Of a DNA stretch of 64,000 nucleotides, positions 1-64,000 are shown in pieces. The notes below the pieces were generated by a model. That model saw nothing but the letters and a program-made list of their open reading frames with translations, was not told the DNA's origin and made no database searches. The stretch spans positions 119,757 to 183,756 of the forward strand of contig JBAZSW010000001.1 of NCBI GenBank assembly GCA_041662245.1, given 5' to 3'. Origin of the DNA: Parcubacteria group bacterium. GTDB lineage: Bacteria > Patescibacteriota > Minisyncoccia > Moranbacterales > UBA9337. Positions within the stretch are counted from its first letter, which is position 1. Each line of letters begins with the position of its first letter. The position numbers and the translations under genes were made by a program.

Positions 1-611
1 CTGAAAGCAATGTAAGTATGGAGCCCAATTCCAAAAATAAGGCCAGACATTGCAAAGCAAAAATATGATCGGAAGGCGGAACCTTTTAAAAGGTTTTTGT
101 TACTATTTTTAGTGCTATAAATAATTTTGTTATATCTGATGCCACAAAACAGATAGTAAAAGGAAAAGGCCAAGACGGTCGGGAGAATATTGGCGCGGAA
201 AGAAATTCGAGAAAAATTTATCGCCCAAAATGAAAAAGCTACAAAAAAGGCAGCCAAAAGGCCTGCTCTTTGGCTGCGAAAAAGTTCTTTGGTTAATAGG
301 TAAGTGCCTAAAACGGTGAGAGTGCCAAATATTATAGAAGGAAATTTGAGTCCCAGAATGGTTACTCCAAAAATTTGAAAGGAAAAAGAAATTAAATTCA
401 TCATCAAACCCTCGCGTCCATTATTAGCAGTATAAAACCATTGATAATTTCCCGTAGAAGAAGCATCCAGTGCATCTATGCCGTTGACAGCTTCGTCGGG
501 ATAAACTCCACTAGGAACGTTTTCGATGTTATAGATACGGAGAATGAAGGCAAACATTACAATAATCAATAATAAAAACAGATTTAGTATTCTTTGGTTT
601 TTGAATTTCAT
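1..611 (-). CDS. Partial CDS (N-terminal part; continues beyond window start): polytopic membrane glycosyltransferase, GT-C family 39/ArnT/PMT-like
   Basis: Minus-strand ATG at 611-609 followed by an open frame to position 1. Hand translation gives MKFKNQRILNLFLLLIIVMFAFILRIYNIENVPSGVYPDEAVNGIDALDASSTGNYQWFYTANNGREGLMMNLISFSFQIFGVTILGLKFPSIIFGTLTVLGTYLLTKELFRSQRAGLLAAFFVAFSF... The TM-rich sequence with an acidic first loop is typical of GT39/GT83 enzymes. It is absent from the ORF track only because no stop lies in the window. Confidence 0.5.
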   Translation of the reverse strand, partial: MKFKNQRILNLFLLLIIVMFAFILRIYNIENVPSGVYPDEAVNGIDALDASSTGNYQWFYTANNGREGLMMNLISFSFQIFGVTILGLKFPSIIFGTLTVLGTYLLTKELFRSQRAGLLAAFFVAFSFWAINFSRISFRANILPTVLAFSFYYLFCGIRYNKIIYSTKNSNKNLLKGSAFRSYFCFAMSGLIFGIGLHTYIAF

Positions 612-731
612 TTTATTGTTTGTTATTCTTTTTAGAAAGATTTTTTATAATTATATAATAACAGTTTTTGTTGAATTGATAAAGTCGTGTTATAATTTAT
701 CTAGATATAAATAACTTTTTATTTTTTTGGT

Positions 732-2186
732 ATGGGAAAAAATATGGAAGATTTGCCTGAGTCTTCTCCTCTGGTGGAGAATATTGAAAGAAAAACAAAA
801 ATAAAAGAAAGCATCGGCAAAGATAAAATTAAAGAGGTGGTAGAATCCTTGGACTCGCAAGAAATCGCTTCAAACGAGAAAGAAAAAGAAATAACGCAAA
901 TCTATAAAGCAGATTCTTTTAATGATGAATTGGCAAGAGGACTAGAGGAAGAATTCTTAAATGGAAATGACTTGACTGATGATGAAGTTGCATATAATGG
1001 GAAAAATGAAAATGTTATTGACGTCGAACGGCTTTCTCCTGCAAATAAATATTCAGACGCTACGATTAAAAAAGCAGTCAATGATAAGAAATTTGCCCAA
1101 GACTTAGCAGATCATGAAATAGCAGGGGAAATTGCTGACATAGAGAAAGCCAGTGAAAGAAATAAAAAAGAGTTGAAAGTGGATATTGAAAAATTCAAAA
1201 AAGAATTGCCTACTGTCTTTAATGAGATTAGAAAAAAATTTATTAGTTTTCATAAAAAGTTTTCTGGTTCTGAAGAAGGAAAGCTTTTTACGGATAAATT
1301 GGAAGGGACGATTAATGGTTATGCTCAAAAAATTCATGAGTTTGATGTGATTGATATTTATGATACTAAAACTCTTACAAAGATAAATCAATTGCATCAT
1401 GAAATGGAAATATGGCTTGATAAGAATTGGGATGAACTGTACGAAAGAAAGGTAGGGAGAGGCGCTTTTAAAAAAGAAACTGAAACTGAATCTGTTCTGG
1501 AGGATTTAAATCTAGATGATTTGCATGGAAATGATAGTTTTGCGACTGAAAGGATTAAAAAAGCGGAGCAAAACAAGAAAATTGATAAGATTGAATCAAA
1601 AGATGAGGAAAAAATTAATCAAAAAAACCTTTCTGAGGAAGAGCGGATAGAATTAGTATCATTGATTAGTGAGAAATGGGCAGATGTCGAAAGAGGCTAT
1701 AATGATTTGATGAAAAAGTTTTATGATTTTCGTAAAAGCAATGAAGGCGAAATTAAATATCATAAATTATTATTTAAAAAAACCTTGGATATAAATGAAA
1801 AGAAGGTGACTCTAAAAAAAGTTATTAACGGAAATATTCAAATAAATCAGGAATTATTAAATGATTTAATAGATTTGGACAAGGATATAATTGAATTTAT
1901 AAGTTCAGATTGGGATAGGGAATTAAAAGAATTTAAAGGTGAAATTGAATTTACTCCGGAAGAAAAAGAAATTATAAAAAATGTAGCGGAGGCTTTTGGA
2001 AATTTTATGGATAGTTTAAAAGAAAAAAGTTCATGGGATGAATATGATGCTACGGAAAAAGAAACTGTTTTAAAAATTTTAACCAGTGTAGAGATAAAGA
2101 AAACAATCAAAGAGATGGGAATCGCTGAATATAAAATTAAGCAATTTGCCAATAGTGTTATGGATATTATTTTAACCAAAAAATAA
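732..2186 (+). CDS. Hypothetical Lys/Glu-rich coiled-coil protein (484 aa), first gene of T4SS-like cluster
   Basis: Long ORF with highly charged K/E/D composition and no TM segment. Same strand as, and tightly spaced with, the downstream large protein and the VirB4-like ATPase. Confidence 0.5.
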   Translation: MGKNMEDLPESSPLVENIERKTKIKESIGKDKIKEVVESLDSQEIASNEKEKEITQIYKADSFNDELARGLEEEFLNGNDLTDDEVAYNGKNENVIDVERLSPANKYSDATIKKAVNDKKFAQDLADHEIAGEIADIEKASERNKKELKVDIEKFKKELPTVFNEIRKKFISFHKKFSGSEEGKLFTDKLEGTINGYAQKIHEFDVIDIYDTKTLTKINQLHHEMEIWLDKNWDELYERKVGRGAFKKETETESVLEDLNLDDLHGNDSFATERIKKAEQNKKIDKIESKDEEKINQKNLSEEERIELVSLISEKWADVERGYNDLMKKFYDFRKSNEGEIKYHKLLFKKTLDINEKKVTLKKVINGNIQINQELLNDLIDLDKDIIEFISSDWDRELKEFKGEIEFTPEEKEIIKNVAEAFGNFMDSLKEKSSWDEYDATEKETVLKILTSVEIKKTIKEMGIAEYKIKQFANSVMDIILTKK

Positions 2187-2193
2187 AATTAAA

Positions 2194-5100
2194 ATGGAAA
2201 AAGATAATTTAGATCCAAGAAAAGTAGCGGAAAACTTGGGTGATGAGATTAGAAAAAATTTGAAAAATAAAAACGTTTCAACTGAGGCGGTTTTTGAGGG
2301 TGAGCAGAAAGAAGCTTCAGCGAAAAAAGATCCGATTATGACATCCGAAGATGAATTAAAAACAGGCCTAGATGAAGCACAGACTTCCAATAAAAAACCC
2401 AAGAAAGAAGAACTGACGTCAGAGGAGAAAGAAAAAGTTTATAAGTTGAAGAAAGATTTGGAAGATATTTTTAAAAGAAAAGAATTTGAAAATTATAAAA
2501 AAAAGAATCCGGATAGATTGGCGGAATACATCAGGCAGATAACAAGACAGGCGGAAAATAATATTAAAAAGGAGAAAGAATGGGATGCTTTAGATATCTT
2601 ATTGGATAAAGCTAAAAAAAGTAAGGCAACTACGCTAATCAGAATTTTGGAGGAAATAAAAAATAATAGGGGAACGGAAAAAATAAAAGAAAATTGGACA
2701 TTGGAAGAAATAAACGAAAGATTAAAATCAGCCGGTGCTGAAGATGAAGATATTAAATACTTTTTTACACTAATTAAAAAAGATAGATTAGATTTTCTTA
2801 ATTCAAATGATGAGGATCTGAGATTTAGAATTGGAAAATTAAAAGAAATGAGAGAAAGTGATAAAACAAGGCAAGAAAGTGCTGAAAATCAGGAAGAAAA
2901 AGTCGAAAAAGAGATGTTATCAACTGAAAATAATGACGAGGAAAAAGAAGTGGAAAATAGAAGAGTGTTGAAATATCTAGGAGGAGAAGTAGAAAGGTGT
3001 CGAAAAGAATACGTTAAAAAAGAAGATGAAGTGGGGGTTAAAATTTCTCGACTCAAAAATTTCTTTCGAAATCTTATTTCTATTGATAAAACTTATGAAA
3101 TTGAGAAAGAATTAGAAACTTACAAAGAAGAATATGAGAGAGCTCTGAAAAATCATTTGGAGGCGGTAGTTGATATTTTGGGTATTTCTAGCGAAGAAGA
3201 GCTAAAAAATTTACTTAATTATACTAAATTTGAAGAAAAACTGAATTTAATAAACGCCAAGGAGGATTTAAAATTTGAAAATGATCCTCGTTTGGAAAGT
3301 TTTAAGATACATTTTAAATCATGGGCAGTGGGCGCCTTGGAAGGCTACAAAAATTTGTTAGCCAAACCTCGAGAATTAATTACACAAAAAACTGGTTCAA
3401 AAATAAAAGGATTTGCTGGTGGAATGATCGCAGTGGGAGGAGCGATGGCATTTGCAAGCAATTATATTCCTGGACTAAGAAATGTGACCGTTCCCCTGAG
3501 TGTAGCGATAGCAACCATGGGATTTCAAAAAAGAGCTCAAGAAAAAGTTGAAATTGAAAAAGGGCAGTCTTTGGAAAGAGGGTTGGCAGATTTGCAAACT
3601 AGATTGGCGGGAATGGATGATAATCTAAAAAAAGAAATTCTTAAAAGAGAATTAGGAATGGAAATAAAAGATATTCCCGAAAAAGTTATTCGAGAAACAG
3701 AAGAAAAATATAAAAGATATTTATATTCTTTTGGTAAGGCTGTAGCCGTGAGTACTTTTTTCTATGAAGTAGGACAGTATGTCAGGGGGTATCTTTCTGG
3801 TTCGGAAACGGATCATCTCAATGAATCTATAATGAAAGACAATCTTGTGAAGGCGGGGGTTAAACTTCCTCCAACCCAAGACGAAACTTATCATATTAAT
3901 CGTCATCCAGAGGCCAATACCGCGGGAATAGCTGATGGAAGACCAGCGGGTATTCATGGAATGCAAAATCAAAAAATAATGGATGAGCCAAAAATTCCCG
4001 AAGGAGTAGCGCCTATAAAAGCAGAAACTATTCAAGAAACATTCAAAAAATTTGGAATAAAAGATTTAGATGCGAATCCTAATGAATCTCCAGAAGCTAA
4101 TCCTACCGATGCATCACATCCCGAAATTAAAAGCGACACTAATCCTACAAAAAGTGAAGAATTAGATAGCAAGGAGGGTGGAACGAGCGAGGAAATTAAT
4201 GTTTCAGAAAACAACGAAGATATTTTTAAAAATGAAGCACTAGAAACGCCAGAAATAAAGAGGACAGAATTTTCTGGTATTGAGTTGAATAACTCTAATA
4301 ATGGAGAATTGATAATAAAACAAAAGGATAGTGTTATCGGTACCATTGCCAAATTTTTAGAAAAAAATAGCGACAAATTGACAGAGGGGAAAATGGGTTT
4401 TGATCCAGCTAAATATTCCGGAGCAACCCTAGAAGAAAAAATTCATAGTTGGTCACAGATAAGAGCCAATGCTATCGCTAAAGAATTTGCTCGTGCTAAT
4501 AGTGAATATAATTTAAATAAAGTATCAGATGGTTCAAGCATCGCTTTAAATCTAAATAATTTAGCTGATATAAAAATCGAGCATCTCAATGATCAATATC
4601 ATTTAGGAGGAGAAGCTGTCTCTCAAGAAATTCCGATAAGCGCAACTGATAATGCAGAGAGGTTAATAGAGGTAAAAGAAACTATTAGATTAGAAAATGC
4701 CACTAAGGATGAAATGGAATTAGTTCATAAAATAGGATTAACTCCCAAAGAATATGCGGATTTGAATGACAAATCGGTGATAAATTTTCTTGATTCTAAA
4801 AATTCTGATAATCCCATTGATTCCAGTGCTCAATTAAAAAATATTCTTAAATATTTGATTAAAGAGGGATCAATTAACAATGTAAATAGTAGTGTTTCAG
4901 ACGCGATTAGAAGCTTGGATGAGCATTCCTTGGGAAAAATATTTGATAAGAGCAGTCAAATATTTACCCCCGATTTTTCTTTGCGAGAAGATTTTAATTA
5001 CAGTGAATATGTGGGAGAAGTGGTTAAAAATGAGCTATCAGAAGTGATTCGAGATAAATCTATTTTAGGTTTGGTTTTTAAGGAGATTGGCAGTATTAAA

Positions 5101-5301
5101 GGAAATATAATAAGCAGTGAGCCTACGGGTGGAATTTTTGATTCATTTAAGCAAGTGGCAGAAAAAACGCTTGGAGTGGAAAATATAAGGTCAAGAAACG
5201 ATGACACGGTGGCTAAATATGTGGTAAAATCATTTAAACGAGCCTATGAATTGGGGAAATTGGATGAACTTAAATTGGCACTAAAAAATATCAAAAAATA
5301 A
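2194..5301 (+). CDS. Hypothetical large protein (1035 aa) with central hydrophobic hairpin
   Basis: Starts 8 nt after the previous gene. Charged coiled-coil N-terminal half. Gly/Ala-rich hydrophobic segment GFAGGMIAVGGAMAFASNYIPGLRNVTVPLSVAIATMGF in the middle. No recognisable catalytic motif. Confidence 0.5.
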   Translation: MEKDNLDPRKVAENLGDEIRKNLKNKNVSTEAVFEGEQKEASAKKDPIMTSEDELKTGLDEAQTSNKKPKKEELTSEEKEKVYKLKKDLEDIFKRKEFENYKKKNPDRLAEYIRQITRQAENNIKKEKEWDALDILLDKAKKSKATTLIRILEEIKNNRGTEKIKENWTLEEINERLKSAGAEDEDIKYFFTLIKKDRLDFLNSNDEDLRFRIGKLKEMRESDKTRQESAENQEEKVEKEMLSTENNDEEKEVENRRVLKYLGGEVERCRKEYVKKEDEVGVKISRLKNFFRNLISIDKTYEIEKELETYKEEYERALKNHLEAVVDILGISSEEELKNLLNYTKFEEKLNLINAKEDLKFENDPRLESFKIHFKSWAVGALEGYKNLLAKPRELITQKTGSKIKGFAGGMIAVGGAMAFASNYIPGLRNVTVPLSVAIATMGFQKRAQEKVEIEKGQSLERGLADLQTRLAGMDDNLKKEILKRELGMEIKDIPEKVIRETEEKYKRYLYSFGKAVAVSTFFYEVGQYVRGYLSGSETDHLNESIMKDNLVKAGVKLPPTQDETYHINRHPEANTAGIADGRPAGIHGMQNQKIMDEPKIPEGVAPIKAETIQETFKKFGIKDLDANPNESPEANPTDASHPEIKSDTNPTKSEELDSKEGGTSEEINVSENNEDIFKNEALETPEIKRTEFSGIELNNSNNGELIIKQKDSVIGTIAKFLEKNSDKLTEGKMGFDPAKYSGATLEEKIHSWSQIRANAIAKEFARANSEYNLNKVSDGSSIALNLNNLADIKIEHLNDQYHLGGEAVSQEIPISATDNAERLIEVKETIRLENATKDEMELVHKIGLTPKEYADLNDKSVINFLDSKNSDNPIDSSAQLKNILKYLIKEGSINNVNSSVSDAIRSLDEHSLGKIFDKSSQIFTPDFSLREDFNYSEYVGEVVKNELSEVIRDKSILGLVFKEIGSIKGNIISSEPTGGIFDSFKQVAEKTLGVENIRSRNDDTVAKYVVKSFKRAYELGKLDELKLALKNIKK

Positions 5302-5321
5302 TCATTAATAAAATTAATTAT

Positions 5322-5624
5322 ATGGCTACTAAAAATCAAGATAAAATTAAAAAAGATATAATGTTGGATTTGGGAATGGATAAATTGCCAGAAGATAAAC
5401 AAGATGAGATTTTGGCTAAGATTGGAGAAATAATTTTAAAAAAAATATTTATTGAGACTATTGATAGACTGGATGAGGGTGATGCCAACGAATTTAAAAA
5501 AATGCTTGAAGATGGCAGTGATTCAGATAGTATCGAAAAATTTTTAAGCGCTAGAATTGAGAATTATGATGTGATAATAGAAAAAATTGTAGCAGAAGTA
5601 AAATCAGATATAAAAAATGGTTAA
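5322..5624 (+). CDS. Small acidic hypothetical protein (100 aa)
   Basis: ORF in operon context between the large proteins and the ATPase. No motif recognised. Confidence 0.4.
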   Translation: MATKNQDKIKKDIMLDLGMDKLPEDKQDEILAKIGEIILKKIFIETIDRLDEGDANEFKKMLEDGSDSDSIEKFLSARIENYDVIIEKIVAEVKSDIKNG

Positions 5625-5644
5625 TAATTTTAAATAATAAAAAT

Positions 5645-6106
5645 ATGCCTGATGAAAAAACAATAGATTTGAATTTGGAGCCCGTTAGTGATGATGATTT
5701 TGATTTATCTAAAAAATTCGGTCATATTGAAAAAAATCAAATAGGGTCAGTGGGCAACAAAAAAGAAGGGATTCCCTCAGTAACAGAGAAGGAAAAAGCT
5801 CAGGAAATTTCTCCAGCAGAAAAAGAATCTGCGTATAGTAGGATTCTTTCCAAAGTTTCTCAAAAGTCAGTTAGTCCAAGGAGTGATGATATCAAAAGTG
5901 ATGCGGAAGCAGTTTCTAAAAAAATGGATGCAGATAGTCAAATTCAACATTTAGTGGATTTGGCTACAACCAAAGGAGCAATACATGCAATAAAAGTAGC
6001 TAAGCATATGGAAGACAACTATGTTTTGGATATGCTTCATGATAAAATGATCTCAGAGGAATTGCATAAAGTATTGGTAGAAAAAAATCTTATTTCTGAG
6101 GAATAA
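5645..6106 (+). CDS. Hypothetical protein (153 aa)
   Basis: ORF in the same operon. No motif recognised. Confidence 0.4.
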   Translation: MPDEKTIDLNLEPVSDDDFDLSKKFGHIEKNQIGSVGNKKEGIPSVTEKEKAQEISPAEKESAYSRILSKVSQKSVSPRSDDIKSDAEAVSKKMDADSQIQHLVDLATTKGAIHAIKVAKHMEDNYVLDMLHDKMISEELHKVLVEKNLISEE

Positions 6107-6147
6107 ATTTGAGAGTAAAAAATAAAAAAATAAACTAAAAAATAAAA

Positions 6148-8634
6148 ATGTTTGATCTTAATTCTATTTTGTTATTTCTAGTAGTTGCTTTAGGCAGTAT
6201 GTCTGCTATTAGTGGCTTGTTTTTGGTGGTGCGTAGTTTCTTTCGCTTTCGTATTCAAATAAATTATTCTATAAACATGGATTTGGAGGTTGTCAGGGTG
6301 ACAAAAACAAATAAGAAAGATGGTGCTTCTATGGGGGGTGGACAAAACGGAGAAGTCTGGAAAGAAGAAGTGGGAGCAATGGAACAGTTGCTGACCACTT
6401 TATCAAAGACTAGAGTAAATAAATCATTTTTAAATAAAATTTTTTATGACGTTCCTTGTATTTCTCTAGAAATAGCTAAACCTTCCAATAGTGAAGAAAT
6501 ATTTTTTTATGTTGCTATTCCTAGAAAATTAAGAGAAACTATTGAAAAACAAATTCACAGTTATTTTCCTAACGCTTCTATAGAAAAAATTTCGGATTAT
6601 ACTATTTTTTCTCCGGGGAGCTTTACTGCCTCTGCCGTTTTGGAATTGAAAAATAGACATGCTCTTCCGGTAAAAACGTATGTCTATATGAATGGTGATC
6701 CTCTTAATGAAATTTCTAATTCATTGAGTAAATTTAAGGCAGATGAAGAGGGAGCGTCAATTCAGTTAGTGATTACCCCTGCCAAAAGAGGTTGGCAGAC
6801 ATTGGGAAAAACAATTGCGCATAGAATGCAACAAGGAAAAAGACTTAAAGATGTGCATAGTGATTCATTGATTTCAAAAATGGGAAGCGAAATAGGAAAA
6901 GGCGCAGGTGATGTTTTAAGTACTTTGATGGCCAGTAATAAGCCAAATAATGACTTGGAAAAGAAAAATATTATTCAATTGACACCAGAAGAGCAGGAGC
7001 TTATTAAATCCATAGAGAGTAAGTCTAACAAAGCTGGTTTTAAAGTTAACATAAGACTGTTGGCTTCAGCAGATTCTCAAGGTAGAGCGGATGAAATATT
7101 GGCTCAAATAGAAAATTCTTTTTCTCAATTTGAAAATCATGGAGTTAATTATTTTAAAATTAAGAAAAGGACAAAAAATAAAGATAATTCTTTCGATTAT
7201 ATTTTTAGAAATTTTAATGATGATAATGCTATAATTCTTAATACTGAAGAGATAGCTAGTATTTTTCATTTTCCAATTTCCACTACAGAGACTCCTAAAA
7301 TTAAATGGCTTAAAGCCGGGGCGGCTCCACCGCCAATAAATATTCCTTCAGAGGGAATATTATTGGGATATAATGATTATCGAGGAGAAAAAACAGATAT
7401 AAGACTATCTGATAGCGATAGACGAAGACATCTTTATACAATTGGACAAACTGGAGTTGGAAAATCACATTTTCTTCAAGCCATGGCTAAGCAGGATGTG
7501 ATGAATGGTAAAGGAATTTGTTTTATTGATCCCCATGGGGATGCAATCGAAGATATATTAGCTGCAGTTCCGAAAGAAAGGGCGGAAGACGTAATTATTT
7601 TTAATCCAGCGGATAGTGAAAGACCCCTAGGATTAAATATGCTTGAATACGACAGACCTGAAGAGAAAAGTTTTGTGATTAATGAAATGATCAGTATTTT
7701 TGATAAATTATACGATCTAAAGCAAACAGGAGGTCCAATGTTTGAACAATATGCGAGAAACGCAATGCTTCTTGTAATGGAGCATCCTGAATCAGGCTCA
7801 ACCCTAATGGAAATTCCCAAGGTTTTAGCAGATGAAGAATTCAGAAAAATGAAATTATCTCATTGTAATAATCCGGTAGTGAGAGATTTTTGGATAAAAG
7901 AAGCAGAAAAAGCAGGAGGAGAGGCAGCTTTGGCCAATATGGTACCTTATATCACCTCTAAACTTACCACCTTTATTTCCAATGATTTGATGCGACCAAT
8001 AATTGCTCAGCAAAAAAGCGCTTTAAACTTTAGAAGTATCATGGATGAAGGAAAAATATTACTTATCAATCTTTCCAAGGGAAGAATTGGAGAAATCAAT
8101 AGTCATCTTTTGGGAATGGTGATGGTTGGCAAGATTTTAATGGCAGCTCTTTCTCGAGTAGATATGCCAGAAAATGAGCGCAAAGATTTTTATTTATATA
8201 TCGATGAGTTTCAAAATGTAACGACTGATTCAATCTCTCAAATTCTTTCAGAAGCTCGAAAATATAGATTGAATTTAATTATTGCCCATCAGTTTATCGG
8301 CCAGTTGAGCGAGGAAATATCTAAAGCGGTTTTTGGTAATGTTGGATCATTATGTGCTTTTCGAGTAGGCCCAGAAGACGCGGAATTTTTAGAAAAACAA
8401 TTTGAACCGATTTTTACTGCTAGTGATTTGATTAATGTAAATAACTATAGCGGTTTTGCTAAATTATTGATTAATAATGACACGACTAAGCCATTTAATA
8501 TAAAAACTTATCCACCTAGAGAAGGTAATAAGGAAATTTCCAAATATCTTAAAGAGATGTCTCGTTTAAAATATGGTCGAGATGCTAATATTGTTAATCG
8601 AGAGATAATGGAAAGAACTAAATTTAGAACTTAA
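6148..8634 (+). CDS. VirB4/TraE/TrbE-like conjugative/type IV secretion ATPase (AAA_10/HerA-DUF87-like), N-terminal TM segments (VirB3-VirB4 fusion-like)
   Basis: N-terminal TM segment LFLVVALGSMSAISGLFLVV. Walker A HLYTIGQTGVGKSH followed by the FIDPHGD motif characteristic of HerA/VirB4-family ATPases. Walker B-like LYIDEFQNV. The gene is immediately followed by a VirB2/TrbC-like pilin gene. Confidence 0.7.
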   Translation: MFDLNSILLFLVVALGSMSAISGLFLVVRSFFRFRIQINYSINMDLEVVRVTKTNKKDGASMGGGQNGEVWKEEVGAMEQLLTTLSKTRVNKSFLNKIFYDVPCISLEIAKPSNSEEIFFYVAIPRKLRETIEKQIHSYFPNASIEKISDYTIFSPGSFTASAVLELKNRHALPVKTYVYMNGDPLNEISNSLSKFKADEEGASIQLVITPAKRGWQTLGKTIAHRMQQGKRLKDVHSDSLISKMGSEIGKGAGDVLSTLMASNKPNNDLEKKNIIQLTPEEQELIKSIESKSNKAGFKVNIRLLASADSQGRADEILAQIENSFSQFENHGVNYFKIKKRTKNKDNSFDYIFRNFNDDNAIILNTEEIASIFHFPISTTETPKIKWLKAGAAPPPINIPSEGILLGYNDYRGEKTDIRLSDSDRRRHLYTIGQTGVGKSHFLQAMAKQDVMNGKGICFIDPHGDAIEDILAAVPKERAEDVIIFNPADSERPLGLNMLEYDRPEEKSFVINEMISIFDKLYDLKQTGGPMFEQYARNAMLLVMEHPESGSTLMEIPKVLADEEFRKMKLSHCNNPVVRDFWIKEAEKAGGEAALANMVPYITSKLTTFISNDLMRPIIAQQKSALNFRSIMDEGKILLINLSKGRIGEINSHLLGMVMVGKILMAALSRVDMPENERKDFYLYIDEFQNVTTDSISQILSEARKYRLNLIIAHQFIGQLSEEISKAVFGNVGSLCAFRVGPEDAEFLEKQFEPIFTASDLINVNNYSGFAKLLINNDTTKPFNIKTYPPREGNKEISKYLKEMSRLKYGRDANIVNREIMERTKFRT

Positions 8635-8653
8635 TAATTTATCTATAAAAAAT

Positions 8654-9067
8654 ATGAAAATTAAAATTTTAATCGGAGGTATTTTTTTTATTAGTTTAAT
8701 TTTGGTGGCTAATTTATCTCTGGCGGCTTATACTCCGTTGGAAGAAATTCCCGGAACCACAGGAACGTCTGCTATTAATACTTTTCCTACGTATGTTAAT
8801 GCTGTTTATAAATTTGCGATTTGGTCAGTGGGAATTGCCGCTTTACTGATGATTTCCATTGGTGGTTTTATGTACTTTACAGCAGCGGGAAATACTTCTA
8901 AGATGGAAGGTGGAAAGAAAATTGTCACTGATGCCTTGTTTGGATTGATAGCTGTGATGGTAGCTTGGGTAGTATTAAACACCATTAACCCCAATTTAAC
9001 TAATATTTCCCTAAAAAGTGTTACTGACCTTAGTTCATCTTCTTCACAACTAAAATCATCACACTAA
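8654..9067 (+). CDS. VirB2/TrbC-like pilin (T4SS pilin-like, two TM helices)
   Basis: 137 aa. N-terminal signal/TM segment IGGIFFISLILVANLSLAAYTP. Second hydrophobic helix AIWSVGIAALLMISIGGFMYF, then LFGLIAVMVAWVVL. This size and topology are typical of TrbC/VirB2 pilins and of the pilin genes next to VirB4 in CPR genomes. Confidence 0.6.
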   Translation: MKIKILIGGIFFISLILVANLSLAAYTPLEEIPGTTGTSAINTFPTYVNAVYKFAIWSVGIAALLMISIGGFMYFTAAGNTSKMEGGKKIVTDALFGLIAVMVAWVVLNTINPNLTNISLKSVTDLSSSSSQLKSSH

Positions 9068-9077
9068 AATAAGATTT

Positions 9078-10085
9078 ATGTTTCAAATAATTTGCATTGG
9101 TTCATCTTCAAAAGATATTTTTTTTCCTACTGATGAGGGTTTGATTTTTGATACTCCTGAGGATATCACAGCCCAAAAAAAAATAGCTTTTGAATTAGGA
9201 GCCAAATATCAGATAGCAGAAATTTTTGAAGCTCCGGGAGGATGCGCAGCCAATGTAGCTCAAGGCTTAGCGAGATTGGGGATAAAAACTGCTTGTTATA
9301 CTAAGATTGGTAAAGATGAAATTGGGAGATGGATTAAAAAAGAGTTAAAAAGAGAAAAAGTTAATACCAGATTGTTACAAATAGATAAAAAATGCAAAAG
9401 CGATTTGTCATCTATAATTGTAGATAAAAAAACTGGGGAGCATGTAATATTCTTTAATCGAGAATCTAACACTAAATTGGAGATAATTCCCAAGAAGATA
9501 AAAAATACTCAGAGAATATTTGTCAGCGCCTTAAATGGTGAGTGGGAAAAGCACATAGATGCTGTTATGGAAGTAGCTGAAAAAAATAATATTAAAATAA
9601 TATTTAACCCTGGACAAAGAAATATCAAGGATAATCCAAAAAAAGTTTTAGAGATAATAAAAAAATCAGAAGTAGTCGTTTTAAATAAAGATGAGGCGAT
9701 TGAAATTTTGTTAGGGAACAATGTAGAAATAGAGAATGAGAAATTAAATGATGAAATTTTTCTGTTAAAAAACATAGCTAACTTCAGCCATGGGGTAATC
9801 GCTTTGACCGATGGGGAAAGGGGTTGTTGGGTGATCTATAATAACGAAGTATTTTTTTCTAAGGTAATTGTAGATAGTCCTGTGGATACTTTGGGTGCGG
9901 GTGATTCTTTTTCGAGCGGGTTTTTGGCAGGCTATATTGCAGGAAAGAACATAGAAGAGTCTTTAAAAATGGGAATGGCCAATAGTGCTAATGTAATTTT
10001 ATATTATGGTGCCAAGCAAGGATTACTGGCCAAGAATAATGTAGCTGATTTTACACAAAAAATTAAAGTGGAAAAATTAAAATAA
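9078..10085 (+). CDS. PfkB-family carbohydrate/nucleoside kinase (ribokinase-like)
   Basis: N-terminal GG motif region APGGCAANVAQGLARLG and C-terminal anion-hole motif DTLGAGDSFSSGFLAGY, both characteristic of the PfkB family. Confidence 0.75.
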   Translation: MFQIICIGSSSKDIFFPTDEGLIFDTPEDITAQKKIAFELGAKYQIAEIFEAPGGCAANVAQGLARLGIKTACYTKIGKDEIGRWIKKELKREKVNTRLLQIDKKCKSDLSSIIVDKKTGEHVIFFNRESNTKLEIIPKKIKNTQRIFVSALNGEWEKHIDAVMEVAEKNNIKIIFNPGQRNIKDNPKKVLEIIKKSEVVVLNKDEAIEILLGNNVEIENEKLNDEIFLLKNIANFSHGVIALTDGERGCWVIYNNEVFFSKVIVDSPVDTLGAGDSFSSGFLAGYIAGKNIEESLKMGMANSANVILYYGAKQGLLAKNNVADFTQKIKVEKLK

Positions 10086-10094
10086 AATATTTTT

Positions 10095-11363
10095 ATGGGA
10101 TTTGTTTCAAAAATTTTATCTATTCAAAAAAAACTCGATTTAGTTCTGGCTTTAGATATTGGTACGGAAGTTATTAAAGCACTTATTTTTAAAGTGGATA
10201 GTGCTAATAACAAGGGAATAGTTGTGGGTGTAGGAAAAGTTAGGCAAGAATTAGGCAATATGCAAAGTGGGGCAGTTTCTGATATCGCGGGGGTAGTAAA
10301 AGTCGCCAGAGAAGCAATAGATATCGCCAAAGGAAAAGCAGGAATAAAAAATGTTAAGTACGCTATTGTCGGAATAGCTGGAGAGCTGGTTAAAGGAACA
10401 ACCACCACTGTCCATTATGAGAGAGCGAATTCAGATTTAAAAATAGGATTACCTGAATTGAATAATATTATTCAAAAAGTGCAACAAAAAGCTTATGAGA
10501 GAATTGGAGAACAAATTGCTTGGGAAACTGGACAGAGTAATATTGATATAAAATTAATTAACGCAGCAGTTTCGGATGTAAGGATTGATGGTTATCGAAT
10601 TAATAATCCATTGGGATTTCAAGGGCATAACGTTTCTATTAGTGTTTTTAATGCCTATGCTCCAACTATTCATTTAGGAGCTATTGAATCGATTGTTAAT
10701 GAGCTGGGGATAGATTTGGCTAGTATCGCAGCAGAACCTTATGCAGTGGCAAAATTAGTTGATTTTGAGGGAGATTTAAATTTTAATTCCATATTTATTG
10801 ATGTGGGAGGAGGAACGACTGATATTGCGGTGGTTAGAAATGGCGGGTTAGAAGGAACTAAAATGTTTGCTTTAGGGGGGAGAGCTTTTACCAAGAGATT
10901 GTCTCAAGAAGTAGGCGTGGATTTCGAAAGAGCAGAGAGATTAAAAATAAATTATTCTTTGGGAAAATTAAGCAAAATAGATACTGAAAAAGTGGAACGA
11001 ATATTTGAAGATGATTGCCAGATTTGGTTAAGTGGAATAGAATTAGCTCTATCGGAGTTTTCTCAAAGTGATCTTTTGCCCAATAAAATTTTAATGTGTG
11101 GAGGAGGATCTGGCTTGCCGGGGATAAAAAAATCACTTTTATCTAAAGAATGGCTAAATAAATTGGCTTTTGTTAACCCTCCTAAAATATCATTTTTGCG
11201 CCCTCAAGATGCGGCCAATATCATTGATAAAACGGGTGAATTGACTAGTACTCAGGATGTTACGCCGATGGGATTAGCGGGATTAGTTTTGGAATTATCC
11301 CAGGAAGAAAAAGTTTTGGCAGGAATTTTGAAAAGAGCTATGAATAAAGTAGACTACAAATAA
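10095..11363 (+). CDS. FtsA/PilM-family actin-like ATPase
   Basis: Actin-fold phosphate motifs LALDIGTEVIKALIF and FIDVGGGTTDIAVV. The 422-aa length fits FtsA. The downstream gene is not ftsZ, so FtsA versus PilM cannot be resolved. Confidence 0.55.
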   Translation: MGFVSKILSIQKKLDLVLALDIGTEVIKALIFKVDSANNKGIVVGVGKVRQELGNMQSGAVSDIAGVVKVAREAIDIAKGKAGIKNVKYAIVGIAGELVKGTTTTVHYERANSDLKIGLPELNNIIQKVQQKAYERIGEQIAWETGQSNIDIKLINAAVSDVRIDGYRINNPLGFQGHNVSISVFNAYAPTIHLGAIESIVNELGIDLASIAAEPYAVAKLVDFEGDLNFNSIFIDVGGGTTDIAVVRNGGLEGTKMFALGGRAFTKRLSQEVGVDFERAERLKINYSLGKLSKIDTEKVERIFEDDCQIWLSGIELALSEFSQSDLLPNKILMCGGGSGLPGIKKSLLSKEWLNKLAFVNPPKISFLRPQDAANIIDKTGELTSTQDVTPMGLAGLVLELSQEEKVLAGILKRAMNKVDYK

Positions 11364-11380
11364 TTTGTAAAAACATTAAT

Positions 11381-13168
11381 ATGCATCAAACTTTTTACAT
11401 TGATGTTGATGAAGAAGTAAATTCTGTCATTGGCAGAATTAGAAAATCAAATGCTAAATACAACATTTTAGTTGTTGCGCAAGGGGCTTTATTGATGCAA
11501 AGTTCAGTTAGTTTAAAATTGATAAAAAAAGAATCAGATATTTTAGATAAAAAAGTAATGATTGTGACCAAGGATGATAGAGCGGCTATTATTGCAAAAA
11601 AGATAGGTTTCCCAGTTAGAAGAAGTTTAGATGAAGTAAAGGAAATAAGCGCTAATCCTGTTTTAAAAAAACCAGACATCCAAATTGGTCGGGAAGCGGT
11701 TAATGAAAACAAAGTTAATGCAAAACCAGATTCAGATGAAATTTCAAATAAAAGAAATAGGTTGACTAATTTGGGTGCAGATAGTTTTATTGCTACTAAT
11801 GGAATAATTAAAAAAAATAATCTGGTTGAAAATAATAGAAGTTCTTTTTTGAAAAATAATTTGGATGATAGTAATAGAGAAAAAGTTGTTGTTAAGAATA
11901 ATAATTTATTGGAATCTCAAAATGATGGTTTTAAAGATCTTTTTACTGAATTTCCTGAACCAATCGTTACAGAAAAAAAACAAAAAACGTCAAATAAAAA
12001 TATGCTGAAATTTCTTTGGTTTTTTGTTGCAATTATCATGTTGCTTATTTTAGGTATTGCTGCTTACTTTTTTTTACCTAGCGCGGAAATTTCAGTTTTC
12101 CCTTTAAAAAGAGATGAGAATATAAGTCTGAAATTAAATATTTCAGAAGATGATAATGTCGTTGACCCTCAAGGAAATACGATTAATTTAAGAGGAAAAA
12201 TAATTGAAGATGAAGGCATCTTGTCTTTAACGTTTGATGCTACGGGACAAAAAGGAGGATCAGACCAAAAAGCTAAAGGAACAATTACCATTTATAATGA
12301 ATTTAGTGAAACCAGTCAAGTCTTGGTGGCGACGACGCGTTTACTGAGTGATAATGATAAACTTTTCAGATTGTTAAATACGGTGACTGTTCCAGGAATG
12401 ACAATCGTAGACGGTAAAGTGGAACCCGGAAAAATAGAAGCTGAGATTATAGCGGATGAATCAGGAACTGATTTTAATATTAAAGAAGCAACCCTTGCTA
12501 TTCCTGGTTTTAAGGGAAGTGCTAAATATGATAAATTTTATGCTAAATTAACTCAGGAAACAAAAGGTGGGGGAAGCAGTGGTGGAGATTTAAAAATGGT
12601 TTCTCGAAGTGATATTGAGAGCGCTAAATTTAAAACGGAAAATCAGTTAAAGAATCAATTGAAGGATAGTATTAAAAATAAGTCAGGCGAAGAGAATATT
12701 TTATTAGATAACGCTTTAATTTACGAGGTAACAGATTTTTCAGTTTTTCCAGAAGAAAGTTCAGTGACCGAAAGTTTTGAATATCAGGTTAAAATAAAAG
12801 TTAAATCTATTGTATTTTCTTCTGGAGATTTGGATGAGAAGATAACCACTTTTATTAATAGCAGTGTTATTAAAAAAGAGGTCCCTCTAAAATTAATTTC
12901 TTTTAGTAAAAATTATGGCAATGCCGATATAAATTTTGCCAAAGGAACAATAAATATGGAAATTAACGTTAATGCAAAATTACGTTCTCAAATTGATGCA
13001 GACAAGATTTCTAACAGTTTAGCTGGAAAAAGTAGGGATGAAATGAGCGGAATAATAAGCAATTATCCTCAAATAAGTAAAGCTGAGGCAATTATTTCTC
13101 CTAGTTTTATTTCAAACAGTTTCCCTAAATATCCTTCTAAAATAAAGGTTATAATTAGCGATAATTAA
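11381..13168 (+). CDS. Hypothetical membrane protein (595 aa): cytoplasmic N-domain, single TM, large extracytoplasmic domain
   Basis: TM helix FLWFFVAIIMLLILGIAAYFFL at roughly residue 210. No catalytic motif recognised. Confidence 0.45.
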   Translation: MHQTFYIDVDEEVNSVIGRIRKSNAKYNILVVAQGALLMQSSVSLKLIKKESDILDKKVMIVTKDDRAAIIAKKIGFPVRRSLDEVKEISANPVLKKPDIQIGREAVNENKVNAKPDSDEISNKRNRLTNLGADSFIATNGIIKKNNLVENNRSSFLKNNLDDSNREKVVVKNNNLLESQNDGFKDLFTEFPEPIVTEKKQKTSNKNMLKFLWFFVAIIMLLILGIAAYFFLPSAEISVFPLKRDENISLKLNISEDDNVVDPQGNTINLRGKIIEDEGILSLTFDATGQKGGSDQKAKGTITIYNEFSETSQVLVATTRLLSDNDKLFRLLNTVTVPGMTIVDGKVEPGKIEAEIIADESGTDFNIKEATLAIPGFKGSAKYDKFYAKLTQETKGGGSSGGDLKMVSRSDIESAKFKTENQLKNQLKDSIKNKSGEENILLDNALIYEVTDFSVFPEESSVTESFEYQVKIKVKSIVFSSGDLDEKITTFINSSVIKKEVPLKLISFSKNYGNADINFAKGTINMEINVNAKLRSQIDADKISNSLAGKSRDEMSGIISNYPQISKAEAIISPSFISNSFPKYPSKIKVIISDN

Positions 13169-13244
13169 ATCTTTCTTTAAAGTAGCTCTTCCAAAAAGTC
13201 TTTTGTTATGTAATAATAGTAAATACTACTTATAAAACAAAGAA

Positions 13245-15044
13245 ATGGGACAGGAAATAGAGATGATAAAATCCAAATTAAATATTGTTGATTTAATTGG
13301 AGAATATGTTCGTTTGCAAAAAGCTGGTAACAACTGGAAAGCTTGTTGCCCATTTCATAATGAAAAAACGCCCTCTTTTTCCGTTAGTGAAGATAAACAG
13401 GTGTGGCATTGTTTTGGTTGTGGGAAGGGGGGGGATATTTTTGGATTTTTAATGGAAATAGAAGGATTAAATTTCAGAGAGGCTCTTGAAAATTTGGCTC
13501 AAAAAACAGGAGTAGATTTGCCCAAATATGATAATCGAGGAAATAGCACAATTGAAGAAAAAAATAAAATTTGGGACATTTTAGAATTGGCTACACGTTT
13601 TTATGAAAAACAATTGCAGGAAGGAGAAGCGGGGAAAAATATTTTGAAATATTTAAAAGAAAGAGGATTGACGGAAGAAACAATTCGTGAATTTAGAATT
13701 GGATATGCTCCAGATGGCTGGAGGAATATCGTCAGTTTTTTGGTAAATAAAAATTATGATACTAAGGATATCCTAGGAACAGGATTGATTATTCAAAAAG
13801 ACGAAAAATCTTTAGGAAAAGAAAATTTTTATGATCGTTTCAGGGATCGAATAATGTTTCCTATAGCTAATGCAGCGGGAAAAATAATTGGTTATTCGGC
13901 CAGAGTTTCTCCTGGTGGAGATGAATCTCAAGCTAAATATATCAATACTCCCGAAACAGAAATTTATCATAAAAGTAATGTTTTGTACGGAATAGATAAA
14001 GCTAAAATGAGCGCAAAAGCAAAAGATTGGATGCTTTTGGTGGAGGGAAATATGGACGTAATTGCCTCGAGTCAAGCGGGAATAAAAAATACAGTGGCGG
14101 TTTCAGGCACAGCTCTTACGGGGGATCAATTAACTATTATTAAGAGATATACTAAAAATATTAAAATGTTTTTCGATATGGATGAGGCTGGACAGAAGGC
14201 AGCCAAAAGGAGTGCTCAATTAGCTTTTGAAAAAGAATTGAATGTTTCCATTGTGGCAATTGATGATGGTAAAGACGCGGCGGATGCAGTTAAAGAAAAT
14301 ATTCAAAAATTTATAAAATCAATTGACGAATCTTTGTCAGCTATGGAATATTTTATTAAAAAATCTTTGGAAAACAGAAATAAAAATAATATAGAAGATA
14401 AAAAGATTATTATTGAAGAACTCTCAAGTTTAATTAATAGTTTTTCTAATAAGGTGGAGGCAGCTCATTGGACGAAGGAACTTGCAGAAAAACTGAATAT
14501 TCCCGAGGGAATCTTAGCTGAAGAATTCGCAAAAAGAAAGTATGTTTCAAATATTACGAATGAACGTTATTCGAATTACAATGACTTAAATGAGGATAGA
14601 ATGAATTATAATAGAATTAAAGATATTCAGATTCAAATAATGGGGACTTTTATTAGCGAAGATGAACTTTGGAGGGAATCGATTGAAAAATATCGCGAGG
14701 AAATTGAAAAATATTTTACTAACGCCAAAATAGTGGATATCATTATGAACAAGGGAAAAATGTATAATTTTAATTTCGAAAAATTATTAGACGGATTGGA
14801 TAGTTTTGAGCAGAAGAAATTTTTGAGAGAACTGTATTTTAAGAATTGCGAAAAAAATGAAGAGTTGGTGTCTATAGAAGAAAAACGAAAAGTAGTTGCT
14901 CAATACTTTGTTGAGCTTAAGAAAGAAATTACTAGGGAAAAGAGTAATAGTATAGTAGAACAGATTAAGGAAGCAGAAAAAAGTGGTAACAGGGGGAAAC
15001 TGGAAGAATTGACAAAAGAATTGATGAGTTTAAATAAAATTTAA
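13245..15044 (+). CDS. dnaG: DNA primase DnaG
   Basis: CHC2 zinc finger CPFHNEKTPSFSVSEDKQVWHCFGCGKGGD. TOPRIM motifs LVEGNMDVIA and DMDEAGQKAA. Confidence 0.9.
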   Translation: MGQEIEMIKSKLNIVDLIGEYVRLQKAGNNWKACCPFHNEKTPSFSVSEDKQVWHCFGCGKGGDIFGFLMEIEGLNFREALENLAQKTGVDLPKYDNRGNSTIEEKNKIWDILELATRFYEKQLQEGEAGKNILKYLKERGLTEETIREFRIGYAPDGWRNIVSFLVNKNYDTKDILGTGLIIQKDEKSLGKENFYDRFRDRIMFPIANAAGKIIGYSARVSPGGDESQAKYINTPETEIYHKSNVLYGIDKAKMSAKAKDWMLLVEGNMDVIASSQAGIKNTVAVSGTALTGDQLTIIKRYTKNIKMFFDMDEAGQKAAKRSAQLAFEKELNVSIVAIDDGKDAADAVKENIQKFIKSIDESLSAMEYFIKKSLENRNKNNIEDKKIIIEELSSLINSFSNKVEAAHWTKELAEKLNIPEGILAEEFAKRKYVSNITNERYSNYNDLNEDRMNYNRIKDIQIQIMGTFISEDELWRESIEKYREEIEKYFTNAKIVDIIMNKGKMYNFNFEKLLDGLDSFEQKKFLRELYFKNCEKNEELVSIEEKRKVVAQYFVELKKEITREKSNSIVEQIKEAEKSGNRGKLEELTKELMSLNKI

Positions 15045-15188
15045 TTTTTTGTGGGGTATTGGAAATAATTTTGTTAGATTAATTGAATGAAGGGCATGCT
15101 TTTAATTCGAGACATAAAATGTTTGCAAATATTTGTTTTTATGCTAAAAATGATATAGAATACAGACATTAAAGGAAGCGCATTATTT

Positions 15189-16652
15189 GTGTCAGTTTTC
15201 TTTTGTTTTTTGGTTAAGAAATTTACTTTTAAAAAAATGGCTACAATTAAGAAAAAACTCAATAAAAAAAAGGCCCCAAAGAAAAAAAGGGTTATTTCTA
15301 AACTTTCTGGTAAGAAGATTTCAACAAAGAATAAAAGACTGACAAAAAAAGTTACTAAGAAATTTTTAAAAAAAGTCGCTAAGAAAAAAAATACTCCAAG
15401 GAGTACCAAAAAAATTGTGAAAAAAAATAAAAAAATATCAAAAAAGATAGTGAAGAAGGTCGTGAAAAAATCAGTAAAGAAGATAGTAAAAAAAGTAGCT
15501 AGGAAAAAAACAAAAAAAATAGTATCAACAAAAAAAGATAAAAAAGTCTTAAAACCGAAGGAAAAAATAATTAATGTTATTGATGATTTGGTTTTTCGAG
15601 GAAAGCAAAGAGGTTTTATAACTGAAGATGAGATTATCCACACCTTTCCTGATATGGAAAAAAACATAGAAGAATTGGAGGAACTCTATAGTAAATTGGA
15701 AATAGGGGGAGTGAGAATAATGAGTTCCGGTGAGGTGATAAAAAATGAAACAGATAAAATAGCAGAAAATTTTTCTGCTAGCAAAGCTAGTAAGAAAAAA
15801 GCTATAGAAGAATCAGAGCCAAACTATAATGATTCAGTCCAAATGTATTTGAGAGAAATCGGTAAAGTTCCACTTTTGAAATCGGATGATGAGGTAAGAT
15901 TGGCAAAATTGATTGAAAAAGGAGATATTCCTGCTAAGCAGAAGTTGACCGAATCTAATCTTCGTTTAGTGGTGAGTATTGCTAAAAAATATGTAGGAAG
16001 ATCCAATAATCTTTCTTTGTTGGATTTGATTCAAGAAGGTAACATTGGGCTATTTAAAGCAGTAGAAAAATTCGATTATCATAAGGGCTATAAATTTTCT
16101 ACTTATGCAACGTGGTGGATTCGCCAAGCGATAACTCGAGCGTTAGCCGATCAATCCCGAACTATTCGTATTCCTGTGCATATGGTAGAAACTATCAATA
16201 AATATACCCAGATTGTTAGACAACTGGTACAGGAATTAGGAAGAGAGCCATTGGCTGAAGAAATTGCGGCAGAAATGGATATGGAAGTAGATAAAATTAG
16301 ACATATCCAAAAGATTTCTCAAGAAACTGTTTCTCTAGAAACCTCTATCGGAGATAGTGATGACGATAGTGTTTTGGGAGATTTTATTGAAGATACAGAA
16401 ACAATTATGCCTGATCAAACTGCTTCTCGTACTTTGCTTAAAAGTCATGTGACGGAAATACTAGAAGAACTTAGTCCTCGAGAACAAAGAATTCTTAAGA
16501 TTCGTTTTGGGTTGGATGATGGTGTGACTCATACTCTTGAAGAGGTAGGACAAGAATTTGGAGTAACTCGCGAGCGTATCCGACAAATTGAAGCTAAAGC
16601 TTTGGATAAAATAAGAAATCAAAAAGGTCTCGGGAAATTAAGAGATTATTAA
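15189..16652 (+). CDS. rpoD: RNA polymerase sigma-70 factor RpoD with ~110-aa polybasic (KKxx-repeat) N-terminal extension
   Basis: Region 2 [13 protein letters not shown]. Region 4 [23 protein letters not shown]. The N-terminal ~110 aa are Lys-rich repeats ([15 protein letters not shown]...). The true start is probably the Met of MATIKKKL, near 15237. Confidence 0.85.
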
Positions 16653-16679
16653 GTTTTAATTTTTTTAAAAAATAAAACC

Positions 16680-17042
16680 ATGGAAAATATAAGTTTTGAA
16701 AAATCTAAACCAACGGTAGTTGAATCTGGGAAAGATAAAGGTTTAGAATTAAGTGGTCCCAATAAAAGAATTATTGAGTTATCCAAAAAAGAGTTAGGAA
16801 AAATTTTGGGATTTGGTTTGAAAAGTATAGAGGAAGATGCAGAATTGATGGAGGTGGCTGGTAAAAATTTTTTGGAAAATGAAGGGGTTTTAGCTAATAA
16901 AATTATGGAATGGGATAAGGCTCTAAGTGATATTAATAAGGACGCGACAATTGTAGAGAGTATGCTAGCTAAAAATTTTGCCGATAGTATAGCTAATTTT
17001 ATTAAAGAGGAATCAAAACTAAAAAATAGGTTTAATAATTAA
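16680..17042 (+). CDS. Hypothetical protein (120 aa)
   Basis: ORF only. No motif recognised. Confidence 0.35.
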   Translation: MENISFEKSKPTVVESGKDKGLELSGPNKRIIELSKKELGKILGFGLKSIEEDAELMEVAGKNFLENEGVLANKIMEWDKALSDINKDATIVESMLAKNFADSIANFIKEESKLKNRFNN

Positions 17043-17046
17043 ACTC

Positions 17047-17074
17047 TTGATTTTTTATATAAATAATATATAAT
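17047..17074 (+). promoter_or_regulatory. Sigma-70-like promoter (TTGATT-16-TATAAT) upstream of the intron-containing tRNA
   Basis: TTGATT at 17047-17052 and TATAAT at 17069-17074 with a 16-nt spacer, about 85 nt upstream of tRNA position 1. Confidence 0.35.
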
Positions 17075-17193
17075 AGTCTTTGTTGGCTTTGGAATTGTAT
17101 TTTTTTAGTTTTTAAAATTGGGCTTAGTTTTTTACTAAGTCGAACATTAAAAATTATATTCCGCGATAGCTCAGTGGTAGAGCAGTTGGCTGT

Positions 17194-17758
17194 GAACACA
17201 ATCTTTTGTATAATTAATTTATATGAAAGATACAAGAAAATACACTGATCGTTCTGAATATTTAAAACAAGCTGTATCTAAAAGAAGAAAGAAAATAAGA
17301 GATATAGCAATTGAATATAAGGGCGATAAATGTTTTATCTGTGGTTATGACAAATGCAAAAATGCATTAGAATTTCATCATACCGACCCAGTGAAAAAAG
17401 AATTTGGATTATCTAAATCAGGATTAACTCGTAGCTGGGAACGTGTAAAAAATGAAATTGAGAAGTGTGTTTTAGTTTGTGCTAATTGCCATAGAGAATT
17501 ACATGACAAAAACGCAGCCCTCAGTAGAAATACTAAGGTGAAAATAAGGTGAATTGCTGGAAGTCTAAAATCTTTTTTCAGTGTAAAGATTACGATAATC
17601 AGCAGCCGAGCCCCGACGTGACGTCGAGGAAGGTTCAGAGACTATCCCTTCGGGGAGTACTTTCTCTTTAATTAGAGATGGGAAGCGCCTTATCTCATAA
17701 TCTTTTGTAAGAAATGAGAATGATATAGTCCACCCTTTTTGGAAACAAGAAGATAAGT
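17194..17758 (+). mobile_element. Group I self-splicing intron with HNH homing endonuclease ORF (ORF in P1 loop, catalytic core 17553-17758)
   Basis: Canonical group I core elements are present. R element GGTTCAGAGACTA is at 17631-17643. S element GATATAGTCC is at 17721-17730, forming P7 with AGACTA. The 5' exon ends in U and the intron ends with an omega-G. The HNH ORF is embedded upstream of the core. Confidence 0.75.
17223..17552 (+). CDS. HNH homing endonuclease (intron-encoded)
   Basis: Zinc-binding pairs CFICGYDKC and CANCHRELH. HNH motif EFHHTDP...N...H. The ORF lies inside the tRNA intron. Confidence 0.75.
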   Translation: MKDTRKYTDRSEYLKQAVSKRRKKIRDIAIEYKGDKCFICGYDKCKNALEFHHTDPVKKEFGLSKSGLTRSWERVKNEIEKCVLVCANCHRELHDKNAALSRNTKVKIR

Positions 17759-17792
17759 GTAACCAATTGGTCGGGGGTTCGAATCCCTCTCG

Positions 17793-18085
17793 CGGAGCAA
17801 ATTAAGAAAGATACCTGCAAAGGTATCTTTTTTAATTTGCTCCGCGAAGAAAGTGAATGGTTTCACTTTTGTGAGGGTTCGAAAGTCGGAGTGTTGTGTG
17901 AGTTTTTCTGTTTAGGCAGAAAAGGCAAACACCACGAGACGGGGTCGCGAAATTTTTACGTCAGGAAAAATATTTGTGACAGAATCCCTCTCGCGGAGCT
18001 GCGAAAAACTCAAAAAAGACTACCTTATCAGGATAATCTTTTTTTGTTTTGTATTTTTCCTAGGACCGTCCTAGAAATAGGTAGA
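17793..18085 (+). repeat. Direct repeat 1 (~290 bp) of island; begins at tRNA 3' end and contains a second copy of the tRNA 3' end (GAATCCCTCTCGCGGAGC at 17984-18001)
   Basis: Near-identical (~93%) to 22911-23203. It contains a terminator hairpin and an internal 18-nt duplicate of the tRNA T-loop/acceptor 3' strand. The ORF-track ORF 17837-18115 inside it is judged spurious. Confidence 0.8.
17807..17836 (+). terminator. Rho-independent terminator after tRNA 3' exon (inside direct repeat 1)
   Basis: Stem AAAGATACC / GGTATCTTT with loop TGCAAA, followed by a T-run. An identical hairpin lies in direct repeat 2 at 22921-22950. Confidence 0.6.
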
Positions 18086-18782
18086 AGTATGTATCTATTT
18101 ATGCTAAAATCATAACATATGAGCAGAAGAGAAAAAATAATTATAGGAGAGTATTATCATATTTTTAATCGTGGAGTGGAGAAGAGAAAAATATTTAATA
18201 ATAAAAATGATTATTTTCGTTTTTGCAATTCGATGATTTTTTTGAATACGGAAAAACCTTCTAAAATGTCTTTTGACAAATTTGATGATAATGAACGTCC
18301 TTCTGACAATGAGATGTTAGTAGATATTGTTGCGTACTGCTTAAATTCAAATCACTTTCATTGCATTTTAAAAGAGAAACGGGAAAATGGAATTGCGACT
18401 TTTATAAAAAAAGTTTGTACAAGTCATGCTATGTATTTTAATAAAAAATATGAAAGATCAGGAGTATTGTTTCAGGGAAGATTTAAATCGGTACATATAG
18501 ATTCAAATGATTTACTGTTGTATTTATCTGCCTATGTTAATTGCAATAGTCAGGTTCACAAAATAGAGGATGCTGAAAAATATCCTTGGTGTAGTTTTCC
18601 TGAGTATTTAGGCGGGCTTGGAATTGGATGTCAAAAGTCTATCATTCTCGATCAATTTAAAAGTTCAATTGATTATAAAACATTTTGTTTAGAAAAAGTT
18701 GATGGAATGATAAGTAGGAAGGATAATGAAAAATTATGTTTTGAATAGTCATAATTTCTAGGACCGTCCTAGCTAGTTAGTG
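18060..18782 (+). mobile_element. RayT/IS200-like HUH-Y1 transposase gene flanked by identical 15-bp perfect palindromes CTAGGACCGTCCTAG (REP/REPtron-like unit)
   Basis: Palindromes at 18060-18074 and 18768-18782 bracket the ORF at 18119-18748. A third copy lies at 23839-23853 and a degenerate copy in direct repeat 2 near 23176. Confidence 0.6.
18119..18748 (+). CDS. REP-associated tyrosine transposase RayT / IS200-like Y1 HUH transposase (COG1943-like)
   Basis: N-terminal YYHIFNRGVEKRKIFNNKNDYFRF matches the COG1943 pattern (YHV.NRGN.RQ.IF...D..F). HUH motif NHFHCIL. FQGRFKS. Catalytic Tyr region LYLSAYVNCN. Confidence 0.65.
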   Translation: MSRREKIIIGEYYHIFNRGVEKRKIFNNKNDYFRFCNSMIFLNTEKPSKMSFDKFDDNERPSDNEMLVDIVAYCLNSNHFHCILKEKRENGIATFIKKVCTSHAMYFNKKYERSGVLFQGRFKSVHIDSNDLLLYLSAYVNCNSQVHKIEDAEKYPWCSFPEYLGGLGIGCQKSIILDQFKSSIDYKTFCLEKVDGMISRKDNEKLCFE

Positions 18783-18784
18783 AA

Positions 18785-19336
18785 ATGGTTAAGCTGGGTG
18801 ATATTTGTGATATATATATTGGCGGGACACCATCAAGGAAAATTGGTAAATATTGGGGCGGAAAAAATCTCTGGGTTAAAATAAAAGATATGAAGAAGAA
18901 TGCTTCTTCTATAATGGATACGGAGGAAAAGATAACAGATGAGGGTATCAATAAGTCCAGCGTTAAGCTTCTCAAAAAAGGAACTTTATTGTTTAGTTTT
19001 AAATTAACAATAGGAAAGGTTGTTATTGCAGGAAGAGATCTCTATACAAACGAAGCTATCGCTGGTATAGTTCCGAAGGACGGTAAGGTTTTAATGAAAT
19101 ATTTATATTACATATTGCCTAGGTTAGATTATTTATCTTATTGTCAACGAGCAACGAAAGGTATGACTTTAAACAAAGAAATCTTAAATAGCCTGAGTAT
19201 ACCATTGCCTTCTGTTGCAGAACAAGAAAAAATAATAAAAAAGCTTGATGAAATAGAATTGAGAAAATATAAATATTTAGAGAATTTAAAAAATGCCACC
19301 GCTGAGCAAGATAGAGAAATTTTAAATATCTTGTAG
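18785..19336 (+). CDS. Type I restriction-modification specificity subunit HsdS-like, single target-recognition domain (orphan)
   Basis: LGDICDIYIGGTPSRK start. TRD core with NEAIAGIVP. C-terminal conserved region SIPLPSVAEQEKIIKKLDEIE (PLPPLAEQ-type). Only 183 aa. No hsdM/hsdR in the window. Confidence 0.65.
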   Translation: MVKLGDICDIYIGGTPSRKIGKYWGGKNLWVKIKDMKKNASSIMDTEEKITDEGINKSSVKLLKKGTLLFSFKLTIGKVVIAGRDLYTNEAIAGIVPKDGKVLMKYLYYILPRLDYLSYCQRATKGMTLNKEILNSLSIPLPSVAEQEKIIKKLDEIELRKYKYLENLKNATAEQDREILNIL

Positions 19337-19373
19337 CAGTATAAATTTTTTAATATTCAATTTATTTGTTATA

Positions 19374-20045
19374 ATGAAAAAAAGAAATAAATCAAAAACA
19401 AATATGAAAAAAAAATCATTAATCACGCATAGTCAACATTTTGTTCTTACAAATGATAAAATAATTCGTACCGCTCTTAAAGAAAAATTAGAGGAGTCTT
19501 ATTTTGGAATAAAAAATACTAAGATTATTGAAGAATTAGGCATTACTCATGGGGAGGCTCGTATTGACATAGCTGTTGTTAACGGTGTTATACATGGCTA
19601 TGAACTAAAGAGTGACAGGGACACATTAAAACGGTTGCCTGGTCAGATTGAAATATATAACACAGTTCTTGATAAGGTAACACTAGTGGTGGGAATGAAT
19701 CATTTGCATGAAGCGATGAAAATCGTTCCAGATTGGTGGGGTATAACAATTGCAAAAATAGTAAATTCAGATAGCGTAGTTTCTTTTTTTAATATTCGAG
19801 AACCAGAAGAAAATAAAAATCAAAACAGCGCTGCTGTTGCTGCACTGTTATGGAGAGAAGAAGCTCTCAAAATATTGGAGAATATAGGACAAGCCAAGGG
19901 GATGCAATCAAAAAGTAGAAAGGCTATATATGAAAAATTGGCTGATGTTTTAGAAAAAAAATCTTTAAATAAAATCGTTCGGGAACAGCTACGTACTAGG
20001 GTAAATTGGCGATCTGATTTGCAGTGCATACCAAGTGGTGGTTAA
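19374..20045 (+). CDS. PD-(D/E)xK-fold nuclease-like protein (sce7726-family-like)
   Basis: Motif GEARIDIAVVNGVIHGYELKSDRD (D ... E-x-K). Convergent with, and overlapping, a 372-aa partner gene. The family assignment comes from memory of family descriptions, not a search. The true start may be the second Met (MKKKSL, ~19404). Confidence 0.4.
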   Translation: MKKRNKSKTNMKKKSLITHSQHFVLTNDKIIRTALKEKLEESYFGIKNTKIIEELGITHGEARIDIAVVNGVIHGYELKSDRDTLKRLPGQIEIYNTVLDKVTLVVGMNHLHEAMKIVPDWWGITIAKIVNSDSVVSFFNIREPEENKNQNSAAVAALLWREEALKILENIGQAKGMQSKSRKAIYEKLADVLEKKSLNKIVREQLRTRVNWRSDLQCIPSGG

Positions 20046-21114
20046 TACCTGCTGTTAGCCATGTTTCAGTGCTTCCAGTGCCTTTAATTTCTGGGTTTAG
20101 TTGGTATTTTTCAAAATGTTTCCCCTTATCAAATATATACTTGTCGCCAATGCTAAAATTTTCTCCCATAAAAAGATCTACATCCTCTGATAGTAGTTTT
20201 GCATTGGCTAAATAGAGTTCATACTTTTGTTTTTTACCTTTCATGATTAGCCAATTACTTTCCAGTGTATATTTTATACTAGTGGTGGGAGGAAAGAATT
20301 GAAAAGATTCTTTGTATATTGGATGCTGAATTGTGTAATCTGCAAATATCGGATTTCTTTGCAGGGTTTTTGCGCTAACATAACCAAGCCAACCTATCCA
20401 ATCATGACGAGGAAGATAATTTTCTTCATCAAGTTTGCACTTGGATAAATCTAGGGGAAAAGCGCCACCTGCAAAAATAAATGATCTCCATTTTGATAGG
20501 TTGTGAATTTGCTGACTCTTAGTTATATATGTTTGATATTTGCCATCATTTTCTTCGACACTTTTAATATCTACTAATAGGTCAATATTCTTTTCTTCTA
20601 GATTGTAAGAAGTTAAAAAATCATTAATTTTTTTATTCAGCACATCTATGTCAGAGAAATCAGAACAAACTATTCGCAAGCACAAACCGTTGTTGTGTTT
20701 TTTTGCTAATAATCCGACGATATTTTTAATCTGAAGATCATCGTTAATGTTTATCACTGGAATCAAAACCATCCCGTTGGCACCTCCTTTTGTTAGTATT
20801 TTTTCAAAGCATGTTATTTTCAATGACGTGGTGTATAGGAGACTAAAATCAATAAATATTGGATCTTTTCCCCAAAACTTCAAAATTTCTTCTGAAATTT
20901 CAGGTATTTTTTCACTAAACGTTGCTATGACTTTATTAAATTTTTCCTCTTGAGTTTGTTCCGATGCTTCTTTTGTGCTTGATTTTGGCTTTGGCATTAC
21001 GAACTGAATTAGTGGAGTAATATATCTTTTACTTTCATCATTTAAAGCCTCTAGGGCTTTTTGCTCAGCACGTTTCCATTTTAATATTGGCACATAATGT
21101 TTTGCTTCAAACAT
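19996..21114 (-). CDS. Hypothetical 372-aa protein, possible Beta-protein (PF14350)/sce7725-family-like partner of the PD-(D/E)xK protein
   Basis: N-terminus MFEAKHYVPILKWKRAEQKALEAL resembles the YVPILK.K.GE..AL start I recall for Beta_protein/sce7725 families. Its 3' end overlaps the convergent gene at 19374-20045 by about 50 nt. This is an inference only. Confidence 0.3.
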   Translation of the reverse strand: MFEAKHYVPILKWKRAEQKALEALNDESKRYITPLIQFVMPKPKSSTKEASEQTQEEKFNKVIATFSEKIPEISEEILKFWGKDPIFIDFSLLYTTSLKITCFEKILTKGGANGMVLIPVININDDLQIKNIVGLLAKKHNNGLCLRIVCSDFSDIDVLNKKINDFLTSYNLEEKNIDLLVDIKSVEENDGKYQTYITKSQQIHNLSKWRSFIFAGGAFPLDLSKCKLDEENYLPRHDWIGWLGYVSAKTLQRNPIFADYTIQHPIYKESFQFFPPTTSIKYTLESNWLIMKGKKQKYELYLANAKLLSEDVDLFMGENFSIGDKYIFDKGKHFEKYQLNPEIKGTGSTETWLTAGINHHLVCTANQIANLP

Positions 21115-21115
21115 A

Positions 21116-22321
21116 CTAGTTAGTCCATTTTTCCTCAGGAAAATATTCTTTAACTTTTGCCTGATTTATAATGTTATTTAAATAAATATAATTACCTCCA
21201 GCGCGTCGCATTTTACCAGCAACGATAGCTATGTGTATTCCCAATTCCCTTGCTAGACTTTTTGCTGCCATAGAGTTAGGCATCAAACTAGCTGGGCTTA
21301 CCTCCCATCTACCCTCAGGAACGAGAGCTTCCGATGCTAATTTATCAGCTTCATCTTCCGTGATATTAATATCAGTATTATCTAAATCGTCATAGAAAAA
21401 ATCAGATCCTTGGTTGTAGTGAAGCGCAATATGTGCAAGTTCATGCATTAGGGTAAACCAAAAGTTATCAAGACGATTATGTCGGATTGTTAGTCCGATA
21501 ATAGGTTTATTTTTGTTTGTTAGAATTGTTGCACCATCCAGGTATGTTTGAGTGAAGTGAGGTTCTATTATTAAAATAATCCCATATTTTTTTAAAAAAT
21601 TACGAGCAGCAACAGGTCCATTTTCTCTTATGCTTAATTTTGCCAATTCTTGCATAAAGGTTAAATTTATTAACTCCGACTTAAATGGGGAAACATTTTT
21701 TATTTTGCTTGCTTTTCTTACTACAATAGTAGACCAAACAACGAGAGCATGTTTATCCATAGGTCGTGTGGATCTGTAGTTGGTTTTACGAAGCATTCCG
21801 GATAGGCATGCTGGGGAGCCCACAGGAGCAAAAAAATTTTCCATCACGGTTTTTATATCAGATATTGTAGATAATTTTTCTAAATATCCTCGCCTTATCA
21901 TTTCCTTTAATGGGAAACGGTTCCAGACAATATTTTCTGTATTTCTGAATTCGTCAGCTTCTTTTAATAGGACTTTTGCAGGAATACCTAATCCGGCTTC
22001 AAGAGCTCTTATCATTGAAAGAGTTAATTGTCTTTTGCGAGAGAGAATTTCTGAGACCTTGCTTCTGCTTCCGATATAAGGTACTAAATCTGATGGTTTT
22101 AAATTCTGTTGTTCCATTCTAAATAAGATCGCATCAATTGGATCTGGCAAAGACTCCGGAATTATTTTTGATTCATAATCCTTTATTAGTGTTATTAGGA
22201 GACTTAGTTTTTCACCATTCTCTGAGTTAGGATCGGGATTTTTGTCCATTAAATTCTCGACTAACTTTATAGCCTCTTGATAATCTTCTTCAGTTTTTAT
22301 AACCTTGATTTTAGTTGTCAT
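21116..22321 (-). CDS. HTH (XRE-like) + ImmA/IrrE-family zinc metallopeptidase fusion; HigA-type antitoxin partner of HigB
   Basis: HEXXH motif in MHELAHIALH with downstream FYDD (COG2856-like). N-terminal helix-turn-helix region. It lies 15 nt downstream of the HigB-like gene on the same strand. Confidence 0.65.
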   Translation of the reverse strand: MTTKIKVIKTEEDYQEAIKLVENLMDKNPDPNSENGEKLSLLITLIKDYESKIIPESLPDPIDAILFRMEQQNLKPSDLVPYIGSRSKVSEILSRKRQLTLSMIRALEAGLGIPAKVLLKEADEFRNTENIVWNRFPLKEMIRRGYLEKLSTISDIKTVMENFFAPVGSPACLSGMLRKTNYRSTRPMDKHALVVWSTIVVRKASKIKNVSPFKSELINLTFMQELAKLSIRENGPVAARNFLKKYGIILIIEPHFTQTYLDGATILTNKNKPIIGLTIRHNRLDNFWFTLMHELAHIALHYNQGSDFFYDDLDNTDINITEDEADKLASEALVPEGRWEVSPASLMPNSMAAKSLARELGIHIAIVAGKMRRAGGNYIYLNNIINQAKVKEYFPEEKWTN

Positions 22322-22336
22322 AGTATTTTCTGGTTA

Positions 22337-22615
22337 TTACCAGCTCATATATTCATTATGTGTGCCGGCATTCATTATTAGGACCGCTTCGTATGGGTAG
22401 TTGATCTTAGTTTTTAGTCTGTATTTAACTCCTTTTAAATTAAATATCACAGTATTGTCTGCTAAAAAACTCGCACTAGCATAGCGCTGCTTGATATCTT
22501 GTGGCGTGCACCACCTTGCCATTGCTACTTCGGCTTCCCAAGCGTCTACCTGTGAACGGACATCAGCGTGCTTTTGCTTGAAAGTATGTAATTTTTCTTT
22601 ACCAAGGATATTCAT
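22337..22615 (-). CDS. higB: HigB-family type II toxin (RelE/ParE superfamily)
   Basis: MNILGKEKLHTFKQKHADVRSQVDAWEAEVAMARWCTPQDIKQRYASASFLADNTVIFNLKGVKYRLKTKINY matches the HigB pattern (KHPDAR..L.AWY.EV..A.W..P.D.K..Y.SAS...DN.VVFNI.GNKYRL). The ORF-track start 22642 is 9 codons upstream. The internal Met at 22615 fits HigB homolog length. Confidence 0.75.
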   Translation of the reverse strand: MNILGKEKLHTFKQKHADVRSQVDAWEAEVAMARWCTPQDIKQRYASASFLADNTVIFNLKGVKYRLKTKINYPYEAVLIMNAGTHNEYMSW

Positions 22616-22634
22616 TATTATTGACTGTATAATT

Positions 22635-22651
22635 GTTCCCATTATGGGAAC
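22635..22651. promoter_or_regulatory. Perfect inverted repeat GTTCCCAT-T-ATGGGAAC immediately upstream of higB; candidate HigA operator
   Basis: 8-bp arms of perfect dyad symmetry about 20 bp upstream of the proposed higB start. Confidence 0.4.
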
Positions 22652-22910
22652 ATAATATCATGTGACGAATGAGTTGTCAAGATATGAAAAAATAGGTCTT
22701 TATTGAGCTTTTTTGTTAGCTTTCAAATTTTGTGCATAGTCGCTTCAACTTTCCCGTATTAGGCAAATCCGTTACGTTTTCTTGATTGTTTGATAAGTGG
22801 GCAAATAAGAGTTAATTGGGCTACTCGAGATTAATTAACCTAATCTGTCACTGTGGCAGTTTGTTACTTCTTGTTTCTTGAAACAGGTTCGAACTTCGTC
22901 CAAGATTCGG

Positions 22911-23203
22911 AGCAAATTAAGAAAGATACCTGCAAAGGTATCTTTTTTAATTTTCTCCGCGAAGAAAGTGAATGGTTTCACTTTTGTGAGGGTTCGAAAG
23001 TTGGAGTGTTGTGTGAGTTTTTCTGTTTAAACAGAAAAGGCGAACACCACGAGACGGGGTCGCGAAATTTTTACGTCAGGAAAAATATTTGTGACCAAAT
23101 CTCTCTCGCGGAGCTGCGAAAAACTCAAAAAAGACTACCTTATCAGGATAGTCTTTTTTCGTCTCATTTATTTAAGGACCGTCTTAGTCGATTAGTTTTT
23201 TAA
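22911..23203 (+). repeat. Direct repeat 2 of island (copy of 17793-18085, ~93% identical)
   Basis: Shares the start GGAGCAAATTAAGAAAGATACCTGCAAAGGTATCTTTTTTAATT and the internal CTCGCGGAGCTGCGAAAAACTCAAAAAAGACTACCTTATCAGGATA block. The ORF 22853-23203 predicted inside it is judged spurious. Confidence 0.8.
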
Positions 23204-23403
23204 TTTGTATTAGTTGTGTTATACTATATGTAATGGTTGAAGGGTGCATTGTTGACTAAATTGAATTTTTGTATTATTATATAAAATCAATTATTATCAT
23301 AAAAATATGTTTAAATTTTTGGGTTTAAAAAAGAATAAAAAGGACTTTCAGGCTGTTGCAAGGAAGCAATTAAAAAAGAACAAGGCAGTTCTAAAGTCTT
23401 TGC

Positions 23404-23820
23404 GTGATTATGACGAAGGAAAAAAAGAAATTTCAACAACTAACGTCAGAAAACATTTGCAACATATACAAGCTTCTCTATAAAGAGGGGCTTGTTTCTT
23501 TTCCGGTAGAAGAATGTGTTACCAATAAGATTGAAGCCCTTATTTCAAGTGTAAATAGTGTTTATTTTGGAAAAGATATATATCCATCTCATGGAGAAAA
23601 AGCAGTAGCACATCTTTATTTTATTATAAAAGATCATATATTTGTTGATGGAAACAAGCGGACAGCTTGTCTTTCTTTTTCTGTTTTGTGCGAATTAAAT
23701 GATTTGAATCCGAAATATAAGAATTTTACATTAGATGAGTTAGCTGTTCTTCTGGAGGATTATAAAGGGAAAAATCACCAAGTATTGATTAAGGAAGTTG
23801 CCAAACTTTTATTTAATTAA
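23404..23820 (+). CDS. doc: Doc (death-on-curing) family toxin, Fic fold
   Basis: Doc/Fic motif HIFVDGNKRTA (H.F.DGNKRT). The likely ATG start is at 23410 (the track start is a GTG). Confidence 0.7.
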   Translation: MIMTKEKKKFQQLTSENICNIYKLLYKEGLVSFPVEECVTNKIEALISSVNSVYFGKDIYPSHGEKAVAHLYFIIKDHIFVDGNKRTACLSFSVLCELNDLNPKYKNFTLDELAVLLEDYKGKNHQVLIKEVAKLLFN

Positions 23821-23838
23821 AGGGTGCTTAATTAATTT

Positions 23839-23853
23839 CTAGGACCGTCCTAG
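23839..23853. repeat. Third copy of 15-bp palindrome CTAGGACCGTCCTAG (REP-like)
   Basis: Identical to copies at 18060-18074 and 18768-18782. It shares the extended flank AATTTCTAGGACCGTCCTAGCTA with copy 2. Confidence 0.7.
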
Positions 23854-23895
23854 CTATTTATTTTCAGGAAGCCTGTCCAAGATTGAGGATCTTGC
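23853..23895 (+). terminator. Rho-independent terminator after doc
   Basis: Stem AAGCCTG ... CAGGCTT followed by TTTTTTT. Confidence 0.5.
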
Positions 23896-24016
23896 AGGCT
23901 TTTTTTATTAAATATTATTAGCTCTTTACAAGCGTGTTTATAAATGCTAGTTTTTATGCAGTCATTGGGTTAAAAAATTATTTTTAGCGAAAACTCAACT
24001 CTTAAGGGAGAGAAAA

Positions 24017-24400
24017 ATGAAAAGACTATTAGTTGTTGTGACAGTTTTTTTGGTGATTATCTCAGCAGGACAATCTTTCGGCTTGGGATATACATCAGAT
24101 GAAGGAGGTTCGGACTTAAAAAAATCTGAAAATCCAAATTTGGAAAGTGAAAAAAGACAAACACTTCCAAAACAAGCACATCAAGAAAGCGCAAAAAAAA
24201 TGCAACCAGATTCTTCTGGTCGGTATTCGGAAAATGTGAATGGATATGAAGTTCATTCTAATAATCCGATAAATGTTCTACCTCCATCATCTGGTGGAAC
24301 TATCACAGTCCAGGGGAATGAGACGATTGTACGGCCGAATTCTTCCGGTGGCATACAAGCAGTCGGTGGTGGAGATATATTCATCGTTCCAAATAAATAA
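24017..24400 (+). CDS. Small secreted hypothetical protein (signal peptide)
   Basis: N-terminal MKRLLVVVTVFLVIISAGQSFG signal-like segment. Low-complexity mature part. A strong terminator follows. Confidence 0.45.
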   Translation: MKRLLVVVTVFLVIISAGQSFGLGYTSDEGGSDLKKSENPNLESEKRQTLPKQAHQESAKKMQPDSSGRYSENVNGYEVHSNNPINVLPPSSGGTITVQGNETIVRPNSSGGIQAVGGGDIFIVPNK

Positions 24401-24445
24401 CCCACCGCGGAAAACCTTCCGTTTCGGTGGGTTTTCTTTTTGAAG
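24401..24445 (+). terminator. Rho-independent terminator
   Basis: CCCACCGCGGAAAACCTTCCGTTTCGGTGGG hairpin followed by TTTTCTTTTT. Confidence 0.65.
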
Positions 24446-24547
24446 TATGATTACACTTATTTACATTTAATAAATTTTATGTTATTCTGAGCTTCGCAGT
24501 TTTTTGACAATCCAGAGTATCTTTTCAACTCAATATTTGGGGGATAT

Positions 24548-25603
24548 ATGACAAAAACATTAAATTCGCAATTGAAAGTAGGGCGTTCATTTATGAGAAG
24601 AACATTAACTGAGAATGAAATAAATCAATACAAATTCAGTGATAAAAATTATGCTTATTTTGAGAAAAAGTATAAGGTCGTAAAAAAAGATTTGATTAGA
24701 CTAATATGTTTAATTGAAGAACTAGATGATCTAATAATCAGAAGAAAGATGAATGTATTAACATGGGAACCAATCGGTGAAGGAATATCTCATATAACCC
24801 AAATGGCGAAAAAAATCGGATTAAACAATTGCACGCTGATGAAGTTCATTCCAGATTTGGAGAGGTTTAATGAAAACCTGAAAGAAAGATCTTTTGGGAT
24901 GTTTGTAAAAAAATATCGAAGGATTTTTGGATTAACAGCAAAAGAATTGTCAACAAAGACCAAAATCTCTTTGAATTTTATTAATTCCGTTGAGTCTGGA
25001 ATTCATTTTCCTATTCCAAATAAAGCTAATGCAATTGCTAAAATTTTAAATTTAAACGGAGAAGCTAAACGAATATATTTCCAAATATATCGCAAAGAAA
25101 GAGGACTAAGGAGTTTAACTAGTCGGTTTGAACCTTCAGAAAAAAGAGGTCTTGGATTTATATTAAGGCAAATTAGAATTTCTGGGGGCTGGAGTCAGGC
25201 TGAGTTAAGTAAGAAAAATATAATTAGCATTTGTGGATTATGTAAGATAGAAAGAGGTAAACATCCGCCAAGCGAAAAATCGTTGAGAAAACTTGTAAAA
25301 TTTTATAAGTTGCCTAAAGATGATTTGGTTAATATGCTGGATCTCCTCTGCAGGATAAAAGGAGCGCCAAATCAAATCATTTGTAAAGACAACGTGGGTA
25401 AAATGCTGAAAAGTTTGAGAAAGAGAGAAGGCATTTCTCAAGGATTTTTAGCTGAACAATTAGGGGTTAATTTTTCCTTAGTTAGTTTTTGGGAATCCAA
25501 TAAGCGATTTATAAATTTAAAATATATTGATGGCATTACAAAAATTTTAAATTTATCAGAGCAAGAGAAAGAGGAGTTATTGATAAAAATCGACAAAGAC
25601 TAA
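24548..25603 (+). CDS. Transcriptional regulator with three XRE-family helix-turn-helix domains
   Basis: Repeated HTH_XRE-like segments: FGLTAKELSTKTKISLNFINSVESG, GGWSQAELSKKNIISICGLCKIERG and EGISQGFLAEQLGVNFSLVSFWESNKR. Confidence 0.6.
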   Translation: MTKTLNSQLKVGRSFMRRTLTENEINQYKFSDKNYAYFEKKYKVVKKDLIRLICLIEELDDLIIRRKMNVLTWEPIGEGISHITQMAKKIGLNNCTLMKFIPDLERFNENLKERSFGMFVKKYRRIFGLTAKELSTKTKISLNFINSVESGIHFPIPNKANAIAKILNLNGEAKRIYFQIYRKERGLRSLTSRFEPSEKRGLGFILRQIRISGGWSQAELSKKNIISICGLCKIERGKHPPSEKSLRKLVKFYKLPKDDLVNMLDLLCRIKGAPNQIICKDNVGKMLKSLRKREGISQGFLAEQLGVNFSLVSFWESNKRFINLKYIDGITKILNLSEQEKEELLIKIDKD

Positions 25604-25619
25604 TTTCAATTCTTTAAAG

Positions 25620-25662
25620 ATTTATAACCGCTCAATAGAAATCATTTCTATTAGAGCGGTTT
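25620..25662 (+). terminator. Rho-independent terminator after regulator gene
   Basis: AACCGCTC ... GAGCGGTTTT hairpin. Confidence 0.5.
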
Positions 25663-25727
25663 TGTTTTGAATAAATTTTTTAGATTCATCAAAAAATAAT
25701 TTTAAATATGTATTTTGACAAGTATTA

Positions 25728-28700
25728 TTAATTAATAAGTTTTAAAGTGGTTCGTTCTTCAGTGTAATTTCCTGCTTTATCATAAGCTCTTATAATTAAG
25801 ATATAAACACCGTTGGGAATATCTTTAGGAGCTATGTAAAAATCTTTATTTTGTTGCCACCAATTATTTTGAACTTGACCCTGATTATTCAAAAGCCTGA
25901 TTCTATAATGACTGAGATTATCATCAGTTGCATCAAAAGTAACCTTATCTGATCGTTTTTTGGTGAGGATTGGTGGAAAAGGTTGGTTAAAAATCGGTTT
26001 TTTGGTATCTATTTTAAGTTTAGCTTTATTAGTAGAAATAAGATTATCGTTTTTGTCATAGCGTTTAATTTTTATTAATCCAGAAAAATTTTCTTTGAAC
26101 TTTAGAATTTTGCTCCATGTGCCACTGGTACCGACTTTAATAGTTTTCCAAAGTTTAGATTTTTTGTAAATTTTAATTGTTCCATTTACTAAAGTATCTT
26201 TAGTACCTTTTATTTTTATGTTCTTTTTCCAAGCATAGATAGTTTTTTTAAATTGGATATTTTTTTTATTAATTTCAATCTTGATGACTCCTATAATATT
26301 TTTGGGGTTGATATTGAAATTAATTATATAATCATTGGTATTCGCATGTCCAATGCCGTCATCACATCGGATATAATAAGCATAAGTGTTCCCATCCGTT
26401 AGATTATTGATGAGAACTGAATGAGTAGTTTCTCCAGTAACAGTAAAAATGTTTGGCATATCAGCATATGCAATGTTTGGAATAGTAGCATATTTACATG
26501 TGGCATTTTTGTCGGTAGTAACGGAAAGATTAATTTCTGTAATATTCTTGTCTAAATCTTCGCTGGGAGAACCATCGGAAATAACCGGCGGGTTAGTTAC
26601 GCAATCAACTGTCACATTATTTATATTAGAGTTAGTAATTGTGCCATTGCCATTGGTCACAGTGCATGTTTGGCCAGTTGGTTGTGTTAGAACAGTAATT
26701 ATATAATTATTACTACTATAAAGAGCTGTAGCAAAGATAAAAGAACCATTAGCAGTAAGCGTTAAATCGTCTTCACTATTATTTTGCAGGGTGACACTCT
26801 CACTAAGTCCAGAGATAACTCCACCGATGGTATAAACTGGGATAGTAATGATAGTGCTAGCATTGACGCTAGCAGAAATATTAGTGGCCATATCGCGAGT
26901 AAAAGCATAAAGAGTTTTGGATCCCTCAGTAGAAAAAGTGTAGCTAACTGGAATAGTTGTAGACCAAGTACAATTGTTGGAATTATTAATTTCACTGAGA
27001 CAATATCCTGTTATGGCAATATTGTCGGTGGCAATAAATGAATCAACTGGAACAGTAAAAGAAGTGACATTTGCAGGTAAAATAAAACTACTAATATTTG
27101 GTGAGGAAGAGTCCTTTATAATAGTATCGGTTATGTCGTTACCCCAATTGTCAGCGGAGTCTTTTAGAGAAGCCGTTAAAGTTAATAGACCATCATTTAA
27201 AGAAGATAAGTCTATAGTAGCTATTTTATCGCTTGAAGTAGCAATAATTCCAGTTCCTGTGACAGCCGAAGTCGTACTATTTGTATCATCAATAGAATAA
27301 TTATAGGTTGTTCCTACTTCCGCGCTAGTGAAAGAGAAAGAGGCGACTGTTGTATTTCCAACGTTAATATATTGAGTATCAAAATTAATGGAATATCCAT
27401 TTGGAGCTATTATGTCTATTACATCAGTGACTGTTACCGAGGCAGAATTTCTTACAGCCACAACGTTGGTGGTTTCATTATTGGCTGATGCTTGGGAAAT
27501 ACTATCAATGACAATCTCTGAATCTGTCGCTATAGAAATAGCATGAAAAATAAAAGTGGCAACGACCGAGTCTGTTGTTATATATTTAGTGGGATTATTG
27601 GTGCAAACTCCAACAATAATAGAAGCTGTTCCATTTATATTATCTATGGAGGCTTCCTCTAATACTACGGACAACTCCGGATCTGTTGAGCATCCTGACG
27701 TCTCTATAGTATCAATGCTACTTAAACTAAATTTGGACGAATCAAAAGTCACATGCAACTCTACCGCTGCCACTTCGTTGGATCCCGGATCAATTTTTGC
27801 AGTTATTATAATGTCGCTTCCTATATCTACTGTGCCTATTGATGGATCAAGGTATAATATACCATCTGCGCAATTAACTATGATATTGGAAACATTGGCA
27901 CTAGAAACTGTACCAGAGCCATTGGTCACTGCACAAATTTGTCCGTCTGGTTGATCATAAACAGTAACATTGTATGAGCTTCCATCATGTAAAGCTGTAA
28001 CAAAATCAAAAGAATCATCAGCAGTAAGCGTTAGATTATCTCCCCCGTTATTTTGTAAGATAACACTGCCATCAAGACCAGAAAGAGTTCCACCAATGGT
28101 GTAGGTTAAAAGAGTAATAATAACTGAATCATTAAAGTTAGTAGAAATATTATTGGATTCATCACGTGCGAAAGCATAGAGAATTTTGTTGCCTTCCGAA
28201 GAAAAAAGGTGGCTAGATGGAATAGTGGCACTCCAAGTGCAAGTATCTGAGTCGTTGGTTTCGCTGATGCAATATTCAGTAACAGCTACATCGTCTGAAG
28301 CTGCAAAAGTGATGGGGGAAACATTAAGGGAATTGGAGGTAGCAGGAATAACGAAATTAGTTATAACGGGAGGAGTAGTGTCAGGGATAGTTGGATAATA
28401 TTCGTCTGCTCCAATATCCCAAGTGTTATCTGGACGACTGTCTCCATCTATATCATTTGAAAAAGAAATATTGCTATCATCACTTAAGTCGGCCCCCTTA
28501 TCAATTGCATCATTGTCAGTTGAAATTAAATGCAATTTTTCAATACCAGCAGTGGTATTTACAAAAGTCAAAGTTTTGTTTCTATAATAAGTATTGAAAG
28601 CGGGGGCAGTGGCGTCTTTAGAAAGATTATTAGTTGAAGTGGCAACGAAAGTTCCTGAATAATCAATGGCATTATTGTATGAAATATTATTTTTAATTAA

Positions 28701-29720
28701 TGTGTGAGTATTTCCAGTAAGAATTCCTATATTATTGCCGTAGATAGTATTATTATATACTGATGCATTATTTGCTCCCGGAGTAGAATAAATTCCATAG
28801 CTAGTTGTTTCGTTAAATCCATAAATAATATTATTCCATATTTTTAGATTTGTTCTAACCGTATTGCAGCGAATGCCGTAGATGTTAGTATTGTAAGCAC
28901 TAGAAACGTATTTAATAATATTATTTTCTATACTTACATTTGATGCCGCAATATTAACAACTACGTCACCGTTATTTTGCGGAGATAAAGAAATTTGCAA
29001 GCCGGAAATTTTAACATTATTGATATTAATAACGAGGGCGGAATTTAGATTACAAGCTAACCGATATTTTGTTGTATCCCATTTCCCTACCGCTCTTTGT
29101 GAATAGTTACTTTCTGTTAGGGTATTATTGGGTGTATAAATCTTTATATAGTGCGTACTATCGGTCGTGTAGCCATTGACAGTAGTTGCAGTTGTATCTG
29201 CAGAAGAATCATAATAGCATGGAATGTTTAGAATATATCCGTTGCCACTTGTTAAATCGCTTGTCCCAAGAAGAATCGATGCGCTTGCGATAGCAGAGTT
29301 AAGAGAAGTGTAAGTATGTTTAATGGAAGTGACACTTGCGGAGCTGACATCAGCTGGTGTCATACCAGTTGCTGTTATGACATTCCAAACACTGGTAGAG
29401 GTTTTGGATGCAATGTAATAAAGAATCGAATCAGCTGAAATAACATCTCCTACGCCGATATTTCCGGTTTGAGCAAAATTGAAAGTAGCTACACCAGAAG
29501 AAATTGATACTGTACAATTTCCGCCAACTGAACAAGTCTGGGCACTGTCATTAATAGAGAGATCAGCTGTTGACTGCCCAACACTATAGTAAACATTGGA
29601 AGTGGCCGATGCAAAAGAAGCGAAAGAGAGTCCGATAAAAAAGAATAACAAAATTATGATTAGTTTGAAATATTTGATCATAGCTAAGTTTTTTTTAATA
29701 TTCCAATCGTTGATAGTCAA
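25728..29720 (-). CDS. Giant secreted/cell-surface protein (1330 aa) with right-handed beta-helix (pectate-lyase-like NN.IYGN repeats) and duplicated Ig-like modules
   Basis: N-terminal signal/TM. Repeated N-rich turns NNIIKYVSS, NNIIYGFN, NNTIYGNNIG, NNISYNN. Two copies each of module TPPVITNFVIPATSNSLNV...CISETNDSDTCTWSATIP and module YTIGGTLSGLDGSVILQNNGGDNLTLTADDSFDFVTAL. Confidence 0.6.
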   Translation of the reverse strand: MTINDWNIKKNLAMIKYFKLIIILLFFFIGLSFASFASATSNVYYSVGQSTADLSINDSAQTCSVGGNCTVSISSGVATFNFAQTGNIGVGDVISADSILYYIASKTSTSVWNVITATGMTPADVSSASVTSIKHTYTSLNSAIASASILLGTSDLTSGNGYILNIPCYYDSSADTTATTVNGYTTDSTHYIKIYTPNNTLTESNYSQRAVGKWDTTKYRLACNLNSALVININNVKISGLQISLSPQNNGDVVVNIAASNVSIENNIIKYVSSAYNTNIYGIRCNTVRTNLKIWNNIIYGFNETTSYGIYSTPGANNASVYNNTIYGNNIGILTGNTHTLIKNNISYNNAIDYSGTFVATSTNNLSKDATAPAFNTYYRNKTLTFVNTTAGIEKLHLISTDNDAIDKGADLSDDSNISFSNDIDGDSRPDNTWDIGADEYYPTIPDTTPPVITNFVIPATSNSLNVSPITFAASDDVAVTEYCISETNDSDTCTWSATIPSSHLFSSEGNKILYAFARDESNNISTNFNDSVIITLLTYTIGGTLSGLDGSVILQNNGGDNLTLTADDSFDFVTALHDGSSYNVTVYDQPDGQICAVTNGSGTVSSANVSNIIVNCADGILYLDPSIGTVDIGSDIIITAKIDPGSNEVAAVELHVTFDSSKFSLSSIDTIETSGCSTDPELSVVLEEASIDNINGTASIIVGVCTNNPTKYITTDSVVATFIFHAISIATDSEIVIDSISQASANNETTNVVAVRNSASVTVTDVIDIIAPNGYSINFDTQYINVGNTTVASFSFTSAEVGTTYNYSIDDTNSTTSAVTGTGIIATSSDKIATIDLSSLNDGLLTLTASLKDSADNWGNDITDTIIKDSSSPNISSFILPANVTSFTVPVDSFIATDNIAITGYCLSEINNSNNCTWSTTIPVSYTFSTEGSKTLYAFTRDMATNISASVNASTIITIPVYTIGGVISGLSESVTLQNNSEDDLTLTANGSFIFATALYSSNNYIITVLTQPTGQTCTVTNGNGTITNSNINNVTVDCVTNPPVISDGSPSEDLDKNITEINLSVTTDKNATCKYATIPNIAYADMPNIFTVTGETTHSVLINNLTDGNTYAYYIRCDDGIGHANTNDYIINFNINPKNIIGVIKIEINKKNIQFKKTIYAWKKNIKIKGTKDTLVNGTIKIYKKSKLWKTIKVGTSGTWSKILKFKENFSGLIKIKRYDKNDNLISTNKAKLKIDTKKPIFNQPFPPILTKKRSDKVTFDATDDNLSHYRIRLLNNQGQVQNNWWQQNKDFYIAPKDIPNGVYILIIRAYDKAGNYTEERTTLKLIN

Positions 29721-29774
29721 TACGTAATCAATTTTAATTTAATTATAAAGATATAAAAATCAAAAGACATTTTA

Positions 29775-32700
29775 TTATTGGCCGAAATTTTGTATAAAAA
29801 GTAATACATCTGAAAGATTGACCGTATTGTCTGAATTTAAATCTCCAGCAATCCCAGTACCAGTCTTTCCGAAATTACCTACAAATATCGCATAATCATA
29901 AATATTAGTTTTGCCATCCCCATTGAGATCACTTGAGGGTGTAATGGGTGAAATTGCTGGCCAGGCTGGCCAATTAGACCAATCACTGGCATTTTCTGCG
30001 CCAGTTGTTCCTCCGTTGCGTTCAATAGTTACTGCTCCACCCGTGCTATCAAATTCAAGAACTCCATTGGCAGTTGTTGAGACAGTAGAAGAATTGCCAG
30101 CCACTGTAACTGTGTAAGTCCCTTCTTGCAAGCCGGTAATAATATGATGAGAGTTATTATTGTCAGCGTATGATAGGGAATATCCAAGACCAGCAACGTC
30201 AGTAAAGATAACCACTGTTGGTTTAGTTGAATCATCAATGTAAGCACCTACGCAGTTTGTTCCTACAATTGTAGATGTATCTGGCATCGTGTCGCTAGTA
30301 CTGGTTGGATATAAAACATTAAGAATATTATCTTTGTTGTTTCCTATATTAGGTCTTACTTCGAACCTCCAGCCACTAGGAATATCATTTGGTTGTTGAG
30401 ACATGGGTCGAATAAAATTATAATTTCCTCGTCCTTCTACCCAAGCTTGATAACCGTTTCCTCCAATTCTTCGAACCTTATAGTCACTGATTGGTAACAA
30501 AATTTTATCGTAAATTCTGGCAGTTCCTTGATCAGCATAAAGCTCAGATGTATCTGATGAGGTGCTAATTCCTTCATCGAGAGTTCCCTCATCTAAGGAC
30601 CATGTTCCATCTGTAGATTGAGGTTGACCAGTAACTACAGGAGGATCAATTAATTTATTATAGGTTCCGGTATGTAACAACCAAGATTTCTGATCATTTC
30701 CATTGATAGCATCCATGCGGTCGTAAACTAATAAATATTTATCATTTAACCATAGATAATCTCTTTTGTAGGAATTTAGTCTTTGAGCAATATTATTATT
30801 TGGTGAGTAGGTGGACCAAGCTGGATAGCAATCATATGCTTTATGAAGATCCATTGAAGCAAAAAGATAATTGTCTTTAGAGTCATCATATGCCAATAAC
30901 TCTCCTCTTGTTAGTTGTTTGCCAATATTTCGAACATCATTCACTGCCTCATATCCAGAAAAGGCTTTAGCATTAGCTCGACCCATGCTGCTAGTGGGTG
31001 GATCAGCTGTTGTAAAATTAAATCTTTGACCCCCGTCGTTCACTGGTCCACCTGATTGATTAACATATTGTCCCTCCGGAAAATTAGGCCATGTTCCACC
31101 ATCTGGGTCTAAAATTAGCATATTATTTCGAGAAACTGTTCTTGTTGTCCATGAAAAATTATAAAGACTTCCTTCGGAATTACCATAATCATAATATGCA
31201 GAAACATTCGCTAGTGGATGGCCGTTTTTCCAAATATAAAAGGATCCTGATTCAAGCGCATTATGAAAATTCCATTCAAAATCAGGAGCAAACATGTGAA
31301 CAACAGTATCATTATTTGTCCAACCAGTACGTGCAACAATGTCTGGTCCCATTTTCTTATATTTTGGAGCGGTGTTTAGCGGTAGATTGGTGACAGTTGG
31401 ATCATACCAAAGCAATTGATAGATTAAAAGTTGATTATTTGGATATCTTAAATAATTTGACCAAGTTGGATTGCCACTCCCATCCACAGTATATTGGCTA
31501 TCAATCCATGATTTAAACCATCCATTTTTATAGTGACCTTCCAGCATGGCCATGGACGACATTTCCAAAGACATTATATTATAATAATTTGCCTCTCCAC
31601 GCGGAATAACTAAATTATCAGGGGTGGTCATATACATAATCCAATAACCGCTTGTTTCAAACTGATGGAGTAACTTATCATCAGCAAACTCGTCAACAGC
31701 TCCATTGGTAGCAGTATTCCATGCTGATGCATAACGACAAAGATGTTGTAGAGGACGACGAGCATACGTTCTAGTTTCAAAAGCCAACGCTCCATCTTCT
31801 ACATCAAGAGAAGATTTAAAATTAAAATATCCCTTTTGCCCCGTGTAACCATCTTGAGCTATTCCTTCAGCCCAGTCCAATAGTTCAACTGCTCTCGGAT
31901 TATCTCCGTAGGTAGCCAAAGCTGCAACTGCAATGCCTGTCCAAGACTGAGTACCATAATTTTGCATATCAGTTAAAACTTCCATATCATTTTTCACACC
32001 ATCTGCATTTGAATTTATGCGATCTATTAAATTTTGTCTCTCAATGGGAGTTAAGCGATCATAAAAATAATCGTATGCTAGAGCATAAGTTTCCATTCCT
32101 ACAGCAGCATATCCAGTGTTTGGAGAATTTTGAGCTGTGATGGCATTGGCTAATTTATTATTAACTTGAGCCATTGCCATATCTGCCCATTGATCACCAT
32201 CTCCAGACAAATATCGAAATGCGCAAAGAGTAACATAATCACGAATATCTTCTATGCTGGAAATATTAGCAGATGCGGAATAAACATTTGCGTAAAGAGC
32301 GTTATATGTATTAGGCATTTGCGTCGTAGCTTTTGTTTTGAGAGCAGTGATATTGTCTGGCGTCATATGAATACGTGGGTGTGTATTTACGATGGGTTGA
32401 AAAGATGGTTTATCTACTGTTAAAATTACTGGAAAACTTTGTTGATAACCGCCTGAACCATTATTCGTATAAAAAGTTACTTTTTCGGATCCGTGCCACG
32501 ATGGATTTTGGGAAAATGAAACAATATGTGTATTTGAATTTATATCAACAACAATATTTGGATGATCATCATTAGAAATAGTAAAAGTCATTCCAGAACT
32601 ATTTGAAAAATAGTCATCCAAATCAAAAGCATTTGTTTTATTATTTCCCTCATTCCATCTTTGATTGGGAATAGATATATAATTAACAACCTTTAAGATA

Positions 32701-34931
32701 ATAGTATTTGAAACGGTGGTTGCAAAATCATCGGAAGCATTAAAAGTAACCGTCTCAGTTCCAAACCAACCGTTTTCTGGTATAAACGTTGGCTTATTGT
32801 CACTATCAATTGAAACTGAAATATGGGGACAATTTGTAATATCAACAGCATAGGTTAAATTATCAAGTGAATTTTGATCATGAAAATAATCATCCAAATC
32901 AAATGGTTTAGTATTAGTTTGATTAGTCATCCAAGTTTGATTTGGAATAAAGGAAGGATGATACGTAACTGTTAATTCTGGACGAGTACTCCCACCTGAA
33001 GTAGTTTTTCGAGCACCTGAAAATTTTTTCCAGTTCTCTATAGTATTTTGTTCAGTAGTTGCTTTAATAATTCCTCCATAGTTGCTTCCTGGGTTATCTA
33101 GCCAATATTGTATTAAATTTGTCACATCGAAGTCATACCAAGTATTCGTTGATGAGATTATTTTATTAGCATATTCGGTAAGATCCCAATCGCCTCCCAG
33201 CGCACTCCATTGAATGTCATTGAGTTTTGCCCAAGTCCAGTTTACTTCACCATCTGCCGCAGATTGATCTATATAAGAAGCTTTTCGGTCGGCTGCCCCC
33301 CAATCTTTAGTTAATCTATATAAGGAAGTTGATAAATTACTACCGTTAGCAGCGCCTTCATCATAAAGCGATAATTGGGCTGAATCAACCGTGACAGATT
33401 CTCCCGGAGGCACCCACGCATCAGTATCAAATTTCCAAAGAAGTCGAAATTGTTGTTTTAAATATCGATCACCAGTAAAAAGTTGTTGATATCTATAGGT
33501 TGTGCCTCCTGCGGAAAATCTTGGATCGACGAAAGCGCCCGTAATTGAATTAGCATCGGATCCGTCGTAACTGGCAGTTGGATAAAATCCATTTTTAAAT
33601 TTAACTGTGGCCTTTCTTTCGGGCGGAGAATTAAAATCTGCCGTGTTGTTTATTGTCAAATGGATAGAATTGCTTAGTTGTTTAAATCCATTTTCATCAC
33701 AAGAAAATACAACAGCTTCTTGGCCGATATAATTAGTTGGTTGGGAAAAAGAAACTTCATGCGTAATGGGATCTATAGATACTTCAATGTTCGGGTTATC
33801 TATTGTAGAGGCCGATGGTGTAACACAAGATTGTAAATAATCATCCAAATCAAAAGTGTTTGTTTTTGTCGTATTTACATCCCAAGATTGATCTGAAATC
33901 GTGACTGTGCGATAAACTTTAAGCGTAATTTGATTAATGTCTATGGATTGTCCTCCGGCAGTACCAGTAAAAGTTATTGTTTCTGTCCCATACCAATTTG
34001 ATTCGGGAGAAAAAGTGACAACATGTGTTGTTGGGTTAATTGAAGTAGTTATGTGTGTCGGTGTGTCAGAACTTTTAATAGCATAAGTAAAAGTATCTCC
34101 ATCAGCGTCATAAAAGTAATTATCCAGATCAATAGTATTTAATGGGGAGCTATTCCAAGCCCATTCTATGTTGGGAATGATTGAAGGTTGCGCTACAACT
34201 GTTAATTTAGGAACATAAATCGTGGGCTGAATAACTGTTCGAAATAATTTAAGATTATTGCTTGCAGGAGATTCTGTATCGGGCTTGATAATTATTCCAT
34301 AATTTTCGGAAGGATGATTCGCCCAATATTGAACGGCATTGATCACATTAAAATTAAAAATTCCAACACCCGTGAGTGTTTTAGAATCTTCGGCTGTTAC
34401 ATTGTAATCGCCACCGCCAGTTCCCCAGTTTATTGTGCCGTATTTTGCTGAATTCCAACACACTTTTTCTGGTTGGGCAAGGGCGTCTCCAACAGCAAAA
34501 TTAACACCATAAGTTTTGTAGGGTCCCCAATCAGTTGTAATGCGATAGGCTGAAACTGGAAGTGCTCCTGGATTAATATCTGTATCTACATACATCTGAA
34601 GATTGGCCGATACTACAGTGGGATTTCCTAGTATATAATCTGAAAAATTATCAAATTTAACAAGGGTTCTATGATTTTCTCCGTTATATCCGATGTAGGC
34701 GCGTTGGTAAGTAAAGTTTGCATGCCCAGTGCTATCAGCAATGGAATTTGAATATCCCCCTTCATAACTTGTAGTGGGATAAATTTTATCTTGTAAAACT
34801 ATCGTCTGTTGTAATATTGGAGCGACAGCAACACAAGTAAGTGGAGATAAAAATAAAAAAGCTATCAGTAGAATAATTTTGTTTGTTAAAATGAATTTGG
34901 CAAATTTTAATTGCCGAAGAAGGAATTGCAT
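29775..34931 (-). CDS. Giant secreted/cell-surface protein (1718 aa) with C-terminal dockerin-like calcium-binding repeats
   Basis: N-terminal signal/TM. Repeated Ig-like 'NxTxxFDLDDYF' modules. The C-terminus DLNGDGKTNIYDYAIFVGNFG ... DLNSDNTVNLSDVLLFIQNFG matches a dockerin type I duplicated F-hand motif. Confidence 0.6.
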   Translation of the reverse strand: MQFLLRQLKFAKFILTNKIILLIAFLFLSPLTCVAVAPILQQTIVLQDKIYPTTSYEGGYSNSIADSTGHANFTYQRAYIGYNGENHRTLVKFDNFSDYILGNPTVVSANLQMYVDTDINPGALPVSAYRITTDWGPYKTYGVNFAVGDALAQPEKVCWNSAKYGTINWGTGGGDYNVTAEDSKTLTGVGIFNFNVINAVQYWANHPSENYGIIIKPDTESPASNNLKLFRTVIQPTIYVPKLTVVAQPSIIPNIEWAWNSSPLNTIDLDNYFYDADGDTFTYAIKSSDTPTHITTSINPTTHVVTFSPESNWYGTETITFTGTAGGQSIDINQITLKVYRTVTISDQSWDVNTTKTNTFDLDDYLQSCVTPSASTIDNPNIEVSIDPITHEVSFSQPTNYIGQEAVVFSCDENGFKQLSNSIHLTINNTADFNSPPERKATVKFKNGFYPTASYDGSDANSITGAFVDPRFSAGGTTYRYQQLFTGDRYLKQQFRLLWKFDTDAWVPPGESVTVDSAQLSLYDEGAANGSNLSTSLYRLTKDWGAADRKASYIDQSAADGEVNWTWAKLNDIQWSALGGDWDLTEYANKIISSTNTWYDFDVTNLIQYWLDNPGSNYGGIIKATTEQNTIENWKKFSGARKTTSGGSTRPELTVTYHPSFIPNQTWMTNQTNTKPFDLDDYFHDQNSLDNLTYAVDITNCPHISVSIDSDNKPTFIPENGWFGTETVTFNASDDFATTVSNTIILKVVNYISIPNQRWNEGNNKTNAFDLDDYFSNSSGMTFTISNDDHPNIVVDINSNTHIVSFSQNPSWHGSEKVTFYTNNGSGGYQQSFPVILTVDKPSFQPIVNTHPRIHMTPDNITALKTKATTQMPNTYNALYANVYSASANISSIEDIRDYVTLCAFRYLSGDGDQWADMAMAQVNNKLANAITAQNSPNTGYAAVGMETYALAYDYFYDRLTPIERQNLIDRINSNADGVKNDMEVLTDMQNYGTQSWTGIAVAALATYGDNPRAVELLDWAEGIAQDGYTGQKGYFNFKSSLDVEDGALAFETRTYARRPLQHLCRYASAWNTATNGAVDEFADDKLLHQFETSGYWIMYMTTPDNLVIPRGEANYYNIMSLEMSSMAMLEGHYKNGWFKSWIDSQYTVDGSGNPTWSNYLRYPNNQLLIYQLLWYDPTVTNLPLNTAPKYKKMGPDIVARTGWTNNDTVVHMFAPDFEWNFHNALESGSFYIWKNGHPLANVSAYYDYGNSEGSLYNFSWTTRTVSRNNMLILDPDGGTWPNFPEGQYVNQSGGPVNDGGQRFNFTTADPPTSSMGRANAKAFSGYEAVNDVRNIGKQLTRGELLAYDDSKDNYLFASMDLHKAYDCYPAWSTYSPNNNIAQRLNSYKRDYLWLNDKYLLVYDRMDAINGNDQKSWLLHTGTYNKLIDPPVVTGQPQSTDGTWSLDEGTLDEGISTSSDTSELYADQGTARIYDKILLPISDYKVRRIGGNGYQAWVEGRGNYNFIRPMSQQPNDIPSGWRFEVRPNIGNNKDNILNVLYPTSTSDTMPDTSTIVGTNCVGAYIDDSTKPTVVIFTDVAGLGYSLSYADNNNSHHIITGLQEGTYTVTVAGNSSTVSTTANGVLEFDSTGGAVTIERNGGTTGAENASDWSNWPAWPAISPITPSSDLNGDGKTNIYDYAIFVGNFGKTGTGIAGDLNSDNTVNLSDVLLFIQNFGQ

Positions 34932-35295
34932 TATATTAAAGATAATTATATAAATTTAACTCTATATGATATGGTTATGTATTTTTTTTAGATTTAGGTT
35001 AATAAAATTATATCATAATTTATTAGACATAAAAAGTGTATATGCAGTCGATATATAAGAATATTGTTCGCTGGGCTAGATATAATCATTGTCGACTATG
35101 TAGCTACTGTTTAGCGTCAATTGGATATCGTATAAATCCTTGCCTAATAGCACTTATGTCTGCTAGAATAAAAAACCATCCTGAATCTAGGCTGGAGCAA
35201 TTGTTCATTGAAATAAGTTTAATGTTTGTGTATTTTTCCTAGAATAAATTGACATAAGTCAACTCAACAACATTATCAGGGAGGCTAAGATTATT

Positions 35296-36000
35296 ATGAC
35301 TAAGAAAAAATTAGAACTCACCACGGTATATGATTTCGTGACTAGCGGAACTACAAGCAGAAGTCATTTGAATTCGGTAGAATGGTTCGCTCTTGTCAAA
35401 GATTCTTTGAATGCTTGTGCAATTATTTTGCCCAAGGTGGCCGAAAATAACAGCGACTCAAGAGGTTTTAAATCTATCCTGAATCATTCGGTCAAAGGTG
35501 GACACAGCAATGAAAAAAGACTTACGCCAAAAGAAGTTGCTGACACTCTACCTAAATCATTGTTTATAAATGATAGGTGGATTTTTATGCCAATAAAGAT
35601 CCTGTCCACCAGTGAGGAAAAAGGTCAATTTTTCGAAAGGCAACTATTCATTTTGGCGGATTGTGCACTTCTGGTTATCGTGGACACGTTTTTTCGCAAA
35701 GAACCTCACCCAGATCAGCGATTAAAGTATGATCCTCCTTTGATTAACGAAAATGTGGTCGGATGTAAAATATCGGCCGCTTCTGAAAAGTTCGGCATAA
35801 CGAATACCGGTTTTGAAGAGACAATTATGCCATATTTCGAAGACCCTGTATTAAAATTGGGAGAGTATATAATTGATCATTTTCTCAACAGTGCCATCAC
35901 TGGGTTAAGAAAGTCCAAAGAAGAAGTGGCCAAGATAGAAGCGGACATGAAACCGTTTTTGGACATTCGGACCCGCTTGGGCATCTGGAATCATCTGTAA
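35296..36000 (+). CDS. Hypothetical protein (234 aa) in a relatively GC-richer block
   Basis: ORF only. Its composition differs from the neighbours. Confidence 0.4.
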   Translation: MTKKKLELTTVYDFVTSGTTSRSHLNSVEWFALVKDSLNACAIILPKVAENNSDSRGFKSILNHSVKGGHSNEKRLTPKEVADTLPKSLFINDRWIFMPIKILSTSEEKGQFFERQLFILADCALLVIVDTFFRKEPHPDQRLKYDPPLINENVVGCKISAASEKFGITNTGFEETIMPYFEDPVLKLGEYIIDHFLNSAITGLRKSKEEVAKIEADMKPFLDIRTRLGIWNHL

Positions 36001-36062
36001 TTCTCTTAAATATGAAATAAATATTGAAATTCTAAATTCAATAGTATTAAGGGAGAACTTTT

Positions 36063-36260
36063 ATGAGCAAAAAATGGGAGGTTCAAAAAATATTCACCCT
36101 TAGATCCGGAGAGCTAGTTAAAACTTTGCCGAAAGGATTAACCGGAAAGGCAGAAGGAAAATACCTAATTATCAAGGTGCCTCGCTACCCGCACAAACTT
36201 AATGGTGTTTATATGGATTGGTGCAGGAGTGTAGGTATTACCAACGGATTTAGTTTGTGA
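36063..36260 (+). CDS. Small hypothetical protein (65 aa)
   Basis: ORF with RBS-like GGGAGAAC upstream. Confidence 0.3.
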   Translation: MSKKWEVQKIFTLRSGELVKTLPKGLTGKAEGKYLIIKVPRYPHKLNGVYMDWCRSVGITNGFSL

Positions 36261-36449
36261 TGTAAGTCCTAAATCATTAATTGCCTCAGGACAGCGAGGC
36301 AATTTTTTTATTTAGTAAAATAACTTTAATAATATTTATCTCTTTTGAATAAAAATAAAATATTCCTTTTTTAATCAATTGATTGACATTTGTGGCAATA
36401 TTTGTTTTGATTATGTAAGGCTCTTTGGATATAAGTTTATTTCAGAGAG

Positions 36450-37217
36450 TTGAGTTATTTTGAAAATATGATTACTTTTTTTTCTTTAAAATTACTCTTA
36501 ACTAAGGGGAATGCTATGAACAAGAATAAAGTAGAAAAAGCTTTTGGAAGAAAAAAAGCATTTTTTCCTGTTATCCATGTTGCAAATGAAGGACAAGCTC
36601 TGCGAAATGTCGCGGTGGCCGTCAAAGCGAAGGCAGATGGAATATTCCTTATCAATCACACCATTAGAGCAATAAAATTGATTGAAATTTTTTTGATTAT
36701 AAAAAAGGAGTTTCCAACTTTATGGATAGGTATCAACTTTCTTGATCTTTATAATTATCAGGCAGCAGAACAGGTCGTCAAAATTGGAGCAGACGGTCTG
36801 TGGACGGATAATGCGGGAGTGTCCGAGGTAGCGATTGAAAGACCTATAATTCGAGATGAATTATTGGGTAAATGGAGTGGGCTTTATTTTGGAGGAGTAG
36901 CTTTTAAATATCAAGAAGAGATTCGAGATGTCGCTACTGTGGCTAAACTATCCTTAGATGTAGTTGACGTTGTTACCACCAGTGGTACACAAACTGGTTT
37001 GGCTCCTCAGATAGATAAAATTTCAACTATAAGAGAGGCTATCGGGGATAATTTTCCTATGGCTATTGCTAGTGGCATAGCAATTGAAAATGTTGAAAGC
37101 TTTCTTCCGTTTTGTGATTGCTTTCTTGTTGCTACGGGAATAAGTTTCAGTCATACCGAGCTTGATGCGGAGAAAACTTGGTTGCTTTCCAATTTAATTC
37201 ATAATTGGAAATTGTAA
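36450..37217 (+). CDS. BtpA/SgcQ-family TIM-barrel protein (PF03437-like)
   Basis: Colinear pattern match to BtpA. FFPVIHVAN matches VIGMVHLLP. ADGIFLINH matches VNGLIVENF. WIGINFL matches PIGINVL. VVTTSGTQTG matches LVVTGFETG. MAIASGIAIENV...CDCFLVATGISF matches ILIGSGVSPDNL...CDGIIAGSYF. The true start is probably the Met of MNKNKVEKAF. Confidence 0.55.
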   Translation: MSYFENMITFFSLKLLLTKGNAMNKNKVEKAFGRKKAFFPVIHVANEGQALRNVAVAVKAKADGIFLINHTIRAIKLIEIFLIIKKEFPTLWIGINFLDLYNYQAAEQVVKIGADGLWTDNAGVSEVAIERPIIRDELLGKWSGLYFGGVAFKYQEEIRDVATVAKLSLDVVDVVTTSGTQTGLAPQIDKISTIREAIGDNFPMAIASGIAIENVESFLPFCDCFLVATGISFSHTELDAEKTWLLSNLIHNWKL

Positions 37218-37251
37218 ACGAGGTCGTCTAATAAGAATGGAGGAGATATAA

Positions 37252-37818
37252 ATGAAAATAGTTTATTTAATATCCGGTCCTCGTGGGTCAGGTAAATCTA
37301 CTTTTGCAGAAATGATTAAAAAAAATAACCCAGAGGTAGCAGTAATCAATGAGGACGAAATTAAATTGGCACATTTCGGATCTATATATTTGGATTCGGA
37401 TGCAGGAGATCATATATTTGCCAGGTATCTTCTCGAGCAGGAAATTAAAAAAACAGTGGAATCCGCTGGCAATTCTGCTAAGATTATTCTTGATGTTTGG
37501 AATGGTTTTTCTGGTAGTCGATCAAAAATCATTCGTTTTCTTAGGCGTCTTGAAGTGGAATGTATAATTTGTTGGTATTTCATAGTACCACTCAACATTT
37601 GTTTACAGTGGTTTAGAACGAAAAAAGATTGTGATAAATATAGTGACGCTATGGTAATAGGGGATTATAATCTTTTTCATAAAGAAGCTGATGATATACG
37701 GTCTTGGAAAGATGAATTAATAGAAGATTGGAGCTATTATTCATTGGAGGGAAGATTTGATGGGGTATATTTTATTAATCCAGCACAACAAACGTTATCG
37801 GGATTTGCCTTAATTTAG
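37252..37818 (+). CDS. P-loop NTPase/kinase-like protein (AAA_33-like)
   Basis: Walker A ISGPRGSGKST at the N-terminus. Small, 188 aa. Confidence 0.5.
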   Translation: MKIVYLISGPRGSGKSTFAEMIKKNNPEVAVINEDEIKLAHFGSIYLDSDAGDHIFARYLLEQEIKKTVESAGNSAKIILDVWNGFSGSRSKIIRFLRRLEVECIICWYFIVPLNICLQWFRTKKDCDKYSDAMVIGDYNLFHKEADDIRSWKDELIEDWSYYSLEGRFDGVYFINPAQQTLSGFALI

Positions 37819-37852
37819 GCGAATATAAGATTAATAATCATAGGAGCTAGAT

Positions 37853-38065
37853 ATGACAAAAAAGCTAACAAGGGCGGAAGTTTTTGGAATAAACTGTGCT
37901 GATGTCATTATGGAAGCGGCACATATGCGATATAATGCCCCTAGTGGAAAATCGATAGTGGCATCTTGTATAAAAAGACTGCAGGAAAGAATTGATGAGC
38001 TTCAATCTGTCTCGGCTAAACCAGCATATAAAAAAGCCAGATATGGCAAAAAAGACGAAGAATAA
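37853..38065 (+). CDS. Small hypothetical protein (70 aa)
   Basis: ORF with the RBS GGAG upstream. Confidence 0.3.
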   Translation: MTKKLTRAEVFGINCADVIMEAAHMRYNAPSGKSIVASCIKRLQERIDELQSVSAKPAYKKARYGKKDEE

Positions 38066-38203
38066 TAGTGCAGAAAAAATGAGCCACTGGCGAATGCCCG
38101 TGGCTCTATCTTGTTAACAAACATCTTTAATAATATTTATTTTTTTGACAAATATTTATATTTGAGATATACTTGATATGTTAAGTATTAATCAAATAAT
38201 TTT

Positions 38204-38635
38204 ATGAAACAAATAATCAATCCTTCCGTTAAATTTTTCATAGATTTAGCCAAAGTTCAAGCTATCTCTAGTCGACGTTTCGACAATAGTTTAGGCGGAC
38301 TGGGGTTTAATGAATTTATAATCCTCTATCATTTAAGCCAAGCGGAAAATGAAAAAATGCGCAGAATTGATCTAGCGGATAAAATTGGATTAACTGCTTC
38401 AGGAGTTACTCGGATACTTCTTCCAATGGAAAAAGTCGGCCTGATAAAAAAAGAAGTAAATAAAGATGATGCTAGAAGTAGCTTGGTAATAATTGCTTCT
38501 GGAGGAAAGCGGAGATTGCTTGAAGGCTTAGAAAGATCTGAACTTTTAGTAGAAGAAATTATTTCAAGTAAAAATAAATCTAAAATAAAACAATCTTTAA
38601 AATTTTTAACAGAACTTAGTAAGGATATTAGATGA
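38204..38635 (+). CDS. MarR-family winged-helix transcriptional regulator
   Basis: LGFNEFIILYHLSQAENEKMRRIDLADKIGLTASGVTRILLPMEKVGLIKKEVNKDDARS is a typical MarR wHTH with a wing. Confidence 0.65.
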   Translation: MKQIINPSVKFFIDLAKVQAISSRRFDNSLGGLGFNEFIILYHLSQAENEKMRRIDLADKIGLTASGVTRILLPMEKVGLIKKEVNKDDARSSLVIIASGGKRRLLEGLERSELLVEEIISSKNKSKIKQSLKFLTELSKDIR

Positions 38636-38773
38636 TTTTCTGATTGACGAATATGCCGAATGTAGCTTAAAGCAATGTATCTAAAGTGTTGTTTTCTGAT
38701 GTTTTAAATATCTTAAAAATTTGTTGCAATATAAAAGACACTATCTGTTATAATAGTGTCTTTTAAATTTAAT

Positions 38774-39655
38774 TTATTTTTTTAGACCAGAAGGATAAAT
38801 GTGAGAAGCTAAAAAAGTATAAGCCCCTGTTACTTCATTGGATTCGGAAGTAATTCCCGGAAATCTATTTACTTCTAATAAATATGGTTTGCCAGTAATT
38901 TTATCAATAATAATATCGGCTCGAGACCAAGAAAGTCCAAGAATTTCACTGGCCTTGATGGCCATAGCTTTGATTTCTTGAGGAATATCTTTTACAGCTA
39001 TAAAATGTTCTGCAGCACCATTACAGGTATTGTTGCGAAATTCTCCTTTGCAGGGATAACTTTTTTCTCCTGCTACAACTACACCATTGGCTACCATTAT
39101 TCCCCAATCGTATTCATTGGCGATAAAGCGTTGAAATAGAAAATTCTTGCCTTTGGGAAGTTCTTTAGTTTTTTCCAAAAGCTCTTCTTTACTAGTAGCA
39201 TAAGCAGAATGTTTTCCTTGACAACCGCGAATATCTTTAATAATAAGAGGAAAATTACAGATTTTTTCAAGAAGATGAATATTTTTTTCGATGTTATTGC
39301 GATTAATGAAAACTGTATCGGGCATTGGCAAATTATTAAGAGCAAAAACCATACAATCAGTTACCTTGGAAGAATTTTTTTCAGCATAGGAATGCGGGGT
39401 CTGAGTAGCTTGAAGATAAAGGCTAATCGCATAAGCGATATCACGTTGATTCCAGCCAGAAGCCAACCAAACAAAAGAAAAATCTTTAATATTTGAGTCG
39501 CGGTGGATAATTTTAACAGTTGAGTTAAAAAAAATAATTTCAATATCTTTGTATTTACCTTTGGTAAGTTTAATGGGAAAAGGAAATTTTTTTATAATTT
39601 GACTGGTATTTTTAACAGTCGGTAGACTAAGTAGGGTAAAAGGTTTTTTTTGCAT
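38774..39655 (-). CDS. ATP-grasp family ligase (RimK/alpha-L-glutamate ligase-like)
   Basis: FPLIIKDIRGCQGKHSAYATSKEELLEKT and LFQRFIANEYDWGIMVANGVVV with a C-terminal LLEVNRFPGI. This is a typical ATP-grasp arrangement. Confidence 0.5.
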   Translation of the reverse strand: MQKKPFTLLSLPTVKNTSQIIKKFPFPIKLTKGKYKDIEIIFFNSTVKIIHRDSNIKDFSFVWLASGWNQRDIAYAISLYLQATQTPHSYAEKNSSKVTDCMVFALNNLPMPDTVFINRNNIEKNIHLLEKICNFPLIIKDIRGCQGKHSAYATSKEELLEKTKELPKGKNFLFQRFIANEYDWGIMVANGVVVAGEKSYPCKGEFRNNTCNGAAEHFIAVKDIPQEIKAMAIKASEILGLSWSRADIIIDKITGKPYLLEVNRFPGITSESNEVTGAYTFLASHIYPSGLKK

Positions 39656-39917
39656 AAAACAAGAAATTAAAAAATAAAAGATTTCTCGTTTATAAACCTT
39701 TAAAAATGCTAAGAAAGCAAGAAAGGAAGGCCTTATGGCCTAAATTGAGCTAATCAACTGATTATATCACAGAAGAGCCATTTTGTAAAGAGCTTGATTT
39801 TTAAAAGTTCTAAAAAAGAATTTTAGGTTTGGAAAAGTTTGTATTTTTTCTCTTGCTAAAGAATTATCAAAGTTGTAATATGAATGGGTAATTTACTAGT
39901 TTAACCTAATCAGAGTT

Positions 39918-41207
39918 ATGACTACAAAAAAATCAAAAAAGGAGACAGTGTGTGTAATTGGCTTGGGATATGTAGGTCTTCCTCTAGCAGTGCGATCTAA
40001 AGAGCGGGGTTATGAAGTTATAGGAATTGAACTGGATCAAAAAAAAGTTGATTTAATAAACAAAAAGATTTCTCCAATTGAGGATGATTTTTTAACTAAA
40101 AATTTGCCCATCTTTCCCTTTAAAGCAACAAGCAATGCTAAAGAAATAAAAAAAGCGGATATTGTGTTAATTTGTGTGCCAACTCCTGTAGATCAGTTCC
40201 ATAATCCAGATTTATCTCCTGTTATTGGTGCTTGTGAAATGGTGGCTACTAATTTAAAAAAGGGAGCCTTGGTAGTTTTGGAATCAACGGTTAATCCGGG
40301 GGTATCAGAAGAAGTAGTTCGACCAATTTTCGAATCGCACAAACACAAAATTGGGCAAGATGTTTTTATTGCGCATTGTCCTGAGAGAATCAATCCGGGG
40401 GATCCTAAATGGAATGTAACCAATATTCCGCGCGTAGTGGGAGCTTTTACTCCCAAGGGACTTGCTAAGGCAAAAACGTTTTATGAATCAATTGTAGATG
40501 GAATTATCAAACCAATGAAACATATTCGTGAAGCTGAAGCTTGCAAAATAGTAGAAAATTCCTTTCGGGATATTAATATCGCTTTTGTAAATGAATTAGC
40601 TAAATCATTTGATGTGCTTGGGATTGATGTTAAGGATGTTATTGATGGCGCTAGCACTAAACCTTTTGCTTTTATGGCTCATTATCCTGCTTGCGGAATT
40701 GGTGGACATTGTATTCCAGTGGACCCTTACTATTTAATTGAACGTGCCAAAAAGGCTGGATTTGATCACAAATTTTTAAAAACTTCTCGAGCTATTAACA
40801 ACTCTATGCCAGATTATACAGTGGAATTATTGCAGGATAAATTAAATGAGATAAAACTACCCCTTAATGGAACTAATGTAGGAATATTGGGAATTTCTTA
40901 CAAAGCTAATGTAGATGATGATAGAGAATCTCCTTTTTATGGAGTAGTTAAGGCTTTAAAAAAACATAAAGCTAATATTCATACGTTTGATCCCCATATT
41001 AAAGATAAATCTACTTGTAAAAGCCTAGGGGCTCTGCTTAAAAAATCTCAAGCGATAATTTTAGTAACTAGCCATCGAGAGTTTGAAATTCTAACCGGAG
41101 ATTTACTGAAGAAAAATGGAATAAAAGTTATTATTGACGGGAAAAATTTTCTAAATAAAGATGAAATTAAAAAAGCAGGAGTGATTTATAAAGGAATAGG
41201 AAGATAG
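39918..41207 (+). CDS. Nucleotide-sugar dehydrogenase (UDP-glucose/UDP-ManNAc/GDP-mannose dehydrogenase family)
   Basis: N-terminal Rossmann VCVIGLGYVGLPLAV. Catalytic Cys region GIGGHCIPVDPYYL. Confidence 0.85.
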   Translation: MTTKKSKKETVCVIGLGYVGLPLAVRSKERGYEVIGIELDQKKVDLINKKISPIEDDFLTKNLPIFPFKATSNAKEIKKADIVLICVPTPVDQFHNPDLSPVIGACEMVATNLKKGALVVLESTVNPGVSEEVVRPIFESHKHKIGQDVFIAHCPERINPGDPKWNVTNIPRVVGAFTPKGLAKAKTFYESIVDGIIKPMKHIREAEACKIVENSFRDINIAFVNELAKSFDVLGIDVKDVIDGASTKPFAFMAHYPACGIGGHCIPVDPYYLIERAKKAGFDHKFLKTSRAINNSMPDYTVELLQDKLNEIKLPLNGTNVGILGISYKANVDDDRESPFYGVVKALKKHKANIHTFDPHIKDKSTCKSLGALLKKSQAIILVTSHREFEILTGDLLKKNGIKVIIDGKNFLNKDEIKKAGVIYKGIGR

Positions 41208-41249
41208 TTTTAAAATAAATACTTAATTTTAAACATTAAGTCAAAAATA

Positions 41250-41288
41250 AAAACATCCCGACAACAGGTTGGGATGTTTTTATTTAGA
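41250..41288. terminator. Bidirectional rho-independent terminator between convergent genes
   Basis: ACATCCCGAC AACAG GTTGGGATGT stem-loop flanked by A-runs and T-runs. Confidence 0.65.
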
Positions 41289-41290
41289 TA

Positions 41291-41662
41291 TTATTCTGCA
41301 GAAGGGGTTTCGTTGTTAGTAGTAGGATAAGTTAAATCTTGGGGAACAGTGGGCATATTTTCTTGAAGTTCTTGGGCTTTCTTGCTCCATTCTTCGGCAT
41401 CCTTGCTACTTTGCTCTAATTGGTTTTGGAAGTTTTCAATGTTGGGTTTTTGTTTCTTTATTTCTTGTTTAGCCTTATGATATCCCCAATATCCCAAAAA
41501 TCCCATTATAAGCATGGATAAAACGATAATAATTAAGCATCCGCTGATAATCCAAACCCAAGGAGAGGTTTTTTTCTTTACTTCAATTTGAGGTGTTGCA
41601 GAAGCGGTAGGCGTTGTTGGCGGTGTAGGATTTTGTGGGGTTGCTTTTGGTTCATTGTCCAT
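41291..41662 (-). CDS. Small membrane-anchored coiled-coil protein with Pro/Thr-rich N-terminus
   Basis: TM helix WVWIISGCLIIIVLSMLIMGFLGYWGY. Charged coiled-coil tail. Confidence 0.45.
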   Translation of the reverse strand: MDNEPKATPQNPTPPTTPTASATPQIEVKKKTSPWVWIISGCLIIIVLSMLIMGFLGYWGYHKAKQEIKKQKPNIENFQNQLEQSSKDAEEWSKKAQELQENMPTVPQDLTYPTTNNETPSAE

Positions 41663-41797
41663 ATTTTTTTTATTTAATAATTATATTTAATAGGGGATTG
41701 TTTAATTATAACAAAAAATAAAAAAAATAGAAGGTGATGCTTATTTTTCTTTTGGGGATATGTTACAATTAATATGTAAAAATGCATAATAACAAAA

Positions 41798-43600
41798 ATG
41801 AATCAAAAAAAATTAATTTTGATAGTTAGCTTTTTTTTAGCGTTGGCAGTTATTTTTGGAATAACTATTTTTAAGAAAGAAAGATTAAATAATTACCAAG
41901 GAAAAGATGATGCTAAAAGTAGCGCTATTAATAAAAAAATAGATAATAAAAACAACAAAGAAGTAGCTTTAGCCAAATGCAAAGATGGTTGGGAAAGCTA
42001 CAATAATGATGTTTTGGGAATAGGTTTTTGTTACCTCGATTCATGGGGCAAACCGACTATTGAACCCTTAGAAAATTTAACGTTATTAGATGGAGCATTG
42101 ATTGAATATTCTGGCGATGAACACAATGCTTATAATAATTCTTTATTTATTAAATTTAAGGAAAACGAAAAAGAACCCGATGAGAAGGGGAATAATTTGG
42201 AATTGCGCATCTTTAACGAAAATTACAAAGGAGAATACTACCCTAATTCAGAAGCTTATGAAAAAGGTTATATTGATAATGTTGCTGATTTAAAGGCAAA
42301 TAAAAATATTTGTGATTATCAAGTTGAGTTTACTCAACTATGGAAGCAACAGGGCAGAATGACTGAATTTTGGAGTCAATGTAATAAAGGAATAAAAGAC
42401 AGAATTATTATTAATGAAGAATATTTTGATAAAAATATTTATTCCTATAACTTAGAATCTTTGGCCTATCTGAAACTTCAAAATAATTTTTTTGATAATG
42501 TTTTGATCAAAAAAAACTATTTAGCTGTTTCGCAAGTAGAAAAAAATATAAGCAATTTTTCTCAAATATTTGAAACAAAGAATTATCCTAGTACAGTAGA
42601 TAATTCAAAAATAATTTCTCAGGAAAAATATGCCCAACAGAGAGATGATTTTGGTAATTTTGTAAGTAGTATTTATAGCTATAAGCCGATTATTCCTGAG
42701 AAAAAAGATTTTCAAATAACTAATGGTGAAGATAACAAAATAACCCTTATTCGAAAATATTATTGGCTTATCGAAAATCAAAATTTGGAGGAAGCGTATA
42801 AAATGAATAATCGAATTAATATTTCTTTGGATGATTTTAAAGCTTTATATCAAAAAACTAGGTTTGTTCAGGCGAGAGATTTCCAAAAAGTCAATGATAA
42901 CACTTATAAATTTTTTTTAGATTATCAAGATCATAATAATTCTAAGAAAATTTATCGTTTAACTTTAAGAATAATAAATGAAGATAAGCTAGAAATTATC
43001 ACTACTGAAGAAATAGTTTCTGAGATGGTAAAAAGTGGTGATTTTACAGCTTACTCCAAAAAGCAAAATGGAAAAAGTTTTTTAATCTTGGGAAGATATG
43101 GCATAGAGACCGTAATTGATCAGGGAGAAGCTGACTATAGAGAAGATTATTCAAATTTGGAAAACGTTAAATTTTTTAGGGATATTAAATTTTCTGATAA
43201 TGGAAATTATCTAATCTATACAATGTCTGGTTGGGAGTGGTCGATTATCTATATTTATGATATCAACAATGATAAGGAAGCGCTAAGTTTTGATAGTGGA
43301 ACTTATGGATTTTCGGCTGACGAAAAAAGTTTTTTTGTTTGCACTAATGCTGGGATGGTTACTAATCCGGGAGGAATTATCTATAACACTCCTGATTTTA
43401 AAAAACAATTTGAATTATTTGGTTCAGACAAAAATTTAGCCACAGAAGTTCGTTGTAATTATGATAAGGATAAAAACGAGTTAACTTTTATTTATGATAA
43501 GGATTGTTCTGATTTTGATGACAAAAATTGCAAGAAAAACGAAGTTGTCTACTCTTTTAATGAAAATAAAATGATTAGCAGCAAAATTTCTAGTAATTGA
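41798..43600 (+). CDS. Hypothetical secreted/membrane-anchored protein (600 aa)
   Basis: N-terminal TM/signal LILIVSFFLALAVIFGITIF. No motif recognised. Confidence 0.45.
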   Translation: MNQKKLILIVSFFLALAVIFGITIFKKERLNNYQGKDDAKSSAINKKIDNKNNKEVALAKCKDGWESYNNDVLGIGFCYLDSWGKPTIEPLENLTLLDGALIEYSGDEHNAYNNSLFIKFKENEKEPDEKGNNLELRIFNENYKGEYYPNSEAYEKGYIDNVADLKANKNICDYQVEFTQLWKQQGRMTEFWSQCNKGIKDRIIINEEYFDKNIYSYNLESLAYLKLQNNFFDNVLIKKNYLAVSQVEKNISNFSQIFETKNYPSTVDNSKIISQEKYAQQRDDFGNFVSSIYSYKPIIPEKKDFQITNGEDNKITLIRKYYWLIENQNLEEAYKMNNRINISLDDFKALYQKTRFVQARDFQKVNDNTYKFFLDYQDHNNSKKIYRLTLRIINEDKLEIITTEEIVSEMVKSGDFTAYSKKQNGKSFLILGRYGIETVIDQGEADYREDYSNLENVKFFRDIKFSDNGNYLIYTMSGWEWSIIYIYDINNDKEALSFDSGTYGFSADEKSFFVCTNAGMVTNPGGIIYNTPDFKKQFELFGSDKNLATEVRCNYDKDKNELTFIYDKDCSDFDDKNCKKNEVVYSFNENKMISSKISSN

Positions 43601-43665
43601 TTTTTAATAAAATTGTGAAGTTGTTGTGCTAAACAGCTATTGCAATAAACTAAATAATTAATTTT

Positions 43666-44253
43666 ATGCTCAAGGGATTAACTTACAGTTTAAAAATAAA
43701 AAATGCCATTAGATTTTCCGTTAAAACTCATGAGGTTTATCAGAAGCAGAAAAGGAAAGGTAAAGACATTGCTTATGTTACCCATCCTCTTACGGCAGGG
43801 ATAATTTTAGCTATGGCAGGAGCTAAAGAGGATGTTATTATCGCTGGAATATTGCATGATACTATTGAAGATAGTATTACCGAAAAAAAAGTGGATAAAA
43901 GAATGATAGCCACTAGATTTGGTAAGAGAGTAGCTAAGATTGTGGCTAGTGTAAGTGAAAACAATAAGCTATTGAGTTGGGAACAGAGGAAGGCAGAGGC
44001 TCGAGAAAATATAAAGAAATTTAATCATGACTCAATTTTAGTGAAGTCGGCAGATGTATTGAGTAATGTTACTGAATTGATTGATGATTATATTGTTTGT
44101 GGGAAAGAATCTTTTAGCCGTTTTGGCGGGTCGAAAGAAAAAGTAATTGCCAACTACTTGGAAGTGATAGATATATTATTAAAAGGATGGCCAAATAGTC
44201 CTTTAGCTAAAGACTTAAAAAATTTATCAATAGAATTTAAAAAAATAAAATAG
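43666..44253 (+). CDS. HD-domain phosphohydrolase, RelA/SpoT-type (small alarmone hydrolase-like)
   Basis: HPLTAGIILA ... ILHDTIEDS (H...HD..ED) metal-binding signature of SpoT-type HD domains. Short, 195-aa standalone. Confidence 0.55.
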   Translation: MLKGLTYSLKIKNAIRFSVKTHEVYQKQKRKGKDIAYVTHPLTAGIILAMAGAKEDVIIAGILHDTIEDSITEKKVDKRMIATRFGKRVAKIVASVSENNKLLSWEQRKAEARENIKKFNHDSILVKSADVLSNVTELIDDYIVCGKESFSRFGGSKEKVIANYLEVIDILLKGWPNSPLAKDLKNLSIEFKKIK

Positions 44254-44352
44254 AACGATTTCAAATTGTTAAATTATCAACCATCACAATTAATCCTTTT
44301 TAAAATAGGGATATTTGTGCTATAATATGGGCATAATTAAAAAATAAATCTT

Positions 44353-46077
44353 ATGATAAAAACAACAAAAAAAGTTATTAAAAAAATTCCCGGAGAATTG
44401 CATCATCATGCTATGCTGGCAATTTTTTTTGGATTATTGGCGGTAAGTTTTTCTCTTTTGGCAATGAAAAATTTGGCTAATGCCCAAGATTCGACAATAA
44501 CTGACAGAGTGGCGTGTTCTTATATTACAGGAGATTGGAGTGATTGTGATTCAACTGGAACCCAGACCAGAACAATTACTAGAACTCCTGATAATTGTTA
44601 TGATACTAATACTATTCCATCAAAAACGCAAAGCTGTACATATGCTGTTCCTTGCTCTTTTTCTTATAATGCTTGGGGAACATGTGATTCGACAGGCTAC
44701 CAAACCAGAAGTGTTTCGTCCAGAACTCCTGAAGGTTGCTATGATTCAGTTAACCCTATTTTAAAACAGCCATGCACCTATTCTGTGACTGTTGCTAGTG
44801 CAGTAAAAATTTCTTGTTCCTATAACTTAAGTAGTTGGGGTGAGTGTAAATCTTCTGGCAAGCAAAGTAGGACAATAATTTCTAAAACTCCCGTAGGATG
44901 TTTTGAAACCGATTTACCAAAATTGGAGCGTTTATGTGATTATGGCTCAGCTAGTAGAACAGTGGGTACTCAAGAAAACAATAATGTTACTCCTTATTTC
45001 AATTTCTTAAATTTAAGCGGAGGAGAAGTTGTTAGCGGTGAAATAAAAATTCAGGGAACTGTGGATGTTGCTAATAGTATTGAATTTTATTTGTTACCAG
45101 CGGAATCCAATAATCCGAAATATCTTGGTTTAGCCAAATATATTGGACAAAAAACTTGGGAATATACTCTAGATTCAAAGAGTCAGCCTAATGGATCTTT
45201 TCATATTTATACTAAAATTAAAAATGCTTATGGTGTTTACGATGGGGAAAAGAGGATGTTGATTATTTTAAATGCTAATGAAGAAATGCAAAATGCAGGA
45301 AACAAATCAGAAGAAACAGGCAATGGAGCTAATAATAGAATAAGCAATGAGTGGCAAAATAAATATTTTAAATCGGATAATTGCTTAGATCAAAGTATTT
45401 GTGGAGGAGAAGTTGATCCTGATAGGGACGGGGTGAGTAATAATGAAGAATATCGTTTAGGTTTAAATCCGACTAATCCAGATACTGATCAAGATGGATT
45501 TTTAGATGGCGACGAAATAAAAAATGGTTTTGATCCACTTAAATCTTCTCCTGGAGATAAAAGTGATAAAATGGTTTTTGAGAGTCCTAAAGAAAAAGGA
45601 GAAATTAAAAAAGATGAATATAAAGTTGAAACCGTAGAGCTTGCTAATTTTCAAGAAGGTAAGAAACTTAAATTAACAGGAAGGGCTTTGCCTAACACTT
45701 ATGTAACTATTTATATTTACAGTGATCCAATCGTTTTAACAGTCAAAACTGATGCAGATGGTAACTGGTCTTATGTTCTAGATAAAGATTTAGAGGATGG
45801 TAATCATCAGGTATATGTAGCAGTAACAGATAATACCGGAAAGATAACTGCTAAAAGTGAACCATTGGCTTTCGTAAAAACCGCTGAGGCCGCTAGCATT
45901 GTTTCGCCAGCAGAAGCTTCCGCAGGAGATCGGGCGGTTTCACCAACTAAATCTTGGTCAAATAATGGCTTGTATTTCTTTATTACTTTAGGCTTAGGGG
46001 CGTTAGCTTTAGCGGTGGCTGTTTTAGGACTAATTAAACATAACTTAAATAAAAAAGAGGAAAATAGACTAGTTTAA
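44353..46077 (+). CDS. Membrane-anchored surface protein with three thrombospondin type-1-like repeats, TSP type-3-like calcium-binding repeats and Ig-like domain; C-terminal TM anchor
   Basis: Three repeats of C.Y...W..C.S.G.Q.R........C[YF][DE] (for example ACSYITGDWSDCDSTGTQTRTITRTPDNCYD). Ca-binding DPDRDGVSNNEEYRLGLNPTNPDTDQDGFLDGDE. C-terminal TM LYFFITLGLGALALAVAVLGLI. Confidence 0.55.
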   Translation: MIKTTKKVIKKIPGELHHHAMLAIFFGLLAVSFSLLAMKNLANAQDSTITDRVACSYITGDWSDCDSTGTQTRTITRTPDNCYDTNTIPSKTQSCTYAVPCSFSYNAWGTCDSTGYQTRSVSSRTPEGCYDSVNPILKQPCTYSVTVASAVKISCSYNLSSWGECKSSGKQSRTIISKTPVGCFETDLPKLERLCDYGSASRTVGTQENNNVTPYFNFLNLSGGEVVSGEIKIQGTVDVANSIEFYLLPAESNNPKYLGLAKYIGQKTWEYTLDSKSQPNGSFHIYTKIKNAYGVYDGEKRMLIILNANEEMQNAGNKSEETGNGANNRISNEWQNKYFKSDNCLDQSICGGEVDPDRDGVSNNEEYRLGLNPTNPDTDQDGFLDGDEIKNGFDPLKSSPGDKSDKMVFESPKEKGEIKKDEYKVETVELANFQEGKKLKLTGRALPNTYVTIYIYSDPIVLTVKTDADGNWSYVLDKDLEDGNHQVYVAVTDNTGKITAKSEPLAFVKTAEAASIVSPAEASAGDRAVSPTKSWSNNGLYFFITLGLGALALAVAVLGLIKHNLNKKEENRLV

Positions 46078-46089
46078 GTTTTTAAATTT

Positions 46090-47439
46090 ATGAAGAATCT
46101 TTTTGCTAGAGCTATCTCTTTTATCAAAGAAAATCCAAGCGTTATGTATTCTTTGGTTTTAGTTCTTTTGGTGCCGATAGCTTTTTTTATTAACACTTAT
46201 CTTGTTAATTTGAGTTATGAAGAGGACCTTAACAAGATAACTCAGAGAAAAGCGATTTTAATCGAGGATATTTTAGAAAATGTCATAGCCAAAGAAGCAA
46301 ACAACGCTGATAAAATTCAAGAAATCATTGGCAATATTATTTCAGAAGATAGTGAGGTAGTCTCTTTAACTGTGAGTAATTTTCAAAATCAAACCAATGA
46401 TTTTAAAATAGTAGCAGCTAGCGACAAAAATTTGGTTGGTAATATTCAACCTGACAATATGCAAAACATGATTGCTTGGACAAATCCTGAAGGGATAGCT
46501 TTTTTAGATGAGAAAAATAATGAAAGATTTTGGAAGGTTACAAAAATACTTAAAAGCAATTCGGAAGAAAAAATCGGATTAATTTCGATGTCTTTATCTC
46601 TAGCCAGTACTGATTTTTTAATCAATAGAACTATCAGAAATTCTTATTGGGTTTTATTTGTTACTATAATTATAGTTTTACTTTTTGTCTCTAACCAAGC
46701 GCGCCTATTTGGGTATGCTTTGATGGTTACCAAGTTGAAAGAGATTGATAAAATGAAAGATATGTTCATCTCTATGGCCAGTCATGAATTACGTTCTCCT
46801 TTGGGAGCGATGAAAGGTTATGTCGATTTCTTAAAAGATAAAAAAGAAATTTTAGCAGATGAAGATGCCAACCATTATGTGTCTAATATCTCTCTCTCCA
46901 TTGAACGTCTCAATGGATTAGTCGCTGATATGCTGGAGGTATCTAGGATTGAAGGTAATCGCATGCCGATGGAGATTTCTGAAATTAATCCTAATAAAGT
47001 AATTTCTGAATCTGTTGAAGAAATAAAATCACAAGCTATTCAAAAAGGCTTGAAATTAATTTATACTCCTCCCATTGATGATAAATTGATTATTTTAGCG
47101 GATGTTAATCGATTGAAACAAGTATTGATAAATTTAATTGGGAATTCTATTAAGTATACACCTGCCGGTTCAGTAACTGTTAGTGTGGTGGCAAAAAATA
47201 ACGAGTTGGGGATAACTATCGCTGATACAGGAATTGGAATTTCTTCAGAGGATCAGGCCAACTTGTTTAATAAATTTCATAGAATTCAAAATGAAAAAAC
47301 AAAGAACATTATTGGAACTGGACTGGGCCTTTGGATAACTATGGAAATAGTCAAAAGAATGAATGGAAGGATTACGATTGAAAGTATTGAAGGCGTAGGT
47401 TCTCATTTTACTGTTTATCTTCCTGTGGTTAAAAAATAA
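46090..47439 (+). CDS. Sensor histidine kinase (HisKA + HATPase_c)
   Basis: H-box MASHELRSPLGAMKGY. N-box LINLIGNSIKYT. G-boxes IADTGIGIS and GTGLGLWI. Two N-terminal TM helices. Confidence 0.85.
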   Translation: MKNLFARAISFIKENPSVMYSLVLVLLVPIAFFINTYLVNLSYEEDLNKITQRKAILIEDILENVIAKEANNADKIQEIIGNIISEDSEVVSLTVSNFQNQTNDFKIVAASDKNLVGNIQPDNMQNMIAWTNPEGIAFLDEKNNERFWKVTKILKSNSEEKIGLISMSLSLASTDFLINRTIRNSYWVLFVTIIIVLLFVSNQARLFGYALMVTKLKEIDKMKDMFISMASHELRSPLGAMKGYVDFLKDKKEILADEDANHYVSNISLSIERLNGLVADMLEVSRIEGNRMPMEISEINPNKVISESVEEIKSQAIQKGLKLIYTPPIDDKLIILADVNRLKQVLINLIGNSIKYTPAGSVTVSVVAKNNELGITIADTGIGISSEDQANLFNKFHRIQNEKTKNIIGTGLGLWITMEIVKRMNGRITIESIEGVGSHFTVYLPVVKK

Positions 47440-47512
47440 TGTACTAACTTAAAATATAATTTTTCCAATGAACCAAGTCTTTTTAAAATAGATTTGGTTG
47501 TTATCTTAAAAT

Positions 47513-50230
47513 ATGAACGAAAGTAATTTTTATAATTTTTCTTTAAAAGAAATTTCCAGAGAATTTAAAACTTCTTACATTACAGGTCTTTCTGAAAATG
47601 AAGTTTTACTACGTTTGAAGGAATATGGCAAAAATCAGATTAAGAAAAAACAGGATTGGCGTTGGATTAAGTTAATCCTTAATCAATTTAATGACGCTTT
47701 GGTATGGATTCTTTTGGTGGCTGCGGGCCTAGCTTGTATTTTTCAGGAGTATCGAGATGTGATAATTATTTTGATTATTGTGGGGATTAATGCCACTATC
47801 GGATTTTTACAGGAATTTAAAGCAGAAAGAATTTTAGATAGTATTAAAAAATTAACCACTGATCAGACCCAAGTTATTCGTGATAGCAAAAAACAAGAAG
47901 TAGATGCTCAAATGATTACTCTAGGAGATCTAATTTTTGTTTCTGCAGGGGATCGGGTTCCGGCAGACGGATATATCACCGAAAGCTATGATTTAAAAGT
48001 GAATAGTTTTATTTTTACTGGTGAGTCTAAACCAGAAAATAAATCATCCAAAATTATTGAGGAAAAAAATATTCCCATTGCCGATATTGATAATATGCTT
48101 TTTATGGGAGAAACCATTTCAACGGGAGAGGGAAAATTCATTGTAACCGGAATCGGAATTAATACTGAACTAGGTAAAATTGCTCATTTGACCAGTGAAG
48201 TTCAAGAAGTACTCACTCCAATGCAAAAACAAATGCGTAAGCTAGGTAAAAATGTTACGATTATGGCTATGACTGTCGGAGTAGTCGTAATGATCACAGG
48301 TCATTTTTTGGGAATGTCGCTTTATCATAATTTTATTTTTGCTCTTGCCTTGGCGGTGTCCGTTGTGCCCGAAGGACTTCCTGCAGCTATTTCAGTGGCC
48401 CTTTCTTTAGGAATGAAGAGATTATTAAAACATAACATTTTAGCTAAAAAATTAAATGCGGTAGAAACTTTAGGTTCAGTCTCGATAATTTGTACAGATA
48501 AAACAGGAACAATTACCAAAAATGAGCTAACAGTAACTCAATTAGTTATTAATAATCAAGAAGTAATATTAAGCGGAACAGGCTATTCTCCTGAGGGACA
48601 TTTTTTTATAGATAAGGAAGCAGTCAATCCAGTAGAAATAAAAAATTTAGAGTTACTTTTTCGTATTGGCACGCTTTGCAATGATGCAAATATTATTTTT
48701 AAAGATGGAATTAGAACAGTTGTAGGTGACCCAACTGAGGGAGCAATTATTGTGGCGGGAGAGAAATTTAATCCCAAGGAAAATTATTATGAAATCGGGG
48801 AAACGAAAATTACTGAAAACCCTTTTTCTTCTAATAGAATGAGAATGAGCGTGGTCTACAAAAATGCGGAAACATTGTCCTTGGTAAAAGGTTCCCCTGA
48901 TGTAATGATTGATTTATGCGATTTTATTAGGATAGATGATGAAATTTTACCGTTTGATAAAGAGGATAAAGAGAAAATAGGAAAAATGTATAATACCATG
49001 TCTGCTCAAGCATTACGAGTGTTAGCTTTCGCCTATCGAAATCTAGAAGATGTTACTAGTGAAAAATATTTAGAAGAATCAGAAAAAAACTTAACTTGGG
49101 TAGGAATGATGGCTATGATTGATCCTCCTCGCCAAGATGTGGCTGTAGCTATCGATGAATGCAAAAAATTGGGAATTAAAGTTATTATGATTACGGGAGA
49201 TTATGAAATTACCGCTAGCGCTATTGCAAAGAATATCAATCTAATTGAAGAGGGGGGAAAGAATGAAATTATTAATGGTAAACAACTAGTTGAATTGAGC
49301 GATGATGAAATCTACCATAAAATTATTCAAAAAAATATTGTTTTTGCGCGTATTGCTCCAGAACAGAAACTGAGAATCGCTAAAATATTGAAGAAAAACA
49401 ATCAAATAATCGCCATGACAGGAGACGGAGTCAATGATGCTCCTGCTCTTAAAAAAGCTGATGTGGGAGTAGCAATGGGGATAATAGGGACAGATGTTTC
49501 TAAAGAGGCTTCAGATATGATTTTATTAGATGATAATTTTGCTTCAATCGTGAGAGGAATCAAGGAGGGAAGAACTATCTATGGAAATCTAAAAAAGTTT
49601 GTGCATTATGTTTTTACTTCTAACGCAAGTGAACTATTAACGGTAATTTTTGGGGTAATCTTGCATATCCCTTCGCCTATTATGGCAGTTCAGATTTTAG
49701 CTATTGATTTAGCTACGGATGTTTTTCCTTCCTTTTCATTGAGTTTAGAGCCGGCAGAAAAATGGGTAGATAAAACAACAAAAAATTCTAGTGGATCAAT
49801 ATTGAATTGGAAAGGTTTTAAAAGAATAATTTATTTGGGAATAATTATGGCAGGGGGAGGGATAATAGCTTTCTTATGGTCAATGTTACGGGGAGGATGG
49901 CATTGGGGAAAGATAATAGATGAAAACAGCGCACTTTATATTCGGTCTACTACAGCAACCTATGCTGTACTTGCCATGACACAGATGGCTAACCTTTTAC
50001 AATCTAGAAGTGAAAAATCAACTCCTTTTGAATTGGGATTTTTCAAAAACAAATATGCTATTGGATCTATCTTTATTTCTTTAGGAATTTTAATCTCTTT
50101 TATGTATCTTTCATTTTTTCAAAAATATTTGCGAATGAGTCCTATTCAGTGGCAAGATTGGCTAATAGTGATAACGGTGACTCTAGTGGTATATTTTTTT
50201 GAGAGTGCGAGAAAGAAACGTCAGAAATAG
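47513..50230 (+). CDS. P-type cation-transporting ATPase (type II, Ca2+/Mg2+-like)
   Basis: Phosphorylation motif ICTDKTGTIT. PEGLP. Hinge MTGDGVNDAPALKKADVGVAMG. About 10 TM helices. Confidence 0.9.
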   Translation: MNESNFYNFSLKEISREFKTSYITGLSENEVLLRLKEYGKNQIKKKQDWRWIKLILNQFNDALVWILLVAAGLACIFQEYRDVIIILIIVGINATIGFLQEFKAERILDSIKKLTTDQTQVIRDSKKQEVDAQMITLGDLIFVSAGDRVPADGYITESYDLKVNSFIFTGESKPENKSSKIIEEKNIPIADIDNMLFMGETISTGEGKFIVTGIGINTELGKIAHLTSEVQEVLTPMQKQMRKLGKNVTIMAMTVGVVVMITGHFLGMSLYHNFIFALALAVSVVPEGLPAAISVALSLGMKRLLKHNILAKKLNAVETLGSVSIICTDKTGTITKNELTVTQLVINNQEVILSGTGYSPEGHFFIDKEAVNPVEIKNLELLFRIGTLCNDANIIFKDGIRTVVGDPTEGAIIVAGEKFNPKENYYEIGETKITENPFSSNRMRMSVVYKNAETLSLVKGSPDVMIDLCDFIRIDDEILPFDKEDKEKIGKMYNTMSAQALRVLAFAYRNLEDVTSEKYLEESEKNLTWVGMMAMIDPPRQDVAVAIDECKKLGIKVIMITGDYEITASAIAKNINLIEEGGKNEIINGKQLVELSDDEIYHKIIQKNIVFARIAPEQKLRIAKILKKNNQIIAMTGDGVNDAPALKKADVGVAMGIIGTDVSKEASDMILLDDNFASIVRGIKEGRTIYGNLKKFVHYVFTSNASELLTVIFGVILHIPSPIMAVQILAIDLATDVFPSFSLSLEPAEKWVDKTTKNSSGSILNWKGFKRIIYLGIIMAGGGIIAFLWSMLRGGWHWGKIIDENSALYIRSTTATYAVLAMTQMANLLQSRSEKSTPFELGFFKNKYAIGSIFISLGILISFMYLSFFQKYLRMSPIQWQDWLIVITVTLVVYFFESARKKRQK

Positions 50231-50325
50231 AATTTGTTATAATAATTAATAAGCAATTTAAGATAAGTTTTTGATGACTAAGAATTGAAATTATTGAAGA
50301 ATTATTAATATGTAAGTTTGAAGAT

Positions 50326-51234
50326 ATGCGTAAAAGAATGTTCAAATTAGGAATTTTTATTGGAGTAATAATTATTTCATTGGGGGTGATTTTATTTTTT
50401 TTAAAGAAGATAAATGCTCCTGCTACGATGAATAATAAGATTAATGTAACTACTAGTTTTTATCCTCTTTATTTTTTAACTTCTCAAATTGGAGGAGACT
50501 TGGTTAATGTAAATAATTTGACGCCTGCCGGTACGGAACCGCACGATTATGAGTTAACAGCTCGAGATATTGCTAAAATTAAAAAGAGCAAGTTATTAAT
50601 CTTGAATGGGGGAGGTTTAGAGATATGGGCTGAGAGTGTTAAGAAAAATATAAGTTTTAAAAATCCGTTAGTTGTAAATTTAGGAGAAGGTTTGGTTAGT
50701 CAAGAAGATCCTCATATTTGGCTTAGCCCGACTTTGGCGATAAAGATGGCGGAGAAGATAAGCAAAGGTTTGATTGAAGTTGATTCCCAAAATAAAAGTT
50801 ATTATGAGTCTAATTTCAATATTTTAAAAACCAAGCTGGTGAATTTGGATAGTGCCTATAAAGCAAGCTTGGCAGATTGTCAGAGAAAAGATATAATAAC
50901 TTCTCATAGTGCTTTTATCTATTTAGCAAAGGATTATGGGCTGAGACAAATTTCGATTGCAGGTCTTTCCCCTGAAGAAGAACCATCCAGTAAACAATTA
51001 GCTGACGTGACTCAATTTGCTAGGGATAATAATGTTAAGTACATATTTTTTGAGAGTTTGGTCAGTCCAAAATTATCACAAACTATTGCCAAAGAGATTG
51101 GAGCTAAAATTCTAATCTTAAACCCAATTGAAGGATTGACTGAAAAAGAACTAAATCAGGGAAGAGATTATTTAACTGAAATGAATACTAATTTGGAGAA
51201 TTTAAAAATAGCGCTGGAATGCAAAAATAATTAA
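50326..51234 (+). CDS. Metal (Zn/Mn) ABC transporter substrate-binding protein, ZnuA/TroA family
   Basis: Signal/TM N-terminus. Conserved ITSHSAFIYLAKDYGL block of the TroA family. It is followed by ATPase and permease genes. Confidence 0.75.
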   Translation: MRKRMFKLGIFIGVIIISLGVILFFLKKINAPATMNNKINVTTSFYPLYFLTSQIGGDLVNVNNLTPAGTEPHDYELTARDIAKIKKSKLLILNGGGLEIWAESVKKNISFKNPLVVNLGEGLVSQEDPHIWLSPTLAIKMAEKISKGLIEVDSQNKSYYESNFNILKTKLVNLDSAYKASLADCQRKDIITSHSAFIYLAKDYGLRQISIAGLSPEEEPSSKQLADVTQFARDNNVKYIFFESLVSPKLSQTIAKEIGAKILILNPIEGLTEKELNQGRDYLTEMNTNLENLKIALECKNN

Positions 51235-51392
51235 AAGTTAAAAATGAAAAATTAAAAGTTACAATTCAAAGTCCAAAATTATATAAAATAATTTAGAAAA
51301 ACTTTAAATTGTTAGCTGCAACTTTTAACTTTGCACTTTGAATTTTTAACTTGCAAAAAATTTGACTAGGTAAATTATGAGGATTAAATTTT

Positions 51393-52187
51393 ATGAAAGA
51401 GACAGTAAATAAATTGGAAACCGTTGATCATACTAAAAACATTATTGAGATTGATAATGTTTCTTTTTCCTATGATAATCAAAATAATGCCTTAGAAAAT
51501 GTTACCTTACAAATTCATCAAGGTGATTATATCGGTTTGGTGGGGCCTAATGGAAGCGGAAAAACAACTCTAATAAAACTTATTGTCGGTTTGCTTAGTC
51601 CAAAAAATGGAACAATAAAAATATTTGGAAAAAATATTAATGATTTTAGAGATTGGCATAAGATAGGTTATGTTCCGCAGACATTAGCTAACTTTGATAA
51701 AAATTTTCCGGTCACTGTGGCTGAAGTAGTATTGATGGGCAGGTATTCAAAAAAGGGTCTGCTGACAAGAGTTAACGAAGAAGATAAAAAATTAGTGCAA
51801 GAGTCTTTGAAAAAGGTTGAGATGGTAAAATATGGGAATCGTTTAATCGGGGAACTTTCGGGCGGTCAGATGCAAAGAGTTTTTATCGCAAGAGCTTTGG
51901 CCAGCCAGCCAGAAGTAATTTTCTTAGATGAGCCTACGGCCGGAATAGATGAGCAAAGTCAAAAAGAATTTTATAAATTATTGCAAAAATTGAATAAAAA
52001 GATGGGAATTACTCTAGTGATAGTTTCGCACGATATCCAAAAAATGACTCAGGAGGTAATGCATATGGTGTGTGTTAATCGGAGCCTTACTTGTCATACT
52101 ACGCCCGAAGAATTTATTCGAGAAAGTCAGTCTTCTAATATTTTTGGTCAGGATGTAAAAATTATAACGCATCATAATCATAAATAA
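51393..52187 (+). CDS. Metal ABC transporter ATP-binding protein (ZnuC-like)
   Basis: Walker A GLVGPNGSGKTTL. ABC signature LSGGQMQRVFIARAL. Walker B IFLDEPTAGID. Confidence 0.85.
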   Translation: MKETVNKLETVDHTKNIIEIDNVSFSYDNQNNALENVTLQIHQGDYIGLVGPNGSGKTTLIKLIVGLLSPKNGTIKIFGKNINDFRDWHKIGYVPQTLANFDKNFPVTVAEVVLMGRYSKKGLLTRVNEEDKKLVQESLKKVEMVKYGNRLIGELSGGQMQRVFIARALASQPEVIFLDEPTAGIDEQSQKEFYKLLQKLNKKMGITLVIVSHDIQKMTQEVMHMVCVNRSLTCHTTPEEFIRESQSSNIFGQDVKIITHHNHK

Positions 52188-52193
52188 TTTTTT

Positions 52194-53000
52194 ATGGAAA
52201 TTTTTCAATACGATTTTATTTTAAGGGGAATTATAGCGGGGATAGTTATCGGAGCTATTGCTCCTCTGATTGGTATTTTCCTTGTTTTAAAAAGGTACTC
52301 TTTAATTGCGGATACGCTTGCGCATGTTTCTTTGGCAGGAGTGGCGCTAGGGTTACTTTTAGGGATTAATCCGATTTTTACCGCTCTAGGAAGTTCAATG
52401 GTGGCTTCAGTGGCGATTGAAAAATTAAGAACCAGTAAAAAAGTTTATGGAGAATCAGCCTTGGCTCTCTTTCTTTCAGGAAGTTTAGCCTTGGCGATTG
52501 TGATTTTAAGTTTGGCGCGTGGGTTTAATACCAATTTATTTAGTTATCTTTTTGGAAGCATTGTTACGGTTAGCATAGGGGATATTTATTTAATTTTGAT
52601 AGTGGCAGTAATTGCGGTTGTTACTTTAGCTATTTTTTATAAAGAATTGATTTATGCTACCTTTGATGAAGATTCTGCCAAAGTTAGCGGTATTTCGACT
52701 CAAAAAATAAATATTATTTTGATTGTGTTAGCTTCGCTAGTAGTATCATTGGCCATTCCTATCGTGGGAGTCTTATTGATTTCAGCGCTGATTGTTATTC
52801 CTGTGGTTACAGCTTTGCAACTTAAAAAAGATTTTCGGGGAACAATTATTTGGGCAGAATTTTTTTCTATTTTTTCGGTAGTGGGAGGAATTTTTGGAGC
52901 TTTTTATCTAAACCTCTCTACCGGAGGAACAATTGTATTAATTATGCTTGCCATCTTTCTCTTGGTTTTTATGACTAAAAAATACTCAACATTAAATTAA
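52194..53000 (+). CDS. Metal ABC transporter permease (ZnuB-like)
   Basis: 268 aa, about 8 TM helices. Position and size are typical of the ZnuB/MntB family. Confidence 0.75.
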   Translation: MEIFQYDFILRGIIAGIVIGAIAPLIGIFLVLKRYSLIADTLAHVSLAGVALGLLLGINPIFTALGSSMVASVAIEKLRTSKKVYGESALALFLSGSLALAIVILSLARGFNTNLFSYLFGSIVTVSIGDIYLILIVAVIAVVTLAIFYKELIYATFDEDSAKVSGISTQKINIILIVLASLVVSLAIPIVGVLLISALIVIPVVTALQLKKDFRGTIIWAEFFSIFSVVGGIFGAFYLNLSTGGTIVLIMLAIFLLVFMTKKYSTLN

Positions 53001-53017
53001 TAATAAAATTTATAAAA

Positions 53018-53716
53018 ATGGAAAATGCAAATAATGATAAAAATAAAACGCACACTCTAGTTATCTCAGATTTTCATTTGGGATCGAAAGTGAGTCGCGG
53101 TGAAGATTTAATTAAATTTTTAAATAATTTTAAATTTAAAAAATTAATTCTCTTGGGGGACATTTTCGAAAGTCTTAATTTTCGAAAGCTGACTAAATCA
53201 GAATGGGATCTGCTTTCTCTCATAGGGGATATTTCTAAAAAATCAAAAGTGATCTGGGTCGCAGGCAATCATGATGCAGGTTTAACTGATTTCTTTACCA
53301 GTTTAACTGATGTTAAAGTTTATAATGTTTATAAATGGAAATATCAAAACAAAAAATATCTAGCCATTCACGGTCATCAATTTGATAATTTTTTAGTTAA
53401 CAATGCGGTAATAAGTTTTTTAGCTAATCAAGTTTATAAATTAATCCAGCTTCTTGATTTTGACGATAAACGGATTAGTCGTTCTATTAAGAGAAAGAGT
53501 AAAGGATGGTTAAGAATTTCAAAAAAAGTGGCTTCTCGTGCCATTATTTATGCGCGAGTGATGCAAGTGGACTATATTTTTTGCGGTCATACTCATAAGG
53601 CTATGGAAGACAACCGGGGAGATGTGCATTATTATAATTGTGGTTGCTGGACAGATGTTCCAGCTACTTATATTACTTTAGATAAAGATGCTATAGAAAT
53701 TCATCAGTATTTATGA
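53018..53716 (+). CDS. Calcineurin-like metallophosphoesterase
   Basis: Motifs ISDFHLG, LLGDIFE, GNHD, GHQFD, GHTH. Confidence 0.75.
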   Translation: MENANNDKNKTHTLVISDFHLGSKVSRGEDLIKFLNNFKFKKLILLGDIFESLNFRKLTKSEWDLLSLIGDISKKSKVIWVAGNHDAGLTDFFTSLTDVKVYNVYKWKYQNKKYLAIHGHQFDNFLVNNAVISFLANQVYKLIQLLDFDDKRISRSIKRKSKGWLRISKKVASRAIIYARVMQVDYIFCGHTHKAMEDNRGDVHYYNCGCWTDVPATYITLDKDAIEIHQYL

Positions 53717-53845
53717 TTTTTTGGCAGTTACAGGGGTCATGTTTGGATTTCTTCTTGAATGTTTTTTTCTTTTATGCTAGAGTGTGAAAAGTACTTATTT
53801 ATAGTTTTTATAAAATTTTCATTTACATATAAAGGGGGATGAGAA

Positions 53846-54298
53846 ATGGATAGGATAATTCTGTATCCTGACGATAAGAAGAAGGGTTATGTTTGTTGTC
53901 CAAGATGCGGAAAGTGTAAGGGACTTACTCTTTTTAATAACATGCACCTTATAGATATAAAGTGCTGCGGAGAAGTTCTAAAATTTAAAATTGAATGGAG
54001 AAAAAACTGGAGAAAAGAGTATGAAGGATTTGGAACTATAGGAAAAAAAAGAGTACAAATATTTGATCTTTCCCTAGGAGGAATGTCTTTTGATGATAGA
54101 GTATTTGATGCTCGTTTAAATTCTGAGGTGAGAATTTCATTTGAAATAGTTTTAAAGAATGGAAAAACTCAATTATTCAGTCAAACTATAAAAATTTTGT
54201 CTAGAAAAAATAATAAATATAGCGCTAAGTTTCTTGATTTATCAAGAGAATTGAATGTTAGTAAGGTTCTCTACTCTTGGCTTCAAGAAAGAGAATAA
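53846..54298 (+). CDS. PilZ-domain protein with N-terminal Cys4 zinc-ribbon
   Basis: CCPRCGKC...C near the N-terminus. PilZ-like RKNWR (R...R) and DLSLGG (D.S.GG) motifs. Confidence 0.45.
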   Translation: MDRIILYPDDKKKGYVCCPRCGKCKGLTLFNNMHLIDIKCCGEVLKFKIEWRKNWRKEYEGFGTIGKKRVQIFDLSLGGMSFDDRVFDARLNSEVRISFEIVLKNGKTQLFSQTIKILSRKNNKYSAKFLDLSRELNVSKVLYSWLQERE

Positions 54299-54360
54299 AC
54301 TACATTTTTTACAAAAAGATGTTATGCCTAAGTTTTGCATAACATCTTAAATTTTTTATA

Positions 54361-54396
54361 AAAAAACCTCATCTCAAAAGGATGAGTTTTTAATTT
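54361..54396 (+). terminator. Rho-independent terminator after PilZ gene
   Basis: CCTCATC TCAAAAG GATGAGG hairpin followed by TTTTTAATTT. Confidence 0.6.
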
Positions 54397-54518
54397 GTTG
54401 CGAACGTGGGACGGAGTTGGAACTTATTTGTTAAATCTTAGCTTATAAAAAAAATTCACCGAGGGGCTAAAATTAGACACGCCTCGGTGTAGGTGCTGGA
54501 AAATCAAACCAGCTAGAA

Positions 54519-54833
54519 TTATTCTTCGATAACCGCAGGGGCCAGCTCACTGAGAAGGTATGACGCATAGCTTAGGAAGTCTCGGAATCCAACTAGGTGC
54601 CTGGTTATGTGTCCTAGAGATTGTCTGCACATGGACCATTTCATAAGCATCTTGATTTGTGCATTATGGGTTCCAACAAGACTTCGCATACCGACAACTT
54701 CATCATGTTCCTCTTCTTGTGGTCTCTGCGTTGCCTCATGCACGCGTCTGCTGGCCTCCTTTTCCAAGGTCTCAATCAAATTTGCAATAACTGATCGAGA
54801 ATAGCCATTGACCACGGGATCTAAATTTTTCAT
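54519..54833 (-). CDS. Orphan 104-aa protein encoded in a GC-rich (~48-50% GC) insert; unknown function
   Basis: ORF with a strong RBS (GGAGAAGG 6 nt before the ATG on the minus strand). A downstream hairpin terminator (CACCGAGG ... CCTCGGTG at 54457-54490 followed by a T-run on the minus strand). Base composition is very different from the flanks. Confidence 0.45.
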   Translation of the reverse strand: MKNLDPVVNGYSRSVIANLIETLEKEASRRVHEATQRPQEEEHDEVVGMRSLVGTHNAQIKMLMKWSMCRQSLGHITRHLVGFRDFLSYASYLLSELAPAVIEE

Positions 54834-55404
54834 TTTGCCTTCTCCTTCTGGTGAGTTTGCATTCTATGACATATTTCAATAGCGAATTTATGCCGACAAT
54901 GTTCAACTAGGAACTCACAAACATATATTAAAATTAGACTTTTGTCAATAGCGCGTTCAAATAATCAAAGGTTCTAAAGTGATAACTGGGTATAAAAATA
55001 ACCTCTTGGATAAAAGGTTATTTTGTCTGTTGAAGATGAGGGATTCCTCTTCATCCGTCGCTTCGCACGTGACTGGTGCCACAGGCTTCGCTCCTCCCTC
55101 AGAGCCTGGGTTTTTAAAAACGCAAAGCCCTGCCTGCCGGTAGGCAAGAGTTTGCCTTTTTAAAATACCCTTCGAATCCTTCATCAATAAAAAATAAAAC
55201 CCCACCCGAAGAGGGTGAGGTTTAATTTTTCAGTTGGGGATGAATGGATTTCCGCATCACTCATTCGCCGTCACTCATTCATTCTTTGCCCTGGGTAGCG
55301 CCAAACGCTCTTTTTCGCGTTTGTCGACGTTCATTTCAATAATTTTTTGCTAAAAATTATTTTATTCACTTGCTACCCGTTCGAATCCCTGCCTCAGCTA
55401 AATA

Positions 55405-55447
55405 AAATCAAAAAACACACCCTAGCCGGGCGTGTCTTTTGATTTTA
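55405..55447 (-). terminator. Rho-independent terminator downstream of tRNA-Gln (minus strand)
   Basis: The minus strand reads GACACGCCCGGCTAGGGTGTG hairpin followed by TTTTTTGATTTT. Confidence 0.5.
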
Positions 55448-55451
55448 TAAG

Positions 55452-55522
55452 TTGGAGATGAGGGATTCGAACCCCCGATGACGGGATCAGAACCCGTTGC
55501 CTTACCGCTTGGCTAATCTCCA
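55452..55522 (-). tRNA. tRNA-Gln (anticodon CUG)
   Basis: Minus-strand cloverleaf UGGAGAU UA GCC AAGCGGUAA GGC A ACGGG UUCUGAU CCCGU CAUC GGGGG UUCGAAU CCCUC AUCUCCA A. It has a U1-A72 pair and a 3-bp D stem, as in E. coli tRNA-Gln. CCA is not encoded. Confidence 0.8.
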
Positions 55523-55629
55523 ATTGTAAATATTTAACTTAACAAGACTTATTCTAGCACACTTTTTTAATTATTTTCAATACCTATGTAGTATCTAAAT
55601 ATTATCTCAAAGTTATTATTTAATAAGTC

Positions 55630-56052
55630 TTGACAGCTTTTTATTAATTATGATAGTCTTTCAATGTTTAGAAGAGCGTTTCTTCGGATCGTACGTATCT
55701 GGAGGAAGGTAAACAAAAACAATTTTTTACGGAGGATATCATGAAAAGGTATCTAGTACCGCGCTGTGCACGGTGTATGAACGGTTACTGACGATGGGGC
55801 GCTAATATGCCCCGAATTATTTGGTTAGGGTATTTCCCATTTGAATGCCCACAAATTGGGAACGCAGAAAAAACAAAAAATGGGTACTACATTAGAGGGA
55901 GGTGAAAAAATTGTTCCAAATTAAAACTGGTCTGGGTGTTCCCTTCTGCGTATCACGCAGAGCAGGGGAGTCCCGCGGCTAAGACAGATATAACTGTCCG
56001 TGCTAGGAAGAAGAGGTCACTTTGGTATCCCGAAGTGACCTTGATTATTTTT
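55630..56052 (+). ncRNA. Candidate noncoding transcription unit (~420 nt, promoter-like TTGACA to strong terminator) with only a 16-aa ORF (MKRYLVPRCARCMNGY, 55741-55791, RBS GGAGG); identity unknown
   Basis: TTGACA at 55630-55635. Elevated GC. Several internal hairpins (for example TCTGCGT ATC ACGCAGA). Terminator AGGTCACTT ... AAGTGACCT plus T-run at 56014-56052. No ORF of at least 60 aa. No RNase P, tmRNA, SRP, T-box or B12 consensus motifs were found by eye. Confidence 0.3.
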
Positions 56053-56106
56053 ATAAAAGATGAATTTAATGTAAAATAGAAGCAATAATAAAATCATAAA
56101 AATAGA

Positions 56107-56604
56107 ATGAAAAATATCATAAGTGTTATTGGTGACTATAAAATTTTTTTGAATGCCGTATACGCAAATTTAAAAAGTGCAAAAGTTGATGTAGCTGATT
56201 TTTATATTGATCATATCGCTTATCGAACTACTTCTCAAAAAAACTACAGAGTGATTAGGGAAGAATTATTAAATTGGGGAGAAATCATGACAGAAAAAAT
56301 AATTCGTAATCGATTAGTGTCAATCTTTAAATTTAATATTCCATTAGATTATAATGATTCGAAAATAGAATATTTTGAGATATTGGAACCTGCCAATGAC
56401 AATAATTACAAAGAAGGATTAGAGCACGCAGAATTTGTAGTGGGCAAAAAATTTTCAGAACTAGTTTCTAAAAATTCTCAAATTAATTTTATTTTCAAAG
56501 ATAAAGAAATAAATCCAGAATTAGTTTTAAAATTTCCCGATAACGTCAATGTAAAATTTCATGAGTTGCCGATAGATGAAGTGATTAAATTGGAAGAAAA
56601 ATAG
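56107..56604 (+). CDS. Hypothetical protein (165 aa), possibly VOC/glyoxalase-fold (YecM-like)
   Basis: Paired beta-alpha-beta-beta-beta-like modules with DHIAYRT and LEHAEFVVG segments. Weak. Confidence 0.3.
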   Translation: MKNIISVIGDYKIFLNAVYANLKSAKVDVADFYIDHIAYRTTSQKNYRVIREELLNWGEIMTEKIIRNRLVSIFKFNIPLDYNDSKIEYFEILEPANDNNYKEGLEHAEFVVGKKFSELVSKNSQINFIFKDKEINPELVLKFPDNVNVKFHELPIDEVIKLEEK

Positions 56605-56691
56605 GCCAGTAATATTTCTAATAGTTCTAGACTTAGTGGTTAGGGAATGGTAAAATGAAGTTTGTAAGACATTAAATAGGGTAACTAATTT

Positions 56692-57810
56692 ATGAAAATC
56701 GCAATTCAGGCAGCGGATTTAGATAATAAGAGAATTGATGGAACAAGAGTGTATCTTTTAAATGTACTCAAATATCTAGGCAAACTTTCTCCAAAAGATG
56801 AGTTTATAATTTATCATAAAAATAATTTTAATTCAGAGCTAATTCCAGCTATTTTTCCTAATTATAATATAAAAAAATTAAAATTTTTTAAACTTTGGAC
56901 GCAAACTAGATTTGCTTTTAATATTTGGAAAGATAAAGTGGATATCTTGTGGATGCCGATGCATAATATTCCACTTTTAAAAAATAAAAATTTAAAAACA
57001 ATAGTTACTATTCACGATTTAGCTTTTAAACAATTTCCTAAAACCTTTCCCAAAAAGGATTTGTTTAAGCTTAATCTTTTGACTGATTTGGCGATAAAAA
57101 AATCCGATAAGCTTATTGCCGTTTCTTATTCCACTAAAAGAGATATTTTGAAATTTTATCCTGAGATAAAGAAAGATAAAATTAAGGTTATTTATCATGG
57201 TTTTGACGCGGAGCTTTATCAAAGGGAATTTTATCAAGAGATTATAGATAAGACTTTGGAAAGTTATAAGTTAAGAGCCAAAAAATATATCTTATATGTT
57301 GGCGCTATTCAACCTCGAAAAAATTTAAAGACATTAGTTGAGGCTTTTGAGATTTTTAAAAAAGAAAATAAAAATAATATTAAACTAGTTTTAGCGGGAG
57401 GCAGGGCTTGGAGTTGGCAAGAATCAATGGATTCAATTGAAAAAAGTCCCGAGAGAGATAATATTATTCTAACAGGCAGGATTCCTTTTGACGATTTATC
57501 GATTTTGCAACAAAATGCAACTATTTTTATTTTTCCTAGCCTTTATGAAGGATTCGGAATTCCAGTTTTAGAGGCTTTTGCTGCGGGAACTCCAGTCATT
57601 TTAGCGAGAAATTCTAGTTTAGAAGAAGTTGGGGGAGAGGCGGCTAAATATTTTGATAGTTTAGATAGTAAAGAATTAGCTCAAAAAATTAACGAAGTAG
57701 TAAATAGTTCAGAATTGCAAAAAGAAATGATAGCAAAGGGCAAACAACAACTAAAAAAATTCTCTTGGGAAAAATGCGCCAAAGAAACTTTGGAATTTAT
57801 TAAGTCATAA
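56692..57810 (+). CDS. Glycosyltransferase family 4 (GT-B, RfaG-like)
   Basis: C-terminal donor-binding region FPSLYEGFGIPVLEAFAAGTPVI with E...E motif. Confidence 0.8.
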   Translation: MKIAIQAADLDNKRIDGTRVYLLNVLKYLGKLSPKDEFIIYHKNNFNSELIPAIFPNYNIKKLKFFKLWTQTRFAFNIWKDKVDILWMPMHNIPLLKNKNLKTIVTIHDLAFKQFPKTFPKKDLFKLNLLTDLAIKKSDKLIAVSYSTKRDILKFYPEIKKDKIKVIYHGFDAELYQREFYQEIIDKTLESYKLRAKKYILYVGAIQPRKNLKTLVEAFEIFKKENKNNIKLVLAGGRAWSWQESMDSIEKSPERDNIILTGRIPFDDLSILQQNATIFIFPSLYEGFGIPVLEAFAAGTPVILARNSSLEEVGGEAAKYFDSLDSKELAQKINEVVNSSELQKEMIAKGKQQLKKFSWEKCAKETLEFIKS

Positions 57811-57875
57811 TCATTATTGAATAATATATAGCAAGTGTTGTAAGTTGTAAAAAACTCTTTTTAAAAAGAGTTTTT

Positions 57876-58298
57876 TTAGTCTTCGGTTTTTAAAAGTATT
57901 TTATAAAAATAAAATAAAATGAGCAATGTTGCAAGTGTAATTATCGCAATAGGAAAAAGTTTAAATTCTAAATTGGCTAGAATAAAAATTATCAGAGATA
58001 TGATAATCAAAAAAATAGACAAAAGGTTAGAAGATTTATCTAGGAAGGATTTTGTTAATTTAAAATTCAGGGTTGAAAAATAAATTAAAAAAATGACAAT
58101 AGTTATTCCTAAAATTAACTTTAAAAAACTAAGCTGGGCAGAAATAAAATCTGGTAAAATTCCTTCGGATAAAATGGCTATTCCCCAAACAACTAAAAGG
58201 GTAACTAAAATATTTTTTAGTATTTTGTAAAGTATTATTTTTTTAGCGGAGGTTATTTTTAAATGCATATTTTTGAGGTTAGCTTTCTTTAAATCCAA
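57876..58298 (-). CDS. Small polytopic membrane protein (140 aa)
   Basis: Four hydrophobic helices. Confidence 0.4.
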   Translation of the reverse strand: MDLKKANLKNMHLKITSAKKIILYKILKNILVTLLVVWGIAILSEGILPDFISAQLSFLKLILGITIVIFLIYFSTLNFKLTKSFLDKSSNLLSIFLIIISLIIFILANLEFKLFPIAIITLATLLILFYFYKILLKTED

Positions 58299-59223
58299 AA
58301 CGGTAAAAAGTCTTCTGTTTTAAATCGCCTAAAAAAAACATGAAATTTTCTTGGCTAGGTGTTTTTTTAAATTCCAAATTGATTTGTTTTATTTTTAGAT
58401 TGGCCGGTAAATTTTCTAAGGTGAAATTGTAATCTTTCCCAAGGAGTGGATTTACCGAGGATAAGTTAACCACACACTCATATTTCTTTTTAGATAAGAA
58501 GGATTTTGTTAGGGTACAATTCATTTTCTCTTTCAGACTTTGGTCATTAACTTCTATAGCATTTATTATGTTTTCTTTAGGGGGATTGATAATTTTCCTT
58601 TTGGTATGATTTTCTATGAAATAATAATTCTCATCAGGAATTGTTTTAAGAATTGTTCCTGTGGGATGAGCAGAATTGATGTCGGCCAACTTTTGTTTTT
58701 CATAAATACTTAGATCCTTATTGTTGGGATGAACATTTTTCCATTGATAGCCCAAACTTTCAAAAGTAGTAGGATTATTAATAGGTGTTTCTTGGTTGTT
58801 GCCAATAATGAAAACTGATCCATCAAGAGAAATCAATTGATTCTCTTCTTTGTTATTTAGATCTTCTAAATTTTGGGCTGTAGGATAAAAAAAGGCTTTG
58901 TATGATTTTTGGATAGAAATGGTTTGATTTTCTAGTGGGGCGTCAGAGTTTAGCAACTCCATGTTTATCTTTACTTGAGAAAATCTCAGTGGCGTAGAAG
59001 CATAAAAACTTAACATTTTTTCTGATAAGGTAGTGTCTGTAATGGTGTTTTTAAGGCTGTTTATATTAGCAAAGGAATAAACGAAGTACCCAGAAGGAAA
59101 AATGATTCTATAGATTGCTAAAATGGCTAACATGAAAAATGTAAAAAAAACAAGCGAGTTGATAACTAAATAAATTTTTTTATTTTTTTTATTCAATTTT
59201 AAGGAGTCTATTGTGTGAGGCAT
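58279..59223 (-). CDS. Membrane-anchored hypothetical protein (314 aa)
   Basis: Single N-terminal TM. Its start overlaps the upstream gene's stop (operon with the 632-aa membrane protein). Confidence 0.45.
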   Translation of the reverse strand: MPHTIDSLKLNKKNKKIYLVINSLVFFTFFMLAILAIYRIIFPSGYFVYSFANINSLKNTITDTTLSEKMLSFYASTPLRFSQVKINMELLNSDAPLENQTISIQKSYKAFFYPTAQNLEDLNNKEENQLISLDGSVFIIGNNQETPINNPTTFESLGYQWKNVHPNNKDLSIYEKQKLADINSAHPTGTILKTIPDENYYFIENHTKRKIINPPKENIINAIEVNDQSLKEKMNCTLTKSFLSKKKYECVVNLSSVNPLLGKDYNFTLENLPANLKIKQINLEFKKTPSQENFMFFLGDLKQKTFYRFGFKES

Positions 59224-59229
59224 ATTTTT

Positions 59230-61128
59230 TTATTTGATTATTTCGAAAATAGAACCGTTGACCACTCGGGTTTCTTTTTGAGGAAGAGTATATGAATTAT
59301 CGGAAGTTAAAACATCTGACGAAAGGGAATATTCTTTAATAAATAACATATTTTCTCCTAGCACAGTTTTTTTATAATAATCAATGTTAGACTGGGGAGT
59401 AATTAAAAACACTTTGTTATATTTTTCTTTGTCGATTTTTGCTAAGTCTTGAGGATTAAAAAAATAAACAGCATTCTTATTAAAAATAGAGCCTAAAGTA
59501 TCGGCAATCATTTCAAAATTATTTCCACTAGCTGTTTGATCAACTAAAATTAAATCTTGGGCAGAAAAATTTTGATTAATTTGTCGAGTTCCTTCTAATA
59601 ATTCTTTGTTTGGAACAAATGTTAGATACTTAGTAAAGGAAGGTAGATTAAAAGCCACTATTATTAGAGTGATTATTATTCCTGGGATAACTCTTTTTTT
59701 GGCGTAGAGAGAATTGATTAAAAATAATGAATAGATGATAAATAGAGGCAAAATAGAAAAAGTGAATCTGCGAAGCATCCATGGATGCTCAATAGTTATT
59801 TGAGGACTAATGATATAGAAAAAAGAAGGAAAAACGATAAATAATGGGGTAAGTATTTGATATTTTTTCTTTTTGGCTAAATAAAAAATTCCTGCTAATC
59901 CAAATAAAATAGGCATCAATATTCCGTAAAGTCCAAATATTTTAAACAGATTAAATATTAATAAAAGGCTATTGTTTTTTACAACATCAGAAGAATTTTC
60001 GCTTATATTTTCCAGTGTTGCTTTTAGAATCGATTTATAAAAATAGATATCTACGTTTAAATTCCAAACAAAAATTATTCCAATAAATATTATAGGAAGT
60101 AAAATTATTTTTAGGAAACTCTTTCTATAATATCTCCCAGTGTTGCTATTAATTAATAAAAAAACTAGCGCTAGGGAGAAAAACACTATTCCTTCAATGC
60201 GAGTAAAAACCAACAATCCCAAGCTTGAAAAAAGCAAAATCAAGAGAGCTTTTTGATATTTTGGGCTTTGGGTTTTAGATTCAGTTAATAATAAAAGAGC
60301 AAAAATTCCAGACCAAAGCAGGGGAAGGGCAATGTTTTCAGTAAGCGTAAACTTACTAAACCACATAAAACAAAAAGATGTTAGTAAAATGATTAATCCA
60401 GATATTTGAGTGAGGATTTTTGTTTTGGCAGAGGCTCTGATTAAATTGGTAAGTTTGTGAAATATTAGATATAAAACTAAAAAAGAAAGATAGATCAGAA
60501 TGGCGTTGGCGACCTTGAATCCGATAATTCCTAAAAATGAATAAAATAGAGCTAACCAAGATATATAGACAATTGGAAACTGGGTGATTAATTTACCATC
60601 TGAAGTGTAATAAAAGCCTGGAAAATTGAAAGCCTTAGAGGAAGTTTTAGCTTTACAGAAAACCTGATAGAATTTTGATTTTAGAGAATTATCAACTTTA
60701 AAATCATCCAAATTATCAATAAGGCAATTTTTTAGTTTATCTTTTTGGATATTGTTAATTTTAAAGAAATCCTCGGAAACTGAAGTAGAAAATTTTAAAT
60801 TCCCAGTTTTCGAAAGATAAATGGAGGCTTGGCTAATAGAGCCCTGATCGCGACCCGTAAATATAGTAGGAGACGAAAAAAAAGTAAAAAATATAGCAGT
60901 TAGTATTAGTAGAATGTTTATGATTAAAAAAGAAGAGGATAATCTAGTTAAATTAAATAAGATAAACCTAGCCCCTCCTGCGGTTATTATAGCTATAAGA
61001 AGCGAGATGCTCCACCAATAAAAAATACCCAAAAGTGTCAGTAGAAAAAGACCCCATCCGATGGCTACCACAAAAAGCGATAAGCAGACAAAGAAATTGT
61101 AATCATGATTATTTTTTTTGCTCTCCAT
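59230..61128 (-). CDS. Polytopic membrane protein (632 aa), GT-C glycosyltransferase-like (GT39/ArnT-like)
   Basis: More than 12 predicted TM helices in the N-terminal 450 aa, plus a soluble C-terminal domain. This architecture is typical of PMT/ArnT-like GT-C enzymes common in CPR. Confidence 0.45.
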   Translation of the reverse strand: MESKKNNHDYNFFVCLSLFVVAIGWGLFLLTLLGIFYWWSISLLIAIITAGGARFILFNLTRLSSSFLIINILLILTAIFFTFFSSPTIFTGRDQGSISQASIYLSKTGNLKFSTSVSEDFFKINNIQKDKLKNCLIDNLDDFKVDNSLKSKFYQVFCKAKTSSKAFNFPGFYYTSDGKLITQFPIVYISWLALFYSFLGIIGFKVANAILIYLSFLVLYLIFHKLTNLIRASAKTKILTQISGLIILLTSFCFMWFSKFTLTENIALPLLWSGIFALLLLTESKTQSPKYQKALLILLFSSLGLLVFTRIEGIVFFSLALVFLLINSNTGRYYRKSFLKIILLPIIFIGIIFVWNLNVDIYFYKSILKATLENISENSSDVVKNNSLLLIFNLFKIFGLYGILMPILFGLAGIFYLAKKKKYQILTPLFIVFPSFFYIISPQITIEHPWMLRRFTFSILPLFIIYSLFLINSLYAKKRVIPGIIITLIIVAFNLPSFTKYLTFVPNKELLEGTRQINQNFSAQDLILVDQTASGNNFEMIADTLGSIFNKNAVYFFNPQDLAKIDKEKYNKVFLITPQSNIDYYKKTVLGENMLFIKEYSLSSDVLTSDNSYTLPQKETRVVNGSIFEIIK

Positions 61129-61427
61129 AACTAAACTATAAAGGCAAAAGGGCTACTTGGCAAGGTTGTGCAGTTTATTGATTTGAGGTAAAATTTATTT
61201 AGCAAATATATTACTTAGTTTTAAGTAAAACTATAATTTGTGGAGTTAATTTTGAATTTCGATTTTTGAATTTCGATTAAATTCCCAATGAATTATTTTT
61301 TATTTTTGATTAATAAATATTGAGTTTAATATTTCAAAGTGGAGTTGAAAAGGTGTTAAGTTTTTAAAACATTTGTAAATTAAAATTTTAATCAAAGTTC
61401 GAAATTAAAAATTCGAAATTCAACGGT

Positions 61428-61799
61428 GTGTCTCTAAAAGCTTATATTTGGAGTTTAATGTTAAGTACCTTTTTAGCGCTGGGCGCTTGGCTTTTTGTTT
61501 TGTTTAATATTGATCCATTCAAATCAGGAATAATTGGTCAGATTTTCTTTTATTTTAGTTTTTGGCTTTTTTTGATGGGAATATTGGTAAATATTTTAGT
61601 TTGGTTAAGGGTGAAATTTCTGGGAGGAGAAAACGCCATTGAAACTATGGGTCTCAGCTTTCGTCAGGGTTTTCTTTTAGCGCTGTTGGTTATTTCAATC
61701 ATTATGCTTAATGCTTATGGTTATTATACTTGGTGGATAGGTCTATTGGTAATAGCCGGAATATTTTTGGTGGAATTATATTTTTTGAGTAGAGAATGA
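61428..61799 (+). CDS. Small membrane protein (123 aa, 4 TM)
   Basis: Hydrophobic ORF. Confidence 0.4.
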   Translation: MSLKAYIWSLMLSTFLALGAWLFVLFNIDPFKSGIIGQIFFYFSFWLFLMGILVNILVWLRVKFLGGENAIETMGLSFRQGFLLALLVISIIMLNAYGYYTWWIGLLVIAGIFLVELYFLSRE

Positions 61800-61931
61800 A
61801 ATCATAAAACATAAATCATATAGCATAAAACATGAGTCATAAAGTATGGAACATGTAACTATGTGATAAATTTTTTTAAGAAATAAGAATAAGATTTTAG
61901 ATATTAATTTAAAAATAATAAGTGTAAAAAT

Positions 61932-62435
61932 ATGAGCGAGGCTGAAGAAAAAGAAAAGTATAAAAGACCCTCTTGGGATGAATACTTTTTAAATTTAGTT
62001 CAAACAGTGCGAACTAGGGGGACTTGTGATCGAGGAAGGTCGGGTTGTGTGGTTACTAAAGATAATCGAATATTAGTTACTGGTTATGTAGGCTCTCCAA
62101 TTGGAACTGCACACTGTGATGATGTGGGACATGAAATGAGCACAGTAACTCATGCAGATGGCTCTAAGACTCAACACTGCATCAGAACTGCACATAATGA
62201 ACAAAATGCTATTGCTAATGCTGCTAGGTTTGGGGTAGCTTTAGAAGGATCAACTATTTATTGTCATATGACTCCTTGCTATACTTGTGCTAAAATTATA
62301 ATAAATGCTGGGATAAGGCGCGTTGTTTGTGCTAAGGATTATCATGGCGGAGAAAGAAGCCGTGAAATTTTCAAAGAAGCTGGGGTGAAATATGATTTAG
62401 TGAAAAACGAAATGGAAATATATGATAATATGTAA
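61932..62435 (+). CDS. Deoxycytidylate (dCMP) deaminase, CDA zinc-binding family
   Basis: HAEQNAI-type motif (AHNEQNAIANA). PCxxC zinc motif (MTPCYTCAKIIINAGIRRVV). Confidence 0.8.
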   Translation: MSEAEEKEKYKRPSWDEYFLNLVQTVRTRGTCDRGRSGCVVTKDNRILVTGYVGSPIGTAHCDDVGHEMSTVTHADGSKTQHCIRTAHNEQNAIANAARFGVALEGSTIYCHMTPCYTCAKIIINAGIRRVVCAKDYHGGERSREIFKEAGVKYDLVKNEMEIYDNM

Positions 62436-62621
62436 TTTTAAAATAATTAAAAATTAGAGCCTCCTTTCCTTAGAAGGGGAGGATCGAGAAGGGGCTTGAA
62501 ATCTAAAGTAATTTTAGAGAACCCCCCTCTGCCTATCGGCATCCCTGCCTGCCGGCAGGCAGGTCCCCCTTGAGTACAAGAGGGAGAGGGTAATTGAAAT
62601 GATGTTAGTTTTAAAAATAAT

Positions 62622-63164
62622 ATGACAAAAGTAATTTTGGGAATTGCCGGCGAAATCGCTGCCGGAAAGGGAACTACAGCAAAATATTTAGTAGAAAAAT
62701 GTGGCGCCTCGACTCATCGTTTCTCTACTGCTCTTCGGGATGTGGCCAAAAGGATGTATCTAGATGAAAGTCGAGAAAACTTACAACAGCTCTCTACTTT
62801 AATGAGAGATGGTTTTGATGATAATATTTTGTCTAGAGTAATTTATAATGATGTTGGAAAGGATTCTTGCGAAGTTGTAGTGATTGATGGCGTTCGTCGA
62901 ATGAAGGATATCGAATTTTTGGAGAAAATGCCTGAGTTTAAGCTGATTTATATTGAAGCAGATTTAAGGAAGCGTTACGAACGAATAACTAAGCGAAGAG
63001 AAAATATAGACGACAAAGAAAAAACTTTCGATGAATTTAGAAGAGATAATAAAAGAGAAGCGGAAATTCAAATAAAATATTTAAAAGATGAAGCAGATTT
63101 TGTAATTGATAATAATGGAACATTAGAAGAGCTTTATGCTCAAATTGACAAAATAGTAGCTTGA
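62622..63164 (+). CDS. P-loop nucleotide/nucleoside kinase-like protein
   Basis: Walker A GIAGEIAAGKGTTAKYL. DGVRR motif reminiscent of NMP-kinase DG(F/V)(P/R)R. It sits between dCMP deaminase and the ThyX-like gene. Confidence 0.45.
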   Translation: MTKVILGIAGEIAAGKGTTAKYLVEKCGASTHRFSTALRDVAKRMYLDESRENLQQLSTLMRDGFDDNILSRVIYNDVGKDSCEVVVIDGVRRMKDIEFLEKMPEFKLIYIEADLRKRYERITKRRENIDDKEKTFDEFRRDNKREAEIQIKYLKDEADFVIDNNGTLEELYAQIDKIVA

Positions 63165-63303
63165 TTAAGCCATTTTTTGGTTGGGCATTTTAAAGAGTTC
63201 AATCGTTTTGGAGCGATTGAGTTTTTGGTTTCCTAATTTTTTCTAAATATGTTAAAATAGGAATCCCAAGAGTTTTAGCAAAAATTAAAATATAATAATC
63301 TTC

Positions 63304-64000
63304 ATGGAAAAAGAAAAAAATAATCATGTAGTTAGGGATTTGAAGCAGGGTGGTTTTGTTTTAATTTTAAATAATGAAGCTAAGATTGATGCACAAGCGG
63401 AAGCCATGTTGCAGGCATTGCATTCTCGTTCTACTGGAGGGATTTATCAGCATCTAAAAATTTTAAAAGAAAGAGGCGCAGAGAATTTTATGCAACAGTT
63501 TTATGTGGGCTATGGGCATAAATCCATTGGGGACTGTGGAAGTGCTACTATATTCGTAGAAGGGGTTTCAATGTTGGCCGCTAAAGCTATTCAAGATTGG
63601 CGGCTTTATTCGGGGCAAGAAGCTTCTACCCGTTATGTAGATTTTTCTAAGCAAAAATTCATTAATCCATTAAGTAGCAAAGAGGGAGAGAAAGTTCAAG
63701 AAAATTGGAGAAATTTTTATTTGGAAGCGCAAATTCCGATTCAAGAGCATCTCAAAAAACAATTTCCAAAAAAAGATGACGAGGATGGAAAAACTTACGA
63801 AAAAGCGATTGTGGCGCGAGCCTTTGACATCACCAGATCATTTTTGCCTGCCGGAGCGACAACTAATGTGGCTTGGCGAATGAATTTTCGTCAGTTAGCT
63901 GATGAGTTAATGTTGCTAAGACATCATCCACTAGAAGAAGTAAGAGACATTGCTGATAAAACAGAAGAAGCTCTTCAGGAGGCTTATCCTAGTTCTTTCG
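63304..64000 (+). CDS. Partial CDS (continues beyond window end): ThyX-family flavin-dependent thymidylate synthase-like
   Basis: Hand translation from ATG 63304 is open to the window end. WRLYSGQEASTRYVDF aligns to the ThyX signature RHR.....ES.RY (the RHR residues are replaced by WRL). ARAFDITRSFLPAGATTNVAWRMNFRQLADELMLLR matches the ThyX ARIVLP...TVNARSLMNFLNLR block. Confidence 0.55.
   Translation, partial: MEKEKNNHVVRDLKQGGFVLILNNEAKIDAQAEAMLQALHSRSTGGIYQHLKILKERGAENFMQQFYVGYGHKSIGDCGSATIFVEGVSMLAAKAIQDWRLYSGQEASTRYVDFSKQKFINPLSSKEGEKVQENWRNFYLEAQIPIQEHLKKQFPKKDDEDGKTYEKAIVARAFDITRSFLPAGATTNVAWRMNFRQLADELMLLRHHPLEEVRDIADKTEEALQEAYPSSF

Follow-up and report, generated by a model that had tools for sequence, protein, structure and literature searches.

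Organization of the tRNA-Gln locus

We analyzed a 64,000-nt stretch of the genome of a Parcubacteria group bacterium (GTDB lineage Bacteria; Patescibacteriota; Minisyncoccia; Moranbacterales; UBA9337), corresponding to positions 119,757-183,756 of the forward strand of contig JBAZSW010000001.1 in assembly GCA_041662245.1. We refer to this whole stretch as the window. On its minus strand, the gene for tRNA-Gln(CUG) is followed by a hairpin (T1), a gene-less folded module (unit 2), a second hairpin (T2), another such module (unit 3), a third hairpin (T3), and a cassette made up of a promoter, an orphan protein gene (ORF104) and a terminator. Units 2 and 3 are each about 160 nt long and each has its own terminator. 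The features are listed below in minus-strand order.

55551-55580, minus: putative tRNA promoter, TTGAAA-18-TAGAAT with a TG extension (consensus scan)
55451-55522, minus: tRNA-Gln(CUG), the anchor (ARAGORN; Rfam tRNA, 64.4 bits)
55451-55468, minus: tRNA-Gln tail from the T-loop onward, GAATCCCTCATCTCCAAC, repeated downstream (repeat search)
55404-55446, minus: T1, intrinsic-terminator-like hairpin and U-run directly 3' of the tRNA (inverted repeat)
55233-55392, minus: unit 2, with 5' start GGGATTCGAACGGGTAGC and 3' end GGAAATCCATTCATCCCCAAC, a degraded tRNA-Gln tail
55189-55223, minus: T2, terminator-like hairpin (11 pairs) and U-run after unit 2 (terminator scan)
55029-55188, minus: unit 3 (fold, covariance model, identities)
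55174-55185 paired with 55035-55046, minus: closing helix of unit 3
55108-55170, minus: long, AU-rich hairpin P2 of unit 3, with a near-palindrome at its tip
Within unit 3, minus: CUCU/AGAG helix with purine-rich internal loops
55069-55082, minus: hairpin P4 of unit 3
55040-55061, minus: invariant GCGACGGATGAAGAGGAATCCC of unit 3
55029-55046, minus: tRNA-Gln tail copy of unit 3, GAATCCCTCATCTTCAAC, 17/18 identical
54991-55024, minus: T3, AU-rich hairpin and U-run after unit 3 (inverted repeat, read directly)
54920-54948, minus: putative ORF104 promoter, TTGACA-17-TATGTT (consensus scan)
54838-54845, minus: ORF104 ribosome-binding site, GGAGAAGG
54519-54833, minus: ORF104, coding for a 104-aa orphan protein (ORF call)
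54447-54489, minus: terminator-like hairpin of ORF104, CACCGAGG...CCTCGGTG and T8 (read directly)
54397-54423, minus: right-end motif GTTCCAACTCCGTCCCACGTTCG then CAAC, with 23 nt common to the end of the tRNA-Thr island

An earlier interpretation made from the letters alone (the sequence-only reading) had placed tRNA-Gln(CUG) on the minus strand beside a GC-rich region, a placement on which ARAGORN and Rfam agree, and had proposed that about 1 kb at 45-50% GC formed a foreign insert in a background of about 30%. Measured in sliding windows of 1,031 nt, the excess is real: 54420-55450 has 41.7% GC compared with a window mean of 32.9% (sd 2.9), only 3 of 1,260 sliding windows reach 41.7% or more, and the top ones all lie within the tRNA-Gln region. 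The figures need adjustment. The background is 33%, the region as a whole stays at 41.7%, and 45-50% is reached by sub-parts only (ORF104, 45%; unit 3, 50%). Because the spacer between ORF104 and unit 3 (54834-55024) has 31.9% GC, which is the background level, the "insert" is better described as two GC-rich blocks than as one.

The tail of tRNA-Gln occurs three times, at spacings of 204 and 218 nt. Beyond the gene itself, copies in direct orientation lie at 55029-55046 (17 of 18 positions identical) and, in degraded form, at 55233-55253; the idea of a tRNA-anchored insertion site thus stands. The 2.7 kb of sequence beyond the window contains no tRNA. In the metagenome SRR18595301, the two assemblies are both interrupted within tRNA-Gln.

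The ORF104 cassette

ORF104 has the ribosome-binding site and hairpin terminator attributed to it by the sequence-only reading; the hairpin is missing from our terminator scan list because its loop is 17 nt long. Promoter-like sites occur at the equal relative position in two related loci, L002 and L008. With a GC3 of 0.44 vs 0.22-0.29, ORF104 is the sole compositionally foreign part of the locus. It has one close homologue, in L002 (56% identical), and its family has nine representatives among 1.84 billion proteins. An AlphaFold2 model from these nine sequences reached a pLDDT of 91, while a model from two sequences was poor (pLDDT 59); the predicted structure is an N-terminal beta-hairpin and a helical bundle. 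Searches of Pfam, PHROGs, PADLOC, NCBIfam and PDB sequences gave no family match, and the fold search found none either. ORF104 represents a rare family of small proteins with a confidently predicted fold and no known relatives.

At the far end of the cassette there is no full tail copy, only CAAC and the end motif; CAAC may be compared with CCAAC, the end of tRNA-Gln. With this motif the inserted material ends distally, at the very coordinate where the sequence-only reading had started its insert. The shared end-motif pattern occurs twice in the window and did not occur in any of 100 shuffles.

A similar arrangement at tRNA-Thr

The only other tRNA gene of the window, an intron-containing tRNA-Thr(UGU), is organized in the same way. 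Behind it come a terminator, a module ending in the tRNA-Thr tail (unit-X), and then a 4.8-kb island with defence and mobile-type genes and with 255-nt repeats at its flanks. Two features of this island matter here:

18119-18748: gene for a Y1/IS200-like protein, at the island's left end and the first to follow the unit-X block
22887-22913: closing motif GTTCGAACTTCGTCCAAGATTCG then GAGCA (the end of tRNA-Thr), the same motif as in the ORF104 cassette

We define two element families by their ends, GACGGATGAAGAGG joined to AATCCC and GTTCSAACTYCGTCC....TTCG. The Y1 protein scores 31.6 bits against Pfam Y1_Tnp (cut-off 23), and 23.6 bits against a REP-associated transposase model whose cut-off is 80.

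Structure of the gene-less units

The two ends of each unit pair to form a helix like the acceptor/T-stem helix of a tRNA, with 100-125 nt inserted at the T-loop. Unit 3 folds with -64.7 kcal/mol (z -4.7) and unit-X with a z of -5.1, while unit 2 is only weakly better than its shuffles (z -1.9). In all units and terminators the tRNA strand folds better than its complement, by 4-15 kcal/mol (4-6 for unit 3, 13-15 for unit-X and 7.7 for T1), which suggests that a transcript or one DNA strand is under selection. The consensus structure of unit 3 has 94.9% of its cells paired, compared with 37-61% in slid controls. In five of its pairs both partners change; these counts come from the same four sequences from which the structure was built. 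P4 differs in sequence in each of five loci and yet stays paired, and its G-U pairs exist on this strand only. Differences between copies concentrate in the hairpin stems (T2, P4 and P2), where pairing is preserved.

The sequence-only reading had noted two sequence details in this stretch. The near-palindrome is present at 55128-55148. The T-loop-like fragment on the plus strand, CCCGTTCGAATCCCTGCC, also exists, at 55376-55393 instead of 55369-55386; it is no isolated T-arm, being the complement of the 5' strand of the unit 2 closing helix, and a sister copy lies at 55168-55188.

Neither unit 2 nor unit 3 contains a credible ORF. A 75-aa NCBI gene call over unit 3 has no homologue elsewhere and was judged spurious; a chimeric query of the four open frames across unit 3 matched only this same spurious ORF of the same genome. 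The consensus scan found no sigma-70-like promoter before any unit.

Several further candidates were rejected. The cores of unit 2, unit 3 and unit-X are not homologous, their likeness being limited to the ends, and the unit 3 covariance model has no match to unit 2 and grazes unit-X only. We downgraded the claim that both strands of the closing helix track tRNA identity: the signal is strong for unit-X and marginal for the window and L004, and the outer complementarity of unit 3 is not significant in L003 and L008. An invertible promoter switch between inverted tail copies does not fit five loci that all have the same orientation and a core that has no promoter. Finally, group I introns in the T-loop inserts were considered. 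Their core needs about 200 nt or more while the inserts have 100-125 nt, and RF00028 has no match in 54300-56100 up to E = 10; the same model finds a true group I intron at 17461-17752.

Related loci in other genomes

Unit 3 is known from four or five independent loci, all found by an exact 19-20-mer, which makes for a small and biased sample. Of the 12 metagenome matches to the 19-mer, ten (L005, L007, L009-L011, L013-L016) are chance hits in GC-rich coding DNA. The covariance model matches L003, L004, L008 and L002, and unit 3 is present at 85-93% identity, without ORF104, in three other Parcubacteria lineages. In L003 and L004 its core follows tRNA-Gln and a terminator. In L008 it follows tRNA-Ser(GCU) and has an exact copy (18/18) of the tRNA-Ser tail; the tail copy of L003 is likewise 18/18. 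In every case the constant element-side sequence GACGGATGAAGAGGAATCCC adjoins the tail copy.

The closest relative is L004. From the tRNA to unit 3 it is 91-97% identical to the window, linkers included (T1, 95%; unit 2, 91%), whereas the flanking genes have 58-72% DNA identity and there is no similarity upstream of the tRNA. In the alignment, the -35 region before tRNA-Gln in L004 resembles that of our tRNA-Gln. Such a contrast between block and flanks fits a shared, recently spread element. The units are as conserved as the tRNA and far more so than the coding neighbours. The T2 stems of the two loci differ at several positions with all pairs kept, including G-U pairs that exist on the minus strand only. 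Unit 2 has only two known homologues. T3 is absent at the matching position in L003 and L004, and both loci lack ORF104.

L002, on a contig of 43% GC, has the ORF104 homologue directly behind the tail of unit 3. In L003, a decayed 5' part of tRNA-Gln that ends in the T-loop lies upstream of the intact gene, and this break points to T-loop recombination at the locus. The hairpin after tRNA-Ser in L008 has no U-run, which makes read-through into the unit plausible. The neighbouring PilZ proteins of the lineages with unit 3 align poorly by eye, and a search with the PilZ neighbour gave one homologue.

Proposed serial insertion at tRNA tails

The anatomy of the locus, its repeats, the pattern of conservation, the foreign composition of ORF104 and the shared end motif are direct observations, from which we infer a recombination mechanism, an order of events and an enzyme whose gene does not lie nearby. 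Serial site-specific insertion at tRNA tails, leaving tandem gene-less modules and one cargo islet, is the explanation we prefer, with a probability of roughly one half. In its favour are the tail copies that bound the modules, the recurrence of unit 3 behind tRNA-Gln and tRNA-Ser with matching tails, the block shared with L004, the foreign ORF104 and its homologue behind a unit 3 tail in L002, the parallel tRNA-Thr locus, the broken tRNA-Gln of L003 and the published analogues discussed below. The tRNA would be the anchor of a hot spot at which three modules were laid down successively, at the tRNA-Gln tail or at copies of it. Each module would begin with a terminator-like hairpin that stops transcription from upstream and end with a conserved element-side sequence joined to a tRNA-tail copy. 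Units 2 and 3 would be the older ones, having kept their attachment ends without a recombinase in the manner of cis-mobilizable elements. Gene-less modules of this kind may circulate among Parcubacteria, settling behind different tRNAs with matching tails, and through its paired ends each unit would imitate the acceptor/T-stem helix of the tRNA beside it, with the T-loop taken up by 100-125 nt. The 0.6-kb islet (promoter, ORF104 and terminator) would be the most recent module and may have landed at the tail copy of unit 3; its end motif is typical of a second element family, whose members would join at the last bases of a tRNA.

Scanned ORFs of at least 170 aa in the 64-kb window (all but five large or overlapping ones) include no tyrosine or serine recombinase, and neither do the ORFs examined in related loci (a family scan of L002, and the ORF lists of L004 and of part of L008). 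An empty tRNA-Gln site, which would have the tRNA tail joined straight to AAATTAAAAACTCATCC, was not seen among the loci compared, nor was a circular or excised form. Viral contigs scanned with the unit 20-mer, two unit patterns, ORF104 peptides and the end motif gave no match, and neither did BLASTN against phage and plasmid records.

Besides these negative results, the small and biased sample of loci, the concentration of differences in stems that stay paired and the better folding of the tRNA strand speak against insertion. Inert scars are not expected to remain 85-93% identical between lineages whose neighbouring PilZ proteins align only poorly, and standard attachment-site models assign no part to the 5' strand that pairs with the tail copy.

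Alternative explanations

A possible though doubtful alternative is that unit 2, unit 3 and unit-X encode a kind of structured RNA not described before. The closing helix would then mimic the helix and tail of the tRNA next to it, transcription would come by read-through from the tRNA promoter, RNase P, RNase Z and CCA processing would mature the product, and ORF104 would be an unrelated later insertion beside an RNA gene. The very stable folds of unit 3 and unit-X, the strand preference in every unit, the pairing of P4 and of the unit 3 consensus with its two-sided changes, the conservation at the level of the tRNA, and a terminator for each unit (kept in T2 through compensatory changes) are all what an RNA gene would show, as is the plausible read-through in L008. 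But no promoter-like site precedes the units and T1 looks like a strong terminator. The covariation comes from the same four sequences that defined the structure, the outer closing helix fails to reach significance in two loci, and the cores are non-homologous, so that what recurs is an architecture and not an RNA family. A tail copy that switches with the tRNA is also more easily explained by recombination. The tRNA-like domain of tmRNA and the tRNA-like ends of viral RNAs are mimics built on the acceptor/T-stem helix. Like them, the units would as RNA combine a helix and a single-stranded tail that copy the acceptor/T-stem part with extra RNA inserted. In the units, however, the insertion is in the T-loop, which it destroys, and not at the position of the anticodon arm; they have no tag reading frame and no Rfam or ARAGORN match.

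Strand-biased hairpins that need no promoter would suit a single-strand mechanism, in which the modules moved as single-stranded DNA by way of a Y1 (HUH, IS200/IS605- or RAYT-like) transposase. The enzyme would recognise hairpins: its target would be the hairpin of the T-arm in the tRNA gene, and the hairpin-rich units would serve as recognition ends. The Y1_Tnp gene described above is the only strand-transferase-like gene found in the window, and as the first gene after unit-X it has the usual place of an island integrase. We nevertheless consider this quite unlikely. IS200/IS605 transposition is not known to duplicate its target or to need a tRNA-tail copy. The tRNA-Gln locus has no Y1 gene, L003, L004 and L008 have none either, the score against the REP-associated model is far below its cut-off, and a hairpin with a U-run resembles an ordinary terminator.

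The sequence-only proposal that all of 54420-55450 is one recent foreign insert is now very improbable. It draws on the highest GC of the 64 kb, which sits in this 1 kb, on boundaries at the tRNA tail and at the end motif, and on L002, where unit 3 also adjoins an ORF104 homologue. But L004 has units 2 and 3 with terminators at 91-95% identity and has neither ORF104 nor the motif, unit 3 is present in L003 too, and the spacer before ORF104 has background GC. Unless ORF104 and the motif were deleted in L003 and L004, these loci already contradict a single insert. Conservation with similar composition in relatives, which that reading had named as evidence against itself, is what we found for the stem-loops nearest the tRNA, behind tRNA-Gln (L003, L004) and tRNA-Ser (L008). 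Its foreign character survives for the ORF104 cassette, by composition and absence from L004, and not for units 2 and 3.

That the stem-loops are a divergent tmRNA, RNase P RNA, 6S or SRP RNA, of which tmRNA and RNase P had been named as examples to look for in Rfam, can be dismissed as next to impossible: although the 3' end is tRNA-like and the 5' end GGAUUCGAAGGG resembles GGAUUCGACGGG, a sequence close to the tmRNA 5' end, direct reading reveals neither acceptor pairing in the register of tmRNA nor a frame that could plausibly encode a tag. The T-loop is split by the insert, two tandem 160-nt copies fit none of these RNAs, and ARAGORN adds nothing and finds no tmRNA. At gathering thresholds Rfam gives only the tRNA, and its hits up to E = 10 include nothing credible. 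The best non-tRNA matches in that search, which covered RNase P, 6S, SRP, riboswitches, ribozymes and large ornate RNAs, are to microRNA models at less than half their threshold.

Comparison with known systems

A restored gene and a displaced tRNA fragment mark the ends of genomic islands (PMC4383910). Serial insertion as we propose it would resemble such Islander-type islands in its intact tRNA, in the direct-orientation 3' copies that mark module ends, in cargo that is foreign in composition and strain-specific, and in the presence of several modules in tandem. The tail copies at our locus are the displaced 3' fragments, in direct orientation to an intact tRNA, that Islander looks for. Foreign composition together with absence from close relatives is found in the ORF104 cassette only, not in units 2 and 3, and an integrase inside the island is lacking, as there is no recombinase domain in ORF104, its neighbours or the scanned ORFs. 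Unlike Islander-type islands, moreover, the locus has no integrase gene in or near its modules. Two of the three, gene-less and conserved across lineages, measure just about 190-220 bp, and at the junction the tail copy is base-paired to the element side.

The ssrA gene of Dehalococcoides is followed by tandem islands, in which each repeat is immediately preceded by a short conserved motif and insertion is inferred to lie in the T-loop (PMC3146451). There too a single small-RNA gene of a small genome has the islands in tandem behind it, a short repeat of the gene's 3' end delimits each of them, some have no integration module, and the motif upstream of the repeat cannot be aligned with the gene. 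Those islands span kilobases, however, and 16 carry the serine-recombinase module dsiB; here the target is a tRNA, no recombinase was seen in the scans, and the element-side sequence is a folded block of 100-125 nt.

Decay to elements without a recombinase, followed by accretion, is documented (PMC5704250). Such cis-mobilizable elements have lost their integration genes and kept both attachment ends, and a newcomer entering the distal attachment site creates a tandem array. Units 2 and 3, flanked by tail copies and devoid of integration and transfer genes, have this form. The elements described are conjugative or mobilizable ones of Firmicutes that have decayed, whereas the conservation and folding of the units exceed what decay predicts.

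In mycobacteriophage Ms6, an altered attP core is reported to send integration to the T-loops of other tRNAs (PMC1762012). A T-loop crossover at the 3' end of a tRNA gene is common to both systems, and redirection by the attP core parallels one unit core with a Gln or a Ser tail. Ms6 is a full phage with its own integrase, unlike our region, which no phage or plasmid DNA in the records searched resembles.

Implications

The routes by which genes reach the tiny genomes of the host-dependent Candidate Phyla Radiation are hardly known. The two tRNA genes of the window share one order, a terminator, a folded mimic of the tail and variable cargo, and this shared architecture is a concrete, searchable signature of insertion hot spots in these genomes, which could delimit islets too small for island finders. 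More speculatively, and with odds well short of even, the units may be a new miniature gene-less element of Parcubacteria, or its RNA, combining a copy of the tRNA helix and tail, a conserved folded insert in the T-loop and a landing site for islets; it would work either as an RNA matured by tRNA enzymes or as a hairpin-guided recombination site whose enzyme is encoded elsewhere. If the units are transcribed, or are recombination sites recognised through their hairpins, they would represent a new class of tRNA mimic or a mobile module without a recombinase; if neither, they would form an ordinary though unusually compact tandem array at a tRNA gene. The locus is a compact example of how tRNA genes gather mobile DNA in tiny genomes.

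The tRNA-Gln region

The GC-rich stretch that the sequence-only reading had described beside tRNA-Gln(CUG) is real and needs minor corrections only, but its interpretation as a foreign insert was half right: there is an insertion site at the tRNA, but the recent foreign arrival is only the ORF104 cassette (a promoter-like site, the gene for an orphan 104-aa protein, a terminator and an end motif), while the stem-loops near the tRNA are conserved. These GC-rich stem-loops are modules capped by copies of the tRNA tail, of a kind absent from Rfam. The window belongs to a Parcubacteria (Candidate Phyla Radiation) metagenome-assembled genome, and ARAGORN and Rfam both place tRNA-Gln on its minus strand, as had been proposed, at 55451-55522. 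The claimed compositional contrast holds for positions 54420-55450 as a whole, at 41.7% GC; among 1-kb windows (mean 32.9%, sd 2.9) that value is reached in 3 of 1,260, and all of the highest lie at 54420-55450. GC is not uniform within the stretch: it is 45% in ORF104, 50% and 43% in the folded modules that we call unit 3 and unit 2, and only 32% in the spacer at 54834-55024. We could locate the 104-aa ORF with its ribosome-binding site, promoter-like site and terminator-like hairpin, and the near-palindrome (55128-55148). The T-loop-like fragment is also present, but at 55376-55393, 7 nt from where it had been put.

Features of the tRNA-Gln region, in order from the tRNA promoter-like site
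55551-55580, minus strand: promoter-like site of tRNA-Gln
55404-55446, minus strand: T1, terminator hairpin, first after tRNA-Gln
55233-55392, minus strand: unit 2, next after T1
55189-55223, minus strand: T2, terminator, next after unit 2
55029-55188, minus strand: unit 3, next after T2
54991-55024, minus strand: T3, hairpin, next after unit 3
54920-54948, minus strand: promoter-like site of ORF104, next after T3
54519-54833, minus strand: ORF104
54447-54489, minus strand: terminator after ORF104
54397-54423, minus strand: 27-nt end motif, followed by the bidirectional terminators of a convergent PilZ gene

The intergenic DNA between tRNA-Gln and a YecM-like gene holds another GC-rich stretch (55664-56052, plus strand; 43.5% GC). 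It has a promoter-like site (55630-55657), a strong terminator (56013-56042), a stable fold (z -4.4) and, at about 55911, a strong GGAGGTG site with a short ORF after it. The stretch has no Rfam match and resembles nothing in the related loci compared; one possibility is a leader, another a distinct RNA of ~390 nt. Two Logan contigs of SRR18595301 (L001 and L017), an independent assembly of the same organism, both stop within tRNA-Gln with an overlap of ~27 nt; this could reflect population heterogeneity there, or merely tRNA sequence common to the community.

Repeats and folding of the units

A direct repeat present three times, at intervals of 204 and 218 nt, reflects copying of the tRNA tail: unit 3 closes with GAATCCCTCATCTTCAAC, a copy of the tail GAATCCCTCATCTCCAAC, and unit 2 with a degraded version. 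Both units start with GGGATTCGAA, the complement of T-loop plus T-stem, which pairs with the tail copy. Each unit can therefore be read as the 5' strand of a T-stem with TTCGAA, then 100-125 nt, then GAAT with the 3' strands of T-stem and acceptor. Unit 3 folds into a three-way junction at -64.7 kcal/mol (z -4.7); the fold of unit 2 barely beats shuffles (z -1.9). For every unit and terminator the tRNA strand folds better than its complement, by 4-6 kcal/mol for unit 3 and by 13-15 kcal/mol for unit-X, a comparable module behind tRNA-Thr(UGU). Such strand bias points to a transcript or one DNA strand as the target of selection. Against an RNA gene, a scan of the window found no promoter-like site ahead of any unit, and unit 2, unit 3 and unit-X have mutually unrelated cores.

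In the NCBI annotation, unit 3 is overlain by a predicted 75-aa hypothetical protein, WC682_00780 (54957-55205, minus strand). A search of 5.8 billion proteins found no homologue of it elsewhere; in all likelihood the prediction is spurious and covers a folded non-coding element.

Conservation in related loci

Scanning for exact words taken from unit 3's invariant part yielded loci in two Moraniibacteriota genomes (L003 and L004) and one further metagenome lineage (L008); L012 and L006 duplicate the sequences of L003 and L008, respectively. A covariance model of unit 3 finds all these loci, together with the unit-3 copy on contig L002, and no other credible match. Ten other exact-word matches were rejected as chance. 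In L003, tRNA-Gln is followed by a terminator unlike the window's and by unit 3 only, while L004 has tRNA-Gln, T1, unit 2, T2, unit 3 and then a second, incomplete copy of unit 2's 3' half. ORF104 is absent from both, and the next gene in each is convergent and, from a reading of its translation, taken to be a HAD-type hydrolase. In L008 the unit-3 core stands behind tRNA-Ser(GCU), and the tail following ...GAGGAATCCC is that of tRNA-Ser (18/18).

L004 is syntenic with the window: it shares ZnuA/ABC transporter, PilZ, glycosyltransferase and membrane protein genes with the window, at 39-71% protein and 58-72% DNA identity. From the tRNA to unit 3, linkers included, the two are far closer (tRNA 97%, T1 95%, unit 2 91%, T2 91%, unit 3 94%), and similarity is lost upstream of tRNA-Gln. 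Across all four lineages, the unit-3 copies are 85-93% identical. The differences between copies cluster in the T2 stem, one unit-2 sub-hairpin, and the P2 tip and P4 of unit 3: the T2 stem has several changes with each pair retained, the P2 tip is 20 nt longer in the window, and P4 has five sequences in five loci, always with pairing retained. Conservation close to that of the tRNA, compensatory hairpin changes and a terminator maintained after each unit all point, like the folding bias, to selection on a transcript or one strand. The fraction of paired cells in the consensus structure of unit 3 is 94.9%, compared with 37-61% for slid controls, and both partners differ in five of the pairs; this is suggestive only, because the four sequences also defined that structure. 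The outer closing helix, on the other hand, lacks significant complementarity in L003 and L008, which counts against an RNA gene.

The segment with tRNA-Gln and the units (54397-55600) is inverted with respect to the PilZ and glycosyltransferase genes relative to L004 3495-4130; the genes around it are metallophosphoesterase, ORF104 and YecM in the window, and the convergent hydrolase-like gene in L004. At L004 4042-4125 (plus strand), unit 3 lacks its tail after CCCTCAT, and 14 nt join it to the second copy of unit 2's 3' half, whose tail, GGAAATTCCCTCATCCCCAAT, is nearer to tRNA-Gln than unit 2's own. This fusion is a sign of recombination between tail copies. Approximately 65 nt upstream of the intact gene, L003 (~2660-2760, minus strand) retains a decayed 5' part of tRNA-Gln, with a 27-nt D-loop insertion, that stops in the T-loop after GGGGTT. 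This remnant bears the ancestral promoter region, which in L004 drives the intact gene, and it speaks for T-loop recombination.

The tRNA-Thr locus

Weak matches of the unit-3 model at 17.8 kb and 23 kb pointed to a second locus in the window, where a 566-nt group I intron with an HNH endonuclease ORF (17223-17552) divides tRNA-Thr(UGU) (17160-17797, plus strand) after position 33. Default ARAGORN and the whole-window Rfam gathering run had missed this interrupted gene; in a local Rfam run the intron reaches 77.7 bits, and the tRNA is confirmed by ARAGORN once introns are permitted. Downstream lie a terminator and then unit-X, which comprises a perfect 9-bp acceptor-like helix (GCUCCGCGA/UCGCGGAGC), one hairpin, GAGGG-UUCGAA, ~100 nt, GAAU-CCCUC and the tRNA-Thr tail. 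Its fold has z -5.1, and its acceptor pairing is highly significant (1 of 2,000 shuffles).

A 4.8-kb island is flanked by two copies, 97% identical, of a ~255-nt block of terminator, unit-X and terminator (17790-18075 and 22885-23190, plus strand). The island (18119-22642) has genes for a Y1/IS200-like protein, an HsdS fragment, sce7726 and Beta_protein members, an M78 peptidase and a HigB toxin. Its end is GTTCGAACTTCGTCCAAGATTCG plus GAGCA, that of the ORF104 cassette GTTCCAACTCCGTCCCACGTTCG plus CAAC, and in both cases the last bases are similar to the end of the neighbouring tRNA. The end-motif pattern was built from these two sites and so matches them by construction; even so, agreement at 23 of 31 aligned bases between ends that occupy corresponding places in two tRNA-linked islands is far beyond chance. 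With the shared end and the units, both tRNA genes of the window therefore have the same architecture.

The ORF104 protein

ORF104 is a genuine gene, whose product is identical to WC682_00775, a hypothetical protein of a Parcubacteria group bacterium encoded on a 217-kb contig. Its single close homologue among 5.8 billion proteins (55-56% identity) is encoded on L002, a 1.8-kb contig of 43% GC, immediately behind the 3' half of a unit-3 copy. The family has nine representatives among 1.84 billion proteins, with the N-terminal motif DPV(I/V)NG(Y/F)SxSVIxxLI. A confident model from the nine sequences (pLDDT 91, pTM 0.83) has an N-terminal beta-hairpin and then a helical bundle. Comparison with known families, defence systems, phage proteins and solved structures gave no informative match; its setting suggests accessory cargo.

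Origin of the array

Serial site-specific insertion at tRNA tails, giving a tandem array, is the simplest account, and we put its probability at about one in two. Units 2 and 3 would be miniature modules without genes, the constant GACGGATGAAGAGG adjoining the tail copy would be their element-side junction, and the ORF104 cassette would be a later islet of a second family, joining at the extreme end of a tRNA-like tail. Islands in tRNA genes are usually marked by a restored gene together with a displaced 3' fragment (PMC4383910). Three published cases closely parallel the tRNA-Gln array: at Dehalococcoides ssrA, tandem arrays lie between short repeats, with insertion in the T-loop and a conserved element-side motif directly upstream of every repeat (PMC3146451); in Firmicutes, elements decay to recombinase-less forms with both ends kept, and newcomers then accrete at the distal end (PMC5704250); and for phage Ms6, both T-loop crossover and retargeting of integration by an altered attP core are reported (PMC1762012). 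Several observations fit serial insertion poorly. The ORFs scanned in the window contained no tyrosine or serine recombinase, those examined in related loci showed no evident one either, and neither an empty site nor a circular junction turned up in the loci compared. The signs of selection on a transcript or one strand also sit badly with it.

An 828-aa protein with a TrwB/VirD4-type coupling-protein domain is encoded at 6148-8634 (plus strand). Going by that domain, it is possibly a DNA-transfer component, and may be relevant to movement of the islets between cells.

The points for and against serial insertion and structured RNA lead us to rank the alternatives lower: that the units are a new structured RNA seems rather unlikely, and a single-strand hairpin mechanism employing the Y1 protein quite improbable. 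Serial insertion and structured RNA are nevertheless compatible.

Follow-up and report, generated by a model that had tools for sequence, protein, structure and literature searches.

Island-encoded small RNAs beside tRNA genes are of a well-known kind, and examples encoded on islands or prophages near such genes include Isr of Salmonella and DicF and IpeX of E. coli. In general, they are stand-alone noncoding units of a few hundred nucleotides that end in a strong intrinsic terminator, reside in acquired DNA adjacent to tRNA genes, and are lineage-specific. The unit described here, a predicted transcript of ~390 nt within a ~420-nt ORF-poor stretch of a Parcubacteria (CPR/Patescibacteria) MAG, appears to share this general plan, although it resembles none of them in sequence or structure.

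The unit spans positions 55630-56052 of the 64-kb stretch of DNA that was analyzed (the window). It is tentatively read as an orphan, lineage-specific noncoding transcription unit, i.e., an island-borne small RNA, at a tRNA-Gln integration hotspot. Judged by its sequence signals, it carries what an independent small-RNA gene would have, namely noncoding DNA between a promoter-like site and a Rho-independent terminator of its own. To our knowledge, RNA-based regulation in CPR/Patescibacteria is almost unexplored, and most CPR bacteria are generally considered to lack Hfq. If transcribed and functional, the unit would join a very small number of candidate regulatory RNAs known from these organisms, and it would indicate that mobile DNA imports such RNAs into their minimal genomes.

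Features of the unit

The GC content of the window is 33% and the window is densely coded. The sole long ORF-poor stretch near the unit extends from 54300 to 56106 and also holds tRNA-Gln(CUG). Despite the dense coding, ~420 nt of noncoding DNA persist in the unit at a GC content of 0.42-0.45 (~0.43) compared to 0.33 in the window, and the flanking spacers look very AT-rich. The 165-aa gene 3' of the unit encodes a YecM-family protein (56107-56604), the ATG of which lies 55 nt past the unit end. A first-pass annotation of this DNA had listed the TTGACA at 55630, the strong terminator, the raised GC, and several hairpins as the marks of a noncoding unit, and all of these are present (Table 1).

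Table 1. Coordinates of the features in and beside the unit (positions in the window)
Feature	Position	Strand	Details
tRNA-Gln(CUG)	55451-55522	-	Rfam, ARAGORN; divergent from the unit, inverted relative to all related loci
tRNA-Gln promoter-like site	55580-55551	-	TTGAAA, 18 nt, TG-extended TAGAAT
Promoter-like site	55630-55657	+	TTGACA (55630-55635), 16 nt, GATAGT (55652-55657); consensus scan 10/12
5' hairpin domain	55665-55721	+	inner stem 55676-55710; 3' arm GGAGGAAGG (55701-55709)
16-codon ORF MKRYLVPRCARCMNGY with GGAGG	55731-55791	+	GGAGG 55731-55735, ATG 55741, TGA 55789-55791
Internal terminator-like hairpin UGGGGCGCUAAUAUGCCCCG with weak U tail AAUUAUUUGG	55795-55824	+	terminator scan, fold
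A-rich central segment without excess structure	55825-55927	+	includes GGGAGGUG (55897-55904)
TTG-started 23-aa ORF MFQIKTGLGVPFCVSRRAGESRG	55911-55982	+	GGAGG 8 nt upstream; frame translation
3' domain	55928-55999	+	irregular hairpin 55928-55981 and 5-bp hairpin 55983-55999
Intrinsic terminator	56013-56052	+	13-bp stem 56013-56042, 4-nt loop, tail GATTATTTTT / GAUUAUUUUU

The -10 hexamer of the promoter-like site is weak, and other -10 registers are found at TATGAT (55649-55654, with a 13-nt spacer) and TG-n-TAGTCT (18-nt spacer). This AT-rich DNA is rich in promoter-like matches, with 19 observed per 2.6 kb compared to 8.5 expected from shuffles. As the -10 is poor and such matches occur about twice as often as in shuffles, the promoter call is weak evidence. 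Transcription of the unit would probably start near 55661-55666. The lone opposite-strand promoter-like site inside the unit is weak (9/12, 55845-55816), and a further promoter-like site (TTTATA, 16 nt, TAAAAT) is located at 56050-56077 between the terminator and yecM. A promoter motif TAT(A/G)ATAGTCTTT, which is common to the unit and the region upstream of tRNA-Asn, did not constitute a significant match.

The terminator of the unit is the top-scoring terminator-like site within 54200-56800. Its fold of -20 kcal/mol corresponds to a z of -5.1, and none of 200 shuffles was as stable. Upstream of it, the internal hairpin at 55795-55814 could end a shorter isoform of ~160 nt. Neither internal direct repeats in the unit nor paralogues of the unit inside the window were found.

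Coding potential

ORFs of at least 60 aa are absent from the unit, as had been noted in the first-pass annotation, and the longest ORFs are 47 and 32 aa. The 16-aa ORF reported there, with GGAGG 5 nt 5' of the ATG at 55741, was also confirmed. In the predicted fold, a 7-bp hairpin (55734-55754) holds this AUG in its loop and also sequesters part of the Shine-Dalgarno (SD) motif. GC at codon positions 1/2/3 is flat in the frame of the ATG (0.41/0.44/0.42) compared to ~0.42/0.31/0.25 in native genes.

While the frame of this ATG has just two internal stops across 113 codons, both of them TGA, a frame with three stops or fewer arises in 72% of shuffles, so that a near-open frame is expected by chance. 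Selenocysteine, other recoding, and a pseudogene were rejected as explanations of the two-TGA frame, as there is no periodicity, the stop count is that of chance, and TGA is a normal stop, ending six genes in the window. A phmmer search of the frame-0 translation against 1.84 billion representatives returned one marginal match, which is considered spurious because it is a tandem-repeat ORF overlapping a C2H2 zinc-finger gene on an apparently eukaryotic contig. No protein homologue was found at E<=10 when the concatenated six-frame query was searched against 5.8 billion protein clusters, and the same protein searches gave no homologue of the 16-aa or the 23-aa peptide.

These data bear on two alternative readings. 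The first is that the unit is nonfunctional, decaying island cargo, in which a leftover SD and ATG 5' end, gene fragments, and a terminator persist in DNA riddled with stops. The one frame of 113 codons that is interrupted by no more than two stops is consistent with such a remnant, while the absence of protein homologues in any frame, of leftover codon periodicity, and of any surplus of openness over chance argues against it. Further evidence on this reading is given with the genomic context below.

The second is a small-protein locus, suggested in the first-pass annotation as a small-peptide or toxin locus. Here, the 16-aa CxxC peptide (55741-55791) and/or the 23-aa TTG-started peptide would be translated, and the hairpins would act as mRNA stabilizers and terminator. 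GGAGG precedes the two small ORFs by 5-8 nt and occurs in three copies per 200 nt in the unit compared to ~1 per kb on the same strand, and a minority of the genes in the window do carry SD motifs. However, the SD motif is missing in ~46 of the 51 window ORFs of at least 100 aa, and the anti-SD motif is absent from about half of Parcubacteria (PMC9297842). Since native genes rarely have an SD, the GGAGG ahead of the 16-aa ORF is weak evidence of translation. SD-led starts are present in genes that look foreign, i.e., the 104-aa ORF of this locus and, by reading, the ORFs of the island in the related locus L013. The peptides also differ from a type I toxin, for which both are too short and insufficiently hydrophobic: they are charged and have no hydrophobic stretch of transmembrane length. 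Together with the lack of homologues, the sequestered first AUG, and the absence of maturation or partner genes nearby, this makes a small-protein locus unlikely.

Comparison with known RNA families

Rfam 15 was searched with the whole window at gathering thresholds, with 2.1 kb at E<=10, and with the 441-nt unit at E<=10, the last covering 4227 families. No known RNA was assigned to the unit by these Infernal scans. At gathering thresholds, tRNA was the sole match in the whole window, and the permissive scan of the unit gave two noise matches, CRISPR-DR58 (14 bits) and msiK (12 bits). RNase P, 6S, SRP, tmRNA, T-box, riboswitch, and intron families were all without a match in the 441-nt unit at E<=10. 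The permissive mode was sensitive enough to recover the group I intron in the window that default Rfam filters had missed. Weak matches to isrJ and other families fall in the neighboring region, outside the unit, and are regarded as noise.

A divergent RNase P, 6S, or SRP RNA had been left open in the first-pass annotation. In its broader form, this reading takes the unit for a highly divergent housekeeping RNA, tmRNA included, that escapes existing models. The unit is similar to the genes of these RNAs in its size range, its GC enrichment, and its own promoter and terminator; at ~390 nt, it resembles above all RNase P RNA and tmRNA genes in AT-rich genomes, and the group I intron missed by the default filters illustrates how a real RNA can go undetected. 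It differs from them in that no covariance model of those clans matched at E<=10 with permissive filters. Bacterial RNase P RNA was rejected, as neither RF00010 nor RF00011 matched and the P4 strands (GGAAAGUCC... / ...ACAGAA..CGGCUUA) are not visible by eye. For tmRNA, no match of the RF00023 clan was obtained in the unit, and ARAGORN reported the tRNA-Gln only in the window and no tmRNA with its tRNA-like end. For 6S RNA (RF00013) and SRP RNA (RF00169/RF01854), there was no match at E<=10, and the SRP domain IV motif is not visible by eye. A housekeeping RNA would moreover be expected to be conserved, yet no similar sequence occurs in the scanned related loci, and the unit lies within apparently inserted DNA. 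This reading is therefore considered highly improbable.

Another possibility raised earlier was a cis-regulatory leader of the 165-aa gene, i.e., a 5' leader of the riboswitch or attenuator type that governs read-through into the yecM-GT4 genes. The unit is on the same strand as yecM and ends 55 nt ahead of its start codon. Leaders of this type commonly use a terminator as their expression platform, and, as in attenuators, a short SD-led, leader-peptide-like ORF is followed by a U-tailed hairpin, here 3 nt on. Unlike leader-peptide attenuators, however, the unit has no regulatory codon run and extends over a further 230 nt up to another terminator that is stronger than the first. It also differs from riboswitch and T-box leaders, as no antiterminator that could pair with the terminator's 5' arm is visible by eye and matches to riboswitch, T-box, or leader families were absent at E<=10. 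The YecM homologues (up to 60% identity) at ten other loci have upstream regions of 13-260 nt that are unrelated to the unit, and in the closest of these loci (L023 and L024), tRNA-Gln(CUG) ends 31 nt 5' of yecM. Finally, the promoter-like site at 56050-56077 lies between the terminator and yecM. A leader function is thus very unlikely.

The remaining candidates were also rejected. The string UAGUACCGCG of the unit lacks the UGGN by which a T-box pairs with the tRNA 3' end, and no Rfam score for a T-box was obtained. The tRNA group I intron of this genome (17194-17759) is likewise GC-rich and ORF-poor; unlike it, the unit is not within a tRNA gene and has no RF00028 (Intron_gpI) score. CRISPR/tracrRNA, considered on account of the CRISPR-DR58 match, was dismissed in view of the absence of arrays and of Cas domains in the two largest and six other ORFs. 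A TIGR array (PMC12045711) was dismissed, as the unit is without internal direct repeats.

Predicted structure

Compared with dinucleotide shuffles, the whole unit has a folding z of -4.1 for the + strand and -3.15 for the - strand. The + strand fold exceeds that of the - strand in stability by 24 kcal/mol. Without the terminator, z amounts to -3.0 (100 shuffles) or -2.2 by a 30-shuffle estimate. The background of the window, taken from 142 pieces of 347 nt, has a mean z of -0.66 and a standard deviation of 1.5, and the most extreme pieces are the group I intron and its tRNA with a z of about -6.5. Depending on whether the estimate of -2.2 or -3.0 is used, the unit is ~1.0-1.6 standard deviations off this background. 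It is in the structured tail of the window and is not extreme.

Besides the terminator, two domains account for the excess of folding. The 5' hairpin domain has a free energy of -16.3 kcal/mol and a z of -3.0 (3 of 200 shuffles as stable), and the 3' domain reaches -35.1 kcal/mol and a z of -2.9 (1 of 200 shuffles as stable); in both, the MFE structure equals the centroid. The irregular hairpin of the 3' domain includes an inverted repeat with a perfect 7-bp apical stem (55945-55961). The central parts fold like shuffles, with z values of -0.2 for 55723-55825 and -0.3 for 55820-55925. The predicted fold is a row of local hairpins and not a single closed rod of the kind that 6S RNA forms, a long hairpin with a central bubble. 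As the excess is local to the 5' hairpin, the 3' hairpin, and the terminator, the unit does not have a compact, RNase P-like global structure. The suggestion of an unrecognized structured RNA in the first-pass annotation therefore holds in part: the unit is noncoding, bounded by signals, and folded above shuffles, while its structure is patchy and its middle 200 nt are indistinguishable from shuffles.

A duplex scan for an antisense target, which covered 51 translation-initiation regions, tRNA-Gln, and the neighboring element X, gave a best z of -3.05 in 53 tests, which is not significant.

Conservation and genomic context

Conservation was tested on locus segments of relatives (5-10 kb for L012, L013, and L018). 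L001 is from the same organism and 100% identical, and the contig of this organism also occurs in SRR18595301. A metagenome scan with the D-arm-to-anticodon-arm sequence of tRNA-Gln yielded 12 loci (L009-L020), including L013 (Ga0209417_1000196), L012 (Ga0066602_10003725), and L018 (Ga0315539_1014110). No sequence similar to the unit was found with nhmmer --max in these 12 loci or in the yecM-syntenic loci L002-L008 and L023-L026. In L021, for which the query was 54300-56110 only, the sole match was the region of the 104-aa ORF. DNA homologues in phages and plasmids were likewise not found with blastn in "distant" mode, nor were segments of the unit found in viral contigs by four exact-pattern scans. 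Conservation, the lack of which the first-pass annotation had regarded as speaking against its reading, was thus not observed among the scanned relatives, phages, plasmids, and viral contigs, and the unit appears not to be conserved as far as the data allow. As no homologue was found, neither covariation nor any sign of selection supports the unit. Element X illustrates the degree of conservation that an RNA can have in these loci, with 90-92.5% identity compared to 74-80% for genes.

The relatives allow the order of the flanking genes to be compared. The three genes that precede the PilZ gene have orthologues in L013 with 74-85% amino acid and 76-80% nucleotide identity, and L012, L018, and L009 carry a GT4 orthologue at 62-70%. 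The gene order is Metallophos, PilZ, tRNA-Gln in L013 and tRNA-Gln ... GT4 in L009, L018, and L012. In all four, tRNA-Gln is co-directional with the PilZ/GT4 genes, whereas it is inverted in the window. The DNA 3' of tRNA-Gln is different in every relative (including L012, L013, L009, L018, and L023). These orders point to PilZ, tRNA-Gln, yecM, GT4 as the probable ancestral arrangement.

In the window, ~1.1 kb of GC-rich DNA separates tRNA-Gln from PilZ, and the unit lies between tRNA-Gln and yecM. This ~1.1-kb segment holds the conserved element X, a second fragment, and an adjoining orphan SD-led ORF of 104 aa with a GC content of 0.45. At the end of the second fragment, the 3' end of tRNA-Gln is repeated directly at 55029-55045 (16 of 17 nt). 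Since tRNA-Gln ends 31 nt 5' of yecM in L023 and L024, the DNA between them in the window is apparently inserted and inverted island DNA. No integrase was detected among the ORFs scanned beside tRNA-Gln here and in L012 and L013, and no repeat of the tRNA end was found at the yecM-proximal edge. The locus is most readily interpreted as an integration hotspot at a tRNA gene, where the cargo has degraded and an inversion occurred later, in which case the unit would be part of the insert.

This context also bears on the decaying-cargo reading. The unit lies in DNA that varies among related loci and is missing from them, its raised GC is the same as that of the adjacent island remnant at 54400-55230 (0.43-0.45 compared to 0.33), and SD-led starts such as those in the unit characterize island genes and not native ones. 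The middle 200 nt are structurally unremarkable, and no integrase was found among the ORFs scanned, from which it follows that the island would already be degraded. On the other side, some maintenance is suggested by the intact strong terminator and the two stable hairpins. Coding in the window is also dense, and small CPR genomes are generally considered to shed useless DNA fast. With the coding evidence given above, decaying cargo, although doubtful in itself, is nearly as likely as a small RNA.

The small-RNA reading, which is preferred tentatively, has several observations against it: the unit has no homologue, its middle 200 nt have no excess structure, the overall z is modest, the -10 is poor, and no antisense target was found. 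Under this reading, the sigma-70-type promoter at 55630-55657, divergent from that of tRNA-Gln, would drive a transcript of ~390 nt from ~55662 that would stop at the terminator or, for the shorter product, possibly at the internal hairpin. In the RNA, a stable 5' hairpin and a stable 3' hairpin domain would flank a loosely structured, purine- and A-rich middle that holds three GGAGG motifs. It would act as an island-type regulatory RNA, by base pairing or by titration of a protein or of ribosomes, rather than as a ribozyme or a housekeeping RNA. A bolder version takes the unit for the first known representative of a new class of medium-sized (~390 nt) regulatory RNAs on Parcubacteria mobile DNA. 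Through its three exposed GGAGG motifs, such an RNA might, for example, titrate either an RNA-binding protein or ribosomes in a host where SD initiation is rare, and the apparent orphan status would reflect sparse sampling of the lineage; this is unlikely.

As a single-genome orphan without evidence of selection, the unit carries little weight alone. In practice, ORF-free stretches of high GC content are worth scanning in AT-rich CPR genomes, and comparative context, here the probable ancestral adjacency of tRNA-Gln and yecM, can quickly separate inserted DNA from a missed housekeeping RNA.

A group I intron and a candidate structured RNA in the window

The 566-nt group I intron, which carries an HNH endonuclease ORF, interrupts the tRNA-Asn(GUU) gene of the window at anticodon position 35/36. 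The intron segment at 17461-17752 scored 77.7 bits with RF00028. The same arrangement of tRNA and group I intron was recently described for Patescibacteria, where most tRNA introns are without a homing endonuclease (PMC13011429).

Element X, a 174-nt segment on the - strand (55232-55405) downstream of tRNA-Gln, matched no Rfam family. Its identity in L012, L013, and L014 amounts to 90-92.5%, compared to 74-80% for the neighboring genes, and its predicted fold is a closed multibranch structure that includes two compensatory pairs. Of the two, element X rather than the unit is the stronger candidate for a new structured RNA.

Element X and the tRNA-Gln block

Element X, which lies directly downstream of tRNA-Gln, was found at 90-92.5% identity in three other metagenomic genomes (loci L012, L013, and L014), where the adjacent genes reached only 74-80%. 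The predicted fold is multibranched and closed, with two compensatory pairs. The 3' end of the element is a copy of the tRNA-Gln 3' end, and no match was obtained among Rfam families. Element X is either a candidate for a novel, conserved structured RNA or a conserved arm belonging to an integrative element.

Among the ORFs scanned beside tRNA-Gln, no integrase was identified in the degraded island. The sole homologue of the orphan ORF in this island (56%) was located on a 1.8-kb Logan contig (L021).

When 53846-56700 is compared with L013, L012, L009, L018, and L023, the tRNA-Gln block is oriented opposite to all related loci. In the closest yecM-bearing contigs (L023 and L024), tRNA-Gln lies upstream of yecM and ends 31 nt from it. 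We infer the ancestral order PilZ, tRNA-Gln, yecM, GT4.

Split tRNA-Asn

The tRNA-Asn intron scored 77.7 bits against RF00028 in an Rfam scan restricted to that region, while the split gene and its intron were detected neither by the default whole-window Rfam scan nor by ARAGORN. Introns between positions 35 and 36 of tRNA-Asn/Asp are known from Patescibacteria, the majority of them without a homing endonuclease (PMC13011429). The intron described here corresponds to this set and carries an HNH ORF. The partial tRNA-like copy repeats the 3' strands of the tRNA-Asn acceptor and T arm on either side of an unrelated insert of about 140 nt (GCTCCGCGA...GAATCCCTCTCGCGGAGC). This copy may represent a pseudogene or a recombination footprint.

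Features of the tRNA-Gln and tRNA-Asn regions and further stable folds
Feature	Position	Strand	Remark
tRNA-Asn(GUU), intron-split	17160-17797	+	break between anticodon positions 35 and 36
5' exon	17160-17193	+	
group I intron	about 17194-17759	+	566 nt; Rfam RF00028
HNH endonuclease ORF	17223-17552		109 aa; inside intron; Pfam PF01844
3' exon	17760-17797	+	
second tRNA-like copy, partial	17841-18000	+	3' of tRNA-Asn terminator
IS200-like Y1 transposase ORF	18119-18748		PF01797; adjoins partial copy
unusually stable 347-nt piece	about 22951-23300		z = -4.2
unusually stable 347-nt piece	about 23851-24200		z = -3.0
unusually stable 347-nt piece	about 36901-37250		z = -3.8
degraded island	54400-55230		downstream of tRNA-Gln
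orphan ORF	54519-54833	-	104 aa; GC 0.45; strong SD
direct repeat of tRNA-Gln 3' end	55029-55045		16/17 nt; AATCCCTCATCTTCAAC
palindrome in island	55112-55165		
terminator hairpin in island	55197-55223		
element X	55232-55405	-	about 174 nt; past bidirectional hairpin
bidirectional terminator hairpin	55402-55448		between tRNA-Gln and element X
element X copies	L012 4523-4695; L013 1584-1756; L014		relatives

Shine-Dalgarno usage and other stable folds

Across the whole window, about 46 of the 51 ORFs of at least 100 aa have an A/T-rich upstream region and no Shine-Dalgarno motif. The exceptions start at 24017, 35296, 37252, and 53846, together with the foreign-looking orphan ORF. This scarcity is consistent with the absence of the anti-SD motif reported for many Parcubacteria (PMC9297842). 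The three unusually stable pieces lie close to the intergenic gaps 22642-22853, 23203-23404, and 36000-36450.
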